Shown here piece after piece: positions 1 through 64,000 of a DNA stretch of 64,000 nt. The stretch's first letter is position 1. The number at the start of each line of letters is the position of its first letter. The position numbers and the translations under genes are program-made. Source of the DNA: Thermoprotei archaeon (GTDB taxonomy: Archaea; Thermoproteota; Thermoprotei; Gearchaeales; Gearchaeaceae). A model generated the notes under the pieces. It saw only the letters and a program-made list of their open reading frames with translations, was not told where the DNA came from and searched no databases. Location: NCBI GenBank assembly GCA_017857595.1, contig JAFMCU010000002.1:66881-130880 (forward strand), given 5' to 3'.

Positions 1-404
1 TATTAGCGCAAGAAATAGAGCTAATAGGTAAATACGGTCTAAGAAATAAAAGAGAGTTGTGGAAGGCATATACAATTTTAAGAAGAATAAGGGCAAGAGC
101 GAGAAAACTATTAGGTTTAACAGCTTCTGAAAGAAGTATGGAAGAAGAGAAACTAATGAATTTATTGAGGCGATATGGCTTAATAGCTGATAGTGGAAAA
201 ATTGATGACATCTTAGCGCTTACTGTAGAAGATATATTAAAGAGAAGATTGCAAACTATTTTATTTGAAATGAAAATGGCTAATAGCTTATATCATGCTC
301 GGCAACTTATAGCGCATAGAAAGGTTATAGTGGGTGATAGGGTTGTTTCAAGTCCAAGTTATTTGGTAAAAAAAGACGAAGAAGAAAAAATTAAGATAAG
401 ATGA
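1..404 (+). CDS. rps4: 30S ribosomal protein S4 (uS4, archaeal S4P), 5' end outside window
   Basis: Frame 3 is open from the window edge ([37 protein letters not shown]...). C-terminal S4 RNA-binding domain present ([28 protein letters not shown]). ATGA overlap with the next gene. The TTG at 57 in the ORF track is internal. Confidence 0.9.
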
Positions 405-796
405 GTGAAAAAAAAGGTCTTTGGGGTATAGCTCATATTTATTCATCGAGAAATAATACTTTAATTTATATCACAGACTTATCAGGGGCTCATTTAATTT
501 CTTGGGCATCAGCTGGCACTGTTGTTAAAGCAGATAGAGAGAAAAAAACTCCATACGCTGCTATGTTAGCAGCTTTTAAAGCAGCCCAAGCATGCATGGA
601 GAAAAATATCGTAGGCGTTCATATAAAGGTCAGAGCACCTGGTGGTCATTATCAAAAAACACCTGGCCCTGGAGCAAACGCTGCTATACGCGCACTTGCT
701 CGAGCAGGGTTAATGATTGGAAGAATTGAAGATGTAACACCTTTGCCTCATGATACAACTAGAAAGCCGGGCGGAAGAAGGGGAAGAAGGGTATAA
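401..796 (+). CDS. rps11: 30S ribosomal protein S11 (uS11)
   Basis: [21 protein letters not shown] ... [10 protein letters not shown] ... [16 protein letters not shown] ... [10 protein letters not shown] and a basic C-terminus GGRRGRRV. Follows rps4 as in the conserved archaeal cluster. Confidence 0.95.
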
Positions 797-1286
797 AAAG
801 GTCGTATTAGGAGGAACATTTACTCAATTACATAAAGGTCATAAAATTCTCCTTCGCAAAGCATATGAAATCTCTAATAATATAAAAATCGGATTAGTAG
901 AAGATAGTGTGGTAAAAAATAAGATATTTTCTAACCTTATAGAATCCTTTGATTTAAGAAAAAAATCTATTATTAAATATTTTAAGAAGATTAAGAACGA
1001 TGAAGTTAATTTAGAAATAGTACCTATACAAGATCCTTATGGGCCTTCTATTGTAGATAAAAGTTTAACAGATATTGTAGTCACAGAAGAAACATTACCA
1101 AGAGCAGTTGAAATCAATATGATTAGGTTAAAAAAAGGGCTTCAACCTTTAAAGATACATACGATAGGCTTGATAAAAGCAAAGGATGGACGTTATATTC
1201 GGAGTTCAAGAATTCGTTGTGGTGAAATTGATAGAGAAGGAAATGTTTTAGCCGAGATTGTTAGAATAAATTACAAAAATGGCTGA
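750..1286 (+). CDS. coaD: Phosphopantetheine adenylyltransferase-like cytidylyltransferase (archaeal PPAT type)
   Basis: [18 protein letters not shown] carries the nucleotidyltransferase HxGH motif. Size about 160-178 aa. The only canonical start (ATG 750) overlaps rps11 by 47 nt, so the true start is uncertain. Confidence 0.7.
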
Positions 1287-2772
1287 AGCTAAACCTAAAT
1301 TAACAAGATTAGATCTTGAGCTTCTAACTTTTCTTTTAGAACATGAGATGGATGTAGATGAATTATCTAGGCTCGCTAACATACCAATTACAACAGTTTT
1401 TTCCAAAATCGAAGAATTTAAACAGAAGGGTTGGATATCCTTACGTGAAGAGCACATATATAAAGTCAGATTGACCGAAGAAGGACTAAATTATGCAGAA
1501 CAAGGTTTACCTGAAAGTAGACTTGTAAATATTTTAAAAGAAAATAAAGAGCTTAAAATGGATGATTTAAAACGAATTTTTGATGAAAAGACATTAAAAA
1601 TAGCTTTAACAAATGGTTTCAAAAGAAAACTTATAATTTATCAAGATGGTTTCTTAAAACTCTCTAATAATATAGATCTAAGTTTGGATGCTTTACTAAA
1701 GGAAATATATGAAAAAAGAGAAATAGAGTTGAAAAGCATAGAGGAAGAAATTAAATATCTTTTGCATAGAAATTTAATTGAAATAAAGCCTTTAAAGAAA
1801 ATTTATGTAAGTTTAAATTCGAAATTAAAACATGATCTTCAAACAGGAAATTATACCATTGTTGAAGAAAAATCTAAGTTAACTAGTGAGGATATAATAA
1901 GCGGTAAATGGAAAGAATTAAAATTAAAACAGTATAATTTATCAGCATTACCGCCAAAAATATACTTTGGTCGTACCCATATTTATATGAAATTTCTTGA
2001 TGAAGTAAGAAAGATATTATTGGAAATGGGTTTTGAAGAAGAAGAGGGACCATATATATTGCCTGAGTTTTGGAATTTTGATGTGCTATTTGTGCCTCAA
2101 GATCATCCTGCAAGGGATATGCATGCTACCTTTCGAGTTAATCTATCTCCGGTGAATTTAGATGGCGAAATAGTAAAAAGGGTAAAAGAAATGCATGAAA
2201 ATGGCGGTATAAAAGACTCAATTGGTTGGAGATATAAATGGGAGAAAGATTTGGCAAGCAGATTAATATTACGTACGCATACAACAACAGTATCAATTAA
2301 TTATTTGTATAAAAATGGTAATAGAATAGCAAAAGTATTTTGTATTTCTAGAAACTTTAGATATGATCTACCAGACGCTACACATTCTCCTGAATTCTAT
2401 CAGTGCGAAGGAATCATGGTAGGCCCCAATTTAACTTTCAAAAATTTACTTGCTTTCTTTAAAGATTTTTCAGAAAGACTTGGAATAGAAAAAATTAAAT
2501 TCAGACCTACTTATTTTCCATTCACAGAACCAAGCGTTGAAGGAATAATTTATCATAAAAGTTTAGGATGGATTGAAGCATTACCTGGTGGAATGTTTCG
2601 ACCAGAAATATTAAACGCGATGAAAGTGGAATATCCAGTATTAGCATGGGGAATTGGAATTGATAGGTTAGCGATGGCTGTTTTAGAGATAGAAGATATA
2701 AGAGAATTATTTTCTCAAGATATATCATTTCTAAGGAATTATAAGATCTATAATGCCTACAGTAAGCTATAA
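1279..2772 (+). CDS. pheS: Phenylalanine--tRNA ligase alpha subunit (archaeal/eukaryotic type)
   Basis: Class II aaRS core motifs (FVPQDHPARDMHATF; LRTHTT; RNFRYD...HSPEFYQCEG; GIGIDRLAM). Long N-terminal winged-helix-like region typical of archaeal PheS. Confidence 0.95.
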   Translation: MAEAKPKLTRLDLELLTFLLEHEMDVDELSRLANIPITTVFSKIEEFKQKGWISLREEHIYKVRLTEEGLNYAEQGLPESRLVNILKENKELKMDDLKRIFDEKTLKIALTNGFKRKLIIYQDGFLKLSNNIDLSLDALLKEIYEKREIELKSIEEEIKYLLHRNLIEIKPLKKIYVSLNSKLKHDLQTGNYTIVEEKSKLTSEDIISGKWKELKLKQYNLSALPPKIYFGRTHIYMKFLDEVRKILLEMGFEEEEGPYILPEFWNFDVLFVPQDHPARDMHATFRVNLSPVNLDGEIVKRVKEMHENGGIKDSIGWRYKWEKDLASRLILRTHTTTVSINYLYKNGNRIAKVFCISRNFRYDLPDATHSPEFYQCEGIMVGPNLTFKNLLAFFKDFSERLGIEKIKFRPTYFPFTEPSVEGIIYHKSLGWIEALPGGMFRPEILNAMKVEYPVLAWGIGIDRLAMAVLEIEDIRELFSQDISFLRNYKIYNAYSKL

Positions 2773-4399
2773 CCTTGATGAAATTTATAAAAGCATTGGC
2801 AAGCAAATTTCATTGGAGGAACTAAATGAAGTCTTAGAATTTTGCAAATGTGAATTTAAACAGATTAAAGGCAGTGAAGTTATTTGTGAAATTACACCTG
2901 ATAGACCTGATTTATTTTCTACAGAAGGTTTAGTTCATTTTTTAAAAGGCATATTAGGGCTTGAAAAAGGTATCAAGAAAATTAAAGTTTTTAAAGAGAA
3001 TTTTAAAGTTGAAATATCTGATGAGCTTAAAAATATAAGGCCTTATGTAGTTATAGCTACAATTAGAGGAGTAAAGCTAGATGATGAATCTCTAAAAAGA
3101 ATTATAAATTATCAAGAGCTTCTGCATGAAAATTGGTGCAGGTCTAGGAAAAAAGCATCGATAGGATTATATGACCTATCAAAACTTCATGGTAACATAA
3201 AATTTGAGTTGAGGAAATTGGACGAAATTAAATTTAGACCTTTGGAAGAAAAAAGAGAGATGAGTGGATGGGAAATAATTAAAAACACAGAAAAGGGATT
3301 GAAATATAAAGACTTGATACTTCCTAATGCCGCACCAGTGCTTGTTGATTCAAAAGGTAATTATCTTAGCATGGCTCCCATTATTAACAGTGAAGATTGC
3401 AAAGTTACAAAAAATACAACCGATATATTAATAGATTCAACTGGATTTGACATAGATTTTATTAATTCAGTTGTTTCATTAATGATTCACACTATAACTT
3501 ATTATGGCGGAGAAGTTGGTATAGTTAAGCATCAAATAGGAGATCGAGAATATTACACAAGCTTATCTAATAAAGCATATCAGTTTTCGTTAAAAGATTT
3601 TGAAAAGGTAACTGGTTTGAATTTAACATGCAATCAAGTTATCGATTTTCTTGAAAAAGCACGTTATGGAACGAAAATTGAAGATGAACAAATTAAGGTA
3701 GAGGTACCTTTTTATAGGGTTGATATATTACATCCTATCGATATTATTGAAGACCTTGCTATAATTTATGGTTATAATAAAATTGAATTAGAATTACCAG
3801 TTTTGGTAACGAAGCCAAAAATTAGCAAAAAAACTATTATTCATAATCTAATAAGAGATATAATGAACGGTTTTGGTTTTCAAGAAATCTTAAATTATAT
3901 GTTATGTGATTTTGAAATACAAACGACAAAAGTTAATCTCGATCAAATAAGTTCAGAAATAATAACTATTCAAAATCCAATAAGCAAAGATTTCAATTGC
4001 ATAAGAGCTAATTTATTTCCATGCGTTTTACAATTCCTTTCAAAAAATACTTCAAAGCCTTATCCACAGAAAGTATATGAGATAGGTGATGTTATCAATT
4101 TATCTGAAGGAAAAATAATAACAAAAAATAAGCTTGCTGCATGTGTGATTGATAATATAGTTGATTTCGAGTTAATGCATGGCTATCTGTTTTCATTATT
4201 AGAAAATTTCAATTTCGATTTGACACTCTCTAATGCAAATTTACCATTTGGATTGGAGGAGAGAAGTGCTTACATTAATGTAAATAGTAAAACAATAGGT
4301 TGGATAGCGGAAATTAATCCTAATGTATTGCTTAATTTCTCTTTAAGAATGCCTGCGATAATTTTTGAATTAGATTTGACAAAAACATTTGATTTTTAA
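2753..4399 (+). CDS. pheT: Phenylalanine--tRNA ligase beta subunit
   Basis: Overlaps pheS by 20 nt. B3/4 and B5-like regions (ITPDRPDLFSTEGL; VPFYRVDILHPIDIIEDLAIIYGYN). Size typical of archaeal PheT. Confidence 0.9.
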   Translation: MPTVSYNLDEIYKSIGKQISLEELNEVLEFCKCEFKQIKGSEVICEITPDRPDLFSTEGLVHFLKGILGLEKGIKKIKVFKENFKVEISDELKNIRPYVVIATIRGVKLDDESLKRIINYQELLHENWCRSRKKASIGLYDLSKLHGNIKFELRKLDEIKFRPLEEKREMSGWEIIKNTEKGLKYKDLILPNAAPVLVDSKGNYLSMAPIINSEDCKVTKNTTDILIDSTGFDIDFINSVVSLMIHTITYYGGEVGIVKHQIGDREYYTSLSNKAYQFSLKDFEKVTGLNLTCNQVIDFLEKARYGTKIEDEQIKVEVPFYRVDILHPIDIIEDLAIIYGYNKIELELPVLVTKPKISKKTIIHNLIRDIMNGFGFQEILNYMLCDFEIQTTKVNLDQISSEIITIQNPISKDFNCIRANLFPCVLQFLSKNTSKPYPQKVYEIGDVINLSEGKIITKNKLAACVIDNIVDFELMHGYLFSLLENFNFDLTLSNANLPFGLEERSAYINVNSKTIGWIAEINPNVLLNFSLRMPAIIFELDLTKTFDF

Positions 4400-4423
4400 G
4401 CAGATTTAATAATAGAAATATTT

Positions 4424-4518
4424 GGGGGCGCATCCCTATAGAGAGAGCTGCAATGAACATGGGTTTTACCCATGATGTGTTGCAGTGTTGTTATTGGGGA
4501 TCAAAAAGCGCCCCCACA
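4424..4518 (+). ncRNA. Candidate H/ACA-like guide sRNA (GC-rich structured element ending in ACA)
   Basis: GC-rich island in an AT-rich spacer between pheT and dnaG. Perfect 8-bp closing stem GGGGGCGC (4424-4431) / GCGCCCCC (4508-4515), immediately followed by ACA (4516-4518). Inner helices AUCCC/GGGAU (4432-4436 with 4497-4501) and GCUGCAA/UUGCAGU (4447-4453 with 4480-4486), and an apical CAUGGG-UUUUA-CCCAUG hairpin. Internal loop UGAA/AUG(A)UG carries GA dinucleotides (possible K-turn). Two roughly 10-nt single-stranded pocket strands. Spacing from pocket to ACA is longer than the textbook 14-16 nt. Confidence 0.4.
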
Positions 4519-4575
4519 AAAAGCAAACTATTTTAAATTTGAGTTATAAGATATTAGTGTTATGAAGGTGATATT

Positions 4576-5739
4576 ATGGGAGGTCCTCCTGTAAATGTTA
4601 AATATATCATATTTGCTAGATTTGAAGTTGACGGTGTAGCTGAAAAATCAGATATAATAGGCGCTATATTCGGGCAAACAGAGGGATTATTAGGAGACGA
4701 ACTTGATCTTAGAGAACTTCAAAAAATTGGAAAATTGGGCAGAATAGATGTAGAATATGAAGTAAAAGGTGGAAAAACATTTGGTACTGTAATTGTTCCT
4801 ACAAATTTAGATAAACCTGAAGTTGCACTTATCGCAGCATCGCTGGAGGTAATAGATAAAGTAGGGCCAAACTCTGCTAAAATAGAAGTTAAAGAAATTA
4901 AAGACGCAAGGGAAGAAAAAAGAAAAAAAATTTTGGAAAGGGCTAAAGAATTATTATTAAAATGGAAAGAATCTAAAAATGTCGATTCTGAACAATTAAT
5001 TCAAGAACTACTAGAAAATTATAAATCTGCTCAAGTAATTAAATATGGACCAGAACAACTAGACGCCGGTCCAGAAGTGGAAAATTCTAGTGAAATTATT
5101 GTTGTTGAAGGTAGAGCTGATGTAATAAATATGTTAAAACATGGTTATAGGAACGTCATTGCATTAAACGGTTCTAAAGTCCCTCAAACAATAATTAATT
5201 TATCTAAAAATAAAAAAGTCACACTATTTGTAGATGGAGATAGAGCTGGAGATTTAATTATAAAAGAGGTAATAGGCGTTGCAAAAGTAGATTATATAGC
5301 TAGGGCTCCATTTGGCAAAGAAGTTGAAGAACTAAACAGTAAAGAAATTGCTAATGCATTATCTGATAAAATGCCAATCAATGAATATTTACAAAAGATA
5401 AAAATTGAAAAGAAAATAGAAAAATCTCAAGCTATAAATGATCTTGTTAGATCGATAATTGGAACAATGGAGGCTATGTTTTTGGATGAGAATCTAAACA
5501 TAATAGATAGATTTCCTTTAAAAGATATAATTGATAAGTTAAGTAAATCAGATAAAGTCTCTACTTTAATATTAGATGGTATAATAACACAAAGAGTATT
5601 AGATTTGGCAGCTGAAAAAGGAATAGGAAGTATATATGGATATAAAGTAGGAAATATTTCCTCAATTCCACCATCAATAAACATTTATTTATTTGATGAA
5701 CAAGGTATGATATCTAAATATGAAATTAAGTCTGGATAA
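4576..5739 (+). CDS. dnaG: Archaeal DnaG-type primase / exosome-associated Toprim protein
   Basis: N-terminus KYIIFARFEVDGVAEKSDIIGAIFGQTEGLLG is typical of archaeal DnaG. Toprim motifs IIVVEGRADVINMLKHGY and LFVDGDRAGDLI. Confidence 0.9.
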   Translation: MGGPPVNVKYIIFARFEVDGVAEKSDIIGAIFGQTEGLLGDELDLRELQKIGKLGRIDVEYEVKGGKTFGTVIVPTNLDKPEVALIAASLEVIDKVGPNSAKIEVKEIKDAREEKRKKILERAKELLLKWKESKNVDSEQLIQELLENYKSAQVIKYGPEQLDAGPEVENSSEIIVVEGRADVINMLKHGYRNVIALNGSKVPQTIINLSKNKKVTLFVDGDRAGDLIIKEVIGVAKVDYIARAPFGKEVEELNSKEIANALSDKMPINEYLQKIKIEKKIEKSQAINDLVRSIIGTMEAMFLDENLNIIDRFPLKDIIDKLSKSDKVSTLILDGIITQRVLDLAAEKGIGSIYGYKVGNISSIPPSINIYLFDEQGMISKYEIKSG

Positions 5740-6784
5740 AAAAGAAAACCTTGCAACAATCACTTTGCAGCATATTAACGATTTATTTTATTTGTATTTA
5801 TTAGTAGATAAAGAGGATGAAATTTTCGCATGGACATATAGACAAAAAAGAGTAACGAATCATGGGCAGCAGGTTAGAGGTGAAAGAGAAAAAGTTTATC
5901 TGGGAATCAAAGTAGAAAAAATTTATTTTCATCCTTTTACAGATAGCCTAAAAGTTGTAGGCATAGTATCATACAAACCTGAAGAATTGATATTAAGCGG
6001 TCATCACCATTCCTTTAATATTAAAGTAGGGGATACAATAAAATTAAAGAAATACGATTGGGATTCTATAATAACCAAAAGTATATTAAAGCGTATAAAA
6101 GAAGTTTATCCGACTACGCTTATTGTATCAGTAGAATATTTTAATATTGCAATTGGCATTTTAACCAATTTAGGACTTAAAATAATATATACCCAATTTG
6201 AAGATGTAAGTGGAAAGAGGCACTCTTTTGATCGTGAGAAAGCTTTGGATTTATTCATGACAAATTCATTAAAAGAAATAAAAAAAGCAATTGTGAGTCA
6301 TAATCCTGATTTAATTATACTATATGGACCTGGCATATTAAAAGATAAAGTGTATGATGAAATAAAAAAAGAAGCTAATAACATTTTTAAAATAGCAGGT
6401 TCTGTGGGCGGTGTTGAAGGATTATATGAATCTTTAAGAAATGAAAATGTATTGAAATTGCTTTCAAACTATACAGATTATGAAGACCTATTTATTCTAA
6501 CTTCAATTCAAAATAATCCAGAAAAAGTAGCAATTGGTATGGAAGAAGTTAAGAAAGCTGCATCGCTGGGCTCTATTGAAAAATTAGTAATCTCAACTGA
6601 ATACTTAAAATCATTAGAAAAAGATAAACTGGAAGAAATCAAAAAAATAGGTGAAGAAGTAGTTTCAAAAGGTGGCATAATAAATTTGGTATATGAAGAT
6701 ACAACATTTGGTGATTCTTTGCTAAGGCTAGGAAATATTGTAGCTATATTGAGATATCAACTTGAATTTTCTAAAATTTTGTAA
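5720..6784 (+). CDS. pelA: Pelota (mRNA surveillance / no-go decay factor, eRF1-like)
   Basis: Size 354 aa. N-terminal Sm-like region, then eRF1-like middle and C-terminal domains (LIILYGPG..K; IEKLVIS). Recognised by overall pattern. Confidence 0.8.
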   Translation: MKLSLDKKENLATITLQHINDLFYLYLLVDKEDEIFAWTYRQKRVTNHGQQVRGEREKVYLGIKVEKIYFHPFTDSLKVVGIVSYKPEELILSGHHHSFNIKVGDTIKLKKYDWDSIITKSILKRIKEVYPTTLIVSVEYFNIAIGILTNLGLKIIYTQFEDVSGKRHSFDREKALDLFMTNSLKEIKKAIVSHNPDLIILYGPGILKDKVYDEIKKEANNIFKIAGSVGGVEGLYESLRNENVLKLLSNYTDYEDLFILTSIQNNPEKVAIGMEEVKKAASLGSIEKLVISTEYLKSLEKDKLEEIKKIGEEVVSKGGIINLVYEDTTFGDSLLRLGNIVAILRYQLEFSKIL

Positions 6785-6786
6785 TT

Positions 6787-7962
6787 ATGGATATTTATAC
6801 CTTTTTACTTTCTATAACTATTATTTGGCTATTAATTTTTTCTTTATTAACTTTTTTAAAAAGAAGGAAAGGTGGTAAATTAAACAACATAATAGATGTT
6901 TATCCTTTTTTATTGTTAATAAAGACAAAATATTTCAATAATGCAATAGTAAATGCTGGAAAGAAGAAGAGTAAACTTTGGAATTTAATAGGAGAATTAT
7001 CCATAGTTTATGGATTGTCAGCGCTCTTTTATGCTGTTTTCTTTTTTATTAAAAATCTAATTGCTTTTTTATTTCCTTCTGAAGCTGGTACAGCGTCTAC
7101 TGTAATTCCTCTAATATTTGGTATAACTTTCAATCCGCCTTTGGATCAATTAATCATCATTCTAGCCGTGATCGTAATAGCTGTAGTGACACATGAACTA
7201 TTTCATGGATTAGTAGCGACAAGTTCTAATATAGATCTAAAGTCAACAGGTGCAGGCGTTGTTTATGTTATACCAATGGCTTTCGTTGAACTTGATGAAG
7301 CATCAATAGAAAAGGCTAATAGAAGAAATAAATTGAAAGTATATAGCGCTGGTTCGTTTATAAATCTGCTCGAAGGAATACTTTTTCTAATATTAATAAT
7401 CACTTTTCCACTTATTATAGCATGGGGGTTCTCAACTGCACCCAGTGGTGTTTTAGTTATTGCAACAGTTCCATCTTCACCTGCGGAAATTCATGGAATT
7501 CATCCTGGTGATGCTATAGTGGCAATAGATGGTCAAATAATTAACAATATAACTGCATTTACAAACTTTTTAAGTAAAACGAAACCAAATCAAACTGTAG
7601 TAATAACAATTGAAAGAGACCTAAGAGATTTCAATGTTACATTAACGTTAGCTAAAAACAATTATACAAAAACTGGTTTCATAGGAGTAAGTACATTAAA
7701 TTACTATAGACCATATTTTAGTTTTATTCCTTCAATCCTTCAATATTATATCTATATATTTCTAGCATGGGGTTCAGTTATCTGTTTAAGCTTGGCTGTT
7801 ATAAACATGTTGCCAATACCCATGCTAGACGGAGATAAATTTTTAGGAGAATTATTAGGAGGAATAAAGAATGGTAACTTAAGAAATGCTATTTGGAATA
7901 TTTCAAGGACAGCTTCATTCTTAATATTAATTATAAATATAGTTCTTAGTTTACATATGTAA
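6787..7962 (+). CDS. Site-2 protease family (M50) membrane metalloprotease with PDZ domain
   Basis: HELFHGLVA carries HExxH in a TM helix. Internal PDZ-like segment (GIHPGDAIVAIDGQIINN). Second metal-ligand motif NMLPIPMLDGDK. Multiple TM helices. Confidence 0.85.
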   Translation: MDIYTFLLSITIIWLLIFSLLTFLKRRKGGKLNNIIDVYPFLLLIKTKYFNNAIVNAGKKKSKLWNLIGELSIVYGLSALFYAVFFFIKNLIAFLFPSEAGTASTVIPLIFGITFNPPLDQLIIILAVIVIAVVTHELFHGLVATSSNIDLKSTGAGVVYVIPMAFVELDEASIEKANRRNKLKVYSAGSFINLLEGILFLILIITFPLIIAWGFSTAPSGVLVIATVPSSPAEIHGIHPGDAIVAIDGQIINNITAFTNFLSKTKPNQTVVITIERDLRDFNVTLTLAKNNYTKTGFIGVSTLNYYRPYFSFIPSILQYYIYIFLAWGSVICLSLAVINMLPIPMLDGDKFLGELLGGIKNGNLRNAIWNISRTASFLILIINIVLSLHM

Positions 7963-7964
7963 TT

Positions 7965-8891
7965 ATGAAATGTAACTATTGTAATAATGAGTCATTTTAT
8001 ACTCGTCACTATGCAGGCGAAAATGTTTGTAAATATCATTTCGTCCAAACTTTAGTAGATAAAGTCAAAAATACAATTGTTAAAAATAAACTTTTAAATT
8101 GGGATGATAAAATAATGTTTGCTGTATCAGGAGGTAAAGACAGTCTTACTGCTTTGCATATAGTTTCTCAAATAGAAAGAGATTTCCCAGATGTTAAAAT
8201 GTTTGCTGTAACTATAGACGAAGGAATAACAGGCTATACAGAAAAGAGAATTGAACATACAAGATACATATGTGAAAAAATCGGTATCGAATATAATGTT
8301 TTCAACTATAAAGAATACTATGGTTATAAACTAGAGGATATTGTAAAATTAGCTAAGGAAAAAGGTAGCAAACTCGAACCTTGTTCTTATTGTGGAGTAC
8401 TAAGAAGAAAATTGTTAAATATAGCTGCTAAAAAATTGGGGGCAACAAAAGTAGTTACAGGACATAATTTAGATGATGAAGCGCAAACATTTATTATGAA
8501 TCTTTTAAGAGGCGATATTGAGAGGATATATCGAGGTTTTGGACCTATTGAATTAAAAGAGGGTTTTGTACCTAGGGTAAAGCCATTGAGGTATGTTTAT
8601 GAAGAAGAAATTATGATTTATGCATACACAAATAATTTTCCATTGTTTGAAACTGAATGTAGATTTGTTAGCTTATCTATGAGGGACTCAATAAGAAAGT
8701 ATTTGAATGACTTAGAAAGAGCACATCCTGGAGCAAAATATATGCTTGTTACAACAGCAGAAAAAATAGCAAGAAGTATGGAGTTATCCTTTAAGGCAGA
8801 AAAAATAAAATATTGTATAAGCTGTGGAGAACCTACATCTCAAGATTTATGCAGAGCATGTAGATTGTTAGAAGATTTGAAAATAATATGA
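7965..8891 (+). CDS. PP-loop ATPase, tRNA 2-thiolation protein (TtuA/NcsA family)
   Basis: N-terminal Cys cluster (CNYCNNES...CKYHF), PP-loop SGGKDS, central CSYCGVLRR, C-terminal CISCGEPTSQDLCRAC. Confidence 0.8.
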   Translation: MKCNYCNNESFYTRHYAGENVCKYHFVQTLVDKVKNTIVKNKLLNWDDKIMFAVSGGKDSLTALHIVSQIERDFPDVKMFAVTIDEGITGYTEKRIEHTRYICEKIGIEYNVFNYKEYYGYKLEDIVKLAKEKGSKLEPCSYCGVLRRKLLNIAAKKLGATKVVTGHNLDDEAQTFIMNLLRGDIERIYRGFGPIELKEGFVPRVKPLRYVYEEEIMIYAYTNNFPLFETECRFVSLSMRDSIRKYLNDLERAHPGAKYMLVTTAEKIARSMELSFKAEKIKYCISCGEPTSQDLCRACRLLEDLKII

Positions 8892-9838
8892 AAGCTATAT
8901 TTACGCATAGAAAGGACTTAGACGGTATAGCTTGTGCAGCCATTTTTAAACGAGCATATAACGATGTAAAAATTTTTCTTTTGGATTATGGAGAAGAAGA
9001 AGCGTTACAAATGCTGAATCATATGGAAGAGATAGCTAAAAATGATGACAATAACTTATTTGTTATTTCAGATATCGGTATAAATAAGCCAGTAGCGAAT
9101 TTGTTGTATGAAGGTTTCAGAAAAATTATTTCTTCAACTTTAAAGATTTGCTGGTTCGATCATCATGTCTGGCCAGATGAGTTAAAAATTAAATTTAATG
9201 ATATAATAGAATTAAGTATAGAGACAGATAAATGCGCATCTGAAATAGTTGCAGATGAATTTTGTAAATCTGACGAAATATGCGAACTTCTCTCCTCAAT
9301 AGCAAGAGATTCTGATTTTAAATTGAATAAATACAAGATTACAGAATTATTGGATGATATAATAGCTTATTATAATTATACTCATGATTATGAAAAATTA
9401 AAAGATTTGGCATCTAAATTAGCACAAGGCATATTATGGGATGCAAATTCACAAAGAATTTGGGATAATTACATTTTAGAAAGGAATAAGGCAATAGAAG
9501 AACTGAAGAGAAATTATAAAAAATTATCGATAAACAGCAAAGTAGTTGCAATTTCAATTGTTAATGATATCATTCCTTCTTCTATGGCGGTAAATATTTT
9601 GTTAAAAGAAAGCAAATCTGATATAGCCATAGCTGTAAGAGAAAGAGGTACACTTACCATTATGAGGAATAAAGATTCTAATATTGAATGTAATAAAATA
9701 GCAGAATTTTTTGGGGGTGGAGGTCATCCGTTCATAGCTGGAGGTAAACTACCTAAAGATTTGGTTGAAAAACGCGATTATGATTTATGGATTAATTATA
9801 TAGCTGATATTTTAAAGAATTCCCTTAAATCTTCTTAA
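8888..9838 (+). CDS. DHH-family phosphoesterase (DHH + DHHA1-like)
   Basis: DLDGIACAAI, FDHHVWP (DHH motif) and GGGGHPFIAGG (DHHA1 GGGH motif). Confidence 0.75.
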   Translation: MKAIFTHRKDLDGIACAAIFKRAYNDVKIFLLDYGEEEALQMLNHMEEIAKNDDNNLFVISDIGINKPVANLLYEGFRKIISSTLKICWFDHHVWPDELKIKFNDIIELSIETDKCASEIVADEFCKSDEICELLSSIARDSDFKLNKYKITELLDDIIAYYNYTHDYEKLKDLASKLAQGILWDANSQRIWDNYILERNKAIEELKRNYKKLSINSKVVAISIVNDIIPSSMAVNILLKESKSDIAIAVRERGTLTIMRNKDSNIECNKIAEFFGGGGHPFIAGGKLPKDLVEKRDYDLWINYIADILKNSLKSS

Positions 9839-9852
9839 ATATATCATAAATT

Positions 9853-10956
9853 ATGAGTGAATTAATCGAAATTCGAATGCCACGATACGATCCAGCGATG
9901 GAGTCAGGAAAAATTATAAAATGGTTTAAAAAAGAAGGCGATAAAGTTGCTAAAGGAGAACCGTTAGTTTTGATAGAAACAGAAAAGGTAGCTGTGGAAT
10001 ATCCTTCACCTTACGATGGAATCATTGAAAAAATACTTTTTGAAAAAGGTGAAGTTAAAGTGGGCCAAACTATAGCTTATATAAACCCTAACATTTCTTC
10101 AGAAAAGGCAAATATGCAAAAAGATGTTTTAGCAACTCCTTCAGCAAGAAGAATCGCAAGAGAATTTAATGTAGACCTTAAAAATATACAAGGTACAGGA
10201 CCTCATGGAAGAATTACAGCAGAGGATGTTCAAAGATACATAGAAACTATAAAACAATCACCTATAAAGTCATCAAATGATTCAGTAGATTATGAATTAT
10301 TAGAATTATCACAATTTAGGGTATCAATTGCTGAAAAAATGGTTAAAAGTTCAACGAATATTCCCCAAGTCCCATTGTTTTTTGAAGTTTATTTTGATGA
10401 GATGATTAAACTTGCGAAATCTTATGAACAAAAAGGCACACCTATTTCGTTGAGTTCTATTATAATTAAAGCAACTTCGCTTGCTATTAGAAAACATCCG
10501 TTAATTAATTCTTCTTTTGAAAACAACAAAATTAAAATTTTTAAAAGCATTAACATAGGTTATGCTTTAAATACTAAAGAAGGATTAATAGTGGTTGTTA
10601 TCAAAAATGCAGACAAGAAGAATATTCTTGAAATCAATAACGAGTTAGAATTGCTTAAGAAAAAGGCCGAGTCAAATTCTTTAGAACCCAAAGACGTGTT
10701 AGGCTCAACATTCACCATTACCAACCTCGGCCCTTATGAAGTAAATTATTTCATCCCTTTGATAAATTATCCTCAAGCCGCTATACTAGCTATAGGAAAA
10801 ATCGAAGATAAGTTTCAAATTGAAAACAAATCTATTAGAAAAACATGTATGTTAACCTTGGTATTTGATCATCGCATAATGGATGGAGCTCAAGCTGCCC
10901 TTTTTGCAAAAGAATTGAAAAATTATATTGAAAATCCATTTCTACTATTTATATAG
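9853..10956 (+). CDS. Dihydrolipoamide acyltransferase (E2 component of a 2-oxoacid dehydrogenase complex)
   Basis: Lipoyl domain (LVLIETEKVAVEYPSPYDG), peripheral-subunit-binding domain (ATPSARRIAREFNVDLKNIQGTGPHGRITAEDV), catalytic domain with FDHRIMDGA. Confidence 0.85.
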   Translation: MSELIEIRMPRYDPAMESGKIIKWFKKEGDKVAKGEPLVLIETEKVAVEYPSPYDGIIEKILFEKGEVKVGQTIAYINPNISSEKANMQKDVLATPSARRIAREFNVDLKNIQGTGPHGRITAEDVQRYIETIKQSPIKSSNDSVDYELLELSQFRVSIAEKMVKSSTNIPQVPLFFEVYFDEMIKLAKSYEQKGTPISLSSIIIKATSLAIRKHPLINSSFENNKIKIFKSINIGYALNTKEGLIVVVIKNADKKNILEINNELELLKKKAESNSLEPKDVLGSTFTITNLGPYEVNYFIPLINYPQAAILAIGKIEDKFQIENKSIRKTCMLTLVFDHRIMDGAQAALFAKELKNYIENPFLLFI

Positions 10957-11278
10957 GCGACGGTGCTCGCATACAGCCATGTGTATGCAGTTTGCATAAA
11001 TGTATGCATCCGCTCAAACCTGTATCCTACGAACGTTACCACTCTTTGTTAGGGCCGCTCCCTTCCGGGCCTAACCCGGTTCCAAAGATTAGCTCCTTCA
11101 CCCTCTCCTCCAAGAGGGTATCGGAGCTGTGGCAACCCCGTAGGGCAGGTTATCATAGCTTCAGCATACATTATTTGCAAACCGCATACACACAGCTGTA
11201 TGCGTTACTGGCCCTGCCATATCGACCGTTTGCAGTTAACGAGAGAGGCCGAGCCCCTCAGCCCTACCACCGTCGCCG
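10957..11278 (-). ncRNA. Signal recognition particle RNA (7S / SRP RNA), archaeal type, about 320 nt
   Basis: GC-rich block. On the minus strand the 5' end CGGCGACGGUGG pairs with the 3' end CACCGUCGCC. Minus strand contains the helix-8 signature GGCCCGGAAGGGAGCGGCC (plus coords about 11049-11079). Long complementary GCAUACA/UGUAUGC-rich arms form an extended helix 5. The 98-aa ORF 10992-11288 is spurious. Confidence 0.9.
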
Positions 11279-11311
11279 ATATTATTAAGTTAGAAACATT
11301 TTTATTTTTTT

Positions 11312-11396
11312 CGCCGGGAGTGGGATTTGAACCCACGCGGGGAAAATCCCCACAGGCTTAGCAAGCCTGCGCCCTACCGGGCTAGGCTATCCCGGC
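11312..11396 (-). tRNA. tRNA-Ser (anticodon GCU), long variable arm
   Basis: Minus strand: GCCGGGA acceptor / TCCCGGC + G; anticodon stem CAGGC/GCCTG with loop TTGCTAA (GCT); variable arm TGGGGATTTTCCCCGC; T-arm GTGGG-TTCAAAT-CCCAC. No encoded CCA. Confidence 0.95.
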
Positions 11397-11426
11397 TTAT
11401 TAATAACATTATTTTATAATTTATTA

Positions 11427-12368
11427 ATGGCATTATATAATTTAGCTTGTGTTGGTCTAGTATCCTATGATGAAATTATAATTAGTAATAATAGATATGA
11501 CATGCTCGGTGGTGGTGTTATTTATTCATCTATACAACTATCAAAATTTTTAGAAGATCCTTTTTTTGTATCTATCGCAGGTAATGATATTTATCAACAA
11601 TTAGTTCAAACATTGCACTCTGTGGGGATTAGAAATTTTTTTATAAGGACGATTGGCGAGAAGACTATAAGATTCATAAATAAATATATAGGGAGGTTTC
11701 GGTTTCAGGAAATATTGAATTATACGCCTCTGAAAGTAGATTTGTCAGTATTCTTTGATAAGCGAGGCTTTGATATGATTTTGTTAACACCTATATTGAA
11801 TGAAATTAACCTAGATCAATTAGAAATTATAAAAAACTCATCTAAGATGATTGCTATAGATGTGCAAGGCCTGTGTAGAAAAGTTAAAAATGGAAAAGTA
11901 ATCAACGATTATAATGAAATATTTAAACATTATATAGAATATTTTGAAATACTAAAAGCATATTCTAATGAAATTTTTTATTTGACAAGGCAGAATGATT
12001 TTGAAAAATCGATAAACAGTATTTTAGATAAAGGTTGTAAAATCATTATTATAACGCTTGGTGAAAAAGGTAGCTTAATATTTACACCTAAAAATAATCT
12101 TTTCATTAATTCTTATTCTCCCACAAAAGTAGTAGATCCAACAGGAGCAGGAGACGTTTATCTTGCAGCTTTTACTTATTACTATCTAAAGACAAAGGAT
12201 ATCAAAAGCTCTATCAAATTTGCTTCATCCGCTGCTTCTTATAAAGTTGAAGGTATTGGATTTAATTCATTAGGTACTGAAGAAGATATAATTACTAGAA
12301 TTAATGACCAAAAATTAGAACCTTATGATATAAAATTTTCTGAAGTCAAAGACTTAATAGCAATTTAA
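11427..12368 (+). CDS. PfkB-family carbohydrate/nucleoside kinase
   Basis: Ribokinase-fold pattern with C-terminal DPTGAGDVYLAAF (anion hole / catalytic Asp motif). N-terminal GGG motif (MLGGGVIYSS). Confidence 0.75.
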   Translation: MALYNLACVGLVSYDEIIISNNRYDMLGGGVIYSSIQLSKFLEDPFFVSIAGNDIYQQLVQTLHSVGIRNFFIRTIGEKTIRFINKYIGRFRFQEILNYTPLKVDLSVFFDKRGFDMILLTPILNEINLDQLEIIKNSSKMIAIDVQGLCRKVKNGKVINDYNEIFKHYIEYFEILKAYSNEIFYLTRQNDFEKSINSILDKGCKIIIITLGEKGSLIFTPKNNLFINSYSPTKVVDPTGAGDVYLAAFTYYYLKTKDIKSSIKFASSAASYKVEGIGFNSLGTEEDIITRINDQKLEPYDIKFSEVKDLIAI

Positions 12369-12382
12369 CGCATTTTCATAAT

Positions 12383-13348
12383 ATGCTTAAAGTTTTAGAC
12401 TTATTTTCAGGCGCTGGCGGATTTAGTAAGGGATTTGAGAGTGCAGGATACGAAATAGTTTGCGCTATTGAAAATTTCAAACCTGTTTTTACAACATATC
12501 AATACAACTTTCCATCGACCCATGTTATCCCCAAGGACATTAAAGAAGTTCATTCAAAAGAAGTTATAGATGAAGTTGGTAATATAGACGTCATCATAGG
12601 AGGTCCTCCATGCGAAGCATTTACAATGGCTAGCATAAAAATTAAAAGAAATCCTCTTGATAGGCTTTATGTTGATCCTAGAGGCATGCTTGTTTTGCAC
12701 TTTATAAGATTTGTCGCTGATTTGAAACCTATATTTTTCGTAATGGAAAATGTAGCAGGAATCTTACATCCTATTATTAAAAATGCCATAATAAAAGAAT
12801 TTAAAAGGATTGGTTATGATAAAATATTTCTTAATATTTTGCGTGCAGAAGACTATGGCAACCCTTCAATAAGAAGAAGAGTTTTTATATCTAACATAAA
12901 AATAAATCCTCCTAAAGAAAAAATCAGAAAAACAGTTAGAGACGCTTTGAGAGATTTACCTCCTCCAGATTCTGTTCATGATATTCCTAATCATGAACCT
13001 GTTATGTTATCAAATAAAAAAATGAAAGCTTTGTTCAAAGCGAAAACCGGGCAATCATTGATCGGTTTTTATGGGTTCGATAATAAAGTTAGAGGTAATT
13101 ATATTCGCCTTAATTTTGATAAACCAGCGCCTGTAGTTATGGGGAAAAGCAGATTTATTCATCCAGAAGAGAATAGATTGTTAACCGTCCGAGAACATGC
13201 AAGATTGATGAGCTTCCCGGATAATTTTATTTTTTTTGGTGGAAGGGAAATCCAATTTGATCAAGTAGGAGAAGCTGTTCCGCCTATTCTTGCAAAAGTT
13301 ATTGCGGAATACTGTTTAAATAAATCGAAAGAATTAAATCTTATATGA
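12383..13348 (+). CDS. dcm: DNA (cytosine-5)-methyltransferase
   Basis: Complete ordered C5-MTase motif set: I DLFSGAGGFSKGF; IV GGPPCEAF; VI FVMENV; VIII AEDYGNPSIRRRVFI; IX LTVREHARLMSFPDNFIF; X QVGEAVPP. Confidence 0.9.
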   Translation: MLKVLDLFSGAGGFSKGFESAGYEIVCAIENFKPVFTTYQYNFPSTHVIPKDIKEVHSKEVIDEVGNIDVIIGGPPCEAFTMASIKIKRNPLDRLYVDPRGMLVLHFIRFVADLKPIFFVMENVAGILHPIIKNAIIKEFKRIGYDKIFLNILRAEDYGNPSIRRRVFISNIKINPPKEKIRKTVRDALRDLPPPDSVHDIPNHEPVMLSNKKMKALFKAKTGQSLIGFYGFDNKVRGNYIRLNFDKPAPVVMGKSRFIHPEENRLLTVREHARLMSFPDNFIFFGGREIQFDQVGEAVPPILAKVIAEYCLNKSKELNLI

Positions 13349-13821
13349 ATAATATCATAACAGTACTTCATAATACATTAAGTAATCAAAGAGTAATTGA
13401 CTTCGTATCGACAAGCATATCGTTAGGTGTGAACACTATAATTTTGACAAAAGTAGGGGGTACGGCAGCTCAAATAGGTATTCCTGAAGCATTTAAACAA
13501 GCTATAAAAAATAATGCTAAGCTTATAGTTTTACCTGATATAAACGATATTAAAAGCGTTTTTGAAAAGGCACAGTTATATTTTTTTGTCCAAAAAGAGT
13601 ATGCTAAAGAAGAATTTAATGTTAATGAATTATTCGAATTATATAAGAACGGTTTTCAACCAATATTAATCTTTGGTGGCCTAGAGCCAGGTTTTAATAA
13701 AAAGGAATTGGAATTGGGAAAAGCTGTACATCTCAACATTGGAGGAAATATACCCTCAGTAAGTTTAGCTGCTATCGTTTTATTTATTATAAAGCGTTTT
13801 CTAGAGGAACAAAATGTTTAG
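13345..13821 (+). CDS. Small SPOUT-like protein (archaeal DUF531-like, putative methyltransferase fold)
   Basis: ATGA overlap with dcm. C-terminal ILIFGGLEPGFNKKELELGKAVHLNIGGNIPSVSLAAIVLF resembles TrmH/SpoU motifs 2-3 (trefoil knot region). Family assignment is from memory only. Confidence 0.45.
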   Translation: MNNIITVLHNTLSNQRVIDFVSTSISLGVNTIILTKVGGTAAQIGIPEAFKQAIKNNAKLIVLPDINDIKSVFEKAQLYFFVQKEYAKEEFNVNELFELYKNGFQPILIFGGLEPGFNKKELELGKAVHLNIGGNIPSVSLAAIVLFIIKRFLEEQNV

Positions 13822-14789
13822 AATAATGATAGTATTTTATCAATATTTTGTAATACTTTTCCAAATGGCGATGGGGCTATAAAAACATCATCTATGCCAT
13901 TTTCATAATATAACTTCATTTTTCCTTTCAAATCTTTTTCATTTTCAAAAGCTATTAATTCTTTTATCATATTAATTGAAACTGATTTCTTCGCTTGTTC
14001 CTTATTACCAATTTTCCATGCATTTAACATACCTTTAGCCTCTTCAACAAAACCTGCCCTCTTGAATAAATTGGAATACGCTTCAGAACTTCCATAGAAT
14101 GCAATAAGTTCTTTTATTGTATCATAATCATCATCTTCCTTACCTAATAAATAAGTATATAACATTACTGATACTATAGGCCTTTCTTTTCCAATCTTAG
14201 CTGATTCTTCTTCTATTATCTTTATAGCTTCTTTAACAAGTTTAACAGGATATAAATTTAATATTATTCTATCAGCGTATCTTGTCGCAATTCTTATCAT
14301 TTTTAAGTTTAACGCGGCTACAGCTATTCTAGGAATTGTTTTTAATCTCAATCTAGCATTCTTTATAATAAAAAATTTACCTTTATATTCAAATTTTTCG
14401 CCCTTAAAATATAATTTTAATAACTTTAAAACTTCTTCAATCCTATTTAAAGGATTTTCATAATTGATACCATGCCATCCTGTTACAATTGCAGGTGTAC
14501 TAACACCTATTCCTAAAGTGAATCTGCCTCCTGATATCTCGTTGATTGTACATCCCATCATTGCTAATTGACCCGGGGACCTAGTGTATACATTTACAAT
14601 AGATGTGCCAATTTGTATCTTTTCAGTAAATAAACTAGCAATAGTGCAGAGCGCTGTAGCATCTCTTAAAGTGGTTTCCCCAAACCAAATTCCATTAAAG
14701 TTTTTTTCTTCTGTCTTTCTGCAGATATTTATTATATCTTTTGAATTGATATCCATATTTGCACTTACCATTAAGCTTTTGTTAGACAT
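13818..14789 (-). CDS. Luciferase-like monooxygenase (LLM) family oxidoreductase, possibly F420- or flavin-dependent
   Basis: N-terminal TIM-barrel pattern (FNGIWFGETTLRDA ...GTSIVNVYTRSP ...GRFTLGIGVS) typical of the LLM class. Confidence 0.7.
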   Translation of the reverse strand: MSNKSLMVSANMDINSKDIINICRKTEEKNFNGIWFGETTLRDATALCTIASLFTEKIQIGTSIVNVYTRSPGQLAMMGCTINEISGGRFTLGIGVSTPAIVTGWHGINYENPLNRIEEVLKLLKLYFKGEKFEYKGKFFIIKNARLRLKTIPRIAVAALNLKMIRIATRYADRIILNLYPVKLVKEAIKIIEEESAKIGKERPIVSVMLYTYLLGKEDDDYDTIKELIAFYGSSEAYSNLFKRAGFVEEAKGMLNAWKIGNKEQAKKSVSINMIKELIAFENEKDLKGKMKLYYENGIDDVFIAPSPFGKVLQNIDKILSLF

Positions 14790-14819
14790 AAGCTTTGAAG
14801 TAGAAAAACGATTTTTATA

Positions 14820-15881
14820 TTATAAATATTCCTCTAAATAGCCTTTGTAATGCATATATTCTGCATTCAATATAGAAGCTCCGGCCGCACCTCTGATCAA
14901 ATTATGGCCTAATACTACGTACTTAAAATCTAAAACATTACATTTTCTTATTCTTCCAACTACAGATGCCATTCCCTTTTCTAATTCTCTATCTAATTTT
15001 GGTTGCGGTCTATCTTCTTCATTCTTGATAATTATAGGCTTATTTGGAGCCATAGGAAGATTCAAGCCCTTTAATGGATTGAATTCTTCAAAAGCTTCTA
15101 TCAGATCATCAACATTTGCTTGTTTTCTCAACTTTACACTAACACATTCTGTATGACCATCTTTTACATTAACTCTATTACATTGAGCACTTATTGCAAC
15201 GTTTGCAAATTCAATCTTACTTCCCTTCATCTCCCCTAATATTTTTCTTGTTTCATTCTCTACTTTCTGTTCTTCATTTTTTATAAATGGTATAACGTTA
15301 TCAATTATGTCTAAAGCTGCAACACCCGGATAACCAGCACCGCTTAACGCTTGCATGGAAGTAACAATGACTTTATCCAGTACAAACCAATCATTTAATG
15401 GCTTTAATGTTAAAACTAAATGTGTTGTAGTACAATTTGCATTAGTTACAACAAATCCATCCCATTTTCTATTCTTCTTTTGTACGTCTAATAATTCAAG
15501 ATGTTGTGGATTTATTTCTGGGATTAGAAGCGGGACATCTTCATCCATTCTATGGCTACTTGCATTACTCAGAACACCATAACCGCTTTTCGCAAAATCC
15601 TCTTCAATTTCTTTTGCAACTGATGCATCCAGCGCTGAAAATACAATATCGCAGTCAAGATTTGGTTTGCAATCTTTAACCTCCATATTCTTTATTTTAT
15701 CAGGAATTTCAACAGGCCATCTCCACCTGCCAAGTACTGCTTCGTAATAAGTTTTATTTGTGGATCTTTCCGAAGCTGCCAATTCTGTAATTTCAAACCA
15801 TGGATGATCTTTTAATAAATAAATAAATGTTTGACCAACCAATCCTGTAGCTCCTAAAATTCCCACTTTTATTTTTTTCAT
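14820..15881 (-). CDS. asd: Aspartate-semialdehyde dehydrogenase
   Basis: MKKIKVGILGATGLVGQ Rossmann start. Active-site NANCTT. GAAGA near the C-terminus. Start is placed at the internal ATG (15881), 1 nt after the lysC stop, rather than the ORF-track start at 15926. Confidence 0.9.
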   Translation of the reverse strand: MKKIKVGILGATGLVGQTFIYLLKDHPWFEITELAASERSTNKTYYEAVLGRWRWPVEIPDKIKNMEVKDCKPNLDCDIVFSALDASVAKEIEEDFAKSGYGVLSNASSHRMDEDVPLLIPEINPQHLELLDVQKKNRKWDGFVVTNANCTTTHLVLTLKPLNDWFVLDKVIVTSMQALSGAGYPGVAALDIIDNVIPFIKNEEQKVENETRKILGEMKGSKIEFANVAISAQCNRVNVKDGHTECVSVKLRKQANVDDLIEAFEEFNPLKGLNLPMAPNKPIIIKNEEDRPQPKLDRELEKGMASVVGRIRKCNVLDFKYVVLGHNLIRGAAGASILNAEYMHYKGYLEEYL

Positions 15882-15882
15882 T

Positions 15883-17214
15883 TCATTCACCAAAAAACTC
15901 GTTATGTAATAAGTTAACCGATTCAATTAAATCACATTGCTTTACAACAAAGCTTAAGCTTATTTTTGAAGCTCCAGCTGAAATCATTTCTATATTTATT
16001 CTATCGCCTAACGTTGAAAATACTCGAGAAGCAATACCAGGAAGTCCTGCAATTCCTTCTCCTACCAATGATATACTTGACATTTTACTCTTTATATCTA
16101 TGTAACCAATTTTCTTTAGTTCTTCTATAACTTCTTCTAGTTGATATATTTTATCCACTGTTATAGATATGTTCACTTCCGAAGTAGAAACTAAATCTAC
16201 TGGTATTTTTAAGTCTTCAAAAATCTTGAAGAGCTCAAATAAAAATCCGTGCGTTAAAAACATATTTGGATTATATACATTAATTACGCTTATCTCTTTT
16301 TTACAAGCTATAGATTTAGGACCTCTATAATTTGCTGTCTCATTTAGAATTTTCGTTCCTTTGAATGAAAGATTATATGTGTTCATTATTTTAATCGGTA
16401 TATTTTTCTTTATTACAGGCAAAATTGTTTTTGGATGCAAGACCTTGGCACCAAAAAATGCTAATTCAGATGCTTCTTGATATGAAACTTCATCAATGCT
16501 ACGTGCATTTTTAACTATTTTAGGATCGGCAGTCATAATACCATCCACATCCGTCCAAATTTGAATTTCTTCGACATTTAAAGCAGCTCCTAAAATGGTG
16601 GCTGTATAATCACTACCCCCTCTTCCAAGCGTAGTAATTTCGTTCTTTTTATTCTTTGCTATGTATCCTGTAATTACAGAAACGTCTTCATGGATGTACT
16701 TAAACGCTTCTCTTATTTTATATTCTGCTTCATCTAATATTTCAGCATTTCCAAAGTTAGAATCTGTAATAAATCCAATATCATATGCCATATAGGCTTT
16801 AGATTTAATCCCTATCCTATTCAAATATTCTGCTACTATTTTAGCTGAAAAAATTTCACCAAAGGACATGACCTTATCCAATATTTTTTGGTTTAGCTCT
16901 TTTAGATAGAAAATGCCTTTCAGCACATTTTCCAACTCAGCGAAATCCTTTTCTAAAATATTATCTTCAACTTGTAATTCATTTATTACTTTAAGATGTC
17001 TTTCCTTAAGATTATCCATAGCAATCTTAACTTCTTTGTAATCGTTTGAAAAAAATGCTATATTAGCTAGATTTTTTAAATAATCTGTTACCCCCTCTAA
17101 AGCCGAAACAACAACTTTTGGTTCATTTTTTACGTTAGATTTGATTATATTGGATACTATTTTAATCATATTAGCGTCTTTCACAGATGTACCCCCAAAT
17201 TTTTGTACGATCAT
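15883..17214 (-). CDS. lysC: Aspartate kinase
   Basis: MIVQKFGGTSV, GRGGSDYTA, C-terminal tandem ACT-like domains. Immediately upstream of asd. Confidence 0.9.
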   Translation of the reverse strand: MIVQKFGGTSVKDANMIKIVSNIIKSNVKNEPKVVVSALEGVTDYLKNLANIAFFSNDYKEVKIAMDNLKERHLKVINELQVEDNILEKDFAELENVLKGIFYLKELNQKILDKVMSFGEIFSAKIVAEYLNRIGIKSKAYMAYDIGFITDSNFGNAEILDEAEYKIREAFKYIHEDVSVITGYIAKNKKNEITTLGRGGSDYTATILGAALNVEEIQIWTDVDGIMTADPKIVKNARSIDEVSYQEASELAFFGAKVLHPKTILPVIKKNIPIKIMNTYNLSFKGTKILNETANYRGPKSIACKKEISVINVYNPNMFLTHGFLFELFKIFEDLKIPVDLVSTSEVNISITVDKIYQLEEVIEELKKIGYIDIKSKMSSISLVGEGIAGLPGIASRVFSTLGDRINIEMISAGASKISLSFVVKQCDLIESVNLLHNEFFGE

Positions 17215-17372
17215 TAAAGGATGTTTTAAGCAATGTTACTTATAAATCTTTTACTAATTTTGTACATCTACCGCTATTATTTTTACTTTAAGAATACTTA
17301 TCTATACTATATACGGAAATTATTTAATTATTTTAGTAATTTATAAATAAAGAGTTGAATATTAATTGGAAT

Positions 17373-18050
17373 ATGATAAACATAGGATTAATAACAATAG
17401 GGCAAAGTCCAAGATATGATATAATTTTAGATTTTAAGGAAAATTTACCAAATAATATATATTTTGATGAAACAGGATTGCTAGATAATTTTTCTGAAGA
17501 TTTTATTATTCACAATCTAAGTCCTAATAAAAATGAAACTTTATACGTTACAAGATTAAGAAATGGCAAAGAAGTCTATGTTTCTAAAGAGAAATTGATT
17601 AATCTGTTACAAAACAAAATTGAAGAATTTCAATTTAAAAATCTAAACGTTATAGTTATACTTTGTTCAGGTGAATTTCCTGAGTTTGAATCTAATATTT
17701 TTCTTATTTACCCAGATAAAATAATGAAAAATATATTGACTTCTTTTGATTTCTCAAAATTAGCTGTATTAATTCCTTCTGATCAACAAATAAACTATGC
17801 TAAAGAAAGATGGAAACGTTATGCAAATGATGTAATTATATTCGATATATCACCTTATACGTCTCATGATGAAAACTTTGTTTATATAGGGAAGAAATTG
17901 CAAAACGAGGGAATCGAATGTGTGGTTATGGATTGTATTGGATATACACTTAAGCAAAAATACATCATAAGAAAAGTAATGGGAGAAACTATACCTATTA
18001 TAAATACAAGGTCTATAATAATTAATGTAATAAAAGAACTATTTTACTAA
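17373..18050 (+). CDS. AroM-family protein
   Basis: MINIGLITIGQSPRYD matches the AroM-family N-terminal signature (TIGQSPR.D). Start moved from TTG 17355 to ATG 17373. Confidence 0.55.
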   Translation: MINIGLITIGQSPRYDIILDFKENLPNNIYFDETGLLDNFSEDFIIHNLSPNKNETLYVTRLRNGKEVYVSKEKLINLLQNKIEEFQFKNLNVIVILCSGEFPEFESNIFLIYPDKIMKNILTSFDFSKLAVLIPSDQQINYAKERWKRYANDVIIFDISPYTSHDENFVYIGKKLQNEGIECVVMDCIGYTLKQKYIIRKVMGETIPIINTRSIIINVIKELFY

Positions 18051-18058
18051 AAAATTTT

Positions 18059-18427
18059 TTATATTTTCAATACGGGTATTTTGTTTCTATATGCCAAATA
18101 AAGATCGATTACCCAAAATAAAGTTGTAATTGAAACTAATGTTAGCTCTACTGGTTTGAAGGGATTATCGAAAAATGGAGATATTTGAATAGATAAATAA
18201 GCTGTCACAATTGAAATAATTAACCAAGCATTCGCGATTATTCTACTTAATTGATTTTTCAACGAAAAATAAACACCTAACAACCCAGTTAATAACATAA
18301 ATATAGAAATTGAAATAGTGTGATACATTGCGTAAGAATTGCTATTAAAAAGTGAAGTTAGCAGCATTGCTAATGAAAATAATACTTGTACTACAAATAA
18401 AATCAAGCTAAATCTTACGAAGTTCAT
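18059..18427 (-). CDS. Small integral membrane protein (4 predicted TM helices), coupled to the permease
   Basis: Hydrophobic 122-aa ORF. Its start overlaps the stop of the upstream permease gene by 4 nt. Confidence 0.5.
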   Translation of the reverse strand: MNFVRFSLILFVVQVLFSLAMLLTSLFNSNSYAMYHTISISIFMLLTGLLGVYFSLKNQLSRIIANAWLIISIVTAYLSIQISPFFDNPFKPVELTLVSITTLFWVIDLYLAYRNKIPVLKI

Positions 18428-19785
18428 TTCACAACCCCTCCTTTATATTCATATGTACCTAATTCATATTTTATATTTGCTTTTTTAAATAAAAATGCTA
18501 GCAAAATATGTACAACGAATGCTACTAATAAAGCATTTATTGCAGCAATACCAAGATCTGGTAATAGTAAACCTACAGCAGCACCTGCAGAGAATGATAA
18601 TAGTCCTACTAAGTTTACTTCAGAATACTTTTTACCTGGCTCTAATTTGAATCTTAAATATGGATCCTTGATACCTTCTAAATATGGCTTTACAATAAAG
18701 AACTCTGCAAATACTGAGCCACCTGCAGCTGGTAATAATGAACCTAATATCGTAATGAAGCTTTCGAATGGCGCTAATGAGGAACCTGCAGAATAACCCC
18801 AATATGCAGCTAATATTGTGCCTATTATTCCTACTATAATAGATGAATAGTCTCTCCTTATCGGTATTGCGTTTGTAAAGCTTAAGCTTCCGCTATAAAG
18901 ATTTACCGTATTTATTATCCATTGTCCTAATACTATAATTAATAATACGCCAACACCCATACCAAGCTTTAACATGTCTTCTGTAACTATTACACTTCCA
19001 GCCAGTAATACTATTGCAACTGCTCCAATTATTAATAAGGGGTAAAATACAAACATATGTAAAGCCCAAGCAACAGCTGCATCCCTAGCTTTTTTCGCAA
19101 ATCTAGTGATATCTGGGGCTATTAATGATCCTGCTATGTAAAGTCCAACAGTTGCCGTTATAGCTTGCGCAATTGTCATAGAACCACTTGGATGCGCTGT
19201 CCATACAGCACCCCAACCCCCATGTAAAGATACAGCTAATAATAATCCTACTGCGACAAGCCAAACATGTTGAGGTAATATAAAGTAGCTTAAAAAAGAG
19301 AGTGCTCTATATCCTATATATGTCGATATAATCATTAGGACTCCTCCCCAGAGCGCAGCCACCCATACCGAAAAGAATGGATTGTTTGGATATATTTCAT
19401 TCATTACAACCCCAAAAAACCAACTTTCAACTGCAAACCATCCGATCCCAGTTGTTACGGTTATTAACGCAAACCCAAATATTTTTCCTAACACTCTTCC
19501 AAATGGAAACCTCCATCCTACATATGTAGATAGTCCTGAATAGGCACCTATTACTCCTGTCAATGATCCAATTACAGTTAATATGATATTACCAATCATA
19601 ACAGCTAATATAGCATCTGAGAATGTTAAACCTCCACCTAATACGCCTCCTGCAAATATAACAGCAATAGCACCAAATGCTGCACTTAATGTTAAAAATA
19701 AATTGTACAAACCATACCTCTGTTCTTTTGGTACTTCTTCAAGGGAATAATCATCGAATGTGACTTTTGTTTTTTGCTGGGACAT
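18424..19785 (-). CDS. NCS1-family permease (cytosine/purine/uracil/thiamine/allantoin/hydantoin type)
   Basis: 453 aa, about 12 TM helices. N-terminal VPKEQRYGLYNLFLT...GA pattern typical of CodB/NCS1 permeases. Confidence 0.8.
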   Translation of the reverse strand: MSQQKTKVTFDDYSLEEVPKEQRYGLYNLFLTLSAAFGAIAVIFAGGVLGGGLTFSDAILAVMIGNIILTVIGSLTGVIGAYSGLSTYVGWRFPFGRVLGKIFGFALITVTTGIGWFAVESWFFGVVMNEIYPNNPFFSVWVAALWGGVLMIISTYIGYRALSFLSYFILPQHVWLVAVGLLLAVSLHGGWGAVWTAHPSGSMTIAQAITATVGLYIAGSLIAPDITRFAKKARDAAVAWALHMFVFYPLLIIGAVAIVLLAGSVIVTEDMLKLGMGVGVLLIIVLGQWIINTVNLYSGSLSFTNAIPIRRDYSSIIVGIIGTILAAYWGYSAGSSLAPFESFITILGSLLPAAGGSVFAEFFIVKPYLEGIKDPYLRFKLEPGKKYSEVNLVGLLSFSAGAAVGLLLPDLGIAAINALLVAFVVHILLAFLFKKANIKYELGTYEYKGGVVK

Positions 19786-19857
19786 TATAGAATATAATTA
19801 TACACATATATTTAAATATTATTATTTAAACTAATAATATTAAATTCGTAAACAAAT

Positions 19858-20949
19858 ATGGGCTACTATATAAAAAAAGAGGATGTTGAAGATCTTGTTG
19901 TGGGTGCAGCAATACTAGGTACTGGAGGAGGGGGAGATCCTTATGTTGGAAAACTTATGGTTCTTCAATCTCTAGAAAGAGGCGAAAAAATTGAATTGCT
20001 AGATATTGAATCTATTGAAGATAATTCGTTTGTAGTACCAGTCGCAGCTATGGGAACACCTGTTGTATTAATTGAAAAAGTGCCTAGTGGAAAAGAAGCT
20101 TTATATTCATTAAATCTAATCGAGGAATTTTACAAAAAGAAGGTCGATTATATATCTCCTATCGAGGCAGGTGGAATAAACTCTACTATTCCTTTAGTGG
20201 TTGGGGCTAAACGTAAAATACCTGTAATAGACGCAGATGGTATGGGCAGAGCTTTTCCAGAATTACAAATGGTTACTTTTCATATACATGGTGTAAGTGC
20301 GACGCCAATGGCTATTTCGGATGAGAGGGGCAATGCATCAATTCTTTCAACTATTGACAATTATTGGGCTGAGAAAATAGCAAGAGCTATAACTGTAAAG
20401 TTCGGGGGGTCTGCATGGATTGCAATTTATGCTACATATGGATCATTGTATAAAAAAGCATGTGTTAAAGGAAGTATATCGCTAGCTATAGAAATAGGAA
20501 AAACAATAAGGACAGCAAGGCAATCAGGTAAAAATATTATTGACGCTTTACTAGATGTTACGAAAGGTTATTATTTATTCAGTGGAAAGATTGTAGACGT
20601 CTCGAGGTTTAATATAGGGGGGTTTGCTAGAGGCGAAGCTAAAATTGAAGGTTTAGATGATTATAAGGGCTCAACTTTAATTATTCGTTTTCAAAATGAA
20701 AACCTTGTAGCTATTAGGGATAATGAAGTAATTGCAACTGTTCCTGATCTTATAACTATTTTTGATAAAGAAACTGTCAAACCAATTACGACTGAAAGAT
20801 TGAGGTATGGTTTAAGAGTTATAGTCATAGGAATACCGTGTAATGAAAAATGGAGAAATGAAAAAGGATTAGAAGTAGTAGGGCCTAAATACTTTGGTTA
20901 TAATGTTGAGTATATTCCTTTGGAAAAGAGAATAAGAAATTTTAATTAA
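19858..20949 (+). CDS. DUF917-family protein
   Basis: VVGAAILGTGGGGDPYVGKLM and PIEAGGINS...IPVIDADGMGRAFPELQM match the DUF917 signature. Confidence 0.75.
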   Translation: MGYYIKKEDVEDLVVGAAILGTGGGGDPYVGKLMVLQSLERGEKIELLDIESIEDNSFVVPVAAMGTPVVLIEKVPSGKEALYSLNLIEEFYKKKVDYISPIEAGGINSTIPLVVGAKRKIPVIDADGMGRAFPELQMVTFHIHGVSATPMAISDERGNASILSTIDNYWAEKIARAITVKFGGSAWIAIYATYGSLYKKACVKGSISLAIEIGKTIRTARQSGKNIIDALLDVTKGYYLFSGKIVDVSRFNIGGFARGEAKIEGLDDYKGSTLIIRFQNENLVAIRDNEVIATVPDLITIFDKETVKPITTERLRYGLRVIVIGIPCNEKWRNEKGLEVVGPKYFGYNVEYIPLEKRIRNFN

Positions 20950-20950
20950 C

Positions 20951-22522
20951 ATGAGTAAATACAAAATTGGGATTGATGTAGGTAGTACACATACAGATGC
21001 TGTAATTCTTGATGAAAACAACAATTTCGTTGCCGCTGCAAAGACCATGACTACTAGTGATATTACAAGTGGGATTATAAATTCCTTAAAATTAGTGCTA
21101 AATAAAGCAAATATTAGTAAAGATGAAATTCAAGCAGTTATGTTTGGAACGACACATATTATTAATGCAATTGTTCAAAGAAAAGGTTTGAACAAAGTTG
21201 GTGTTATAAGAATAGGTTTACCTGCTACAGAAGCTGTGGGGCCTATGGTTGATTGGCCCAAGGACTTAAAAAGTGCAATATACGGTGCCGATATTTTAGT
21301 AAAAGGTGGACATGAGTACACAGGAGAGGAAATATCTAGGTTTGATGAAGAATCTGTGATAAAAACCTTGCATAATTTTATCAATCATAATATTGAAACA
21401 ATTGCAGTAGCATCTGTTTTTTCAGTAGTAAACCCTGAGCATGAGAATAAAGTTAAGTTTCTTGCAGAGAGAATTTGTCCCAATATACCAGTAGTATTAT
21501 CTCATGAAATAAGCACTATAGGATTGATTGAAAGAGAGAATGCAACTATACTAAATGCTACTACCATTGGCGTAATGAAAAATACGATATCAAATCTTAA
21601 AAAATCGTTGAACGATCTCGGTTTATCACATGCTAAATTATATTTTGCTCAAAATGATGGCACAACTGCTTCGAGTGAATACATTAGCAAATTCCCTATA
21701 TTTACAATAGTTGCTCCAATTTCAAATAGTATCAGAGGGGCATATGTTCTCACAAATATTCCTAATGCTATTGTAGCAGATACAGGAGGCACAACTACTA
21801 ATATAGGAGCTTTAGTGAATGGCTATCCTAGAGAAGCTTTAGAAATTGATATCAGTGGAGTTAGAACGAATATACGTTCACCAGATGTTATAGCCGTTGG
21901 ACTAGCAGGCGGAAGTATTGTAAGTTTAAAAGAAAATGATATAAAAATAGGACCTGTTAGCGTTGGTTATAAACTAATACATGAAGGTATAGCTTGGGGT
22001 GGCAATATTTTAACAGCTACGGATGTAGCTCTGGGTATAGGTTATATGAATATAGACGATCCAAATTGTAATCCTTCTTTGATATTAAAGAAGTATGATA
22101 AGGAGATATTATTGAAAGTTTATAAAAAAATGATAGATATGTTGGAAGAGTCTCTGGATAGAATAAAAACTAGACCAGAGCCTGAAACTGTTATATTGGT
22201 AGGAGGAGGATCAGCGATGTGGCCTAAGAAGTTATCTGTAGCTAGTGAAGTCATACGACCAGAATATGCTCAATATGCAAATGCTGTAGGAGCTGCAACT
22301 GCTCTCATAGGAGCGACAGTAGAAAAAGCTTTTTCCTACGAACAAATTGATCGAAGTAAGGCTATATCTGAAACTGCAAAGGAAGCTAAAGAACGAGCTA
22401 TATTAGCTGGTGCTATGCCTACCTCGATAGAGATTGCTGAAGTTGAGGAAATCGCGATGCCTTATTTACCTGGAAACGCTGTAAAAATTAGGGTTAAAGC
22501 TGTTGGCAAGCTTTCTCTTTAA
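20951..22522 (+). CDS. Hydantoinase/oxoprolinase-family (HyuA-like, ASKHA fold) protein
   Basis: YKIGIDVGSTHTDAVIL (ASKHA phosphate-1 motif), ADTGGTTTNIG, LVGGGSAMWP. 1-nt spacing after the DUF917 gene. Confidence 0.8.
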   Translation: MSKYKIGIDVGSTHTDAVILDENNNFVAAAKTMTTSDITSGIINSLKLVLNKANISKDEIQAVMFGTTHIINAIVQRKGLNKVGVIRIGLPATEAVGPMVDWPKDLKSAIYGADILVKGGHEYTGEEISRFDEESVIKTLHNFINHNIETIAVASVFSVVNPEHENKVKFLAERICPNIPVVLSHEISTIGLIERENATILNATTIGVMKNTISNLKKSLNDLGLSHAKLYFAQNDGTTASSEYISKFPIFTIVAPISNSIRGAYVLTNIPNAIVADTGGTTTNIGALVNGYPREALEIDISGVRTNIRSPDVIAVGLAGGSIVSLKENDIKIGPVSVGYKLIHEGIAWGGNILTATDVALGIGYMNIDDPNCNPSLILKKYDKEILLKVYKKMIDMLEESLDRIKTRPEPETVILVGGGSAMWPKKLSVASEVIRPEYAQYANAVGAATALIGATVEKAFSYEQIDRSKAISETAKEAKERAILAGAMPTSIEIAEVEEIAMPYLPGNAVKIRVKAVGKLSL

Positions 22523-22554
22523 TTATTTTTTAATTTATTTTATAAAATAATACT

Positions 22555-23340
22555 ATGGTTCATTATCTTGTTATAGGGAAGCCAAGAATTGATTTACTTA
22601 AAGAGTTATGGTTAAAATTACTATCTGGTGAAATAAGAAGCTTGAAACCATTTGGAGATGCTTTACATTATAGCTTAATGTTAGCTAGATTTACAAAAGA
22701 TAAAAAAGTAGCTTGGGAAGAAGAAGATTTTTGCAATCCCCCTTTAGCTCAAGAACGTTCTCAAGTATTAGATCTTTATTTTGAAAATTTAGAAATAATT
22801 TCTGTAAGAGAAGGTGATGGATGGAAAAGAATTGAAGCCGAGTATCCTTTGTGGCCTATTTCTGTAGGCTTACCCGAAAGATTAGGTGAAAGACCTAAGA
22901 CGACTAAAAGTATGCCTCACCAACAAATATCGGATACAATTAGTAAAGACATTTACGATAGATTAACTTCGATGATTTTCTCTTTACCTAATATTAAAGA
23001 AGAATTGAGTATTGTTTCTGTTGAAGGTTCTAGAGCTTTATGGGTAGATGAAAATGTTCAGAATACAAGACGAGAAATATTGATAGAAGGTGTTGAATTT
23101 GCGCATGTTCATCCAATTTATGATGGAAGTTTACATGTATTGCTACCTTCAAGTTGGGCACGAGAAGTTGTTGAGAAAAAATGGGGTGAATATCATCCAT
23201 TATATGCGATCGGATATTTTACAAATCCCTTCGTAATGGTCTATGCTCCTAGAAATTTGGATGAACTTATAATAGTGTATGAAATAGTTTTGATCTCTTA
23301 TTTATATGCGATAGGAGAAAAAAATAATAAAGCCTGCTAG
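22555..23340 (+). CDS. Hypothetical two-domain protein
   Basis: Long ORF with good coding appearance. C-terminal EFAHVHPIYDGSLHVLLP...KKWGEYHPL resembles a small 'luciferase-like domain' family (weak recollection). N-terminal about 110 aa unassigned. Confidence 0.5.
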   Translation: MVHYLVIGKPRIDLLKELWLKLLSGEIRSLKPFGDALHYSLMLARFTKDKKVAWEEEDFCNPPLAQERSQVLDLYFENLEIISVREGDGWKRIEAEYPLWPISVGLPERLGERPKTTKSMPHQQISDTISKDIYDRLTSMIFSLPNIKEELSIVSVEGSRALWVDENVQNTRREILIEGVEFAHVHPIYDGSLHVLLPSSWAREVVEKKWGEYHPLYAIGYFTNPFVMVYAPRNLDELIIVYEIVLISYLYAIGEKNNKAC

Positions 23341-26108
23341 CTTAATTGTTTAGCTTTTTTTCTTAGAATCACCAATGCTATAATCACGACTATTATGGCT
23401 ATTACAGCAACTATTATACCTATAAGTAGTATATTGAATGAACTGTTAGCGAATAGGATTGTTGGAGCAGTAATCTTAACCGATATGTTTTTATTGGTAC
23501 TAGTAAAGTTTCCATTCCAATCATTAAATGTATATAAAAACGTATTTTCATTCACGGCTAAATTTAATGTTGTGTTCACCGGTAAGTAGATAGTTAAATT
23601 TCTGTTTTCTTCAATTATTCCAGAATGATTCAAGTAGCTATAAGTAATTGTCAAGCCAGTTGAAGAATATATATTGACTATTGCATAAAAAATGGCTTCT
23701 TCTATGATATATGAAGTTACATTAAGCATAATTAATTGATTTGTTCCATTATAAGAACCAGAACCTTCTCCTATCCATTTTATAAATTTCCAACCATTGT
23801 TTGGAACAACATTTATTATTATTTTATCATTTTCATTAAACCACCCACTTTTCACATTTAATTTAGCAGCGTCTGTTGGTATAATCGTTATATTCACATA
23901 ATATTGATGATAGAAAGTTATGTTATATAATCCATACGTGGTAACTATCACAGAATTTGTATTCTGATAACTTATCCATCTTTCAGTAGAATTAGAACCT
24001 ATTGCGGGATTGGATATAGACCAACTCGTATAAGCATCAAACCAATTAATAAAAATTTTATTAAAAGTGGTTGAGTTGTTTATTCCAAATTGTGTATAAT
24101 AAATGATCTGTGAAGATTTTGGAGGCTTTCCTATAAAATTCAAAGATATTTGCAATAAATATTGATGGTAATAAATTGTATTTACAGTAAGCGGCCTAGT
24201 TATAATTCCTGTGTAATTTTTTGAAATCCATCTTTCTTCTGAATTTGAATTCTGTAATGGATTCGTATACAAGTAAGTACTATTTGAGTCAACCCAAGCA
24301 TCGCTTGGAGAAATAGTGCTTACTCTATTACCAAATTCTTGAAATGTAACATTGGGAGGAATAAATTTACCACCACCAATTACAGTAAAATTGAATAACA
24401 CATGGTATTGATGGTAATAGTAAAAATGAAGAACTAATGAGCTATTAACAGTTCCATTTGTAATCTGATTTGTAATCCATCTTTCATTGCTATTCGATCC
24501 AAGTAAGCTTTGATTAACGTACCATTGACTGTTAGGATCTGCAGGATATTTAACTGGTTGAGGGGTTATTACAGCTGTTCTTTTTACGGATTGATAGTAA
24601 TAAGTTAGTATAGGATTTGAATATCCTGTTCCACCACCAATTACTGAATAGCTTACTTCTATATAGAAATTAGTAGAAACTTGAGCGATGTAAGTACCCC
24701 AACCTATACTACCTCTACCGTATTCTCCAGCTACCCAAACAGTATTATTATTTGCAGGATCTAATACAGCGCTGAAATAATCTCCATATCTGCATATACC
24801 CAAGCTGTTGCACGATGTATATTCAGGACCTGTACCATTCTTTATACTTGTAAAAGATTGAATATTATTTTGTTTATAATATAGCATAAGACTAGGGTAA
24901 TTGAATTGCGAAGAAAAGCCAAAAATTACAACTGGAAAGCTATTACCTATTAATCTCATAGCGCCATAAAAAAAGTAGTAACTTTGTTTAGATATGTCAA
25001 AATCTTGAACGACATTCATATTCGATGTATTGACTTGAATTGTTCTAATGCAATCTCTGATAATTGAATCACCTGGTGGAATACACGAATCTTCAGCTGT
25101 AAGCCAAATGTTACCATTCTGATAAAATATATCTTGTATTCTGTTATCACCCACATCGATTGTATATGTAGTGCCCAATTGTGGTGCTTCTTGTATATTC
25201 GAGCTCATACTGTTTATAGTTAAAAAGTATTTCTTAATGTTTAAGTTGTTTGGTAAGGAACCAGATATTGCAAATATTTCTAGTGTGTTGGGAAGATTAG
25301 TTTGTGTTGATGCCATATAAAATATATTCGATGAAGATATGTGAATTGCAGGTCTTATAGAGGCTGCATTTGTATCGGTGGTTGTATAGTATTCAACAGT
25401 TGAACCGCTTAATAATTGGCTCTTATTCAATATCCAATATTGAGAATATTCAAAAAAGTTTCCTAAAAAATCATTGGCTGTCACAACAACAAAATAATTA
25501 TTTATGCCTATGTAAGGTTGATCAGGAAAATAATTATTAGTAGCGCTGAGCCTATATACATACCAATTGCCCATAGGGTTATTTGTTTGAGAAACTGCTA
25601 AAAGAACAGAATTTAAATTTGCATCATATACGGACATGAAAAATCTATCTGTAGCAGGATCATAAATTATCCTTGGATCACCAATGCTTTCAGTATTAGG
25701 TATGGAGAAAACAGAGTACAATGAAATATAACTTAAAAAATTTCCATTTTTATCCCATACAGCCCCTAAAACATTAACTATTTCTACTATATAATTTAAG
25801 CTAACCGCTATTTGTACATCTGGTGGGACCCAGAAGTCTGCATTCAATCCATTATATCCATAATGTAGACCGTCAAAGGATTTCACTACAAAAATATTCT
25901 GGTCAGGAATTTCTGTAGCAGATTTCTCATTTTTCATGTTTATCGAAAGAAACATATCTCTATTATGATTGGCAGCGAGAGCATTATATTGATCTTTAGG
26001 ATAACCTTTAGAATTATCATTATATAGTTTGTAGCTAAAAGAAGAGGAAACAGTCAATGAAAAAAATAAAATTATGAAAACTAATGCAAATATGATTAAT
26101 TTTTTCAT
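23337..26108 (-). CDS. Large secreted, C-terminally membrane-anchored surface glycoprotein with internal repeats
   Basis: N-terminal signal/TM (MKKLIIFALVFIILFFSLTV). C-terminal TM plus basic tail (ILLIGIIVAVIAIIVVIIALVILRKKAKQ). Very many N-x-S/T sequons. Propeller-like N-terminal half (GDPRIIYDP, RYGDYFSAVLDP). Three ERW...YYHQY repeats and two InlB-B-repeat-like modules. Confidence 0.7.
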   Translation of the reverse strand: MKKLIIFALVFIILFFSLTVSSSFSYKLYNDNSKGYPKDQYNALAANHNRDMFLSINMKNEKSATEIPDQNIFVVKSFDGLHYGYNGLNADFWVPPDVQIAVSLNYIVEIVNVLGAVWDKNGNFLSYISLYSVFSIPNTESIGDPRIIYDPATDRFFMSVYDANLNSVLLAVSQTNNPMGNWYVYRLSATNNYFPDQPYIGINNYFVVVTANDFLGNFFEYSQYWILNKSQLLSGSTVEYYTTTDTNAASIRPAIHISSSNIFYMASTQTNLPNTLEIFAISGSLPNNLNIKKYFLTINSMSSNIQEAPQLGTTYTIDVGDNRIQDIFYQNGNIWLTAEDSCIPPGDSIIRDCIRTIQVNTSNMNVVQDFDISKQSYYFFYGAMRLIGNSFPVVIFGFSSQFNYPSLMLYYKQNNIQSFTSIKNGTGPEYTSCNSLGICRYGDYFSAVLDPANNNTVWVAGEYGRGSIGWGTYIAQVSTNFYIEVSYSVIGGGTGYSNPILTYYYQSVKRTAVITPQPVKYPADPNSQWYVNQSLLGSNSNERWITNQITNGTVNSSLVLHFYYYHQYHVLFNFTVIGGGKFIPPNVTFQEFGNRVSTISPSDAWVDSNSTYLYTNPLQNSNSEERWISKNYTGIITRPLTVNTIYYHQYLLQISLNFIGKPPKSSQIIYYTQFGINNSTTFNKIFINWFDAYTSWSISNPAIGSNSTERWISYQNTNSVIVTTYGLYNITFYHQYYVNITIIPTDAAKLNVKSGWFNENDKIIINVVPNNGWKFIKWIGEGSGSYNGTNQLIMLNVTSYIIEEAIFYAIVNIYSSTGLTITYSYLNHSGIIEENRNLTIYLPVNTTLNLAVNENTFLYTFNDWNGNFTSTNKNISVKITAPTILFANSSFNILLIGIIVAVIAIIVVIIALVILRKKAKQLS
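23889..24668 (-). repeat. Three tandem protein-level repeats of about 85 aa inside the surface glycoprotein (aa about 481-740)
   Basis: Each unit contains ...GS/NSNS(N/E/T)ERWI(T/S)... then (Y)YHQY(H/L/Y)V: SNSNERWITNQ..FYYYHQYHV; NSNSEERWISKN..IYYHQYLL; GSNSTERWISYQ..TFYHQYYV. Diverged at nucleotide level. Confidence 0.65.
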
Positions 26109-26144
26109 TTATAATTGAATAATTTAGTTGAATATATACTTAAA

Positions 26145-27245
26145 TCATTTAGAAGATAATATAACCACTAAGGAAGCTATAATTGAAACTAAAAAAGAAT
26201 AGAAATATGCTAAGTTTAAGTTATAAAGTAATCCCATAGCCAAGTTGCCAGTAAAAAAACCTATACTTCTGAAAGCTGATAATGTTCCCATTCCTTGGCC
26301 TTCCTGAGGATAAATTTTCGAAATAATTGTAGGTTCCAGTGTTTCAACAATTCCAACAGCAATTCCTAAAAAAGCAGATGCTAGAAAAAGCATAGTTAGC
26401 GATGAAAACAATTGAAATACAATGCTCCCCATTGCAGCTACAAAATAGCCAAAAGCGAGCATTTTTATTTCATTTCTTTTAATTCTACCAAAAATATATC
26501 CTGTAATAGAAGATACGATGAGAAAAACAAAATACGATAATGTTCCAAGATATGGTTCATTTGTTCTTTCAGTTACTGTAATTATAGGAAATCCGAACGA
26601 GAAATATCCGAAACCAAATAATGCTGTTGCAACCATAATACCGCTGAATAACTTTTTGTTAGCTTTAGTAAACTCTATTTTACTCTTTTTTATGATCGCA
26701 TTAACTGGAACTAATAAAAGCGTGCTTATTGTTAAATAAGCTATTGTAGTTAACATAATTAATTTAAGATCTACATCGAAAAATAGTGAAATAGTAATAT
26801 ATGCGACGGCTATTGTTGCACCGGCTATATCTAATGCGTGCAATATACCATATGCCTCTTGTCTTTCATTTTCTTCAGTCACACCTGTCATAAGGGCTCT
26901 TCTTGGTGGAGTTCTAAAATTTCTCATCCACCATCCCCAAGAAAATAAGACAATGGCTATGTAATAATTTTGTGTGAATACAATAAGAGACATTATTGGT
27001 ATCAAAGCATTACCTAAAATTGACATTTTCTTAGCTCCAAATTTATCTGCTAGAATACCTCCAATAAATCCAAAAATTGCTCCGATGCCGTAATTGATTG
27101 CTTCAGCTAATCCATATAAAGCAATTGGCGCGCCTAATATGTATACAAGATATATTGGGAATACGGATATTGCAGCTTGATATCCTAAATCAGCAAAAAA
27201 AGCTGAAAATGATATGTAAAGTACCTGATTCAATCTTTTTATCAT
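26145..27245 (-). CDS. MFS-type transporter
   Basis: 366 aa with about 10-12 TM helices. Loop motif LADKFGAKK after TM2 resembles the MFS signature (D-R/K-x-G-R-K/R). Confidence 0.75.
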   Translation of the reverse strand: MIKRLNQVLYISFSAFFADLGYQAAISVFPIYLVYILGAPIALYGLAEAINYGIGAIFGFIGGILADKFGAKKMSILGNALIPIMSLIVFTQNYYIAIVLFSWGWWMRNFRTPPRRALMTGVTEENERQEAYGILHALDIAGATIAVAYITISLFFDVDLKLIMLTTIAYLTISTLLLVPVNAIIKKSKIEFTKANKKLFSGIMVATALFGFGYFSFGFPIITVTERTNEPYLGTLSYFVFLIVSSITGYIFGRIKRNEIKMLAFGYFVAAMGSIVFQLFSSLTMLFLASAFLGIAVGIVETLEPTIISKIYPQEGQGMGTLSAFRSIGFFTGNLAMGLLYNLNLAYFYSFLVSIIASLVVILSSK

Positions 27246-27268
27246 ATCGATTAATAAGAATACCTAAT

Positions 27269-28441
27269 TTAATTGTTATAAATAAATTTCCAACTATCTA
27301 CATTATTGTACAAATCTTTTAATATGGACAATGAATGTTTTGTTTTTAAATATAAGAAAAGTTTACCTATATGCTTACAGAACTTTTTTTCATTTATCAA
27401 TTTTTGCCAATCTGCGCAATTATGTGTTATAATTTTATTTTTCATGTCTATTACTATTTTATATTTCCTAATCTCAGCTTCCAACAAGTCATTAGTAATC
27501 CTAACATTTTTGATCTCATCATTCTTTATTTCTTTAGCTCTTATCATTCGATTTTCGTTTATAAAATTAGTTAATAACAATTCTAAATCATTAAAAGATT
27601 CGTACTCAAAAAAAGTTTTTAATGTAGTTTTTTCTTTCTCAATTCTAATTTTATAATCTTCAATTTTCTTCTTCAATTTTTTTTGTTCATCGTTTATTAT
27701 ACCTAGCATTTCTAGCATTTGCAAGCAATTTTCAACTGCATAACCATGGAAATGGTTGTTAAAATATCCATAAACTACCTTTACACTTTTACTTACTTCT
27801 TGGATTTTAGGTATCCAAACATTAAGTTCTTCTGTGTTATACCTATAATTATACCAAGGCTTTTCTCCTCTTCCATGCCATCTAATATAAGCTATATCAG
27901 AAGTTACTATAACATCAGAAGGTAAAAGTGGTTCATCTACGATTGTATATGCGACATTATATTTTTCTAATAGATTGAACGTTTCATTTTTAATCCATGA
28001 TAAATCTCTAAATTCTACAGCGTACTTTATATTATAAGGTAAAATGGATAAGAATTCTTCTAAACCCTTTATATTTAATTTGAAAGTGGGCGGAAATTGA
28101 ATTAAGATGCAACTCAATTTATTCGAAGATATTAAAGGCGATAACCTCTCAACGAAACTATTTATTTTTTCGGAAATCTTTTTCACATCTAAATTTTTAG
28201 CATGCGTAATTTCTTTAGGCATCTTTGCAGTGAAAATGAATTCAATCGGTGTGTTCTTAATCCAAGAAACAACAACTTTTTCTGAAGGAAAGCTATAGAA
28301 TGTCGAATCAATCTCAACAGTTTTAAAAAATTTTGAATAGTAACGAAGAAAGCTTTTCTCTTTCAAATTATAAAAAGGGCCAATCCAATCTTTGTATAGC
28401 CAACCTGACGTTCCTAAAAAAATATTATCTAACATTTTCAT
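27269..28441 (-). CDS. DUF72-family protein fused to a coiled-coil linker and C-terminal SWIM-like zinc finger
   Basis: N-terminus FLGTSGWLYKDWIGPFY...FFKTVEIDSTFYSFP and FNNHFHGYAVENC are DUF72 hallmarks. aa 250-275 are Lys/Glu-rich. aa 340-357 HNCADWQKLINEKKFCKH give an HxC...CxH SWIM-like ligand pattern (nt about 27371-27424). Confidence 0.75.
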   Translation of the reverse strand: MKMLDNIFLGTSGWLYKDWIGPFYNLKEKSFLRYYSKFFKTVEIDSTFYSFPSEKVVVSWIKNTPIEFIFTAKMPKEITHAKNLDVKKISEKINSFVERLSPLISSNKLSCILIQFPPTFKLNIKGLEEFLSILPYNIKYAVEFRDLSWIKNETFNLLEKYNVAYTIVDEPLLPSDVIVTSDIAYIRWHGRGEKPWYNYRYNTEELNVWIPKIQEVSKSVKVVYGYFNNHFHGYAVENCLQMLEMLGIINDEQKKLKKKIEDYKIRIEKEKTTLKTFFEYESFNDLELLLTNFINENRMIRAKEIKNDEIKNVRITNDLLEAEIRKYKIVIDMKNKIITHNCADWQKLINEKKFCKHIGKLFLYLKTKHSLSILKDLYNNVDSWKFIYNN

Positions 28442-29385
28442 AATTTATTAAATATATCTAGTTCTTTAACCACTTCTAATAACTCATTTAAGTTAGAAAA
28501 ACTCATGTTTGGTAAATATTTAATAATTTCAGATACCCTTATTCTTTTTTCATCGTTGAGGTCGAAAAGCTTCCAGCCACATTTTTCAATTATTTTTTCT
28601 TTATTACAAGGAAAACTTAAATCTTCTTCTAACACGTATTTCAATGATTCGATGCCTCTATATTTAGTTACGGGGATAAATTTACCTTGTTCTTTATAAT
28701 GCTTATACCTCAGTGCATCCATATACATCTTTACTCCATGAAACGCGAATACAACCTTTTTTACACCATTGATAGAAACAACTTTTTTATCTAACGCAAT
28801 TAAATCTTCATCGGAAAATTGATAAATATTATGCTTTCCCTTTCCAAACAATCTTGAGTAAACTACATCATTCTTGACGATAGGTTTCTGATCCTTGGAT
28901 AAATCTACACAATGTACAATATTATTTTCTTGCATGAATTTGATTATTTGTTTGTTAAGAGGTGTTAAATTCTTTGAAAATTCTAAAACTATTTTAATGT
29001 TAGACAGATTTACTGATCCTATCAAATTAAAAAAATTTTGGACGAATTCACTTTCTAATTCTAAGTGTTTAGGTATATAGAAATGTAATAAATCACTTTT
29101 TAAGATATTGCATATCTTTACAATTTTTTCCAAAAGTTCTATATTTAAATTTGTATGTGCAAATTTATATTTCTCTGCGATAAGTTTATTTGCTCTTACA
29201 GAAAAATAAAAATCTTGAGGAACAGTGTTTCTCCATTTGTTTACAGTTTCAAATGAAGGTATATTATAGTAAGTAGTGTTAACTTCAACAAAATTGAATA
29301 TTTTAGAGTAATAATGCAATTTATTTCTGGACCCTACATAAAAATATGCCCAACCACCTGTTCCAATTCTATATTCTTCTGCCAA
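28438..29385 (-). CDS. Divergent DUF72-family paralogue with C-terminal DUF2795-like domain
   Basis: RIGTGGWAYFY...IFNFVEVNTTYYNIPS and FAFHGVKMYMDA parallel the DUF72 motifs of the neighbour. C-terminal LEEDLSFPCNKEKIIEKCG...IIKYLPNMSFSNLNELLEVV fits the DUF2795 pattern (FP..K..i......LP...f.s...l). 4-nt overlap with the downstream DUF72-SWIM gene. Confidence 0.6.
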   Translation of the reverse strand: MAEEYRIGTGGWAYFYVGSRNKLHYYSKIFNFVEVNTTYYNIPSFETVNKWRNTVPQDFYFSVRANKLIAEKYKFAHTNLNIELLEKIVKICNILKSDLLHFYIPKHLELESEFVQNFFNLIGSVNLSNIKIVLEFSKNLTPLNKQIIKFMQENNIVHCVDLSKDQKPIVKNDVVYSRLFGKGKHNIYQFSDEDLIALDKKVVSINGVKKVVFAFHGVKMYMDALRYKHYKEQGKFIPVTKYRGIESLKYVLEEDLSFPCNKEKIIEKCGWKLFDLNDEKRIRVSEIIKYLPNMSFSNLNELLEVVKELDIFNKL

Positions 29386-29409
29386 CCCTTTTTCATATTA
29401 TAATATTTT

Positions 29410-29772
29410 TTATGAGTGAGAAAAACCTAAGCTAATTTGATGAATCAATGCTGCAGTATATTGGGCTATTTTTGGTATAGCATCTATGGTTATATATTCA
29501 TTTGGAGCATGCGCTCTACCGCCATGACCAGAACCTGTAGATATCATGGGTATTTTCAATTTCCTTGTAAACAAATAGCTTTGTGCAGAACCAGGTAAAA
29601 TAGGTATTATGTAAGGTTTCATTTTTAAATTATTATAAGCCTTTATAGAGGATTTTACCCATTTCTCATTAGGATTTGTTTTACTCCAAGTGTATGCATC
29701 ATGAACAGCAACTTGAATATATTTACTAAAACCTAATCTTTCGATAATTTCAGCAAAAAATTCAACATACAA
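29410..29772 (-). pseudogene. C-terminal fragment (about 120 aa) of an M20-family metallopeptidase/deacylase
   Basis: SGHGGRAHAPNEYITIDAIPKIAQYTAALI is the conserved C-terminal end of the M20 (ArgE/DapE/carboxypeptidase) family, whose members are normally about 350-450 aa. No N-terminal catalytic domain lies upstream; the upstream DNA encodes a different decayed gene on the other strand. Confidence 0.55.
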
Positions 29773-29779
29773 TACAAAT

Positions 29780-30437
29780 TATTCTTCACATTTTGCTTCA
29801 AGACAAGATTTTTTTAAGGATTTAAATAGTGGTAACTTACCAGCCATTTAATGGATAATACCAAGTTTTGAAATAAGTGAACATACGCCTGCTAATATTA
29901 CATTAGGTATGATCCGGGTTACTTATATCGTAGATTCAGTTATGAAAAGCCAATATTGGAAAAACAGTCTAATTATAATAACTTGGGATGACTATGGAGG
30001 CTTTTATGACCACGTTCCACCACCAATGATTGACCTTTATGGTTTTGGATTTCGTGTTCCCGCTTTAATAATTTCACCATACTCTAAAACTAATTATGTA
30101 GATCATACATTATATTCATTTGAATCTATTTTGAAATTCATAGAGTGGCGTTTTTCTCTTCCATCATTAACATTAAGAGATCTCTCCCAATAATATATTA
30201 AACGCCCTAAATTTTTCATCTAGACCAAGACAGCCTATAAGTATAAACTTAACCGCATATCAAATTAAATCAATAATGCCTTATGTAGGGAATGTTGCAA
30301 ACTTTAATCAATCATATGAATCAAGTACTCTAATTTATAGTATATTGATATTTCTCTTGATCTTGATATTTTTAGTAATACTTATTGCAATATTTTATTT
30401 AAGAAAAAGAATACGATATTTTTCAAACCATACCTAA
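29780..30437 (+). pseudogene. Decayed phosphoesterase-family gene (phospholipase C / acid phosphatase type), 5'-truncated with in-frame stop and frameshift
   Basis: Reads FFKDLNSGNLPAI*WIIPSFEISEHTP...WKNSLIIITWDDYGGFYDHVPPP...GFGFRVPALIISPY. TAA at 29849-29851 interrupts the conserved LPxxSWIxP motif. Frame changes around 30180-30190, after which NNILNALNFSSRPRQP and a C-terminal TM anchor (LIYSILIFLLILIFLVILIAIFYLRKR) continue in frame 0 to 30437. The N-terminal roughly 250-300 aa of the family are missing. Confidence 0.6.
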
Positions 30438-30929
30438 AGTAATCATAAAAATGCCTAAAAAAAATAATGATAGCCTACCTGCTTTTATCATAATTGATAC
30501 ATCTTTTGTCATTTTAAACATCCCTTTATAAATTAATGCAACAATTATACTTTGTGATATCCAAGAACCTAGGCCGAATAGAAAACCTATAAGGAATCCT
30601 AGCGAATAGGGTATAAAACTAATTGATGCTAGTGTTAAGATCAATACAACTATAAAATCACCCCCAAACGCTGCAGCAATACCATGAATCCAAATTATTT
30701 TATAATCGGCCCTCTTTTCTAAATCACCTTTATTTTTATGTGCTAACAAAGCTAATGCAACAGATATCATAGTTATACCTACGATAATATCCACATATGA
30801 ATCTAAATTATAATTTAAGAATGTTGAAAAAATTTCACTAGCAAGAGAACTTAATGCTGACCAAACTAAAGTCAATGCACCTGCGAAAACTGTCGTGGAT
30901 AATAAAGCATGCTTGACATCTTTTTGCAT
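30423..30929 (-). CDS. Polytopic membrane protein (possible metal-transporter-like); ORF probably extends upstream to about 31172
   Basis: Hydrophobic 168-aa ORF from ATG 30929. The same frame stays open for 81 more codons upstream, encoding two further TM helices and HGLKPDEHTW directly before the ATG. That extension has no ATG/GTG/TTG. Confidence 0.6.
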   Translation of the reverse strand: MQKDVKHALLSTTVFAGALTLVWSALSSLASEIFSTFLNYNLDSYVDIIVGITMISVALALLAHKNKGDLEKRADYKIIWIHGIAAAFGGDFIVVLILTLASISFIPYSLGFLIGFLFGLGSWISQSIIVALIYKGMFKMTKDVSIMIKAGRLSLFFLGIFMITLGMV

Positions 30930-31231
30930 AACTCCATAAGAAACTGTAATAGGCCATGTATGTTCATCAGGCTTAAGACCATGTATTATGCCTATTAAAG
31001 ATATGGCTAAAAACCAATAATTGCCTAGACCAGTTAAAATATATTTAGCTAATGGAAGTAAAATGTCAGGTAAAGATAGTATTGCAATAATTAGAGCTAT
31101 AGATATTATAACCGCAATTAAGACCTCATTTATCTTAATTTTTAGTATATATCTAATAAATATAGTATTTTCCTAATATTTAAATAATTTGTAAAGTCAA
31201 ACGTTTTAATTTGTTAGATTATAATTTATCA

Positions 31232-32133
31232 ATGAAGATAGTATCTCTAATTCCAAGTGCGACTTATATACTGTACGCTTTAGGATTAGAGGAAGAAGTT
31301 TTAGGAATCACATATGCTTGTCCTCAATTAAATAGTGCTAGCAACAAAAAAATTGTTGTAAAACCAAAAGTTGATACTTCACAATTAAGTGAAAGCGAGA
31401 TTGATACAATAATTAATATTTTTTCAAAGAAGGGTGAGTCATTGTATGAAATAGATTACAAAGCAATTGAGCAAATAAAACCTGATATAATAATAGCGCA
31501 AAGCTTATGCGATGTTTGTGCAGTAACTCCTAACACTTTAAATTCAAGTATAAGGAACTATGGAAATGTGATAGAAATAGGTCCTAAAAACGTAGACGAG
31601 ATATTACAATCAATTTTAATTATAGGAGAGATTACAGGCAAATTGAAAGAAGCTAGGAATTTAGTTAATAGTATAATATTCGGAATTGAGAATATAAAGT
31701 CAAAAACTTCCAATTTAACAAAAAAAAGACATTGTTTCTTGAATGGATTCACCCTCCTTTTTGTTCTGGACATTGGGTACCAGAAATTATTGAGATTGCT
31801 GGCGGCATAGATTTTGGAGAAAAAGGTAAACATTCCAGAAAAATTTCCATAGATGAAATATTGAATTTCAATACTGAATATATAATAGCTGGGCCATGCG
31901 GCTTTGATTTAAATAGAGCATACCATGATGCTTTGAAAATTTATGAAGAGAATTGGATTAAGGATACAATTGCTTATGAGAAATTTAATATATTTGCAGT
32001 TGAAGCTAAGAAATATTTCAGCACAAATGGCCCCTTTATTTCTGAAGCTGTATCAATAATAGCAGCGATCTTACATCCTAAAATATTCAAAAATACTGCA
32101 CCATTGAATTCTTATAAAAGAGTAACTCCTTAA
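31232..32133 (+). pseudogene. BtuF/FhuD-like (cobalamin/siderophore-type) periplasmic-binding-protein fold gene, interrupted by a frameshift in an A8 tract
   Basis: MKIVSLIPSATYILYALGLEEEVLGITYAC and IIIAQSLCDVC are typical of this PBP class. The frame changes at the A8 run 31720-31727. One extra A would read ...SNLTKKKTLFLEWIHPPFCSGHWVPEIIEIAGG..., the expected continuation (second ORF 31732-32133). Confidence 0.7.
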
Positions 32134-32219
32134 TTTTTAATCTATATAGATTATTTATTATTCTATATTTTATTTACATAATGTTTTTCTTACACAATAC
32201 ACATTCTACTCATAGGAAA

Positions 32220-33398
32220 ATGAGAAATAAGGCTTTATCTAAATTAGTAATAGCAGTAATTATTGCAGTTATAATTGTTGCGGGTGTTTCAATGTATTTA
32301 TTATTAGGAAATCAGAACAATAGTCCCAGTTCAGTAAAAATAGACGTATCTAAAATATCTGCATCGTTAGTGCTTGGAGGTAGCACTTTTATAAATCCAC
32401 AAATGCAAGCATGGATTCAACAATTTTCCTCTATTTACCCTAATATAGCAGTAACGTATCAATCTGTTGGTAGTGGTGCAGGCGTTAATAATTTTATAAA
32501 AGGGACTTATGATATTGGTGCAACTGATGTTCCAATGCCAACAGATTTATGGAGATATGCAACTACTGTTAAGGGCAGTGTTATAACTATCCCTGACATT
32601 GTAGGCGGTGTAGCTATAATATTTAATCTTCCTAACTTCAATTCATCGAAAAATGGAAATTTGAATTTAACTGCAGATGTGCTAGCAGGAATATATTCAG
32701 GAGAAATAATTTATTGGGATGATAGTTTAATTCAATCTATTAATCCCGGTTTTCATTTTCCTCATGAAAAGATTGTAGCTGTTCATAGAAGTGATGGCAG
32801 CGGGACAACATTTGTTTTTACATTATGGCTTTTCAAGTCATCAGACATATGGGTTAATTCAAATATAGGTTATGGTTACACGGTTAATTGGCCTGTAGAT
32901 AAATTGGGAGGATTGGCTGGCGAAGGAAACGGTGGTGTTACTGCTTACGTTAAACAAACTTCATTTTCTATAGGTTATGTTGAAGTACAATATTCCATTG
33001 CGAATAATTTACAAACGGCTGCAATTAAAAATCCAGCTGGTAATTATGTTTTGCCAACCCCTCAAAGCGTCTCATTATCATTGCAAAGTATAGATATAAG
33101 TAAATTTCCCAACGCTACACAAGATTGGTCCAACATCACAGCGTTGCTTTTAAATTCCCCCAATCCTAGCTCATATCCAATTGTAACCTTTTCTTATCTA
33201 GTAGTCCAAAAGAATTTCAATGATCAAATTAAAGCTATAGCGATCTATGTATTTTTAGAATTTATATTTACTACAGGACAGAAACAACAAAATATCATAA
33301 ATGGGTATTTGCCATTACCAGGAAATGTACAATCTTTTGTACTGAACGAGTTAAAATTAATTTCTTTTAATAATCAACAAATCTATCAACTATTATGA
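32220..33398 (+). CDS. pstS: Phosphate ABC transporter substrate-binding protein
   Basis: N-terminal anchor MRNKALSKLVIAVIIAVIIVAG. GGSTFINPQMQAW, YQSVGSGAG, HRSDGSGTTF are PstS motifs. Start moved to the internal ATG 32220. Confidence 0.9.
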   Translation: MRNKALSKLVIAVIIAVIIVAGVSMYLLLGNQNNSPSSVKIDVSKISASLVLGGSTFINPQMQAWIQQFSSIYPNIAVTYQSVGSGAGVNNFIKGTYDIGATDVPMPTDLWRYATTVKGSVITIPDIVGGVAIIFNLPNFNSSKNGNLNLTADVLAGIYSGEIIYWDDSLIQSINPGFHFPHEKIVAVHRSDGSGTTFVFTLWLFKSSDIWVNSNIGYGYTVNWPVDKLGGLAGEGNGGVTAYVKQTSFSIGYVEVQYSIANNLQTAAIKNPAGNYVLPTPQSVSLSLQSIDISKFPNATQDWSNITALLLNSPNPSSYPIVTFSYLVVQKNFNDQIKAIAIYVFLEFIFTTGQKQQNIINGYLPLPGNVQSFVLNELKLISFNNQQIYQLL

Positions 33399-34249
33399 AC
33401 AAGACAACAGCTATACCAATATTTATAGGTTCATTTTTTTTATGCTTATTACTATTTCTTATAATATTTTCAATAGCGTTTGCATCTTTGCCTGCTTTAG
33501 AAACAATCGGTTTCAATATTCTTTACATGTATATGCCAGCAATCTATGGTAGTATTGTTGTTTCAATTATAGCAATTTTTATAGCTATTCCTTTAGCTGT
33601 AGGCTTAAGCATATTTATTATAGAATATTTACCTGACAGGATAAGGAGTATATTTATAAATATAAACGACTTGATGGCTTCTTTCCCCACGATTATTTAC
33701 GGATATTGGGGTCTCTATGAACTAGGCCCTTTTTTAAATACAAAGTTGTTTAATTTTCTACATAATTATTTGGGATTTTTACCTTTTTTTTCAACTAAAC
33801 CCTCTACGGCATCTTATCTTTTGGCCTCTATCGTATTAGCAATTATGATATCACCATTTGCTTCCTCGTTAATAAGAGAAGTTTATTCAAAGATTCCTAA
33901 TATTCTTGACGAAAGCATTTACGCTTTAGGTTTAGGTAAATGGCACGTGATTAAAATTAAGCTATCTTACATAAGAAAAGCTCTTTTTGGAGCGATAACA
34001 TTAGCATATGGTAGAGGATTAGGTGAAACTGTCGCTGTTGATCTTACGATCGGTAGTTCTTTTAATATATCTTATAGCCTTTTAGCACCAGGAATTACCA
34101 TACCAGCACTTATTGCGAACCAATTTGGTTCAGCTTTTTCTGAATTAGAATTATCATCATTATTCTCTCTAGCATTAATCTTATTTGTTATTGGTTCATT
34201 ATTTATTCTAATTGGTAAATTTGTTTTCGTAAGAAATGGTAAAAGATAA
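33395..34249 (+). CDS. pstC: Phosphate ABC transporter permease PstC
   Basis: Six-TM permease with EAA-like loop (ESIYALGLGKWHVIKIKLSYIRKA). Position in the pst operon. Confidence 0.9.
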   Translation: MNKTTAIPIFIGSFFLCLLLFLIIFSIAFASLPALETIGFNILYMYMPAIYGSIVVSIIAIFIAIPLAVGLSIFIIEYLPDRIRSIFININDLMASFPTIIYGYWGLYELGPFLNTKLFNFLHNYLGFLPFFSTKPSTASYLLASIVLAIMISPFASSLIREVYSKIPNILDESIYALGLGKWHVIKIKLSYIRKALFGAITLAYGRGLGETVAVDLTIGSSFNISYSLLAPGITIPALIANQFGSAFSELELSSLFSLALILFVIGSLFILIGKFVFVRNGKR

Positions 34250-35060
34250 ATTAATTTTCTTTCTAGCCTTTATATCGACGATCTTTTTATTCTTACCTTT
34301 CACTTGGTTATTATCTGTCTTATTAATAAAAGGGGCACCTGTAATTTTTAAAGGCGGTTTAGAATTTTTAACAGGAATTCCGCCATTACCTGGAGATGGG
34401 TTAGGAGGTATAGGAACGGTTTTAGAGGGCTCAATTTTCATGGCTATTATTGCATCTTTAATATCGATTCCCATCTCTATTTTAACAGCATTATATATTG
34501 TAATGTATGAGGGTGGACTGTTTGCAAAAATTTTAAGATTCCTTGTTGATTCATTAGTTGAGTTTCCAACAATAATAATCGGCATCTCTGTCTTTATTAT
34601 ATTCGTACAAAATCTAAAACTAGGACTGAACGGTATTTCAGGTGCCATAGCTTTAAGTATTATTATGATCCCATATACAACAATTCAAGCGATAGAGAAT
34701 TTAAGGCAATCGAAAGATGAATATCTTGAAGTTGGATATTCTTTAGGTTTAACTGACTCTAATGTAATAAAATTAATTTTATCAGAAGGTAGAGAGGGAG
34801 TAATAACAGGAATATTAATAGGAATAGCAAAAATATTTGGAGAAACAGCACCTTTATTATTTACTACAGTTACTTCTTTTAACATATTTTTGAGAACTTT
34901 GACTTCTCCGATAACAGGAGTGCCTTCTTTAATTTTTAATTTTGCATTTAGTCCTTATAATAATTGGTTAGATGTTGCCTGGGGAGCAGCGTTAATCTTA
35001 GCATTAACAGTCACTATTTTATTCACACTTGCAAGAATTTTTACTAGAAGGAAGTTATAA
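34236..35060 (+). CDS. pstA: Phosphate ABC transporter permease PstA
   Basis: Permease with EAA-like loop (EVGYSLGLTDSNVIKLILSEGREG). Position in the pst operon. Confidence 0.9.
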   Translation: MVKDKLIFFLAFISTIFLFLPFTWLLSVLLIKGAPVIFKGGLEFLTGIPPLPGDGLGGIGTVLEGSIFMAIIASLISIPISILTALYIVMYEGGLFAKILRFLVDSLVEFPTIIIGISVFIIFVQNLKLGLNGISGAIALSIIMIPYTTIQAIENLRQSKDEYLEVGYSLGLTDSNVIKLILSEGREGVITGILIGIAKIFGETAPLLFTTVTSFNIFLRTLTSPITGVPSLIFNFAFSPYNNWLDVAWGAALILALTVTILFTLARIFTRRKL

Positions 35061-35064
35061 TTTT

Positions 35065-35823
35065 ATGGAAAATTACGTTTTTGAAATTGATCATTTGAAT
35101 GTTTGGATAGAAAATAAACATATTTTAAAAGATATTTGCAATTTGAAAATACCTAAAAATACCATATTTGCTATAATGGGTCCTTCAGGTTCAGGTAAAT
35201 CCACATTTTTAAAACTATTGAACAGATTACTGGAACTAAAAAAGAATGTTAAAATTGAAGGTGAAATAAAATTTTATGGTCAAGATATATTTAAGATTGA
35301 CCCAATAAGGCTTAGAAGAAGGGTAGGAATCGTATTTCAACAACCAAATCCTTTTTATCATATGAGTATATTCGATAACGTTGCTTATGCTCTAAAAGCC
35401 AATGGGTTAATAAAGAATAAAGCAGATTTAATTAACGCTGTGACTGAAGCGTTAATTAGAGCAAACCTTTATGACGAAGTTAAAGATAGATTAAATAAAC
35501 CTGCATCTGTTTTATCAGGGGGTCAGCAACAAAGACTGGTAATAGCTAGAGCTTTAGCTTTGAAGCCTGAGGTATTGCTTTTAGATGAACCGACATCACA
35601 AATCGATGTAGTGGGTGCAAGGAAAATAGAAGAGCTTTTGATAAGCTTAAAAGAACAAATAACTATTATCCTAGTAAGTCATACTCCTCAACAAGCAGCA
35701 AGAATATCTGATTATGTAGCTTTATTCTATGACGGAAGGTTGGTAGAATGGGGTCAATCTGAGAATATTTTTACATATCCAAAAAATGAACTTACTGAAA
35801 AATATGTAGCAGGGAGAATATAA
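35065..35823 (+). CDS. pstB: Phosphate ABC transporter ATP-binding protein
   Basis: Walker A GPSGSGKST, Q-loop, signature LSGGQQQRL, Walker B LLLDEPTS. Start placed at ATG 35065, just after the pstA stop. Confidence 0.95.
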   Translation: MENYVFEIDHLNVWIENKHILKDICNLKIPKNTIFAIMGPSGSGKSTFLKLLNRLLELKKNVKIEGEIKFYGQDIFKIDPIRLRRRVGIVFQQPNPFYHMSIFDNVAYALKANGLIKNKADLINAVTEALIRANLYDEVKDRLNKPASVLSGGQQQRLVIARALALKPEVLLLDEPTSQIDVVGARKIEELLISLKEQITIILVSHTPQQAARISDYVALFYDGRLVEWGQSENIFTYPKNELTEKYVAGRI

Positions 35824-36437
35824 TGGTTAGACTAATAGATCTAGCTTTTCAGAAGCTTGAATTAATTTTAAATGAAATGTCAGAAGAAGCTTTAAAATCA
35901 TTGGACATGTTGGCATACTTTAAAAAGCATCATACAGCTAAAGAATTGAAGGAAATAAGCGATAAACTAAGGAAACTAAAAGAAGAAGCAGGTGAATTAA
36001 TTCTGGAAATTTTAGTTAGATATCAGCCTATGGCTACCGATTTAAGATTCGCTAAATCTGCAATGGAGATATCTTATGATCTTTATAGGATAAGCAGATA
36101 TTCTTATGACATTGCTTTAGCTTTAGATGAAGCGAATCTTTCATTAGATGAATGTATAGATGCTGACGTTCAAAATAATATTGAAAAGGTTAAGAGTATG
36201 TTAAATCTAACAATAAAAGCTATGTTAGAGCGAAATAAAGATCTGGCTATTGAAATTAAAAATATGGATCAAGTAATAGATAAAGCTTACAAGGAATATT
36301 TCTATAAAGCTTTAGTATACAAAGGAGGAAAATGCTCTATAGCCAACCTTTTAATAATGAGATATCTAGAGAGGATAGCGGATCATTGTGCATATATAGC
36401 AGATGAGATATTGTTTGTAATAAAGGGATCAAAATAA
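35823..36437 (+). CDS. phoU: Phosphate uptake regulator PhoU
   Basis: Two PhoU repeats with (E/D)xxxD-type motifs (YLERIADHCAYIADE). Directly follows pstB. Confidence 0.85.
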   Translation: MVRLIDLAFQKLELILNEMSEEALKSLDMLAYFKKHHTAKELKEISDKLRKLKEEAGELILEILVRYQPMATDLRFAKSAMEISYDLYRISRYSYDIALALDEANLSLDECIDADVQNNIEKVKSMLNLTIKAMLERNKDLAIEIKNMDQVIDKAYKEYFYKALVYKGGKCSIANLLIMRYLERIADHCAYIADEILFVIKGSK

Positions 36438-36654
36438 TTTTAGTATTTTATTACAAATGATCTTTGATAATCTAACGAATGAACAAATATATCTAAGTAG
36501 TTTAAATATCAAAAATAAAAAAAATTGTTGATGAAGCATAGGTATAATGTTAACTTATTTGACTTCCTCCTCAGTGAACTACTTTTAAAGTATTATTCAT
36601 TAATCGTTATATCTAAGCGGCTACCGAATATAAGGAAAATCCTTTCAGTCAAAT

Positions 36655-37704
36655 ATGAACCATAAAGCGATTACAGCTATAAACTTTATAAGCGCACTTA
36701 AGCTATCACAAATATCAAAGGAAGTTTTTTATCTTGGAATCAATGAACTTGATTCTTTAATAGGTGGTATTGAAAAAGGAAAGTTCTATCTATTCTGTGG
36801 CAATCAATTGTTTTTACGCGATTTCATTCATCGTATACTTGTAAAATTTTCAATAAAAGGTAAAATTGCATACATAAACAATACAAACTATTATTCTTCA
36901 AAGAACTTCATAGATTTTGATATCTTGGCTCTATATTCAAAGATGGAAGGTTATGAAATTACAAATTTAGCAAGAAACGTATATTTTGTAGCTGCATATA
37001 ATGAGTTAAGACAGCCTAAATCTGTTGAAGAACTTTTAAAACATATAGCTGAAGAAAAAATTAGGGTTGTTATTTTTGATGGCCTGAACAAATTCTTAGA
37101 TTCTGCGTTAAATAGGAAAGTAGCTTTCGAAAATTTGAAGCTTTCTTTTTATAAAGTTTTAAGATTTTGTATTGAAAGAAATATATCCTTAATAGTAACT
37201 TTAGAATATGAAGACTTAGAACCTCGTTTACCTCATTTTGTTTTGCACTTTTCACATGTAGCCGTATTTTTTCGTATTAAAGGCAGTAGAGTGCAGGCAT
37301 GTCTTATCAAGCATTATGCAAAAGATACAAATTATAAGACCTCAATTATCAATTTTCAGTTTCAAGAAATGGGAAGGATAACGATACCGTTTAGAGAAAA
37401 ATACCAAGCCATGTTGAATAGCTTGCAAGAAAACTTGTTACCTTTAATAAGAGATGTCGAATATAAAGAATCCTTTGAACAGCTAATTAAGGAGGTTTGG
37501 GATTACGAATACGCTGCGATGGCGAATTCAGGATTGCCTCTAGTAATAGATAACTTGAACTTAATGGCAAATTTGCATAATAAGAGTAAAATAAATTTAT
37601 TGAAAAAAATGATAGAAGAAAAAGATAAAAAAATTCACGAACTTGAAAAAAGAATAGTAAAACTCGAGGAAAAACTAAAGGAACTTACAAATGGGCACTT
37701 ATGA
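36655..37704 (+). CDS. RecA/RadA/KaiC-fold protein with degenerate Walker A and C-terminal coiled coil
   Basis: INELDSLIGGIEKGKFYLFCG matches the strand preceding the P-loop in RadA/RadB/KaiC-like ATPases. The P-loop position reads GNQLFLRD (nt 36799-36822) instead of GxxxxGK[ST]. Walker-B-like IRVVIFDG is retained. Tail is KKMIEEKDKKIHELEKRIVKLEEKLKEL. Confidence 0.55.
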   Translation: MNHKAITAINFISALKLSQISKEVFYLGINELDSLIGGIEKGKFYLFCGNQLFLRDFIHRILVKFSIKGKIAYINNTNYYSSKNFIDFDILALYSKMEGYEITNLARNVYFVAAYNELRQPKSVEELLKHIAEEKIRVVIFDGLNKFLDSALNRKVAFENLKLSFYKVLRFCIERNISLIVTLEYEDLEPRLPHFVLHFSHVAVFFRIKGSRVQACLIKHYAKDTNYKTSIINFQFQEMGRITIPFREKYQAMLNSLQENLLPLIRDVEYKESFEQLIKEVWDYEYAAMANSGLPLVIDNLNLMANLHNKSKINLLKKMIEEKDKKIHELEKRIVKLEEKLKELTNGHL

Positions 37705-39811
37705 AGGATGGCTTCTGGATGTTTATATAAAACAAAATAATACAATAATTTGGATAAAAACAATCGATGGAAAGCTAATTAGGTTAAAAGACACTTTTAT
37801 CAATTCGTTTTACATAGAGCCTAAAGATCAAGAATCATCTTTGAAATTAATTAATATACTTAATAGCATTCCTGAAATTAATTGTGTTACAAAAGTTTTC
37901 AAATTCACTTCTTTAAAGAGTAAAAGATTGTATCAGCTTTTAAAAGTTAAATTAGCTGATACACGAATTTATAGAGACCTTATAAATTCTCTTAAAAATA
38001 ATGAATATGTACGAAATCTATACAACGTAGATTTAAAATACGTTCAAAAATATCTTTTTGAAAAACTTAATGTAGAACCTACAAGTAAAGTATTGGTTGA
38101 ATGTAAGAGCGATAAACTTATAAATATTCATAAAATTGACGATGAGTATCAAATATTTCCTCCCCCTTTTTCGATAATGTTTTTCAACTTAAATTCTAAA
38201 ATATTAAAAGACAGAAATACCATTAAAAGCATTCAAGTTCTTTTTGAAAATGAAAGCTTATTGCTAGAAGGCTCAGAAGAAGAGCTTTTAGAAAATTTCA
38301 TTCAGATAGTAAATTCGAAGGATCCGGATCTGCTTTATTCTCCAAAAGCAGATAGATGTGTAAAAATTTTGGGAGAAATTGCTAAGTTGCATGGTCTAAA
38401 TTTAGAAATTGGCAGATATGGAGATCAAACAAAGGCTTATGACCAAGGTTCTTTTGGTGGTCGAATATTGCTTGGGAATACATTCTATGGATTTAACGCA
38501 AATAGGTTTGGTGTAGCAGGAATCATAGAGAGGACTAGATTTTCATTTGTGCCGATAGGTCTAGCTACGAGATGGCTGAGCAACAAAAGTATTGATTCAA
38601 GGAATTGTTATGAGCTTATTCGTAGAGGTTATGTTATACCTAAAGAAGAATACTTCGAACCTATAAGGGATCTAGCAGAGTTGACTTGGAGAGACAGAGG
38701 CGGTGTTACTTTCTCACCTGAAACTGGAAGAATTCACATGAATGTCGCGGCTATAGATTTTGATTCACAGTATCCTAGCATAATTCTTAAAAATAGGTTG
38801 AGCTATGAAGACATTAACTATTCTGATTCATTTAAATTAATGCCCTATATTATTCAGCCTTGGCTTGAAAGAAGGCTTAGGTTAAAAAAGCTTATTAAAA
38901 ATTTAAAAGGTGATGAAAAGCTTTATTGCGAGGAGAGATTGAATGCTTTAAAGCTAATTTTGGTAACATTTTATGGAATTTCGGGTTGCTGCTGGAATAG
39001 ATTTGGAAATGTGGCTACTTTTGAAGAAATTAATCGTATTTCTAGAAATATCATGTATAAAGCCAAAAAAATAGCTGAAAATAAAGGATTTAGGATAATA
39101 TATGGTGATGTTGACTCTCTATTTGTAACTAAAAAAGATGCTTCTATAGAAGATTATGAAATGCTTGTGGAATATATTAGATCGAGTATAGGCTTATCTG
39201 TTTCAATTGATAAGCATTTTAAGTTTATCGTTTTTCTACAACTCAAGAATAGTTCAATTTCTGCATTAAAAAGGTATTATGGAATAACATATGAAGGAGA
39301 TGTTGAAGCTAGGGGAATAGAATTAAGAAGAATCGACACGCCTTTGTTTATCAGGGATTTTCAAATGCAACTTATAAAGGAAATATTCAGTTTCAATAAT
39401 GTAGATGAAATATACCGATATGGCGTTTATAAAGGTATAGAGGTTGTTAAGGAGGCCTTAAGTAAACTCAATAAAAGTGATTTCTCTATAGAAAACTTAG
39501 CAATTAGTAAAAGGTTAAGAAAAAATCCAAAAGAGTATAAAGTTAATGTAGCTCATAAAATTGCTGCGTTACAATTAAAAAATTATAATAAAGAAGTAGA
39601 AGAAGGAGATTTAGTTTATTATATTTATAAGAACAATAAAGGTATTAATAGGGTCTCTGCCTACGAAACATTTAAAGGGGCATACTCACTTGAAGAGTAC
39701 ACCAGACTTTTGATCTCAAGTGCCGAAACTATTTATAGAAGCATAGGCATTAATTTACAACAGCTTATTAAAAGTTATAATAATTACAATTTAACCGCAT
39801 GGTCTATTTAA
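37691..39811 (+). CDS. Family B DNA polymerase, short form lacking recognisable 3'-5' exonuclease motifs (PolB2/Dpo2-like or divergent PolB3)
   Basis: Motif A DFDSQYPS (38756-38779), motif B-like KLILVTFYG, motif C YGDVDS (39101-39118), KRYY and GIELRRID are present. The Exo I position reads FFNLN (38180-38194) instead of FDIE, and Exo II is not recognisable. 14-nt overlap with the upstream gene. Confidence 0.85.
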   Translation: MGTYEGWLLDVYIKQNNTIIWIKTIDGKLIRLKDTFINSFYIEPKDQESSLKLINILNSIPEINCVTKVFKFTSLKSKRLYQLLKVKLADTRIYRDLINSLKNNEYVRNLYNVDLKYVQKYLFEKLNVEPTSKVLVECKSDKLINIHKIDDEYQIFPPPFSIMFFNLNSKILKDRNTIKSIQVLFENESLLLEGSEEELLENFIQIVNSKDPDLLYSPKADRCVKILGEIAKLHGLNLEIGRYGDQTKAYDQGSFGGRILLGNTFYGFNANRFGVAGIIERTRFSFVPIGLATRWLSNKSIDSRNCYELIRRGYVIPKEEYFEPIRDLAELTWRDRGGVTFSPETGRIHMNVAAIDFDSQYPSIILKNRLSYEDINYSDSFKLMPYIIQPWLERRLRLKKLIKNLKGDEKLYCEERLNALKLILVTFYGISGCCWNRFGNVATFEEINRISRNIMYKAKKIAENKGFRIIYGDVDSLFVTKKDASIEDYEMLVEYIRSSIGLSVSIDKHFKFIVFLQLKNSSISALKRYYGITYEGDVEARGIELRRIDTPLFIRDFQMQLIKEIFSFNNVDEIYRYGVYKGIEVVKEALSKLNKSDFSIENLAISKRLRKNPKEYKVNVAHKIAALQLKNYNKEVEEGDLVYYIYKNNKGINRVSAYETFKGAYSLEEYTRLLISSAETIYRSIGINLQQLIKSYNNYNLTAWSI

Positions 39812-41018
39812 TTTCTCTAGCTATAACGTCCCAAATCTTTTTTGCAATTTGATCTTTTCTCGCCTTCTCAATTTTTTCCATTTTATTATTATATGCTATT
39901 GTAACTTCATTAAAGTCACTTTCGAATCCTATATCGTTTCTAGACACATCATTGAAAATTATATAATCGACAAAATCATATTCGCTAATTATTTCTTTTA
40001 TTCTATATTCATTTAGTCCGTATTCGGCCTTAAACGCAATAACTTTTGTCTGAGGCGATATTTCCTTCACGTATCTTATGATTTTAGGCGTAGTTTCCAG
40101 TTCTAAGCTAATTTTATTTACTTTTGAAGTTTCAATTTTACCTTTGTATCTATTAGATGGTTTATAATCTGTAATTCCTGCAGCTGATACAAAGAAATCA
40201 ACATTTCTCTTAGAAAATATTTTGTTAATTTCCTTTATCATATCTTCAGATGTGACGCAATGTAATGCTTCAATCTCGTAAGGGATTTCTCCTTTTATAT
40301 CTCCAAAAAGTAATGTAACATTTGCTCCTCGAACTTTAGCTTCTAAAGCTAATGCGTTTCCCATTTTACCTGTTGAAGGATTCGTTATAAATCTTATAGC
40401 GTCAATATACTCTCTTGTAGAACCAGTCGTGATCACAACTTCTTTACCCTTTAAATCCTTTGGTGTTAATATATCCAAGACCTTATAATATACATAATCT
40501 TCAGTTGCAATTTTTGCTTTGCCTTCTTCTATACGAGGTTCAATGAAATGTACTCCCCAACTCTTTAACTTTTTTATATTCTCAATCAATATAGGATTTC
40601 TATACATTGGCTCATGCATAGCAGGAGCTATTAATAGCGGTATGCCTTTTCCTAAAGCGATTGATGCTATTAGTGTGACATTCGTATCAGATATACCATT
40701 AGCAATTTTACTAATTGTATTCGCAGTTGAAGGTGCTATTAGTATCATATCAACTCTATATCGTTCAAAAACTTTGACATGCTCAACTTCACCTGTAATC
40801 TTTGTAATAACCTTATTTCCTGTTGCATATTCCATGAGATCAGGAGAGATTAGATGAATTGCATCTTCGCTCATGACAGGTATAACATTTGCTCCATATC
40901 TTACTAAATATCTTGAAATATCAATTGCTTTATAAACAGAAACACTTCCTGTTAAGCAATGTACTATGTTTTTATCATATAAAGTATTTCCTAAACTACA
41001 TTTAATATCCGAAGACAC
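39804..41018 (-). CDS. coaBC: Bifunctional phosphopantothenoylcysteine decarboxylase / phosphopantothenate--cysteine ligase
   Basis: N-terminal flavoprotein domain (LTGSVSVYKAIDISRYL...PVMSE; APSTANTISKIANGISD) and C-terminal DFP ligase domain (ITTGSTREYIDAIRFITNPSTGKMG). Confidence 0.9.
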   Translation of the reverse strand: MSSDIKCSLGNTLYDKNIVHCLTGSVSVYKAIDISRYLVRYGANVIPVMSEDAIHLISPDLMEYATGNKVITKITGEVEHVKVFERYRVDMILIAPSTANTISKIANGISDTNVTLIASIALGKGIPLLIAPAMHEPMYRNPILIENIKKLKSWGVHFIEPRIEEGKAKIATEDYVYYKVLDILTPKDLKGKEVVITTGSTREYIDAIRFITNPSTGKMGNALALEAKVRGANVTLLFGDIKGEIPYEIEALHCVTSEDMIKEINKIFSKRNVDFFVSAAGITDYKPSNRYKGKIETSKVNKISLELETTPKIIRYVKEISPQTKVIAFKAEYGLNEYRIKEIISEYDFVDYIIFNDVSRNDIGFESDFNEVTIAYNNKMEKIEKARKDQIAKKIWDVIAREIK

Positions 41019-41079
41019 TTTATATGAAATATTTCATTCTGATAATAGATATAGTTTGTATTTAAATTGGATAAAGTTT

Positions 41080-41114
41080 ATATTATAAACTATTTATTCA
41101 TATTATAAACTATT
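41080..41114. repeat. 15-nt direct repeat ATATTATAAACTATT x2 (period 20 nt) abutting the hppA start codon
   Basis: Identical copies at 41080-41094 and 41100-41114. The second copy ends 1 nt before ATG 41115. Confidence 0.6.
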
Positions 41115-43226
41115 ATGTCGATTTATGATATTGCGTGGATTTCGGCTATAATAGCATTAGTATACTCATTGATACAAATATTTTTACTTTTGAAGGTTGA
41201 TCCAGGAACAGCAAAAATGAAGGAAATTGCAAATGCAGTCAGGATAGGAGCTGATGCGTTTTTAAAGAGAGAATATACTGTGCTGTTGCCAATTGGCATA
41301 GCGTTAACAATACTAATCTATTTTTTAGTATCACCAATAGCTGCTGAAGGTTTCGTCGTTGGTGCTTTGTTTTCTGCACTAGCAGGTTATATAGGAATGA
41401 ATACAACAGTAAGAACTAGTTCAAGAGTTGCTAATATAGCAAAAAAAGGAATGGGTCCTGCCTTAAGTTTAGCATTTAGAGGAGGAAGTGTTATGGGTTT
41501 TTCTGTAGCAGGCTTAGCATTACTTGCGTTATCAATATTTGTATTTATTTACAATAATTTAATTTTACAACAACCTGCACTCATAGCTGGATTAGGATTT
41601 GGAGCAAGTTTAATAGCTATGTTCATGAGAGTAGGTGGAGGAATATACACAAAGGCGGCCGACCTTGGTGCAGATATTGTTGGTAAGGTTGAAGTGGGTA
41701 TACCTGAAGATGATCCGAGGAATCCCGCAGTAATTGCAGATAATGTTGGAGATAATGTAGGTGATTGTGCAGGTATGGGAGCAGATGTTTATGAATCGTA
41801 TGTTGTAATTGGAATAGCTGCAATCATATTAGGTGTTTTAGCTGTTCAATTATCAGGCAATAGTCTGATAGCAAGCTTATCTTACAACTTAATATTCTTT
41901 CCATTATTAATTGGAGCTTCTGGAATTATTTCTTCAATAATTGCGTCATTCATAGTAAATTCAAAATTAGGAAATAAATTACAACCTATGCGCGTTTTAG
42001 ATTTAGCATTTATTGTTGCAGCGATTTTAGCGATATTAATAAACTTTTTCCTTACTTATTCTTTATTTCCATCAAATATAGCATTAAGTATTTTCGTTTC
42101 TACAATTTTAGGTGTAATTGTTGTTGTATTAATAGAAAGGATTGTGGATTACTTTACTTCTTATAATTATGGTCCAACAAAATTTGTTGCTGAAGCTTCA
42201 AGAACCAGCGCTGCTACAAATTTCTTAGCAGGTTTTTCAGTGGGTTTAAGCAGCACTGCTCCTGCTGCTGTATTAATCGTAGCTGCTATCATTATTAGTT
42301 ACTTTTTAGGATATAATTCAACAGGCAGTTATATATTTGGTGTTTATTCAACAGCTATTGCAACAATGGCCATGCTTTCTCTAACTGCAATGATCATTTC
42401 AATAGATTCGTTTGGTCCAATAACAGATAATGCAAATGGCATTGTCGAAATGAGCGGATTAGGAGAAGATGTTAGAGTTGTGACCGATAAATTGGATGCA
42501 ATAGGCAATACTGTTAAAGCTACAACGAAGGGATTTGCTATTGCTAGCGCTGCTCTTTCAGCATTAGCATTATTCCAAGCTTTTCAATCAGAAGTTATGG
42601 TGAGAGCTTCTCAAATACCAAGGTATTTACAAGCTTATCCAAATGGTTCGATTCAATATATTCTATCAGATCCAAGAGTTTTAGTTGGATTATTAATTGG
42701 AGGTTTATTACCGTTCTTTTTCAGTTCATTTTTGATTAATGCTGTTGGAAAGACTGCTTATAAATTGGTATTAGAAGTAAGAAGACAATTCCAAGAAATT
42801 CCTGGCATCTTAAATGGTGCAGCAAAACCAGATTATGGGAGATGCATAAGCATGGTAACTTCAGCTTCTTTGAAAGAGCTTATTGCCCCAGGTCTTTTAG
42901 CAATTCTTACACCACTCATCGTCGGTTTCATATTAGGGCCTATATCTTTAGGAGGATTGTTAATCGGTAGTGTAGTAAGCGGAGTTTTTCTTGCACTTTT
43001 AATGGCAAATGCTGGAGCTGCATGGGATAATGCGAAGAAATATATTGAATTGGGTAACCTAGGTGGAAAGGGAAGTGATGTACATAAAGCCGCTGTGATG
43101 GGTGATACAGTAGGTGATCCATTTAAAGATACAGCAGGACCTTCTTTAAATTCATTAATTAAAGTATTAAATACCATTTCGATTGTCTTTCTAGGTGTAA
43201 TTATGGTATATGCGCTCTTAATTTAA
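41115..43226 (+). CDS. hppA: Membrane-bound proton-translocating pyrophosphatase, K+-independent signature
   Basis: GGGIYTKAADLGADIVGKVE, DNVGDNVGDCAGMGADVYESY, GNTVKATTKGFAI, DTVGDPFKDTAGPSLN: canonical M-PPase motifs over about 16 TM helices. Confidence 0.95.
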   Translation: MSIYDIAWISAIIALVYSLIQIFLLLKVDPGTAKMKEIANAVRIGADAFLKREYTVLLPIGIALTILIYFLVSPIAAEGFVVGALFSALAGYIGMNTTVRTSSRVANIAKKGMGPALSLAFRGGSVMGFSVAGLALLALSIFVFIYNNLILQQPALIAGLGFGASLIAMFMRVGGGIYTKAADLGADIVGKVEVGIPEDDPRNPAVIADNVGDNVGDCAGMGADVYESYVVIGIAAIILGVLAVQLSGNSLIASLSYNLIFFPLLIGASGIISSIIASFIVNSKLGNKLQPMRVLDLAFIVAAILAILINFFLTYSLFPSNIALSIFVSTILGVIVVVLIERIVDYFTSYNYGPTKFVAEASRTSAATNFLAGFSVGLSSTAPAAVLIVAAIIISYFLGYNSTGSYIFGVYSTAIATMAMLSLTAMIISIDSFGPITDNANGIVEMSGLGEDVRVVTDKLDAIGNTVKATTKGFAIASAALSALALFQAFQSEVMVRASQIPRYLQAYPNGSIQYILSDPRVLVGLLIGGLLPFFFSSFLINAVGKTAYKLVLEVRRQFQEIPGILNGAAKPDYGRCISMVTSASLKELIAPGLLAILTPLIVGFILGPISLGGLLIGSVVSGVFLALLMANAGAAWDNAKKYIELGNLGGKGSDVHKAAVMGDTVGDPFKDTAGPSLNSLIKVLNTISIVFLGVIMVYALLI

Positions 43227-43912
43227 TACACTTTTACTTCTTTTTCATAACCTACAATAATTTTTGTTATGTTTTGATAAAATATACCATTTTCTATAAC
43301 ACCGCATATGCTGTTAATCTGATTAGATAATTCAAGGGGGTCATCAATTTCACCAAAATATGCATCTATAATATAATTTCCATTATCTGTAATTATAGGG
43401 CCATCTTTAATTCTTCCACCATATCGTATTTCTGCTTTTTTGCATATCTTTTGAATTTTTTTAAAAACTGGATTGATAGCATATGGTAATACTTCAATTG
43501 CAACACTAGACTTTTCTCCTATTTTCTTTGAATATTTTGAATCATCAACAATGATTATGTATTTTTTTGAAAAATATGATAGTATTTTCTCTCTAAATAG
43601 AGCTCCACCCCTTCCTTTTAATACATATTTTCTTTCATCTACTTCATCTGCACCGTCGAAAGTAATATCTATTTCATCGATCGTATCTAAGCTAGCGGGT
43701 TTTATTCCTAAATTTATTAGTTTAAAGTATGTTTGTGTTGAAGCAGGAATGAAGGAAACATCAAGATTCTCAATCCTAAGCATTTTACTTATTTCTTCAA
43801 TTAACATCTCAATTGTGCTACCAGAACCTAATCCAATTACTTTATTTGACTTTAGTAAATTCAAGGAATATTTTACGGCATTCAGTTTTGGTAAATTTAT
43901 TGATTTTTCCAC
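43223..43912 (-). CDS. rpiA: Ribose-5-phosphate isomerase A
   Basis: IGLGSGSTIEMLIE, FDGADEVD, KGRGGALFREKI: RpiA motifs. Confidence 0.9.
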   Translation of the reverse strand: MEKSINLPKLNAVKYSLNLLKSNKVIGLGSGSTIEMLIEEISKMLRIENLDVSFIPASTQTYFKLINLGIKPASLDTIDEIDITFDGADEVDERKYVLKGRGGALFREKILSYFSKKYIIIVDDSKYSKKIGEKSSVAIEVLPYAINPVFKKIQKICKKAEIRYGGRIKDGPIITDNGNYIIDAYFGEIDDPLELSNQINSICGVIENGIFYQNITKIIVGYEKEVKVY

Positions 43913-43956
43913 TCAATGATATAAAGATTTAGAACTTTAAATAATTTCATAATTGA

Positions 43957-44499
43957 ATGAAAGAACTTTATGTAATCTCAGGAGGTCCTTGTGCAGGTAA
44001 AACAACATTAGTTAATCATTTAAAGAAGTTAGGATTTTTCACAGCAAATGAAGCTGCCCGAATAGCAATCGAAAGGGGTTTATTTAACAAGGATGACTTT
44101 ATTAATAAAAATAAAAGGAGAGAATTACAAAATTTAATTTTAAAAATACAGCTAGAATTGGAAAATGACATTCCTGACAATACGATTGCTTTTTTAGATA
44201 GAAGCGCGATTGATGGCATAGCTTATTTTTGGTCCGTAGATTTAGAGCCGAGTAAAGATTATATTGAAATATGTAAAAGTAGAAATTATAAAGCGATTTT
44301 CATATTAGAGCAAATTGAAAACTATGTAGTCGATGATATAAGATATGAAACTTATGAAGAGGGTAGAGAAATTCATAAACTTATAATAAAGGCATATGAA
44401 TATTTTGGATATATTCCTTATTTTATTCCTAGTATGAGTGTAGAAGAAAGGGCAAATCTTGTATTAAATATTGTTAGAAAAGTAAGTAAATTATTGTAA
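43957..44499 (+). CDS. Small P-loop NTPase (AAA_28 / NadR-kinase-like)
   Basis: YVISGGPCAGKTTLV Walker A followed by EAAR, and DRSAIDG (Walker B-like). 180 aa. Confidence 0.6.
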   Translation: MKELYVISGGPCAGKTTLVNHLKKLGFFTANEAARIAIERGLFNKDDFINKNKRRELQNLILKIQLELENDIPDNTIAFLDRSAIDGIAYFWSVDLEPSKDYIEICKSRNYKAIFILEQIENYVVDDIRYETYEEGREIHKLIIKAYEYFGYIPYFIPSMSVEERANLVLNIVRKVSKLL

Positions 44500-44563
44500 A
44501 AAATTATTATATTAATATTTTATCACACATGCTTTTATATATGGACAAGTAAGTTAGAACAAA

Positions 44564-45298
44564 TTGCGCATTCATTATGAATTAGATATTTCTACCAAGA
44601 GAGAAAAGATTGTAAATCAAATTATGCTACTTTCTAATGTAGTTGATAAATTTAATGTCCCTGACAACCCTATGGGTCATGTAAAAGCTAATTCGTTAGC
44701 TGTTTCTATTTTATTAAAACAACTAGGTCTCGAACCGGTAATGCATTTAAGAGTAATTGATAGGAATTTGCTAGCACTTAAATCTGAAATCTACGGTGCA
44801 AAGTTATTCAATATAAAGGAGGTTTTATTAGTAAAAGGTGATTTACCAGAAAAGGATAAATTAGAAATTTTTAATGATTCAAAATTAGAAAACGTTTTAG
44901 AATACTTGAAATCTGATGATAAAATCCAAGATATTAAGTTAGGTTTACCATTAACAAATTATAAACTACTAACGAATTTAACTTTAAGAAGGGTGGAATC
45001 TAAGGCTGACTTTTTTGTAACAACTCAAGTTTCAAGCATTAAAGAAATAAATGAAGGAATAATAAAGACTGTAAGAAAAAATAATAAGGAATTACATTGT
45101 TATTATGTTGTTGCAACTGATAAAAATAAAGATCTTTTATATAAATTTGGTTTAATAAGAAATAATAAGTTGCTTTCTTTTGATGAATACTTAAGCATGT
45201 TTGAAGATTTTGAGAACTATTTAGACGCTTTAATATTGTCTTCTCCGTTGGACGTAGAATACTTGTATAAATTATTAATCAAATATAGAAAAAGATGA
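44564..45298 (+). CDS. Methylenetetrahydrofolate reductase-like (MetF-like) protein, short form
   Basis: FNVPDNPMGHVKANSLAVSILLKQLGLEPVMHLRVIDRN...LLVKGD resembles the MTHFR TIM-barrel N-terminal half. TTG start is uncertain. Confidence 0.55.
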   Translation: MRIHYELDISTKREKIVNQIMLLSNVVDKFNVPDNPMGHVKANSLAVSILLKQLGLEPVMHLRVIDRNLLALKSEIYGAKLFNIKEVLLVKGDLPEKDKLEIFNDSKLENVLEYLKSDDKIQDIKLGLPLTNYKLLTNLTLRRVESKADFFVTTQVSSIKEINEGIIKTVRKNNKELHCYYVVATDKNKDLLYKFGLIRNNKLLSFDEYLSMFEDFENYLDALILSSPLDVEYLYKLLIKYRKR

Positions 45299-46251
45299 TA
45301 AAAGCATACCTTACAGGACTTTTCCCTAGAAGTAAATCATTAAGAAAAGCATTAAGAGAATTTGAAAAAAAGAACATCGACTATAAGGAATTGATGAAAG
45401 TTTATCAGGAAGAAACTAGGAAATTAGTAGAATTACAAATAAATTCTAATTTGGATTTTGTGTATGATGGCATGTTAGCTTGGCAAGATTTGCTAAGGCC
45501 TATCTGTAACTATAAAGGTATTACTCAAGGACCATTAATAAGGTGGTTCGAAACGAATTTCTTTTATAGAGTGCCTATAATAAATGATAAAATAGAATTT
45601 GAAAGGCCTATAATAAGGGATTATTATTTTTTAAATCTTATCAATGATTCGCATAAAACAAGCGTTTGTATAATAGACCCATTGAGCATTGTTTATCTAT
45701 CTGAAAATATTTATTATAAAAAATATGACGAGCTTCTTTTCGATCTTACAAGCTGTATACTAAAAGATTTAAATTATATTTCAGAAAATATTAGCGCTTT
45801 ACATTTAATTTCTCCAGTTTTAGGAACACAGAATGTAAACAAAGATGAATTACATATTTTAAATCATTTCTTAGATAATCTTAGAAAGAGGTTTGCCACT
45901 TCTATTATTACTTTGAATATATACTATATGAGAAACTTAGAAATTATACCATTATTAAATGAATTAAATATTGATATTATAGGGATAGATTTATGTTATT
46001 GGGATAGGGAGAAAATTTTAAATAAAATTAAAGATCTTAATCTTAAAATCGCTCTAGGTCTGGTAGATTCTTTCGTATCTTATATAGAAAATATTGAATA
46101 CATAAAAAAACAAATTCATCGTATTCTTCACGTGTTAAAGAATAAAGATGAAGTTTATGTAATTAATTCATCAGATTTAGATAGACTACCATATGATGTA
46201 GCAATGGATAAAGTTAATTTATTCAGTAAGATAAAGACAATTAATCCATGA
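45295..46251 (+). CDS. MetE N-terminal-domain-like protein (non-catalytic half of cobalamin-independent methionine synthase as a separate gene)
   Basis: Barrel-like pattern (AYLTGLFPRSKSLRKALREFEKK...DGMLAWQDLLRP) without the Zn ligands. 4-nt overlaps with both neighbours. Confidence 0.55.
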   Translation: MIKAYLTGLFPRSKSLRKALREFEKKNIDYKELMKVYQEETRKLVELQINSNLDFVYDGMLAWQDLLRPICNYKGITQGPLIRWFETNFFYRVPIINDKIEFERPIIRDYYFLNLINDSHKTSVCIIDPLSIVYLSENIYYKKYDELLFDLTSCILKDLNYISENISALHLISPVLGTQNVNKDELHILNHFLDNLRKRFATSIITLNIYYMRNLEIIPLLNELNIDIIGIDLCYWDREKILNKIKDLNLKIALGLVDSFVSYIENIEYIKKQIHRILHVLKNKDEVYVINSSDLDRLPYDVAMDKVNLFSKIKTINP

Positions 46252-47384
46252 CAGAATTTTTTTTAACACAAGAAATTGGAAGCTTATCAAGACATCCAAT
46301 GTTTAAGGAGAACTTGACAATAGAAGAAATAAAAGAAATTTTACAGCAAGGAAAATCTTTAGGTGTTGAAAATCTAGAAGAATTAGAAAAGTTGCTTTTA
46401 AATGGAGGATATAAAACATACAAAGAAAAGATAGAAAACTTCGCTAGCTTATACGCTATAAAATTATTCGAAAATGTAGGTTTAGATATCATTTTTAATG
46501 GGGAACAACCAAGAAAAGAAATGTATCATTATCCTCTTCAATTTATTGAAGGTTTTAGATTTGTTGGTGAAGTTAGAGTTTTTGATAATCAATATTTTCC
46601 AAAAGGAGAAGTGATTTCAGAACCCAAATTAAAAATGCCTTATCATTTAAAAGAATACCTCTTTGTTAAGTATCATACAAAAAAGAAAATTAAGGTGCCT
46701 ATCACAGGGGCCTACACTTTAGCAGATTGGTCTTTCAATACGTATTATCAGCAAAAATGGATAGGGAAATACAATGATTATTATAAAGAAAAGTTAGAAG
46801 CTAAGAGAGAACTTGCAATTGAATTAGCTAAAAATGTAATAAGAGAAAATGTGAAATCTCTAGTAGATAATGGAGCAGAGATTATACAAATAGATGAACC
46901 AGCTGCTACAACAGTTCCTGATGAAATACCAATATTTATTGAATCTTTAATTGAGAGTACTAAAGGAATTAATGCAAAGTTTGTTTGTCATATATGTTAT
47001 TCTAAAGATTATAGTATGTTATTCCCTTATATATTAGAAGTTAAAAACCTTAAGCAATTAGCTTTAGAGTTCTCAAACAGAGACACAAGAGAATTAGGTC
47101 TGAATGATAAATCTAGAAAAGGTTTTTCTTTTATAAAAAAATTTAAAGAATACTCCAGCGATCTTGAAATTGGATTGGGAGTTGTTGATGTTCATACAGA
47201 TTTTATTGAACCTGTAGAATTGATTAAAGATAGGATACTGTACACTTTCAATATACTAAAAAATGAAAAAATAATTTATATAAATCCAGATTGCGGGTTA
47301 CGAACAAGAAGTTGGGAGGTTGCTAAAGCGAAACTAACAAACATGGTTTCAGCCGTTAAAGAATTAAAGCGTTTTATTAAATAA
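46248..47384 (+). CDS. metE: Cobalamin-independent methionine synthase catalytic (C-terminal-type) domain protein
   Basis: IIQIDEPA, Zn ligands in CHICYS (His-x-Cys), LEFSNRD (Glu) and NPDCGLRTRSW (Cys). Confidence 0.85.
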   Translation: MTEFFLTQEIGSLSRHPMFKENLTIEEIKEILQQGKSLGVENLEELEKLLLNGGYKTYKEKIENFASLYAIKLFENVGLDIIFNGEQPRKEMYHYPLQFIEGFRFVGEVRVFDNQYFPKGEVISEPKLKMPYHLKEYLFVKYHTKKKIKVPITGAYTLADWSFNTYYQQKWIGKYNDYYKEKLEAKRELAIELAKNVIRENVKSLVDNGAEIIQIDEPAATTVPDEIPIFIESLIESTKGINAKFVCHICYSKDYSMLFPYILEVKNLKQLALEFSNRDTRELGLNDKSRKGFSFIKKFKEYSSDLEIGLGVVDVHTDFIEPVELIKDRILYTFNILKNEKIIYINPDCGLRTRSWEVAKAKLTNMVSAVKELKRFIK

Positions 47385-47432
47385 TACAAAAAATACATTT
47401 TTAAATCAAAGTATTAATTAATCAATACAAAA

Positions 47433-47506
47433 GCCGCCTTAGCTCAGCCCGGTAGAGCACTCGGCTGTTAACCGAGGGGTCGTGGGTTCGAATCCCACAG
47501 GCGGCG
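47433..47506 (+). tRNA. tRNA-Asn (anticodon GUU)
   Basis: GCCGCCT/AGGCGGC acceptor + G. D-arm GCTC-AGCCCGGTA-GAGC. Anticodon stem CTCGG/CCGAG with loop CTGTTAA. T-arm GTGGG-TTCGAAT-CCCAC. No encoded CCA. Confidence 0.95.
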
Positions 47507-48547
47507 TTATCTTAAATAAAAGTCTTTTACCCTCACCACATCATTTGCATGGGGCGTGCTATATTCTTCTAATAATAAATTATCTTCACTTATAATAGAA
47601 TGAATTACCTTTGGCATTATTCTTATTGTAGTACGTGGTTGAAGTGTCTTCTTTTCGATAACGTTAAATTTTTCATCGTAAATTTCCACATTACCAGAAC
47701 CTCTTATTACATTCAATGTTTCATCTTTTCTATTGTGATAATGTATACTTGTTCTGAATTTACTTTTTATAAACAATTCCTTTACCAAGTATTTGTTATT
47801 GCTAACCACAATATTTTCCCATCCCCATGGTTTATCTTCTCTATTCTTATACATTTCTCTTACATTCTCAACATCTTTTATTGAATCAATAGAAATCCAA
47901 AATACATCTTCTTTATAACATGCAATTTGACCATCAATTGCTGCGATAGGAAAAACAGTTCTCTCAACATCATTGTAATTATATTCTCTATTAAAATAAT
48001 CCAGTGCTTCCTTTTTTATGTAATATATACCTGCATTTATATAATGAGGCAGCTTAGGTTTTTCAATAAAGTTTACTATCTTATTTTCTTCGATGGTTAC
48101 AATTCCATAAGGACTAGGCATTTGTGTAACAGCTATAGTAATTAATTCTTTTCTCCTACTTGAATATTCAATAAATGATTTTATATTAAAGTCACTTATT
48201 ATATCTCCATTCATGATTACCAAATCGCTATTAGACTTCTCCAACGCATTTTTTATTGCATAATGAGTTCCAGCAGGTTTTTCTTCAATAAAGTATTCAA
48301 GTCTTATACCTTTCCAATCTTTACCGAATTTATTCATTATTTTTTCGTGAAGATATCCTACAAGTAAATAAATTTCGTTTATTCCTGCAAATCTAAAATC
48401 ATTTAGTTGCTTTTCAAGTATAGTATAATCTTTTTTTATCTTTATAAGAGCTTTAGGATAATAGATTGTTAAAGGTCTCAATCTTTTTCCATAACCACCT
48501 GCTAATATTGCTCCTTTTATATTCACAAACTCAATTATAATTAGCAA
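47507..48547 (-). CDS. Sugar-phosphate nucleotidyltransferase fused to a type II mannose-6-phosphate isomerase-like cupin (ManC-like)
   Basis: GAILAGGYGKRLRPLT (NTP-transferase G-rich loop). C-terminal cupin WGWENIVV...FRTSIHYHNRKDETLNVIRGSG. The start may be GTG 48526 rather than TTG 48547. Confidence 0.8.
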   Translation of the reverse strand: MLIIIEFVNIKGAILAGGYGKRLRPLTIYYPKALIKIKKDYTILEKQLNDFRFAGINEIYLLVGYLHEKIMNKFGKDWKGIRLEYFIEEKPAGTHYAIKNALEKSNSDLVIMNGDIISDFNIKSFIEYSSRRKELITIAVTQMPSPYGIVTIEENKIVNFIEKPKLPHYINAGIYYIKKEALDYFNREYNYNDVERTVFPIAAIDGQIACYKEDVFWISIDSIKDVENVREMYKNREDKPWGWENIVVSNNKYLVKELFIKSKFRTSIHYHNRKDETLNVIRGSGNVEIYDEKFNVIEKKTLQPRTTIRIMPKVIHSIISEDNLLLEEYSTPHANDVVRVKDFYLR

Positions 48548-48548
48548 T

Positions 48549-48857
48549 TTAAAAAGATTTTATTCTTTCTTTAATTCTTCTATAAGTCCCCGATGCTAAA
48601 ACGCATCTTGCTTGTATTTTCTTTCCATTTTTATTTAAGTAAAAAATAGCAGCTCTGTATTCATCTATATAATTATGGTGAAATCTAATAATAGCAACTT
48701 TATGCTTGTTATCATAGTGAAATAATTTAAAGCCTGACATTGAAAAATTAATCTTACCAAAAAGTTCACAAAAAGTTTTAATTAATATCTCTTCAAATTC
48801 TTCCGAATTTACTTCATCGTACAATCTCAATAGAATATATCTTCTCTTATATCTCAT
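48549..48857 (-). CDS. rnp2: RNase P protein component 2 (Pop5/Rpp14 family)
   Basis: MRYKRRYILLRLY... start and about 100-aa size are typical of archaeal Pop5. Adjacent to the Rpp30-like gene in the exosome/RNase P neighbourhood. Confidence 0.7.
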   Translation of the reverse strand: MRYKRRYILLRLYDEVNSEEFEEILIKTFCELFGKINFSMSGFKLFHYDNKHKVAIIRFHHNYIDEYRAAIFYLNKNGKKIQARCVLASGTYRRIKERIKSF

Positions 48858-49461
48858 AATTTAAAACTTCTAAAACTCTTTTAATTTCAAGCAATGACTT
48901 TATCTCATATTTTTTTAAATTTAAACATTTCAAAAAGCTTGCTACATCTATTGCACTTCTAATTTGTCTTGAATGGCTTGCACCTGATGATATAAAAACG
49001 GTAATATTTTTTCTTAAACAATATTCTAAAATATCCTTTAACCGCATTATATTTAATCTATTCTTTACGATATCTGTATCTAATAATTGTGAATACAATA
49101 TTTCTATTCCTACACCTCTTTGAGAAATGAAATTCAACAATTGTTCATCAACTTCCTTAATTTTATTTATATCGATCACTAAAGAATTATATCTGTATTT
49201 TCGCGTTAATTCAATAATTTCCTTTTTATATGTCAATTTTGTGTATTTAAAAATTTTATCATATCTTTTTTCATTTAGATTATTTGTCCTTTGTATAACC
49301 TTTATATTTTCTTTATCGCAAATTTCTTTTATTTCATCCGTATAATAATTTTTATCAATGCCAATCAGTATATAATCAAAATCTTTAAGAGTTTTTATTA
49401 TTTCTTTTGTTGCAATGTGATCATTAGATGGTAAAATAAATAAATCGACGAATTTATTCAT
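48847..49461 (-). CDS. rnp3: RNase P protein component 3 (Rpp30 family)
   Basis: About 200-aa TIM-barrel-like protein starting FVDLFILP. Conserved position next to Pop5. Assignment is largely contextual. Confidence 0.65.
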   Translation of the reverse strand: MNKFVDLFILPSNDHIATKEIIKTLKDFDYILIGIDKNYYTDEIKEICDKENIKVIQRTNNLNEKRYDKIFKYTKLTYKKEIIELTRKYRYNSLVIDINKIKEVDEQLLNFISQRGVGIEILYSQLLDTDIVKNRLNIMRLKDILEYCLRKNITVFISSGASHSRQIRSAIDVASFLKCLNLKKYEIKSLLEIKRVLEVLNYEI

Positions 49462-49894
49462 GAAAAATACCTAAATATTTATAAGCTTCTATAATCTTTT
49501 CTTTTCTAACATTTTGAATTTGTATAACAACTTTAATAATATCGTCGCTCGAGCTAAGCATTAACCTGCCATTATATGCTTCTTGTTTATCAAATCTCAA
49601 ATACATTTTTCCTTGCTCGTCCATGTATAGTTCTTTATTATGAAAGATGATTTTTTTGTCTTTCTCATCCATCTTAGAGAATAAATTTTTTAGTATACTA
49701 ATAGCTTCTTCTTCTTCATTTATTTCAACATATACATGTATTATAGGATTCTTCCAATGACCAAGCAACTTGCTAAGCTTATATTTTTGAGGTTCTAATC
49801 CAATTACATTTTGGATAGATTTCAATACTTTATTAAGATCCTCTGTAGCATGGCAAAATGTCTCAACTTTTATTTTTACTTTCAAATCGGTCAT
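49454..49894 (-). CDS. DUF54/UPF0201-type predicted RNA-binding protein (exosome-neighbourhood protein)
   Basis: VKIKVETFCHATEDLNKV start is typical of this small archaeal family. Conserved neighbour of the RNase P / proteasome / exosome genes. Confidence 0.55.
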   Translation of the reverse strand: MTDLKVKIKVETFCHATEDLNKVLKSIQNVIGLEPQKYKLSKLLGHWKNPIIHVYVEINEEEEAISILKNLFSKMDEKDKKIIFHNKELYMDEQGKMYLRFDKQEAYNGRLMLSSSDDIIKVVIQIQNVRKEKIIEAYKYLGIFHE

Positions 49895-49971
49895 GTATCG
49901 AATGATTACAGAATAAATTTAATATGTAAAGCTTAATAAACTTCTTAAATTTATTATATCCATTAAGGACA

Positions 49972-50682
49972 ATGTTTTCACCTCCTAGTATGGGATATGA
50001 TAGAGCTATAACAATTTTCTCACCGGATGGTAGATTATATCAAGTAGAATATGCCCTTGAAGCTGTAAAAAGAGGGCTAACAACGATAGGGATATTGTGT
50101 ACAGATGGAGTCGTACTATTAGCGGAAAGAAGGAAATTTTCTCCATTATTAGATGAAATGACAATAGAAAAAATTGTAAAAATCGATGACCATATAGGCT
50201 TCGCTTATGCTGGTTTAGGTCCTGATGCAAGAGTGTTGATAGATATAGCAAGGAATGACGCACAAATCCATAGATTGCTATATGACGAGCCTATTCCTCC
50301 TGAAACACTTATTAGAAGAATCTGCGATCTTAAGCAAAATTATACTTTATATGCTGGCGCAAGACCTTTTGGTGTAGCATTTTTAGTTGCAGGTATTGAT
50401 AATACAAAGCCAATTTTAATGGGTACTGAACCAGGTGGAGCCTATGCAGGCTATAAAGCTCACGTATTAGGTGCAGGTTCACAAATAGCGCAAGAAATAC
50501 TAGAGAAAGAACTTTCTAATAAAGCTTTATCTCTAAAAGAAGGTATAAAATTTGGTATACAAGTCTTAAAGAAGGCAGTAGAGAGAGAGCTTTCTCCAGC
50601 AGAAATTGAAGCAGCAACTGTAGATGTTTATACAAAGAAATTTAAGAGACTAACACTAGAAGAAATAAAAAGCTATTTATAA
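49972..50682 (+). CDS. psmA: Proteasome subunit alpha
   Basis: YDRAITIFSPDGRLYQVEYALEAVKRG is the alpha-subunit signature. Confidence 0.95.
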   Translation: MFSPPSMGYDRAITIFSPDGRLYQVEYALEAVKRGLTTIGILCTDGVVLLAERRKFSPLLDEMTIEKIVKIDDHIGFAYAGLGPDARVLIDIARNDAQIHRLLYDEPIPPETLIRRICDLKQNYTLYAGARPFGVAFLVAGIDNTKPILMGTEPGGAYAGYKAHVLGAGSQIAQEILEKELSNKALSLKEGIKFGIQVLKKAVERELSPAEIEAATVDVYTKKFKRLTLEEIKSYL

Positions 50683-50720
50683 TCAATTTTCTATGGAAAA
50701 TAGATTTCAGGGTGTGAAAT

Positions 50721-51413
50721 TTGCCAACTGTAACCGCAAAATATACATCTCACGGGGAAAAGTTTGAGATTCTTGTAGATTCTGATCTAGCATGGGATTT
50801 CAAGCTTGGTAAAAGAAATACATTAGACAACGTTTTAGTTTCAGATATAATATATAAGGATGTTAACAAAGGGGAAAAAGCAACAGCAGCTTCTTTAACT
50901 AAAGTTTTTGGAACAACGGATATAAAGAAGATTGCTGAAGAAATTATTAAGAAAGGAGAACTTCCTATAACAGCTGAAAGAAGAAATAAGTTAATCGAAG
51001 AAAATAAAAAAAGAATAATTGACTTCATATCAAGAAATTGTATTGATACAAGAACAAATGCGCCTATACCTCCACAAAGAGTAGAATTGGCAATGAATGA
51101 AGCAAAGGTAAGAATTGATCCTTTTAAAGATCCTGAACTTCAAGCTTCTGAAATAATTAAGATTCTTAAAAAAATTATACCTATAAGAGAGGCAAAGGCT
51201 ATACTTAGAATAGAGTTGCCACCTGAATGTGCAGGTAAAGCTTATAATCAACTTTTAAGTAAAAGCGGTACTATAACATCTTCAACTTGGAAAAATGATA
51301 GGTCATGGGAAGGCGAATTAGAAATTCCAGCTGGAACTCAAGAAATTTTGATCAAAAAATTAAATGAAATATGCAAAGGAAAGGTAAACGTTAAAAGTGT
51401 AAAAGTGATATGA
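50721..51413 (+). CDS. SBDS-family ribosome maturation protein
   Basis: TAKYTSHGEKFEILVDSDLAWDFKLGK (FYSH domain), 230 aa. Canonical position before rrp4. TTG start. Confidence 0.85.
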   Translation: MPTVTAKYTSHGEKFEILVDSDLAWDFKLGKRNTLDNVLVSDIIYKDVNKGEKATAASLTKVFGTTDIKKIAEEIIKKGELPITAERRNKLIEENKKRIIDFISRNCIDTRTNAPIPPQRVELAMNEAKVRIDPFKDPELQASEIIKILKKIIPIREAKAILRIELPPECAGKAYNQLLSKSGTITSSTWKNDRSWEGELEIPAGTQEILIKKLNEICKGKVNVKSVKVI

Positions 51414-52093
51414 AGAGAGAAATAGTATTGCCTTCTACATTATTGGAGACTGGAGATGATTTAAAACCAGGTCTAACGACTTATAAAATAGGTCCTAACA
51501 TATTTTCGGGAATACTAGGATTATATGAAAAAACAAATTCTAAAGAAATTAATGTAATTCCTTTAAAAGGTAAGTACTATCCAAGTATAGGAGATAGAGT
51601 TGTAGGAATTGTAACTAAGTTTCAAGTTTTTTCATGGAATGTTGATATAAATTCTTTTCATGAAGCAATATTGCCATTTTCCAACGCTATAAAAAAAGAG
51701 AGGCAATTTTATTCTGATTTAAACAAATTGATTTCAATAAACGATGTGATTTATGCAGAAATAATTAGCTTTGACAGATTTTCACCACCAACGTTATCAA
51801 TTAAGAAAAAAGGGTTGGGAAAAATAACAGAAGGGTATATTTATGAAATGACTCCTGGAAAGATACCTAGATTAATTGGAAAAAATCAATCAATGATAAA
51901 CATGATTAAGCAAATGCTCGGTATAAGAATAATTGTGGGAAAGAATGGTAGAGTAGTAGCATTAACCCAAGATTTTAATAAAATTGAGATATTGGGCGAG
52001 GTTATTCAGAAAATTGAAAACGAATCGCATGTTCCAGGCTTAACAGATAGAATAAAGAATTTATTAGAATCTAAACTAAATAAGACATCTTAA
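51410..52093 (+). CDS. rrp4: Exosome complex RNA-binding protein Rrp4 (S1 + KH)
   Basis: S1 domain (YYPSIGDRVVGIVTKF...WNVDI) and KH domain (GKNQSMINMIKQMLGIRIIVGKNGRV). Confidence 0.9.
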   Translation: MKREIVLPSTLLETGDDLKPGLTTYKIGPNIFSGILGLYEKTNSKEINVIPLKGKYYPSIGDRVVGIVTKFQVFSWNVDINSFHEAILPFSNAIKKERQFYSDLNKLISINDVIYAEIISFDRFSPPTLSIKKKGLGKITEGYIYEMTPGKIPRLIGKNQSMINMIKQMLGIRIIVGKNGRVVALTQDFNKIEILGEVIQKIENESHVPGLTDRIKNLLESKLNKTS

Positions 52094-52094
52094 A

Positions 52095-52808
52095 ATGAGT
52101 CAATTTAAAAGATCTGATGGAAGAGCGAATGATGAATTAAGGCCAATTAAAGCTGAGATGCACGTATTAAAAAATGCCGATGGTTCGGCCTATTTTGAAA
52201 TGGGGAACACAAAAGTAATAGCCGCAGTTTATGGACCCAGAGAATATTATCCTAAACAATTGGCTTTACCACAAGAAAGCATGGTAAGAGTTAGATATCA
52301 TATGATTCCATTTTCTGTTAAAGAAAGGAAATCTCCCGCATTAACTAGAAGAGAAATAGAAATTTCAAAAGTTATAAAAGAAGCATTTGGTGGGTGTATA
52401 AAAAAAGACTTATTTCCAAGAAGTACGATAGATGTTTATATTGAAGTATTGAACGCTGATGGTAGTACTAGAGTCGCAAGTATAAATGCTGTTAGTTTAG
52501 CACTCGTTGATGCTGGAATATTCCTCTATGATCTAGTTGCTGCTGTTTCCGTAGGTAAAATTCACGATCAATTAATTGTTGATCTTACAGGAGATGAAGA
52601 TCAGAATTCCGAAGCAGACATGCCAATAGCCATGATGCCTTCATTGAATAAAATTCTGTTATTACAAATGGATGGTACTTTAACAGTAGAAGAATTCAAC
52701 AATCTTATGAAAATGGGTATTCAAGCTATAAAGAAAATTTATGAGATACAAAAAGAAACCATTCGCAGTTCGTTAGAATCTGTATTAAAAATGTATGGTC
52801 AAACATGA
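52095..52808 (+). CDS. rrp41: Exosome complex exonuclease Rrp41 (RNase PH-like, catalytic)
   Basis: RSDGRANDELRPIK, NADGSAYFEMGNTKVIAAVYGPRE, ADMPIAMMPSLN: close to Sulfolobus Rrp41 as I recall it. Confidence 0.95.
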   Translation: MSQFKRSDGRANDELRPIKAEMHVLKNADGSAYFEMGNTKVIAAVYGPREYYPKQLALPQESMVRVRYHMIPFSVKERKSPALTRREIEISKVIKEAFGGCIKKDLFPRSTIDVYIEVLNADGSTRVASINAVSLALVDAGIFLYDLVAAVSVGKIHDQLIVDLTGDEDQNSEADMPIAMMPSLNKILLLQMDGTLTVEEFNNLMKMGIQAIKKIYEIQKETIRSSLESVLKMYGQT

Positions 52809-53623
52809 GCGAATTCAAGTATGGAGTATTTATACCTAAAATAAAGCAAAAATTCATACTAAATTTATTAAATAATAAAAAAAGAGTAGATAATAGAGAT
52901 TTTATAGAATACAGAAAAATAAAAATAAAATATGGACATATTCCAAATGCAGATGGATGTGCAGAAGTTCAATTGGGGAATACAATAGTAATAGCAGGTG
53001 TAAAATTAGATCTAACTAATCCATACCCTAGTGAGCCTGACAGAGGAACTTTAATCGTTAATGCTGAATTTCCTCCTGTTGCTTCTCCTGATTTTGAGCC
53101 TGGACCTCCTGATGAAAACGCTATCGAACTTGCAAGAATAATAGACAGAGGGTTAAGGAAACCTGAAGTTGTAGATTTTAAAAAGCTATGTATAGTGCCT
53201 GGTAAGAAAGTTTATGGTCTATGGATTGATATATATGCTTTAAATCATGATGGAAATTTAATAGATGCTGCAGGAATCGCTACAATGGCAGCACTTTTAA
53301 CAGCGAAATATACAAAGGTTGATGTTTCTCCTACAGGAGAAATTATAAGAACTAACGAGAGACTGCCTTTAGAAGTGATAAACTTTCCGGTATACATAAC
53401 CCATGTAAAAATTGGTGAACATTTAATAATTGATCCTAATTTAGAGGAAGAAATGATAGCTGATTGTAAATTGACTACTATAATATCAAATGGAAATTTA
53501 ATTGGAGGAATACAAAAATCAGGAAGTGGAGCATTGAGTATTGAAGATATAAACCAAGCGTTAGAAAATTCGCTAAAAATATATCCAAGAATAAAAGAAA
53601 TTATTACATCAAGTGTAAAATGA
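52805..53623 (+). CDS. rrp42: Exosome complex component Rrp42 (RNase PH-like, non-catalytic)
   Basis: RVDNRDFIEYRKIKI, ADGCAEVQLGNTIVIAGVK. Follows rrp41 with a 4-nt overlap. Confidence 0.9.
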   Translation: MSEFKYGVFIPKIKQKFILNLLNNKKRVDNRDFIEYRKIKIKYGHIPNADGCAEVQLGNTIVIAGVKLDLTNPYPSEPDRGTLIVNAEFPPVASPDFEPGPPDENAIELARIIDRGLRKPEVVDFKKLCIVPGKKVYGLWIDIYALNHDGNLIDAAGIATMAALLTAKYTKVDVSPTGEIIRTNERLPLEVINFPVYITHVKIGEHLIIDPNLEEEMIADCKLTTIISNGNLIGGIQKSGSGALSIEDINQALENSLKIYPRIKEIITSSVK

Positions 53624-53904
53624 AAAGAATAAAAACGCCGTTTGGAGCTAGGTATGGTTCAACTCTTCGGAAAAGATATGCTGAATTAATTCAAGAGTAT
53701 AGGAAACCAAAATCTTGTCCTAGATGTGAAAAAGTAGGTGGTATTAAGAGAATTAAGATAGGAATTTGGTATTGTAAAAAATGCGGTGCTAAATTTACAG
53801 GTGCAGCGTTTGCTTTGTCATCGGACATAGGTAGAGCAATCCGAAGAATGCCAGTGAAAGAAATAGCTCAGAAGCCTAATGAAATTTCTGGTAACAACAT
53901 CTAA
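53620..53904 (+). CDS. rpl37ae: 50S ribosomal protein L37Ae (eL43)
   Basis: GARYGSTLRKRY and zinc ribbon CPRCEK...GIWYCKKCGAKFTGAAF. Confidence 0.9.
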   Translation: MKRIKTPFGARYGSTLRKRYAELIQEYRKPKSCPRCEKVGGIKRIKIGIWYCKKCGAKFTGAAFALSSDIGRAIRRMPVKEIAQKPNEISGNNI

Positions 53905-54394
53905 AAGACCGTCTAAACGAGCTAGAAGTTTTATAAAGGATCTTGCTCAAATTTTTATTTCTGAAAGAATAGTAAGGGGGAAAAAATCTTTAGATGAATT
54001 AAAGAATTTATTAATTCAGAAAAAAGCCGAAGGTATATTAATAGTAGATACAAAATGGGGAAATCCAAGTAGAATTAGAATTATAAAAAATGATGGTTCA
54101 AATTTTCAAATTTTACTTAAAGGGGTTAAACTTCTAAGAGAGCTTCGAGAAAAGCCTCCTGTTCCAAATAATTACCCTGCAATATTAGCCAATAACGAAA
54201 AGGCAGACAAGTTATCTAAAATATTAAATCTTCAAACTGTTAATTCTTTAAATGATATAAAAGGGAATATAAATGTTATTGTTCTGAAATCAAAAAAAGA
54301 TAAACAAGGAAATGAAGTAATTTTACTAAACATCTATAACTCCAAAACGAAAAAATTTTATGGTCCTTTCCTAAAAATTAGAAATATTATATGA
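53879..54394 (+). CDS. Brix-domain (Imp4-like) ribosome biogenesis protein
   Basis: MKFLVTTSKRPSKRARSFIKDL start is typical of archaeal Brix proteins. Conserved superoperon position. Confidence 0.8.
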   Translation: MKFLVTTSKRPSKRARSFIKDLAQIFISERIVRGKKSLDELKNLLIQKKAEGILIVDTKWGNPSRIRIIKNDGSNFQILLKGVKLLRELREKPPVPNNYPAILANNEKADKLSKILNLQTVNSLNDIKGNINVIVLKSKKDKQGNEVILLNIYNSKTKKFYGPFLKIRNII

Positions 54395-54648
54395 TAGAAT
54401 CTATAAAAATTCGATTAATTTACAATTTTGATACTGTATCTGACGCTGAAATTTATTATTTATCTTTATTACCTGAATTTGAACGCGGTTTTCCAGGTGT
54501 TGAAAAATCAGAAATTAAAGTTGAAGAAAATAAAATTGTTATAAATATCGAAGCAAAAAGTGTATCGAGGGCAAGAGCAATATTTAATTCAATAAACAGA
54601 TGGTTAATAAGTATGAAAGATGTAAGTAATAAATTAGAGGTTAAATAA
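54391..54648 (+). CDS. pcc1: Pcc1-like KEOPS subunit
   Basis: 85 aa. Pattern ...AEIYYLSLLPE....VKVEENKIVINIEAKSVSRARAIFNSINRWL fits Pcc1/CTAG. Usual position before prefoldin beta. Confidence 0.55.
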   Translation: MIESIKIRLIYNFDTVSDAEIYYLSLLPEFERGFPGVEKSEIKVEENKIVINIEAKSVSRARAIFNSINRWLISMKDVSNKLEVK

Positions 54649-54649
54649 A

Positions 54650-55018
54650 ATGAGCCAACAATTACCTCCTGAAATACAAAATTTAGTATTAAAAGCGAGA
54701 CAGTTAGAAGAGCAATTAAGAATTGTTATAGCAAGAAGACAGCAAATTAAGCTCGACTTAATGGAAATTGATACAGTCAAAGAAGAATTAGAAAAAACAC
54801 CAGACGACGTCGTTGTTCATAAGATGGTTGGTTCAATTTTGATTAAGACGGATAAGAAAACAGCATTAAATGAGATAAATGAAAGGAAAGAAACATTGCA
54901 ACTTCAAGATCTAACATTAGAAAAGCAGGAGAGTACATTAAGGAAACAATTTGAAATCACTTCAAAAGAATTAGAAGAAGCTCTGAGAAAATATCAAAGC
55001 GGAGGTATAATATCTTAA
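54650..55018 (+). CDS. pfdB: Prefoldin subunit beta
   Basis: 122 aa: coiled coil, beta hairpin (VHKMVGSILIKTDK), coiled coil. Confidence 0.85.
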   Translation: MSQQLPPEIQNLVLKARQLEEQLRIVIARRQQIKLDLMEIDTVKEELEKTPDDVVVHKMVGSILIKTDKKTALNEINERKETLQLQDLTLEKQESTLRKQFEITSKELEEALRKYQSGGIIS

Positions 55019-55067
55019 CAAATATTTTTGTATTATAAATAAATTTTTTAATTTATACAATATCTTT

Positions 55068-55922
55068 ATGAGTGAATTAATATCAATCGAGAATCTCTCA
55101 TTTAGATATGTCGATACTGATTTTTATTCTTTGAATAATGTAAATTTAAAAATTAATAAAGGAGATTTTGTGCTTCTATGCGGCCCTAGTGGATGTGGAA
55201 AAACAACATTATTAAGAGCTATAAACGGTTTAATACCCAACTACTATCAAGGTGAATACAAAGGTAAAGTGATCATCGAGAATAAGGAAGTATCTAAGCA
55301 TAAGACATATGAGATAGCTAAAATAGCAGGACTCGTCTTTCAGGATCCTGAAAATCAGCTATTTACATCTTCTGTTGAGAAAGAAATTGCTTTTGGTTTA
55401 GAAAATTTAGCTATACCTAGAGATGAGATGAGAAGAATAGTAAATGAAACAATTAGAGTTCTTAATTTAGAAAATTTGAGATATAAAGTTCCAGCATTTT
55501 TGAGCGGTGGTGAACAACAAAAGGTAGCAATCGCAGCTATATATGCTATGAGGCCAAAAGTATTATTGTTAGACGAACCACTGAGCAACTTAGATCCTTA
55601 TTCTGCAATAAGTGTAATAGAGTTAATATACAAATTAAATAAAGAACTAGGATTAACAATTTTGATTGCAGAACATAGATTAGATTGGTTAATTCCATTT
55701 TCTAATAGAATTGTGATCATGAATGAAGGACGAATTTTGATTGAAGGTGAAACAAGAAGTATTTTAGAGAAATTTGATTTAGAGCAATTTGATGTAAACG
55801 ATCCGAAAATTCCAACCTTGGCAAAAAGAATAAATAAAATTTTCAATCTTAGAATAAAAATAAGTTTAACTGTAGATGAATTTGTAGACAATTTTAAAAA
55901 AGAGTTAAATGATCGAATTTAA
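55068..55922 (+). CDS. ecfA1: ECF transporter ATPase component (EcfA/CbiO-like) 1
   Basis: Walker A GPSGCGKTT, FQDPENQLF, signature LSGGEQQKV, Walker B LLLDEPLS. Confidence 0.85.
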   Translation: MSELISIENLSFRYVDTDFYSLNNVNLKINKGDFVLLCGPSGCGKTTLLRAINGLIPNYYQGEYKGKVIIENKEVSKHKTYEIAKIAGLVFQDPENQLFTSSVEKEIAFGLENLAIPRDEMRRIVNETIRVLNLENLRYKVPAFLSGGEQQKVAIAAIYAMRPKVLLLDEPLSNLDPYSAISVIELIYKLNKELGLTILIAEHRLDWLIPFSNRIVIMNEGRILIEGETRSILEKFDLEQFDVNDPKIPTLAKRINKIFNLRIKISLTVDEFVDNFKKELNDRI

Positions 55923-56736
55923 AGAAGTATATTTCAAGTATCCATTTGAAGATACTTACGCATTAAAAAATATAAACATAAGGATATCAAAGGGTGAATG
56001 CGTATTCATAATGGGTTCAAATGGTGCTGGAAAAACAACATTAATTAAGCATATTAATGGAATATTGAAACCTACAAAGGGAGAAGTTTGGGTAAACGGT
56101 AAAAACACAAAAAACTTTACTGTTGCAGAATTATCAAAAATTGTAGGAATTGTTTTCCAAAATCCTGATCATCAAATTTTCGCTTCGAGTGTATATGAAG
56201 AAGTTGCATTTGCTCTTAGGAACTTCAAATTTGATGAAAAATATATAGAAAATAAGGTAAATGAAACTTTAAAATTTTTTTCCCTAGAAAAATATAAAGA
56301 AGCTTCTCCCTTATTTTTAAGCGGAGGAGAAAAGAAAAGGGTAACTATAGCTTCAGTAGTTTGTTATGAACCAGAAATTTTGGTATTAGATGAACCAACA
56401 GTAGGTTTAGATCTTAAACAAAGAAAAAATCTTGTTAATTTGATTAACGAACTGAAAAAGATGAATAAAACTATCATAGTAGTTACGCATGATATAGATT
56501 TTGCTATAGAACTAGCAAATAGAGTAATAATTATGAATGAAGGTGAGGTGTTAAAAGAAGGAAGCATATCTGATATAATTTATGACGAAGAAACATTAAG
56601 AAAAGCAAATTTAATTCAGCCGATTATTCCACAAGTTGTAACTAAACTAAAATTATCAATCTCTTCAAAAAAAATAATTACAATAGAAGATTTTTTAACT
56701 AATTTGGAAATTATTCTGAAAAATGTTAAGACCTGA
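55909..56736 (+). CDS. ecfA2: ECF transporter ATPase component (EcfA/CbiO-like) 2
   Basis: Walker A GSNGAGKTT, FQNPDHQIF, LSGGEKKRV, LVLDEPTV. Confidence 0.85.
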   Translation: MIEFKEVYFKYPFEDTYALKNINIRISKGECVFIMGSNGAGKTTLIKHINGILKPTKGEVWVNGKNTKNFTVAELSKIVGIVFQNPDHQIFASSVYEEVAFALRNFKFDEKYIENKVNETLKFFSLEKYKEASPLFLSGGEKKRVTIASVVCYEPEILVLDEPTVGLDLKQRKNLVNLINELKKMNKTIIVVTHDIDFAIELANRVIIMNEGEVLKEGSISDIIYDEETLRKANLIQPIIPQVVTKLKLSISSKKIITIEDFLTNLEIILKNVKT

Positions 56737-57466
56737 AAACTTTATTTATAGACCAAAGGATACAGTAATACATCGTTTAGATCCTAGATCCAAATTTTAT
56801 TATGCTTTTTTAATGCTTGTTTTAGCTATACTAACTATCGATTTCAATTTGTTATTACTACTTTTATTGTTTACGTTATTTCCAATTTTATTAGGAAAAA
56901 TTTTGAAACAGGTATTAAAGGCTATTCAATCTTCCTTGTTTTTTTTGGCGTTAATTTTTATAATCAATTTCATTTTTAGCTTAAATGTAATTCTTGCCCT
57001 AGCTTTAGTCATACGATTTCTTATATTGATTATTTCATTCTTGGCCTTCTCTTTGACCACATCTATAGATGATATTGCCCTATCATTCTACAAACTCCGT
57101 TTTCCGTATGATTTTGTATTAGCGTTAACATTGGCATATCGATTTATACCTACTCTATTCAAAGATGCAGTAAACATCGTGGATGCTCAAAGATCGAGGG
57201 GTTTAGAAACTCAAAAAGGTAATTTAATAAAAAGAGTAAAAAATTTCATGCCAGTTATAATTCCACTTTTAGTCGTTGCTATAAGAAGAGCGCTAAACGT
57301 TGCTGAAGCAATGGAGTCTAGATGTTTTGGAGCTTCAAAAAGACCAACAAATTACTACGAACTGAAAATTAAATTTGGTGATATTCTTTTATTTGTAGCT
57401 TCAACTATCTTATTTATTATAGTTTTAGCTGAAATTTTAGGTTTAGTTAAAATTGCTATAGTATAA
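56723..57466 (+). CDS. ecfT: ECF transporter transmembrane (T) component (EcfT/CbiQ-like)
   Basis: LDPRSKF start pattern, multiple TM helices, conserved ARG-type coupling motifs (AQRSRG; AIRRA). Confidence 0.8.
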   Translation: MLRPENFIYRPKDTVIHRLDPRSKFYYAFLMLVLAILTIDFNLLLLLLLFTLFPILLGKILKQVLKAIQSSLFFLALIFIINFIFSLNVILALALVIRFLILIISFLAFSLTTSIDDIALSFYKLRFPYDFVLALTLAYRFIPTLFKDAVNIVDAQRSRGLETQKGNLIKRVKNFMPVIIPLLVVAIRRALNVAEAMESRCFGASKRPTNYYELKIKFGDILLFVASTILFIIVLAEILGLVKIAIV

Positions 57467-57498
57467 AAAATAAATATTTATAATATCATATTCCACTA

Positions 57499-58548
57499 AT
57501 GAAAACGTTTTATACTGTATCAATCATCGGTTATGGAGCTTATGTACCATTAAGACGGATAAAAGCTATTGAAATAGCCAGGATATGGGGCAAAAGTGAG
57601 AAGGTATTACCTTTGGAGGAAAAATCTGTTGCTGCTTTGGATGAAGATACCGCTACAATGGCAGTTGAAGCAGCTTATAATGCAATTTTAAGAGCTAAAA
57701 TACAACCTAATGAAATAGGTGCCGTTTTTGTCGGGACCGAATCTAAAATATATACTGTTAAGCCAACAGCGACTGTAGTTGCTGAAGCATTAGGAATCAC
57801 ACCTACAACATTAGCTTCTGACTACGAGTTCGCATGCAAAGCTGGTACTGAAGCAACACAGACATGTATAGGGTTGGTTGGTTCTGGAATGATAAAAGCT
57901 GCATTAGCTATTGGTTCCGACATTGCAAGAGGTAGACCAGGGGATGAACTTGAATATACAGCTGGTGCTGGAGCAGCTGCTTTAATATTGGCTCGTTCGG
58001 GTATCTATGAGGATGTAGCAGAGATAGAAGGAACATATTCTTTTGTAACAGATACTCCTGACTTTTGGAGAAGGGAAGGGCAAATCTATCCCATGCACTA
58101 TTATAGATTTACGGGCGAACCAGCTTATTTCTATCACAGTAGAGAAGCTGCATTAAGATTGATGAATGAACTTGGATTAAAACCTAGCGACTTTAAGTAT
58201 GCTGTTTTTCATCAACCCAATTCAAAGTTTCCGCAAGAAGTTGCAAAATCATTAGGTTTTACTGCTGAACAAATAAAGCCTGGTTTATTGGTACCTTTAA
58301 TTGGTAATTCCTATGCCGCTTCATCTTTATTGGGTTTAACTGCAACATTAGATATTGCTAAACCTGGCGATAGAATATTAATTACTTCTTTTGGTTCTGG
58401 TGCAGGAAGTGATGCAATGTCTATCATAGTTAAAGATGGAATTGAAAGTAAAAGGGATTTAGCACCTAAAACGATGGATTACATAACAAGGAGAAGATAT
58501 GTAGATTATGCTCTGTATGCCAAACATAGAAGTAAATATAATAAATGA
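57499..58548 (+). CDS. Hydroxymethylglutaryl-CoA synthase (archaeal type)
   Basis: [19 protein letters not shown] (catalytic Cys region), [16 protein letters not shown]. First gene of the HMGCS/thiolase/DUF35 trio. Confidence 0.9.
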
Positions 58549-59699
58549 GTAATATGGAAGCAGAAGTTTACATTACAGGAGTAGGATTAACAAAAATACA
58601 TGAACATTGGAATAAATCTATAAAGCATTTAGCATTTGAAGCAATAGATCAATGCTTAAAAGAATTAAATTATAAAAGACCTGATGTAATAGTTGTATCA
58701 AATGCTTTAGGCAGTTTTCTCCAAAATCAAAACTCTCTTAGCGGTTTAATAGCTGAGAATATTTCCCTTATAGATATTCCAAATTTAAAAGTTGAAGTAG
58801 GAGAGTTATCTGGAGCAGCTGCTTTGAACGTTGCTTATAGCTTTATCAAATCAGGCATGTATAAAAATGTTCTTTTAGTAGGTGTTGAAAAAACTTCTGA
58901 CAAATTACCTATCGAATACAATACTGCAATTGCTTCATTTTTAGATAATGAATACTTTACATACAATGGAATAACTCCTTCAGCTCTATACGCTATAGTT
59001 TATAAATTATACATGAAAAAATTTGGGGTTAAGCAAGAACATATAGCACAATTTGCTTCACATGATCATAAAATGGCTATGAATGTTGATCATTCTCAAT
59101 ATAAGTTTCCTTTACCTGTTGAAAAAATTCTATCCTCGCCTATATTAGCAGATCCAATTAGGCTATTTGAAAGTTATCCTGTTTCAGACGGGGCTGCAGC
59201 GATAATGTTATCATCTAAGGATCAAGTAGAGAATAAAGATTATGCAGTAAAGCTAGATTATGTATCATTATCTACAGACAAATCTTTATTATATAGGGAT
59301 GACTTTTTATATTTTAAATCCTTACATTCCTCCTTTGAAAGGCTTAAATTAGCAAGTAAAATAGAAAATAAAGATATTGATTTTATAGAAATTCACGATT
59401 CTTATACAATAGCTTCTCCATTAATATTAGAAAGCATGGGGTACACAGAAAGAGGTAAAGGCTATGTTTTGCTCATTGAAGGTCAACATGAAAAAGATGG
59501 AGTTCTTCCGATGAACACTCATGGTGGACTTAAGGCAAGAGGACATCCTATTGGAGCTACTGCTATTTATCAAGTAATCGAAGCTACATTACAATTAAGA
59601 GAAAAAGCTAGGAATCAAGTTCCAAATCCTGAAATTGGATTGGTTCATTCTATGAGTAATATTGCTGATCAAAGTGCTTTAATATTGTTGAAGAGATAA
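58545..59699 (+). CDS. Acetyl-CoA C-acetyltransferase (archaeal thiolase)
   Basis: Thiolase-fold pattern ([10 protein letters not shown]; IEIHDSYT; [17 protein letters not shown]). Confidence 0.9.
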
Positions 59700-59700
59700 T

Positions 59701-60102
59701 ATGGGCTCGCCATCTTACTGGAGAGAAAAAGTTTATAGATATAGACTTATTGCTAAGTATTGCGAGAATTGTAATAAAAAGTATTATCCGCCAAAATTAG
59801 CTTGTCCAATATGCGGTAACAAGGAATTAAAGGAAGTTCAATTACCAAGAATAGGGACGTTAATTACTTATACTTGGGTTACCCAACCTACAAAAGATTT
59901 TGCTACACAAGCACCTTACGTTGTAGGTTTGATTAAACTTGACGATGGTACTTTGATTGTTTCTCAGCTTACTGATGTAGAAATCGAAGAATTAAAGGAT
60001 GGAATTAGAGTAGAAGCTGTATTTAGAAGAATGTTTGAAGAAGGTGATTCAGGATTAATTTATTATGGAACTAAATTTAGGCCTTGTTTATTTTCTAAAT
60101 AA
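59701..60102 (+). CDS. DUF35 OB-fold/zinc-ribbon protein (scaffold of the thiolase/HMGCS complex)
   Basis: Zn ribbon CENCNKKYYPPKLACPICGN followed by an OB-fold segment. Canonical partner of the two preceding genes. Confidence 0.85.
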   Translation: MGSPSYWREKVYRYRLIAKYCENCNKKYYPPKLACPICGNKELKEVQLPRIGTLITYTWVTQPTKDFATQAPYVVGLIKLDDGTLIVSQLTDVEIEELKDGIRVEAVFRRMFEEGDSGLIYYGTKFRPCLFSK

Positions 60103-61015
60103 TTGGCTTTATATACGAATCTCTCTCAGTAAGTATAAATCTTTTTCCTTTTTCACTTACTTCGAGTAAACCTTTGATTTTCGCCTTATCTTTTTCTTTA
60201 AGCATTTCCAAGTATCTTATCCTAAAATTAATAATTTCATATTCTTCACGATTCCTTAACGACTTAACCTTATAAATAGATGGAAAAAGATAATTATAGG
60301 TTGCATCAATTACTTCAACGATGTCAGTTTTATACTTATTACTTTTAACCTCATCGCCAATTATAGACCTATTTAAAATTTTTACTGAATATTGAGTATT
60401 TCTATATTTTCCTTCACATAATTTTCTTTGTTCTATTTTCTTAAACATTTCATAACTGAAATACCTATGGAATTCTCTTTCATAGTATAATTTTTTTAAC
60501 TCCATACCTTCAATTGGGTTTGTAGTACCTTTTTTCCTCAAATTAAGTAAAGTATTGTATAAATTTTCTTTATATTCACCATAATAAATTAAATCTATAT
60601 CTGAACTCTTGTTATGTAAAGAGACTAATGTCGAACCTTCTATACCCACTTTTTCCAAATCAAAAAATCCTCCGTTAATTATATCGTTGATAAAACTTGC
60701 AATCTTTTTTTCATGATCGTCTGTAGGATTATAGATAATCTCTTTAATTCTTATTAATGGATCGTAATATACTTCAATTACCTCGAGCGGAAGAATAAAT
60801 GTCCTCCTTTTAAGAAATTTAGAATAACAAATAAGCTTATAATCAACCTTATTTAAAAGATCATTTAAAAGTTCTTTATTTATGATTTTTACGTATGAAT
60901 TCCCTTTTTTCAAATATTTAGGTATAACATAAAGTTCGTCATCTTTTTGATTGTAGTAAGAAACGTAATATATATTGCCAAACTTATCCTTTACAGCTGA
61001 ACCTTCAATTAGCAT
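60095..61015 (-). CDS. Predicted Pol-beta-superfamily nucleotidyltransferase
   Basis: GIEGSTLVSLHNKSSDIDLIYYG fits the G[SG]-x(9-13)-D-x-D minimal nucleotidyltransferase motif. Remainder unassigned. Confidence 0.45.
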   Translation of the reverse strand: MLIEGSAVKDKFGNIYYVSYYNQKDDELYVIPKYLKKGNSYVKIINKELLNDLLNKVDYKLICYSKFLKRRTFILPLEVIEVYYDPLIRIKEIIYNPTDDHEKKIASFINDIINGGFFDLEKVGIEGSTLVSLHNKSSDIDLIYYGEYKENLYNTLLNLRKKGTTNPIEGMELKKLYYEREFHRYFSYEMFKKIEQRKLCEGKYRNTQYSVKILNRSIIGDEVKSNKYKTDIVEVIDATYNYLFPSIYKVKSLRNREEYEIINFRIRYLEMLKEKDKAKIKGLLEVSEKGKRFILTERDSYIKPII

Positions 61016-62094
61016 TATTTCTTATAAAAAGGAGGTTCTGTTAATTTAGCTTCATATAATTTATCTCTAATTTTTACATAAACTGTTGAACCTAACAAAG
61101 CATGTTTTGAATTTATGTATCCCATGGCTATACCTCTATCTAATGATGGAGAATAGCCACCGCTTGTTATATAACCTATTTTTGATTTTATGGAATATAT
61201 TTCATTTCCATGTCTTGGAATAGCTCCTTTTTCTTTCATTATTAATCCAACACGTTGCTCATCTACTCCTTCATCTAATATCTTTTCTAAAACTTCTTTA
61301 CCAATGTAATTATCTTTTTTCAAACTAAAAATCCAATACCTAGCCATGATCGGATTAATATTCTCACTTATTTCATTTCCGTATAATAAAAATCCAGCTT
61401 CTAATCTTAATATATCTCTTGCAATTATTCCGCATGGCTTTATTTTATCATCTAATAATTTTCTCCATAACCTTTTACCGTTATCAATATCTGTAATTAT
61501 TTCGAAACCGTCTTCTCCGGTCCAACCGCTTCTACTTATCAATTTTATTGGTATCCCACTGATACTTATATTCGAAATGAAGCTTTCTCTATTTATATTG
61601 TAATTTAAATTGCTTAACCTTTGAATTTTTCGACCTTGTATAGCTATCATAGCTGTCTCTAAAGTAATATCATCGATTAAAACTTCCATGCCAAATTCAT
61701 CGGATTTACTTTGTAACCAATTTATTACTTTGATTCTATTAATTGCGTTACATACAATTAAAAATCTTTCTTTTTCCAATCTAAATAAAGAAACATCATC
61801 AACAAATCCAGCCTTCTCATTAAGTATAGCTGTAGGAATTATTATTTTACCTCTTTCTAACTTTTTTACATTTTTTGTTATGATCAAATCTAGAAAATTT
61901 TGTGAATTTTTTCCTTCAACTATTATTCTACCCATATGGGAAACATCGAATAAACCTAAATCATTTCTAACCGCTAAACTCTCCTCGATACTGTTTGAAT
62001 AAATAGAAGCAACTTCCCAACCTGCAAATTCGCCCATTTCTGCACCTAGCTCTACATGTACTTCTTTCAATGGAGTAGGAATTAAAGAAGTCAT
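61015..62094 (-). CDS. gcvT: Glycine cleavage system aminomethyltransferase (T protein)
   Basis: TPLKEVHVELGAEMGEFAGWEV, GLFDVSHMGRI, SRSGWTGEDGFEI, RDILRLEAG. Confidence 0.9.
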   Translation of the reverse strand: MTSLIPTPLKEVHVELGAEMGEFAGWEVASIYSNSIEESLAVRNDLGLFDVSHMGRIIVEGKNSQNFLDLIITKNVKKLERGKIIIPTAILNEKAGFVDDVSLFRLEKERFLIVCNAINRIKVINWLQSKSDEFGMEVLIDDITLETAMIAIQGRKIQRLSNLNYNINRESFISNISISGIPIKLISRSGWTGEDGFEIITDIDNGKRLWRKLLDDKIKPCGIIARDILRLEAGFLLYGNEISENINPIMARYWIFSLKKDNYIGKEVLEKILDEGVDEQRVGLIMKEKGAIPRHGNEIYSIKSKIGYITSGGYSPSLDRGIAMGYINSKHALLGSTVYVKIRDKLYEAKLTEPPFYKK

Positions 62095-62183
62095 AAAAAA
62101 TAATAAAATAGTAAATAAAAAAATTAATTTGAAATAAAGCTTTTATTATTAATAAATAATTATTTGAATTAGCGCCGTTGAAA

Positions 62184-62257
62184 AGCGCCGTGGTGTAGCT
62201 GGCCAAGCATGTAGGGCTTTGGACCCTGTGACCCAGGTTCGAATCCTGGCGGCGCTA
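62184..62257 (+). tRNA. tRNA-Gln (anticodon UUG)
   Basis: AGCGCCG/CGGCGCT acceptor + A. GGTGTAGCTGGCCAAGCAT D-arm. Anticodon stem TAGGG/CCCTG with loop CTTTGGA (TTG). T-arm CCAGG-TTCGAAT-CCTGG. No encoded CCA. Confidence 0.9.
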
Positions 62258-63913
62258 TGTTATTTTTGTTCTTAATTCAGATAATAACGAATCTATTTTA
62301 GCTCTTGAAGATTGAATGTTTCTTGTATAAACGTTATACATTCTTCTATATTGTTCTATGTTTATTCTTTTTTGTTCATACGACATTATTAAATCCTTAA
62401 GAGCGTTTGTATCTTTTACCATTCTTTGATATGTATTCTCAAGCTCATTTAACAATTTTATTAGAGAAGGATTTTCCTTCGAAATGATTGAAGAAATTCT
62501 CTTTAGCTCCCTTTCATTACTTGAATTCTCCTTCATAATGTTTTCAATCCTTAAATTATAGTCTTTTTTCTTAAGAACACCTCTCCTTAGTTGTTCATCC
62601 AATTTAAGCATCTCTTCGTTGTTCAAAATTAATGACTCAAACAATTGAATATATTTCTTTATTTCTTGGATTTTTAGAGGTAATTCAACTTTTCTAGCTT
62701 TAAAGTAAAATCTAATGTAAATGAAAGCTATGAAACTTATAATAGTTATTAAGAACAAAATCTGGTTAAAAATATTTAGAGTTGTTATGAATATTTGTAA
62801 ATTTCCATTTACATTTACATTTAAGCTTTCCCCAGGGAATACATTGTTTAAAATATATACATATTGATTGAAGTTCTTAAGATAATTTACTTTATCAGGT
62901 ATAGGTGTTAAACTAATATCATTAATATATTTGCTGTCAATTTCTAAATAAAATACATTAATAAGATAAGTATTATTTGTAAGAAAGTTATAACTAATTA
63001 AACTATTCGTGTTATTTTTAAGTTCACTTAATGGAATTTGACTAACTACTGTGATAGTTGTATTAATTCCACCCAAAACAGATGATTCTAGAGGATACCT
63101 TAATATAACTGAGCCATTTTGGTAAGTCAGATTACCTAAACTATCATAAACTTGTATTACTTGAGAACCAGGAAGCAAGGGAGGCTTAAACTGAGAAATA
63201 TTTCCTCCAAAACCTGTGTAAGAAATAGAGATTCGATCAATAATTTGTGCATTGCTAGAAGATACTATTTGTATTTCTCTCGTAAATTTAGTTATCTTTG
63301 GGAATTGAAGAGTGTTGCTTGGGGTAAAATTGAAATAAAGTGGCGTTCTTTTAAAAGGTGTAATATTATTAAAATTATAAACAATTGTGGATTCGCCTGA
63401 AGGAGAAAGTTTTAACTTTGTTCCATTAGGGGAACTAACTTGGTATGTAGAAACGCTGAATTTGAATATAACTGTGGCACTTCCATTTTTAATTGTATAA
63501 TTTATTAAAGGATAAGCAGTTATATTAACAGCATAACCTTGAACCGTTTGAGAAAATATTGTGTAATTATAAACAGTTATTAAAGTGATATTAGTTAAGT
63601 TACCGTTATCAATTTCAAAGCCTTGTAATCCATTTAAAAATTTACCCCAAATGATGGGCACACTTGGAATTGTTTTTACAGTATAAATCGAATCATATTC
63701 TAGTGTATTATAAAGATAATCAAAAGAAGAAACGTTATTAGGTAATTGAATACTATCATTTACGATAAGAAATCCTTGATATACATAAATTGTTCTTTTT
63801 ACATATATTGAATAATTTTGTGGTGTAGCTGATTGAGCATGAACAATAGGTATTAGCAATATTAACACGATGATTGAAAGAGTTATCAACCTTTGTAATC
63901 TTTTGCTGATCAT
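62255..63913 (-). CDS. Bitopic membrane protein: N-glycosylation-rich extracellular domain, one TM helix, cytoplasmic coiled-coil tail (function unknown)
   Basis: Signal-like N-terminus (RLITLSIIVLILLIPIVHAQS). About 20 N-x-S/T sequons in aa 30-380. TM helix ILFLITIISFIAFIYIRFYF. C-terminal about 140 aa heptad-rich (LKLDEQLRRGVLKKKDYNLRIENIMKE...). Its stop codon overlaps the 3' end of tRNA-Gln. Confidence 0.55.
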   Translation of the reverse strand: MISKRLQRLITLSIIVLILLIPIVHAQSATPQNYSIYVKRTIYVYQGFLIVNDSIQLPNNVSSFDYLYNTLEYDSIYTVKTIPSVPIIWGKFLNGLQGFEIDNGNLTNITLITVYNYTIFSQTVQGYAVNITAYPLINYTIKNGSATVIFKFSVSTYQVSSPNGTKLKLSPSGESTIVYNFNNITPFKRTPLYFNFTPSNTLQFPKITKFTREIQIVSSSNAQIIDRISISYTGFGGNISQFKPPLLPGSQVIQVYDSLGNLTYQNGSVILRYPLESSVLGGINTTITVVSQIPLSELKNNTNSLISYNFLTNNTYLINVFYLEIDSKYINDISLTPIPDKVNYLKNFNQYVYILNNVFPGESLNVNVNGNLQIFITTLNIFNQILFLITIISFIAFIYIRFYFKARKVELPLKIQEIKKYIQLFESLILNNEEMLKLDEQLRRGVLKKKDYNLRIENIMKENSSNERELKRISSIISKENPSLIKLLNELENTYQRMVKDTNALKDLIMSYEQKRINIEQYRRMYNVYTRNIQSSRAKIDSLLSELRTKIT

Positions 63914-64000
63914 CTCGATTATAGTTAATTAAATTGAATATCTTATCCTTAAATAATTTATCTTATTTTACGTCAATACTTTTATTCAAATTCTTAATTA

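Follow-up and report, generated by a model that had tools for sequence, protein, structure and literature searches.

An archaeal operon combining the family B DNA polymerase PolB2, an inactivated RadA (iRadA) and a small helical protein (arCOG07300) was first noted by Makarova & Koonin (2013) and Makarova et al. (2014), and is stated in the abstract of the 2014 paper (PMC4104785). Timinskas, Timinskas & Venclovas (2025) analysed 1823 such operons and modelled the PolB2–iRadA–PPB2 mutasome in detail (PMC11791011). They reported iRadA–PPB2 fusions, and described an MGRT arm of PPB2, a D(K/R) loop in the polymerase and a clade of TACK archaea near the PolB2 root that retains the DxD motif. In their model PolB2 contacts iRadA by imitating, with a motif of its own, the one through which RadA/Rad51 oligomerises, and the complex is a heteropentamer (PolB2:iRadA:PPB2 of 1:1:3). 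Even in Sulfolobus the PolB2 complex is still a computational prediction (2026 review).

The gene pair analysed here is a further example of this module, predicted in 2013–2014 and computationally dissected in 2025. The original prediction took the pairing to be undescribed and a candidate new module, which was wrong, as one of the papers that it cited (Makarova et al., 2014) has it in the abstract. Its guess that a dead recombinase homolog partners, or mimics a filament for, an exonuclease-deficient and probably error-prone polymerase of the PolB2/Dpo2 type does agree with the published model (PMC11791011). The pair lies in a 64 kb stretch of DNA (the window), laid out as follows.

36438..36654, + strand: intergenic spacer 5' of the operon (217 nt, 24.9% GC)
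36655..37704, + strand: iRadA–PPB2 fusion gene (349 aa; ORF list and HMM matches)
37691..37704, + strand: 14-nt overlap (ATGGGCACTTATGA) between the end of the fusion gene and the start of polB2 (ORF coordinates)
37691..39811, + strand: polB2, family B DNA polymerase of the PolB2 group (706 aa)

Both reading frames, their strand and overlap, the AT-rich spacer (24.9% GC against 30.5% for the whole window) and every motif coordinate originally given for the two proteins were reproduced. The ORF pair did not arise by chance, as homologue searches gave E-values down to 1e-215 for the first protein and 0 for the polymerase. The overlap suggests that the fusion gene and polB2 are translationally coupled, and an identical 14-nt overlap was seen in relatives at 39% identity (L001, 9007-9020; L002, 6839-6852). 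A TATA-like AATATAAG is located at 36627-36634, approximately 24 nt 5' of the fusion-gene ATG. We infer only that it might act as a promoter, with a spacing compatible with a leaderless transcript; TATA-like strings are frequent in DNA of 25% GC.

The iRadA–PPB2 fusion protein

A single stop-to-stop ORF (36655-37704) carried both an iRadA HMM match (E=3e-91) and a PPB2 HMM match (E=2e-36). Pfam and NCBIfam scans of its product gave sub-threshold matches only; neither collection appears to hold a PPB2 or iRadA model. The features of the protein are listed below.

36655..37362, + strand: iRadA domain (aa 1-236), RadA/Rad51 core fold lacking the N-terminal HhH and the ATPase motifs (AF2, Foldseek, phmmer)
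36799..36822, + strand: degenerate P-loop site, GNQLFLRD replacing GxxxxGK[ST] (sequence, family alignment)
37369..37704, + strand: PPB2 module (aa 239-349), MGRIT arm and three helices (profile search, AF2)
37369..37383, + strand: PPB2 N-terminal arm MGRIT, with an in-frame ATG at 37369 (sequence)

The AF2 model of the iRadA domain had a pLDDT of mostly 80-94 across residues 21-230, and its best Foldseek matches were Sulfolobus solfataricus RadA (2zuc/2zub, E=5e-15) and human RAD51. By phmmer, residues 18-182 aligned with residues 82-254 of this RadA (SsoRadA), and because the alignment begins at SsoRadA residue 82, the first protein has no equivalent of some 65 residues at the RadA N-terminus. 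None of 14 family members had GxxxxGK[ST] at the P-loop position. Canonical RadA genes adjoining the operons of relatives carry both an N-terminal HhH domain and a Walker A motif (GEYGCGKT or GEFGSGKS), the two marks of a RadA/Rad51 recombinase, and the first protein has neither. The predicted RecA/RadA-like fold without a P-loop was thus confirmed by model, structure search and family alignment, and the RadA-core domain is, as judged from its motifs, unable to bind ATP. A Walker-B-like strand had also been claimed. The string IRVVIFDG is indeed present (37060-37083) but is uninformative; its Asp is retained solely in the sublineage of the window and the family consensus is VVIHNL, so that we gave it no weight. 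Residual ATPase function resting on this strand was rejected, given the unconserved Asp and the missing Walker A.

The last ~35 residues, originally read as a coiled-coil tail, turned out to be just the last part of a conserved module of 111 residues (239-349) with three helices. In the AF2 model its helices span residues 244-260, 268-290 and 297-347, the last of them being a Lys/Glu coiled coil. Profile searching recovered dozens of stand-alone proteins of 90-130 aa whose residue 1 aligns to profile position 244. Fourteen stand-alone proteins begin MG[RI][IL][TV]P and are 31-46% identical to residues 239-349 of the window protein, and dozens of free-standing proteins of ~95 aa opening MGRITPSFRQ align with the same residues end to end. 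From the MGRIT arm, the three helices and these alignments, which fit the description in PMC11791011, residues 239-349 are identified as PPB2, the third mutasome subunit, fused to iRadA.

Of 44 fused relatives, 30 have a Shine-Dalgarno (SD) sequence of at least 5 nt lying 7-12 nt 5' of the internal ATG, an argument for internal initiation in the family. There is none before the internal ATG of the window gene (37369) or in its nearest relative. This speaks neither for nor against internal initiation, as genes of the window hardly use SD sequences (at least 5 nt in 3 of 62 ORFs, against a 2% background). The internal ATG may also yield free PPB2 that would complete the trimer; across the whole 64 kb window there was no separate PPB2 gene, second iRadA or canonical RadA. 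There is a small chance that the fusion is instead made only at full length, in a lineage that hardly uses SD sequences and without the internal one of most fused relatives. Three iRadA–PPB2 chains would then be held together by the PPB2 coiled coil as a trimeric hub with three iRadA docking sites, which could take up to three polymerases, or mixed partners, in place of the published 1:1:3 heteropentamer. If true, the PolB2 complex would differ in stoichiometry and architecture from the published one, in a clade with a canonical polymerase active site.

The PolB2 polymerase

The polymerase matched Pfam PF00136 (E=1e-29). It scored higher with NCBIfam model NF004416 than with NF004418, the ranking also obtained for the Candidatus Culexmicrobium protein labelled PolB2 in the literature; NF004418 scores halobacterial PolB2 at 810 bits. 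As its score of 259 bits falls under the NCBIfam cut-off of 516 bits, we regard it as a divergent member. Using PolB2 reference sequences taken from the table in PMC11791011, the N-terminal half was 30% identical (E=8e-53) to Ca. Culexmicrobium PolB2 MCS7385766. A further PolB2 labelled there gave E=3e-13, whereas PolB1 and PolB3 structures gave E=0.05-0.5. The AF2 model (pLDDT 89) had a TM-score of about 0.7 to archaeal PolB structures; the PDB contains no PolB2 structure. By profile ranking and sequence similarity the polymerase belongs to the PolB2 group and is neither PolB1 nor PolB3. Its features are as follows.

38180..38194, + strand: Exo I remnant FFNLN, N166 and N168 replacing D and E (alignment to 5mdn, family columns)
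~38357-38359, + strand: Exo II without its Asp, C223 (alignment to 5mdn, family columns)
38687..38704, + strand: WRDRGG loop with the PolB2-specific D(K/R) motif (family columns, AF2)
38693-38698, + strand: D335-R336 of the D(K/R) motif (family columns)
38756-38779, + strand: motif A, DFDSQYPS (sequence)
38951-38977, + strand: motif B, KLILVTFYG (sequence)
39101-39118, + strand: motif C, YGDVDS, canonical DxD intact (sequence)
39269-39280, + strand: KRYY (sequence)
39314-39337, + strand: GIELRRID (sequence)
39788..39808, + strand: C-terminal PIP-like motif NLTAWSI, candidate PCNA-binding tail (resemblance to family tails)

HMMER alignment to the Pyrobaculum calidifontis PolB (5mdn) placed the Exo I residues FDIE on FFNL and the Exo II residues FD on a gap beside C223, in line with the predicted FFNLN at Exo I and lack of an Exo II. 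The Exo III region (N271-R272) is non-acidic. The intact acidic residues of Exo I-III expected of a replicative PolB1 or PolB3 are thus absent, and the exonuclease appears dead, with catalytic residues lost in all three motifs. The fold of the exonuclease domain is fairly complete in the AF2 model (pLDDT about 90).

Motifs A, B and C, KRYY and GIELRRID are all present, as the prediction had stated. The catalytic aspartates are well kept across the family (D356 in 116/116 members, D473 in 101/116 and D475 in 116/116), and the polymerase centre, with its DxD retained, looks intact; activity is predicted only. D335 was invariant (116/116), and position 336 was Arg in 100 and Lys in 14 members (R/K in 114/116). 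The WRDRGG loop had a pLDDT of about 70 and is preceded by a short strand and helix (residues 328-334), the predicted iRadA-binding β-α motif, a role taken from section 3.3.2 of PMC11791011. At the C-terminus, residues 698-706 are disordered in the model (pLDDT <50). Tails of the form xLxxW[LMI] are common in the family (NARLERWL, ASLGLWMG and SNLLDWIS are examples), and NLTAWSI, which also resembles archaeal PolB PIP boxes, is a candidate PCNA-binding tail.

Conservation and competing explanations

A neighborhood census was made of 85 related loci, 75 with enough upstream sequence and 71 of these classifiable. The order iRadA→PPB2→PolB2 was near-universal: PPB2 with a recognisable or divergent iRadA preceded PolB2 in 71/75 loci, and only 4 with sufficient upstream sequence had no partner. 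iRadA and PPB2 were fused in 37 loci and separate in 22, and 12 had a divergent iRadA and PPB2, making the fused form the commonest in the sampled TACK clade (37/71). Linkage is therefore conserved, gene order and the 14-nt overlap being kept across TACK lineages, and Ca. Culexmicrobium was itself recovered as a family member (L057). In 24-25 of about 56 related loci (about 45%), though not in the window, the gene immediately 5' of the operon was a canonical radA. Its frequent presence there is compatible with iRadA having arisen from a tandem duplication of radA. In the window the pair has a chromosomal context, lying between pstSCAB-phoU on the upstream side and coaBC, H+-PPase and rpiA on the downstream side, and independent metagenome contigs show an identical synteny. 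Within ±5 genes of the pair there was no orc1/cdc6 or SRAP, the published neighborhood markers, which counts against reading it as a mutasome operon. DUF72 genes lie about 7 kb away.

We conclude that the pair is very probably a PolB2 mutasome operon, in the iRadA–PPB2 fused variant, of an uncultured hot-spring Thermoproteota archaeon. The iRadA fold and its lost P-loop, the PPB2 and PolB2 identities, the dead exonuclease, the conserved D335-[RK]336, the 85-locus census, the chromosomal context and the published descriptions all carry this reading. By analogy with published work, the products of both genes would assemble in one complex, with a PolB2 loop docking onto iRadA in imitation of the RadA/Rad51 oligomerisation motif. 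PPB2 would build a trimeric coiled-coil pillar, one of its N-terminal arms being inserted between PolB2 and iRadA beside the DNA. PCNA would recruit the complex, which likely performs error-prone synthesis for damage tolerance, both across lesions and from mismatched primer ends, as extrapolated from the genetics and biochemistry of Sulfolobus Dpo2. With its intact DxD the enzyme may be more processive or accurate than Dpo2, and for it the mutasome role is an extrapolation.

On another explanation, which we consider unlikely, catalytic efficiency would be normal in the basal PolB2 clade that retains the DxD, and the polymerase would be a housekeeping enzyme for replication or gap-filling repair. 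Its iRadA–PPB2 subunit would then confer processivity or direct it to sites such as recombination intermediates. Every polymerase motif is intact, the exonuclease fold is fairly complete, the C-terminus is PIP-like as in replicative PolBs, and the upstream radA of many relatives hints at a link to homologous recombination. Proofreading residues are, however, gone from all three Exo motifs, which is atypical of a replicative enzyme, and TACK archaea already have PolB1 and/or PolD for replication (PMC4104785). In work cited in PMC11791011, Sulfolobus Dpo2, the only characterized member, is induced by damage and required for targeted mutagenesis.

It is very improbable that the first gene is an ordinary RadA paralog (a RadB-, aRadC- or Rad55-like recombination mediator) lying beside a polymerase incidentally. 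Weak sequence similarity to RadA (E=0.005-0.016) and precomputed Rad51 Pfam matches in most relatives agree with such an identity, but Walker A is missing family-wide and the protein is fused to PPB2, which elsewhere accompanies PolB2 in the operon as a protein of its own. The gene sits beside PolB2 in nearly all of the 85 loci, across several phyla-level lineages and with the conserved overlap, and the census found no homologs of the first protein in genomes without PolB2. Membership of a mobile element (provirus, casposon-like or plasmid-derived) with its own polymerase was rejected as hardly credible: such elements often carry family B polymerases in archaea (PMC4104785) and PolB2 phylogeny points to frequent horizontal transfer among TACK archaea (PMC11791011), but the flanks are housekeeping genes with identical synteny in independent contigs, composition resembles the remainder of the window, and no integrase, Cas1 or terminal repeat lies near the pair.

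Taken as a PolB2 mutasome operon, the pair is a clean, correctly annotatable basal TACK form from an uncultured, AT-rich hot-spring archaeon, with the DxD intact, iRadA and PPB2 fused and a PIP-like polymerase tail. With only two polypeptides to co-express and a polymerase expected to be fully active, this form may be the best target for an experimental test of the predicted complex. The census adds to the published picture that fusions dominate in the sampled clade and that canonical radA is often the immediate upstream neighbor.

Comparison with known systems

No categorical difference separates the pair from the published PolB2–iRadA–PPB2 operon. The pair contains each of the three components, running iRadA→PPB2→PolB2. 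Its iRadA is likewise without an HhH domain or ATPase residues, its PPB2 combines the MGR[IV]T arm with three helices, and its PolB2 shows a dead exonuclease, the D(K/R) loop and the intact DxD that marks the TACK clade near the root. The fusion also retains the internal Met of the published fused variant, although without the SD that most fused relatives have. Fusions are a small minority in the published NCBI-based set (57/1823 in group 1b, taken as the fusion), against 37/71 in our sampled TACK clade, and the published neighbors orc1/cdc6 and SRAP are absent beside the window pair.

Sulfolobus/Saccharolobus Dpo2, the only experimentally characterized member of the same polymerase group, also has an inactive exonuclease and is encoded with iRadA and PPB2. 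Its extension of mismatches and lesions makes it, with its damage-inducibility and role in mutagenesis, the presumed functional model for the window PolB2. In Sulfolobales, however, the genes are separate and ordered PPB2–PolB2–iRadA (group 3a); in Dpo2 the first Asp of DxD is replaced (IID, against DVD here), and the protein is shorter with a more decayed exonuclease domain, whereas the window enzyme has a fuller fold.

Archaeal PolB3 and PolB1 (P. calidifontis 5mdn, KOD 4k8z, Sso Dpo1 1s5j) share the overall family B fold and motifs A, B and C with the window polymerase, which is about 60-150 residues shorter, lacks the Exo I-III catalytic residues, and has the PolB2-specific D-[RK]-G-G loop and partner genes. 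Canonical RadA, RadB and aRadC have the RecA/Rad51 core fold in common with the first protein (Foldseek E about 1e-14); its family, unlike them, lacks Walker A, the N-terminal HhH and a conserved Walker B, and the protein carries a fused PPB2 and is tied to a polymerase gene. The Escherichia coli Pol V mutasome (UmuD'2C–RecA–ATP) is an architectural analogy, in that a translesion polymerase recruited by the sliding clamp works with a single protomer of the RecA family and with a small accessory protein that forms oligomers. Its catalytic subunit is of the Y family rather than family B, its RecA is an active recombinase given from a filament with ATP whereas iRadA is inactive, and UmuD' is unrelated to PPB2, so that homology between the two systems is limited to RecA/RadA.

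Gene pair and composition of the first protein

The original prediction had placed two overlapping ORFs here, encoding a RecA-type protein with a coiled-coil tail and a family B DNA polymerase. Both lay exactly as described, on the + strand with a 14-nt overlap, and every motif coordinate was reproduced, including those of KRYY and GIELRRID in the polymerase.

36655-37704, + strand, ORF of the first protein (349 aa)
36799-36822, + strand, GNQLFLRD, first protein
37060-37083, + strand, IRVVIFDG, 'Walker-B-like' strand of the first protein
37691-39811, + strand, polymerase ORF (706 aa)
38180-38194, + strand, FFNLN, polymerase, aligned to Exo I (N166, N168)
38756-38779, + strand, DFDSQYPS, polymerase
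38951-38977, + strand, KLILVTFYG, polymerase
39101-39118, + strand, YGDVDS, polymerase

With homologues found to E = 1e-215 for the first protein and E = 0 for the polymerase, a chance origin of either reading frame is ruled out. The AT-rich spacer upstream also measured as predicted (217 nt, GC 24.9% vs 30.5% for the window).

Similarity of the first protein to RadA was sub-threshold in library scans (NCBIfam, E = 0.005; PDB 2bke, E = 0.016). A word-indexed search returned 14 relatives, mostly with a precomputed Rad51 Pfam match, and the closest folds to an AF2 model built on their alignment (pLDDT 77, core blocks 80-94) were S. solfataricus RadA and RAD51/DMC1 (Foldseek E = 5e-15, prob 1.0). 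The Asp of the 'Walker-B-like' strand was not conserved, the family consensus being VVIHNL. No GxxxxGK[ST] occurred at the P-loop position in the alignment of the 14 relatives, in agreement with the predicted loss of Walker A. The phmmer alignment began at RadA residue 82, which means that the N-terminal HhH domain is absent.

After the RadA core, the model showed a disordered hinge (235-242) and then helices at 244-260, 268-290 and 297-347. The decisive result for the identity of this protein came from an exhaustive search with a 340-position profile of its family. Matches fell into three groups: full-length proteins of ~340 aa, proteins of ~230-260 aa spanning positions 5-237 only, and dozens of 90-130-aa proteins with residue 1 aligned to position 244. 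Fourteen of these small proteins shared 31-46% identity with window residues 239-349; they start MGRITPSFRQ where the window segment starts MGRITIPFRE. By the match groups and this alignment, the first protein is a fusion of two proteins encoded by separate genes elsewhere: iRadA, an inactivated RadA, and PPB2, a small helical third subunit. The supposed coiled-coil tail is thus PPB2, with stand-alone homologues of its own.

The window sequence recurred with identical synteny in Yellowstone hot-spring metagenome contigs (pstB–phoU / iRadA-PPB2 / polB2 / convergent coaBC / H+-PPase). The 3' end of coaBC (39804-41018, - strand; Flavoprotein and DFP domains) overlaps the polB2 stop region by 8 nt (39804-39811), so that an intergenic terminator would not fit between them. 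Two DUF72 (PF01904) genes in tandem lie ~7 kb upstream of the operon (27269-28441 and 28438-29385, - strand; E = 1e-65 and 6e-26). DUF72 is a TIM-barrel relative of UV-damage endonuclease and is enriched within ±5 genes of polB2 (PMC11791011); at a distance of about 9 genes, a link to the operon in the window is uncertain.

Identity and active sites of the polymerase

The top NCBIfam models for the polymerase were NF004416 (259 bits) and NF004418 (157 bits), with PolB1- and PolB3-type models far lower. The Ca. Culexmicrobium polymerase MCS7385766, tabulated as a group 1a PolB2 with a DVD motif (PMC11791011) and recovered in our locus set as L057, ranked the models in the same way, and a halobacterial PolB2 from that table scored 810 bits to NF004418. 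For the N-terminal/exonuclease half of the window polymerase, E was 8e-53 against the Culexmicrobium PolB2 (30% identity, 412 columns) and 3e-13 against the Haloarcula PolB2, compared with 0.05-0.5 against solved PolB1 and PolB3 structures. Archaeal family B polymerases superposed over the whole length of its AF2 model (pLDDT 89, pTM 0.85) with a TM-score of about 0.7.

In an alignment of 116 family members, D356 of motif A and D475 of motif C were invariant, and D473 was present in 101. As predicted, the polymerase has no intact exonuclease: FFNLN stands at Exo I, C223 is found where Exo II would have its Asp, and the Exo III region reads N271-R272. D335 was invariant, with R or K at residue 336 in 114 of the 116, and these two residues make up the D(K/R) motif of PolB2; in the model, a lower-confidence loop spans 321-340, and helix 328-334 immediately precedes D335. 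The C-terminal NLTAWSI, disordered in the model, resembles the xLxxW[LMI] tails of many family members; it is probably a PCNA-binding tail. A housekeeping or recombination-associated role for this polymerase is improbable.

Operon structure across archaea

Two related loci, L001 and L002 (39% identity), carry the same two-gene pair with the same 14-nt overlap. The polymerase of the nearest named genome, 'Crenarchaeote SCGC AAA261-N23' (unclassified Thermoproteota), was 62% identical. The polymerase alignment, run against a single genome for each GTDB species, gave 80 loci, from Nitrososphaeria, Caldarchaeales, Methanomethylicia, Bathyarchaeia, Brockarchaeota, Geothermarchaeota, Culexarchaeota and unclassified Thermoproteota. 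HMMs of PolB2, PPB2 and the iRadA part were run on every locus, and the window and L001-L004 were added to the tally.

Table. Partner genes of PolB2 in the locus census
Fused iRadA–PPB2: 37 loci
iRadA and PPB2 separate: 22 loci
Divergent iRadA plus PPB2: 12 loci
Contig without upstream sequence: 10 loci
No partner found despite upstream sequence: 4 loci

The order iRadA→PPB2→PolB2 was invariable, and the predicted linkage in related genomes was found in most loci. It is very improbable that the first protein is an ordinary RadA paralogue beside the polymerase by accident, and a mobile-element origin of the pair is less credible still.

Several loci departed from the compact arrangement. L023 and L024 (Ca. 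Methanosuratincola) are an interrupted form of the operon, in which intervening sequence of 4.9 kb and 1.3 kb, respectively, separates the fusion gene from polB2. A PolB2 subclade from Nitrososphaeria/Conexivisphaerales MAGs (L063-L066, L069, L071, L074, L080, L084) lacked ~80 exonuclease-domain profile positions, its HMM matches being split at positions 160 and 245; its iRadA, still fused to PPB2, was far more divergent (E about 1e-22, limited to core positions 25-160). The exonuclease domain and iRadA seem to have decayed a step further here. Inteins were present in the polymerase homologues P0021, P0053 and P0067 (PF14890 matches; 805-898 aa), and about 500 nt (L050, 7290-7807) interrupted the PolB2 HMM match around profile position 435, not far from motif B. 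In Nitrososphaeraceae MAGs (L049, L059, L070, L076, L078, L079), PolB2, iRadA or PPB2 matches were split over several frames or ORFs, reflecting either pseudogenised operons of soil Nitrososphaeraceae or errors in MAG assembly; two PolB2 loci occur in a number of these MAGs (e.g. CAVPXM010000013, with L044 and L059).

In 24-25 of the ~56 loci whose upstream sequence was long enough, a canonical radA lay directly upstream of iRadA(-PPB2)-PolB2 on the same strand; 6 more had one within 2 kb, and none was seen in the window.

radA ~100-320 nt upstream of iRadA: L015, L017, L019, L022, L025, L027, L029-L031, L034-L036, L039-L043, L046, L053, L054, L057, L069, L071, L074, L084
radA 0.5-2 kb upstream of iRadA: L032, L033, L044, L045, L059, L070

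These neighbors combine HHH_5 and Rad51 domains (E about 1e-90) with an intact Walker A (e.g. GEYGCGKT, GEFGSGKS). Rad51/RadA is not among the top-20 neighborhood entries tabulated for PolB2 operons (PMC11791011). The adjoining radA suggests that a tandem duplication of radA gave rise to iRadA, or that both genes are co-regulated.

Possible internal initiation and the published system

iRadA–PPB2 fusions are known, and SD motifs before the PPB2 part suggest internal initiation (PMC11791011). Of 44 fused genes among our loci, 30 carried an SD of 5 nt or more (from GGAGG to GGAGGTGA) positioned 7-12 nt upstream of the internal ATG, often read as a Gly-Gly dipeptide in the coding sequence (internal ATG at L010 3969, L023 814, L034 4408 and L073 5652, for example). 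These embedded SDs independently support that proposal. Fusions without an internal Met (L033, L041, L053; Nitrososphaeria) have lost the arm from the fused copy (…LMTGRNVPSF…), and a second, free PPB2 with MGRIT/LGRIT and its own SD and start codon sits between fusion and PolB2. They match the published duplicated-PPB2 operon group, in which one copy only keeps the MGRT arm (PMC11791011).

In the window and its nearest relative, the ATG and MGRIT are retained but no SD precedes them (none in window 37345-37368 or in the related locus L005). For the window this is uninformative, as its ORFs hardly use SDs (one of 5 nt or more, no further than 18 nt from the start, in 3/62 ORFs of at least 120 aa, vs 2% background). 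Many window starts directly follow AT-rich, TATA-like sequence, and initiation in this genome is suggested to be mostly leaderless or SD-independent. A fusion-only trimer with three iRadA arms, a mildly novel reading for this lineage, is unlikely.

The original prediction was right in spirit, but it missed the third subunit and was wrong to present the pairing as a new module: this had been described by Makarova, Krupovic & Koonin 2014 (PMC4104785), a paper it cited, and by Timinskas, Timinskas & Venclovas 2025 (PMC11791011), who analyzed 1823 operons and named iRadA and PPB2. In the latter's models, PPB2, with three helices, is predicted to assemble as a trimeric coiled-coil pillar, its conserved N-terminal 'MGRT' arm reaching in between PolB2 and iRadA. 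A flexible loop of PolB2 holds a conserved D(K/R) motif, and the β-α element ahead of it mimics the RadA/Rad51 oligomerization motif and would dock on iRadA; clamp-binding motifs occur on iRadA or on PolB2 (PMC11791011). By analogy with this literature, the three products would assemble as one complex, which PCNA may recruit and which would perform error-prone damage-tolerance synthesis, as Sulfolobus Dpo2; the complex is still a prediction awaiting experimental verification (2026 review). The canonical DxD is preserved in a TACK clade of PolB2 that lies closest to the PolB3 outgroup (PMC11791011), and the window pair is this known system in its fused, DxD-retaining TACK form.
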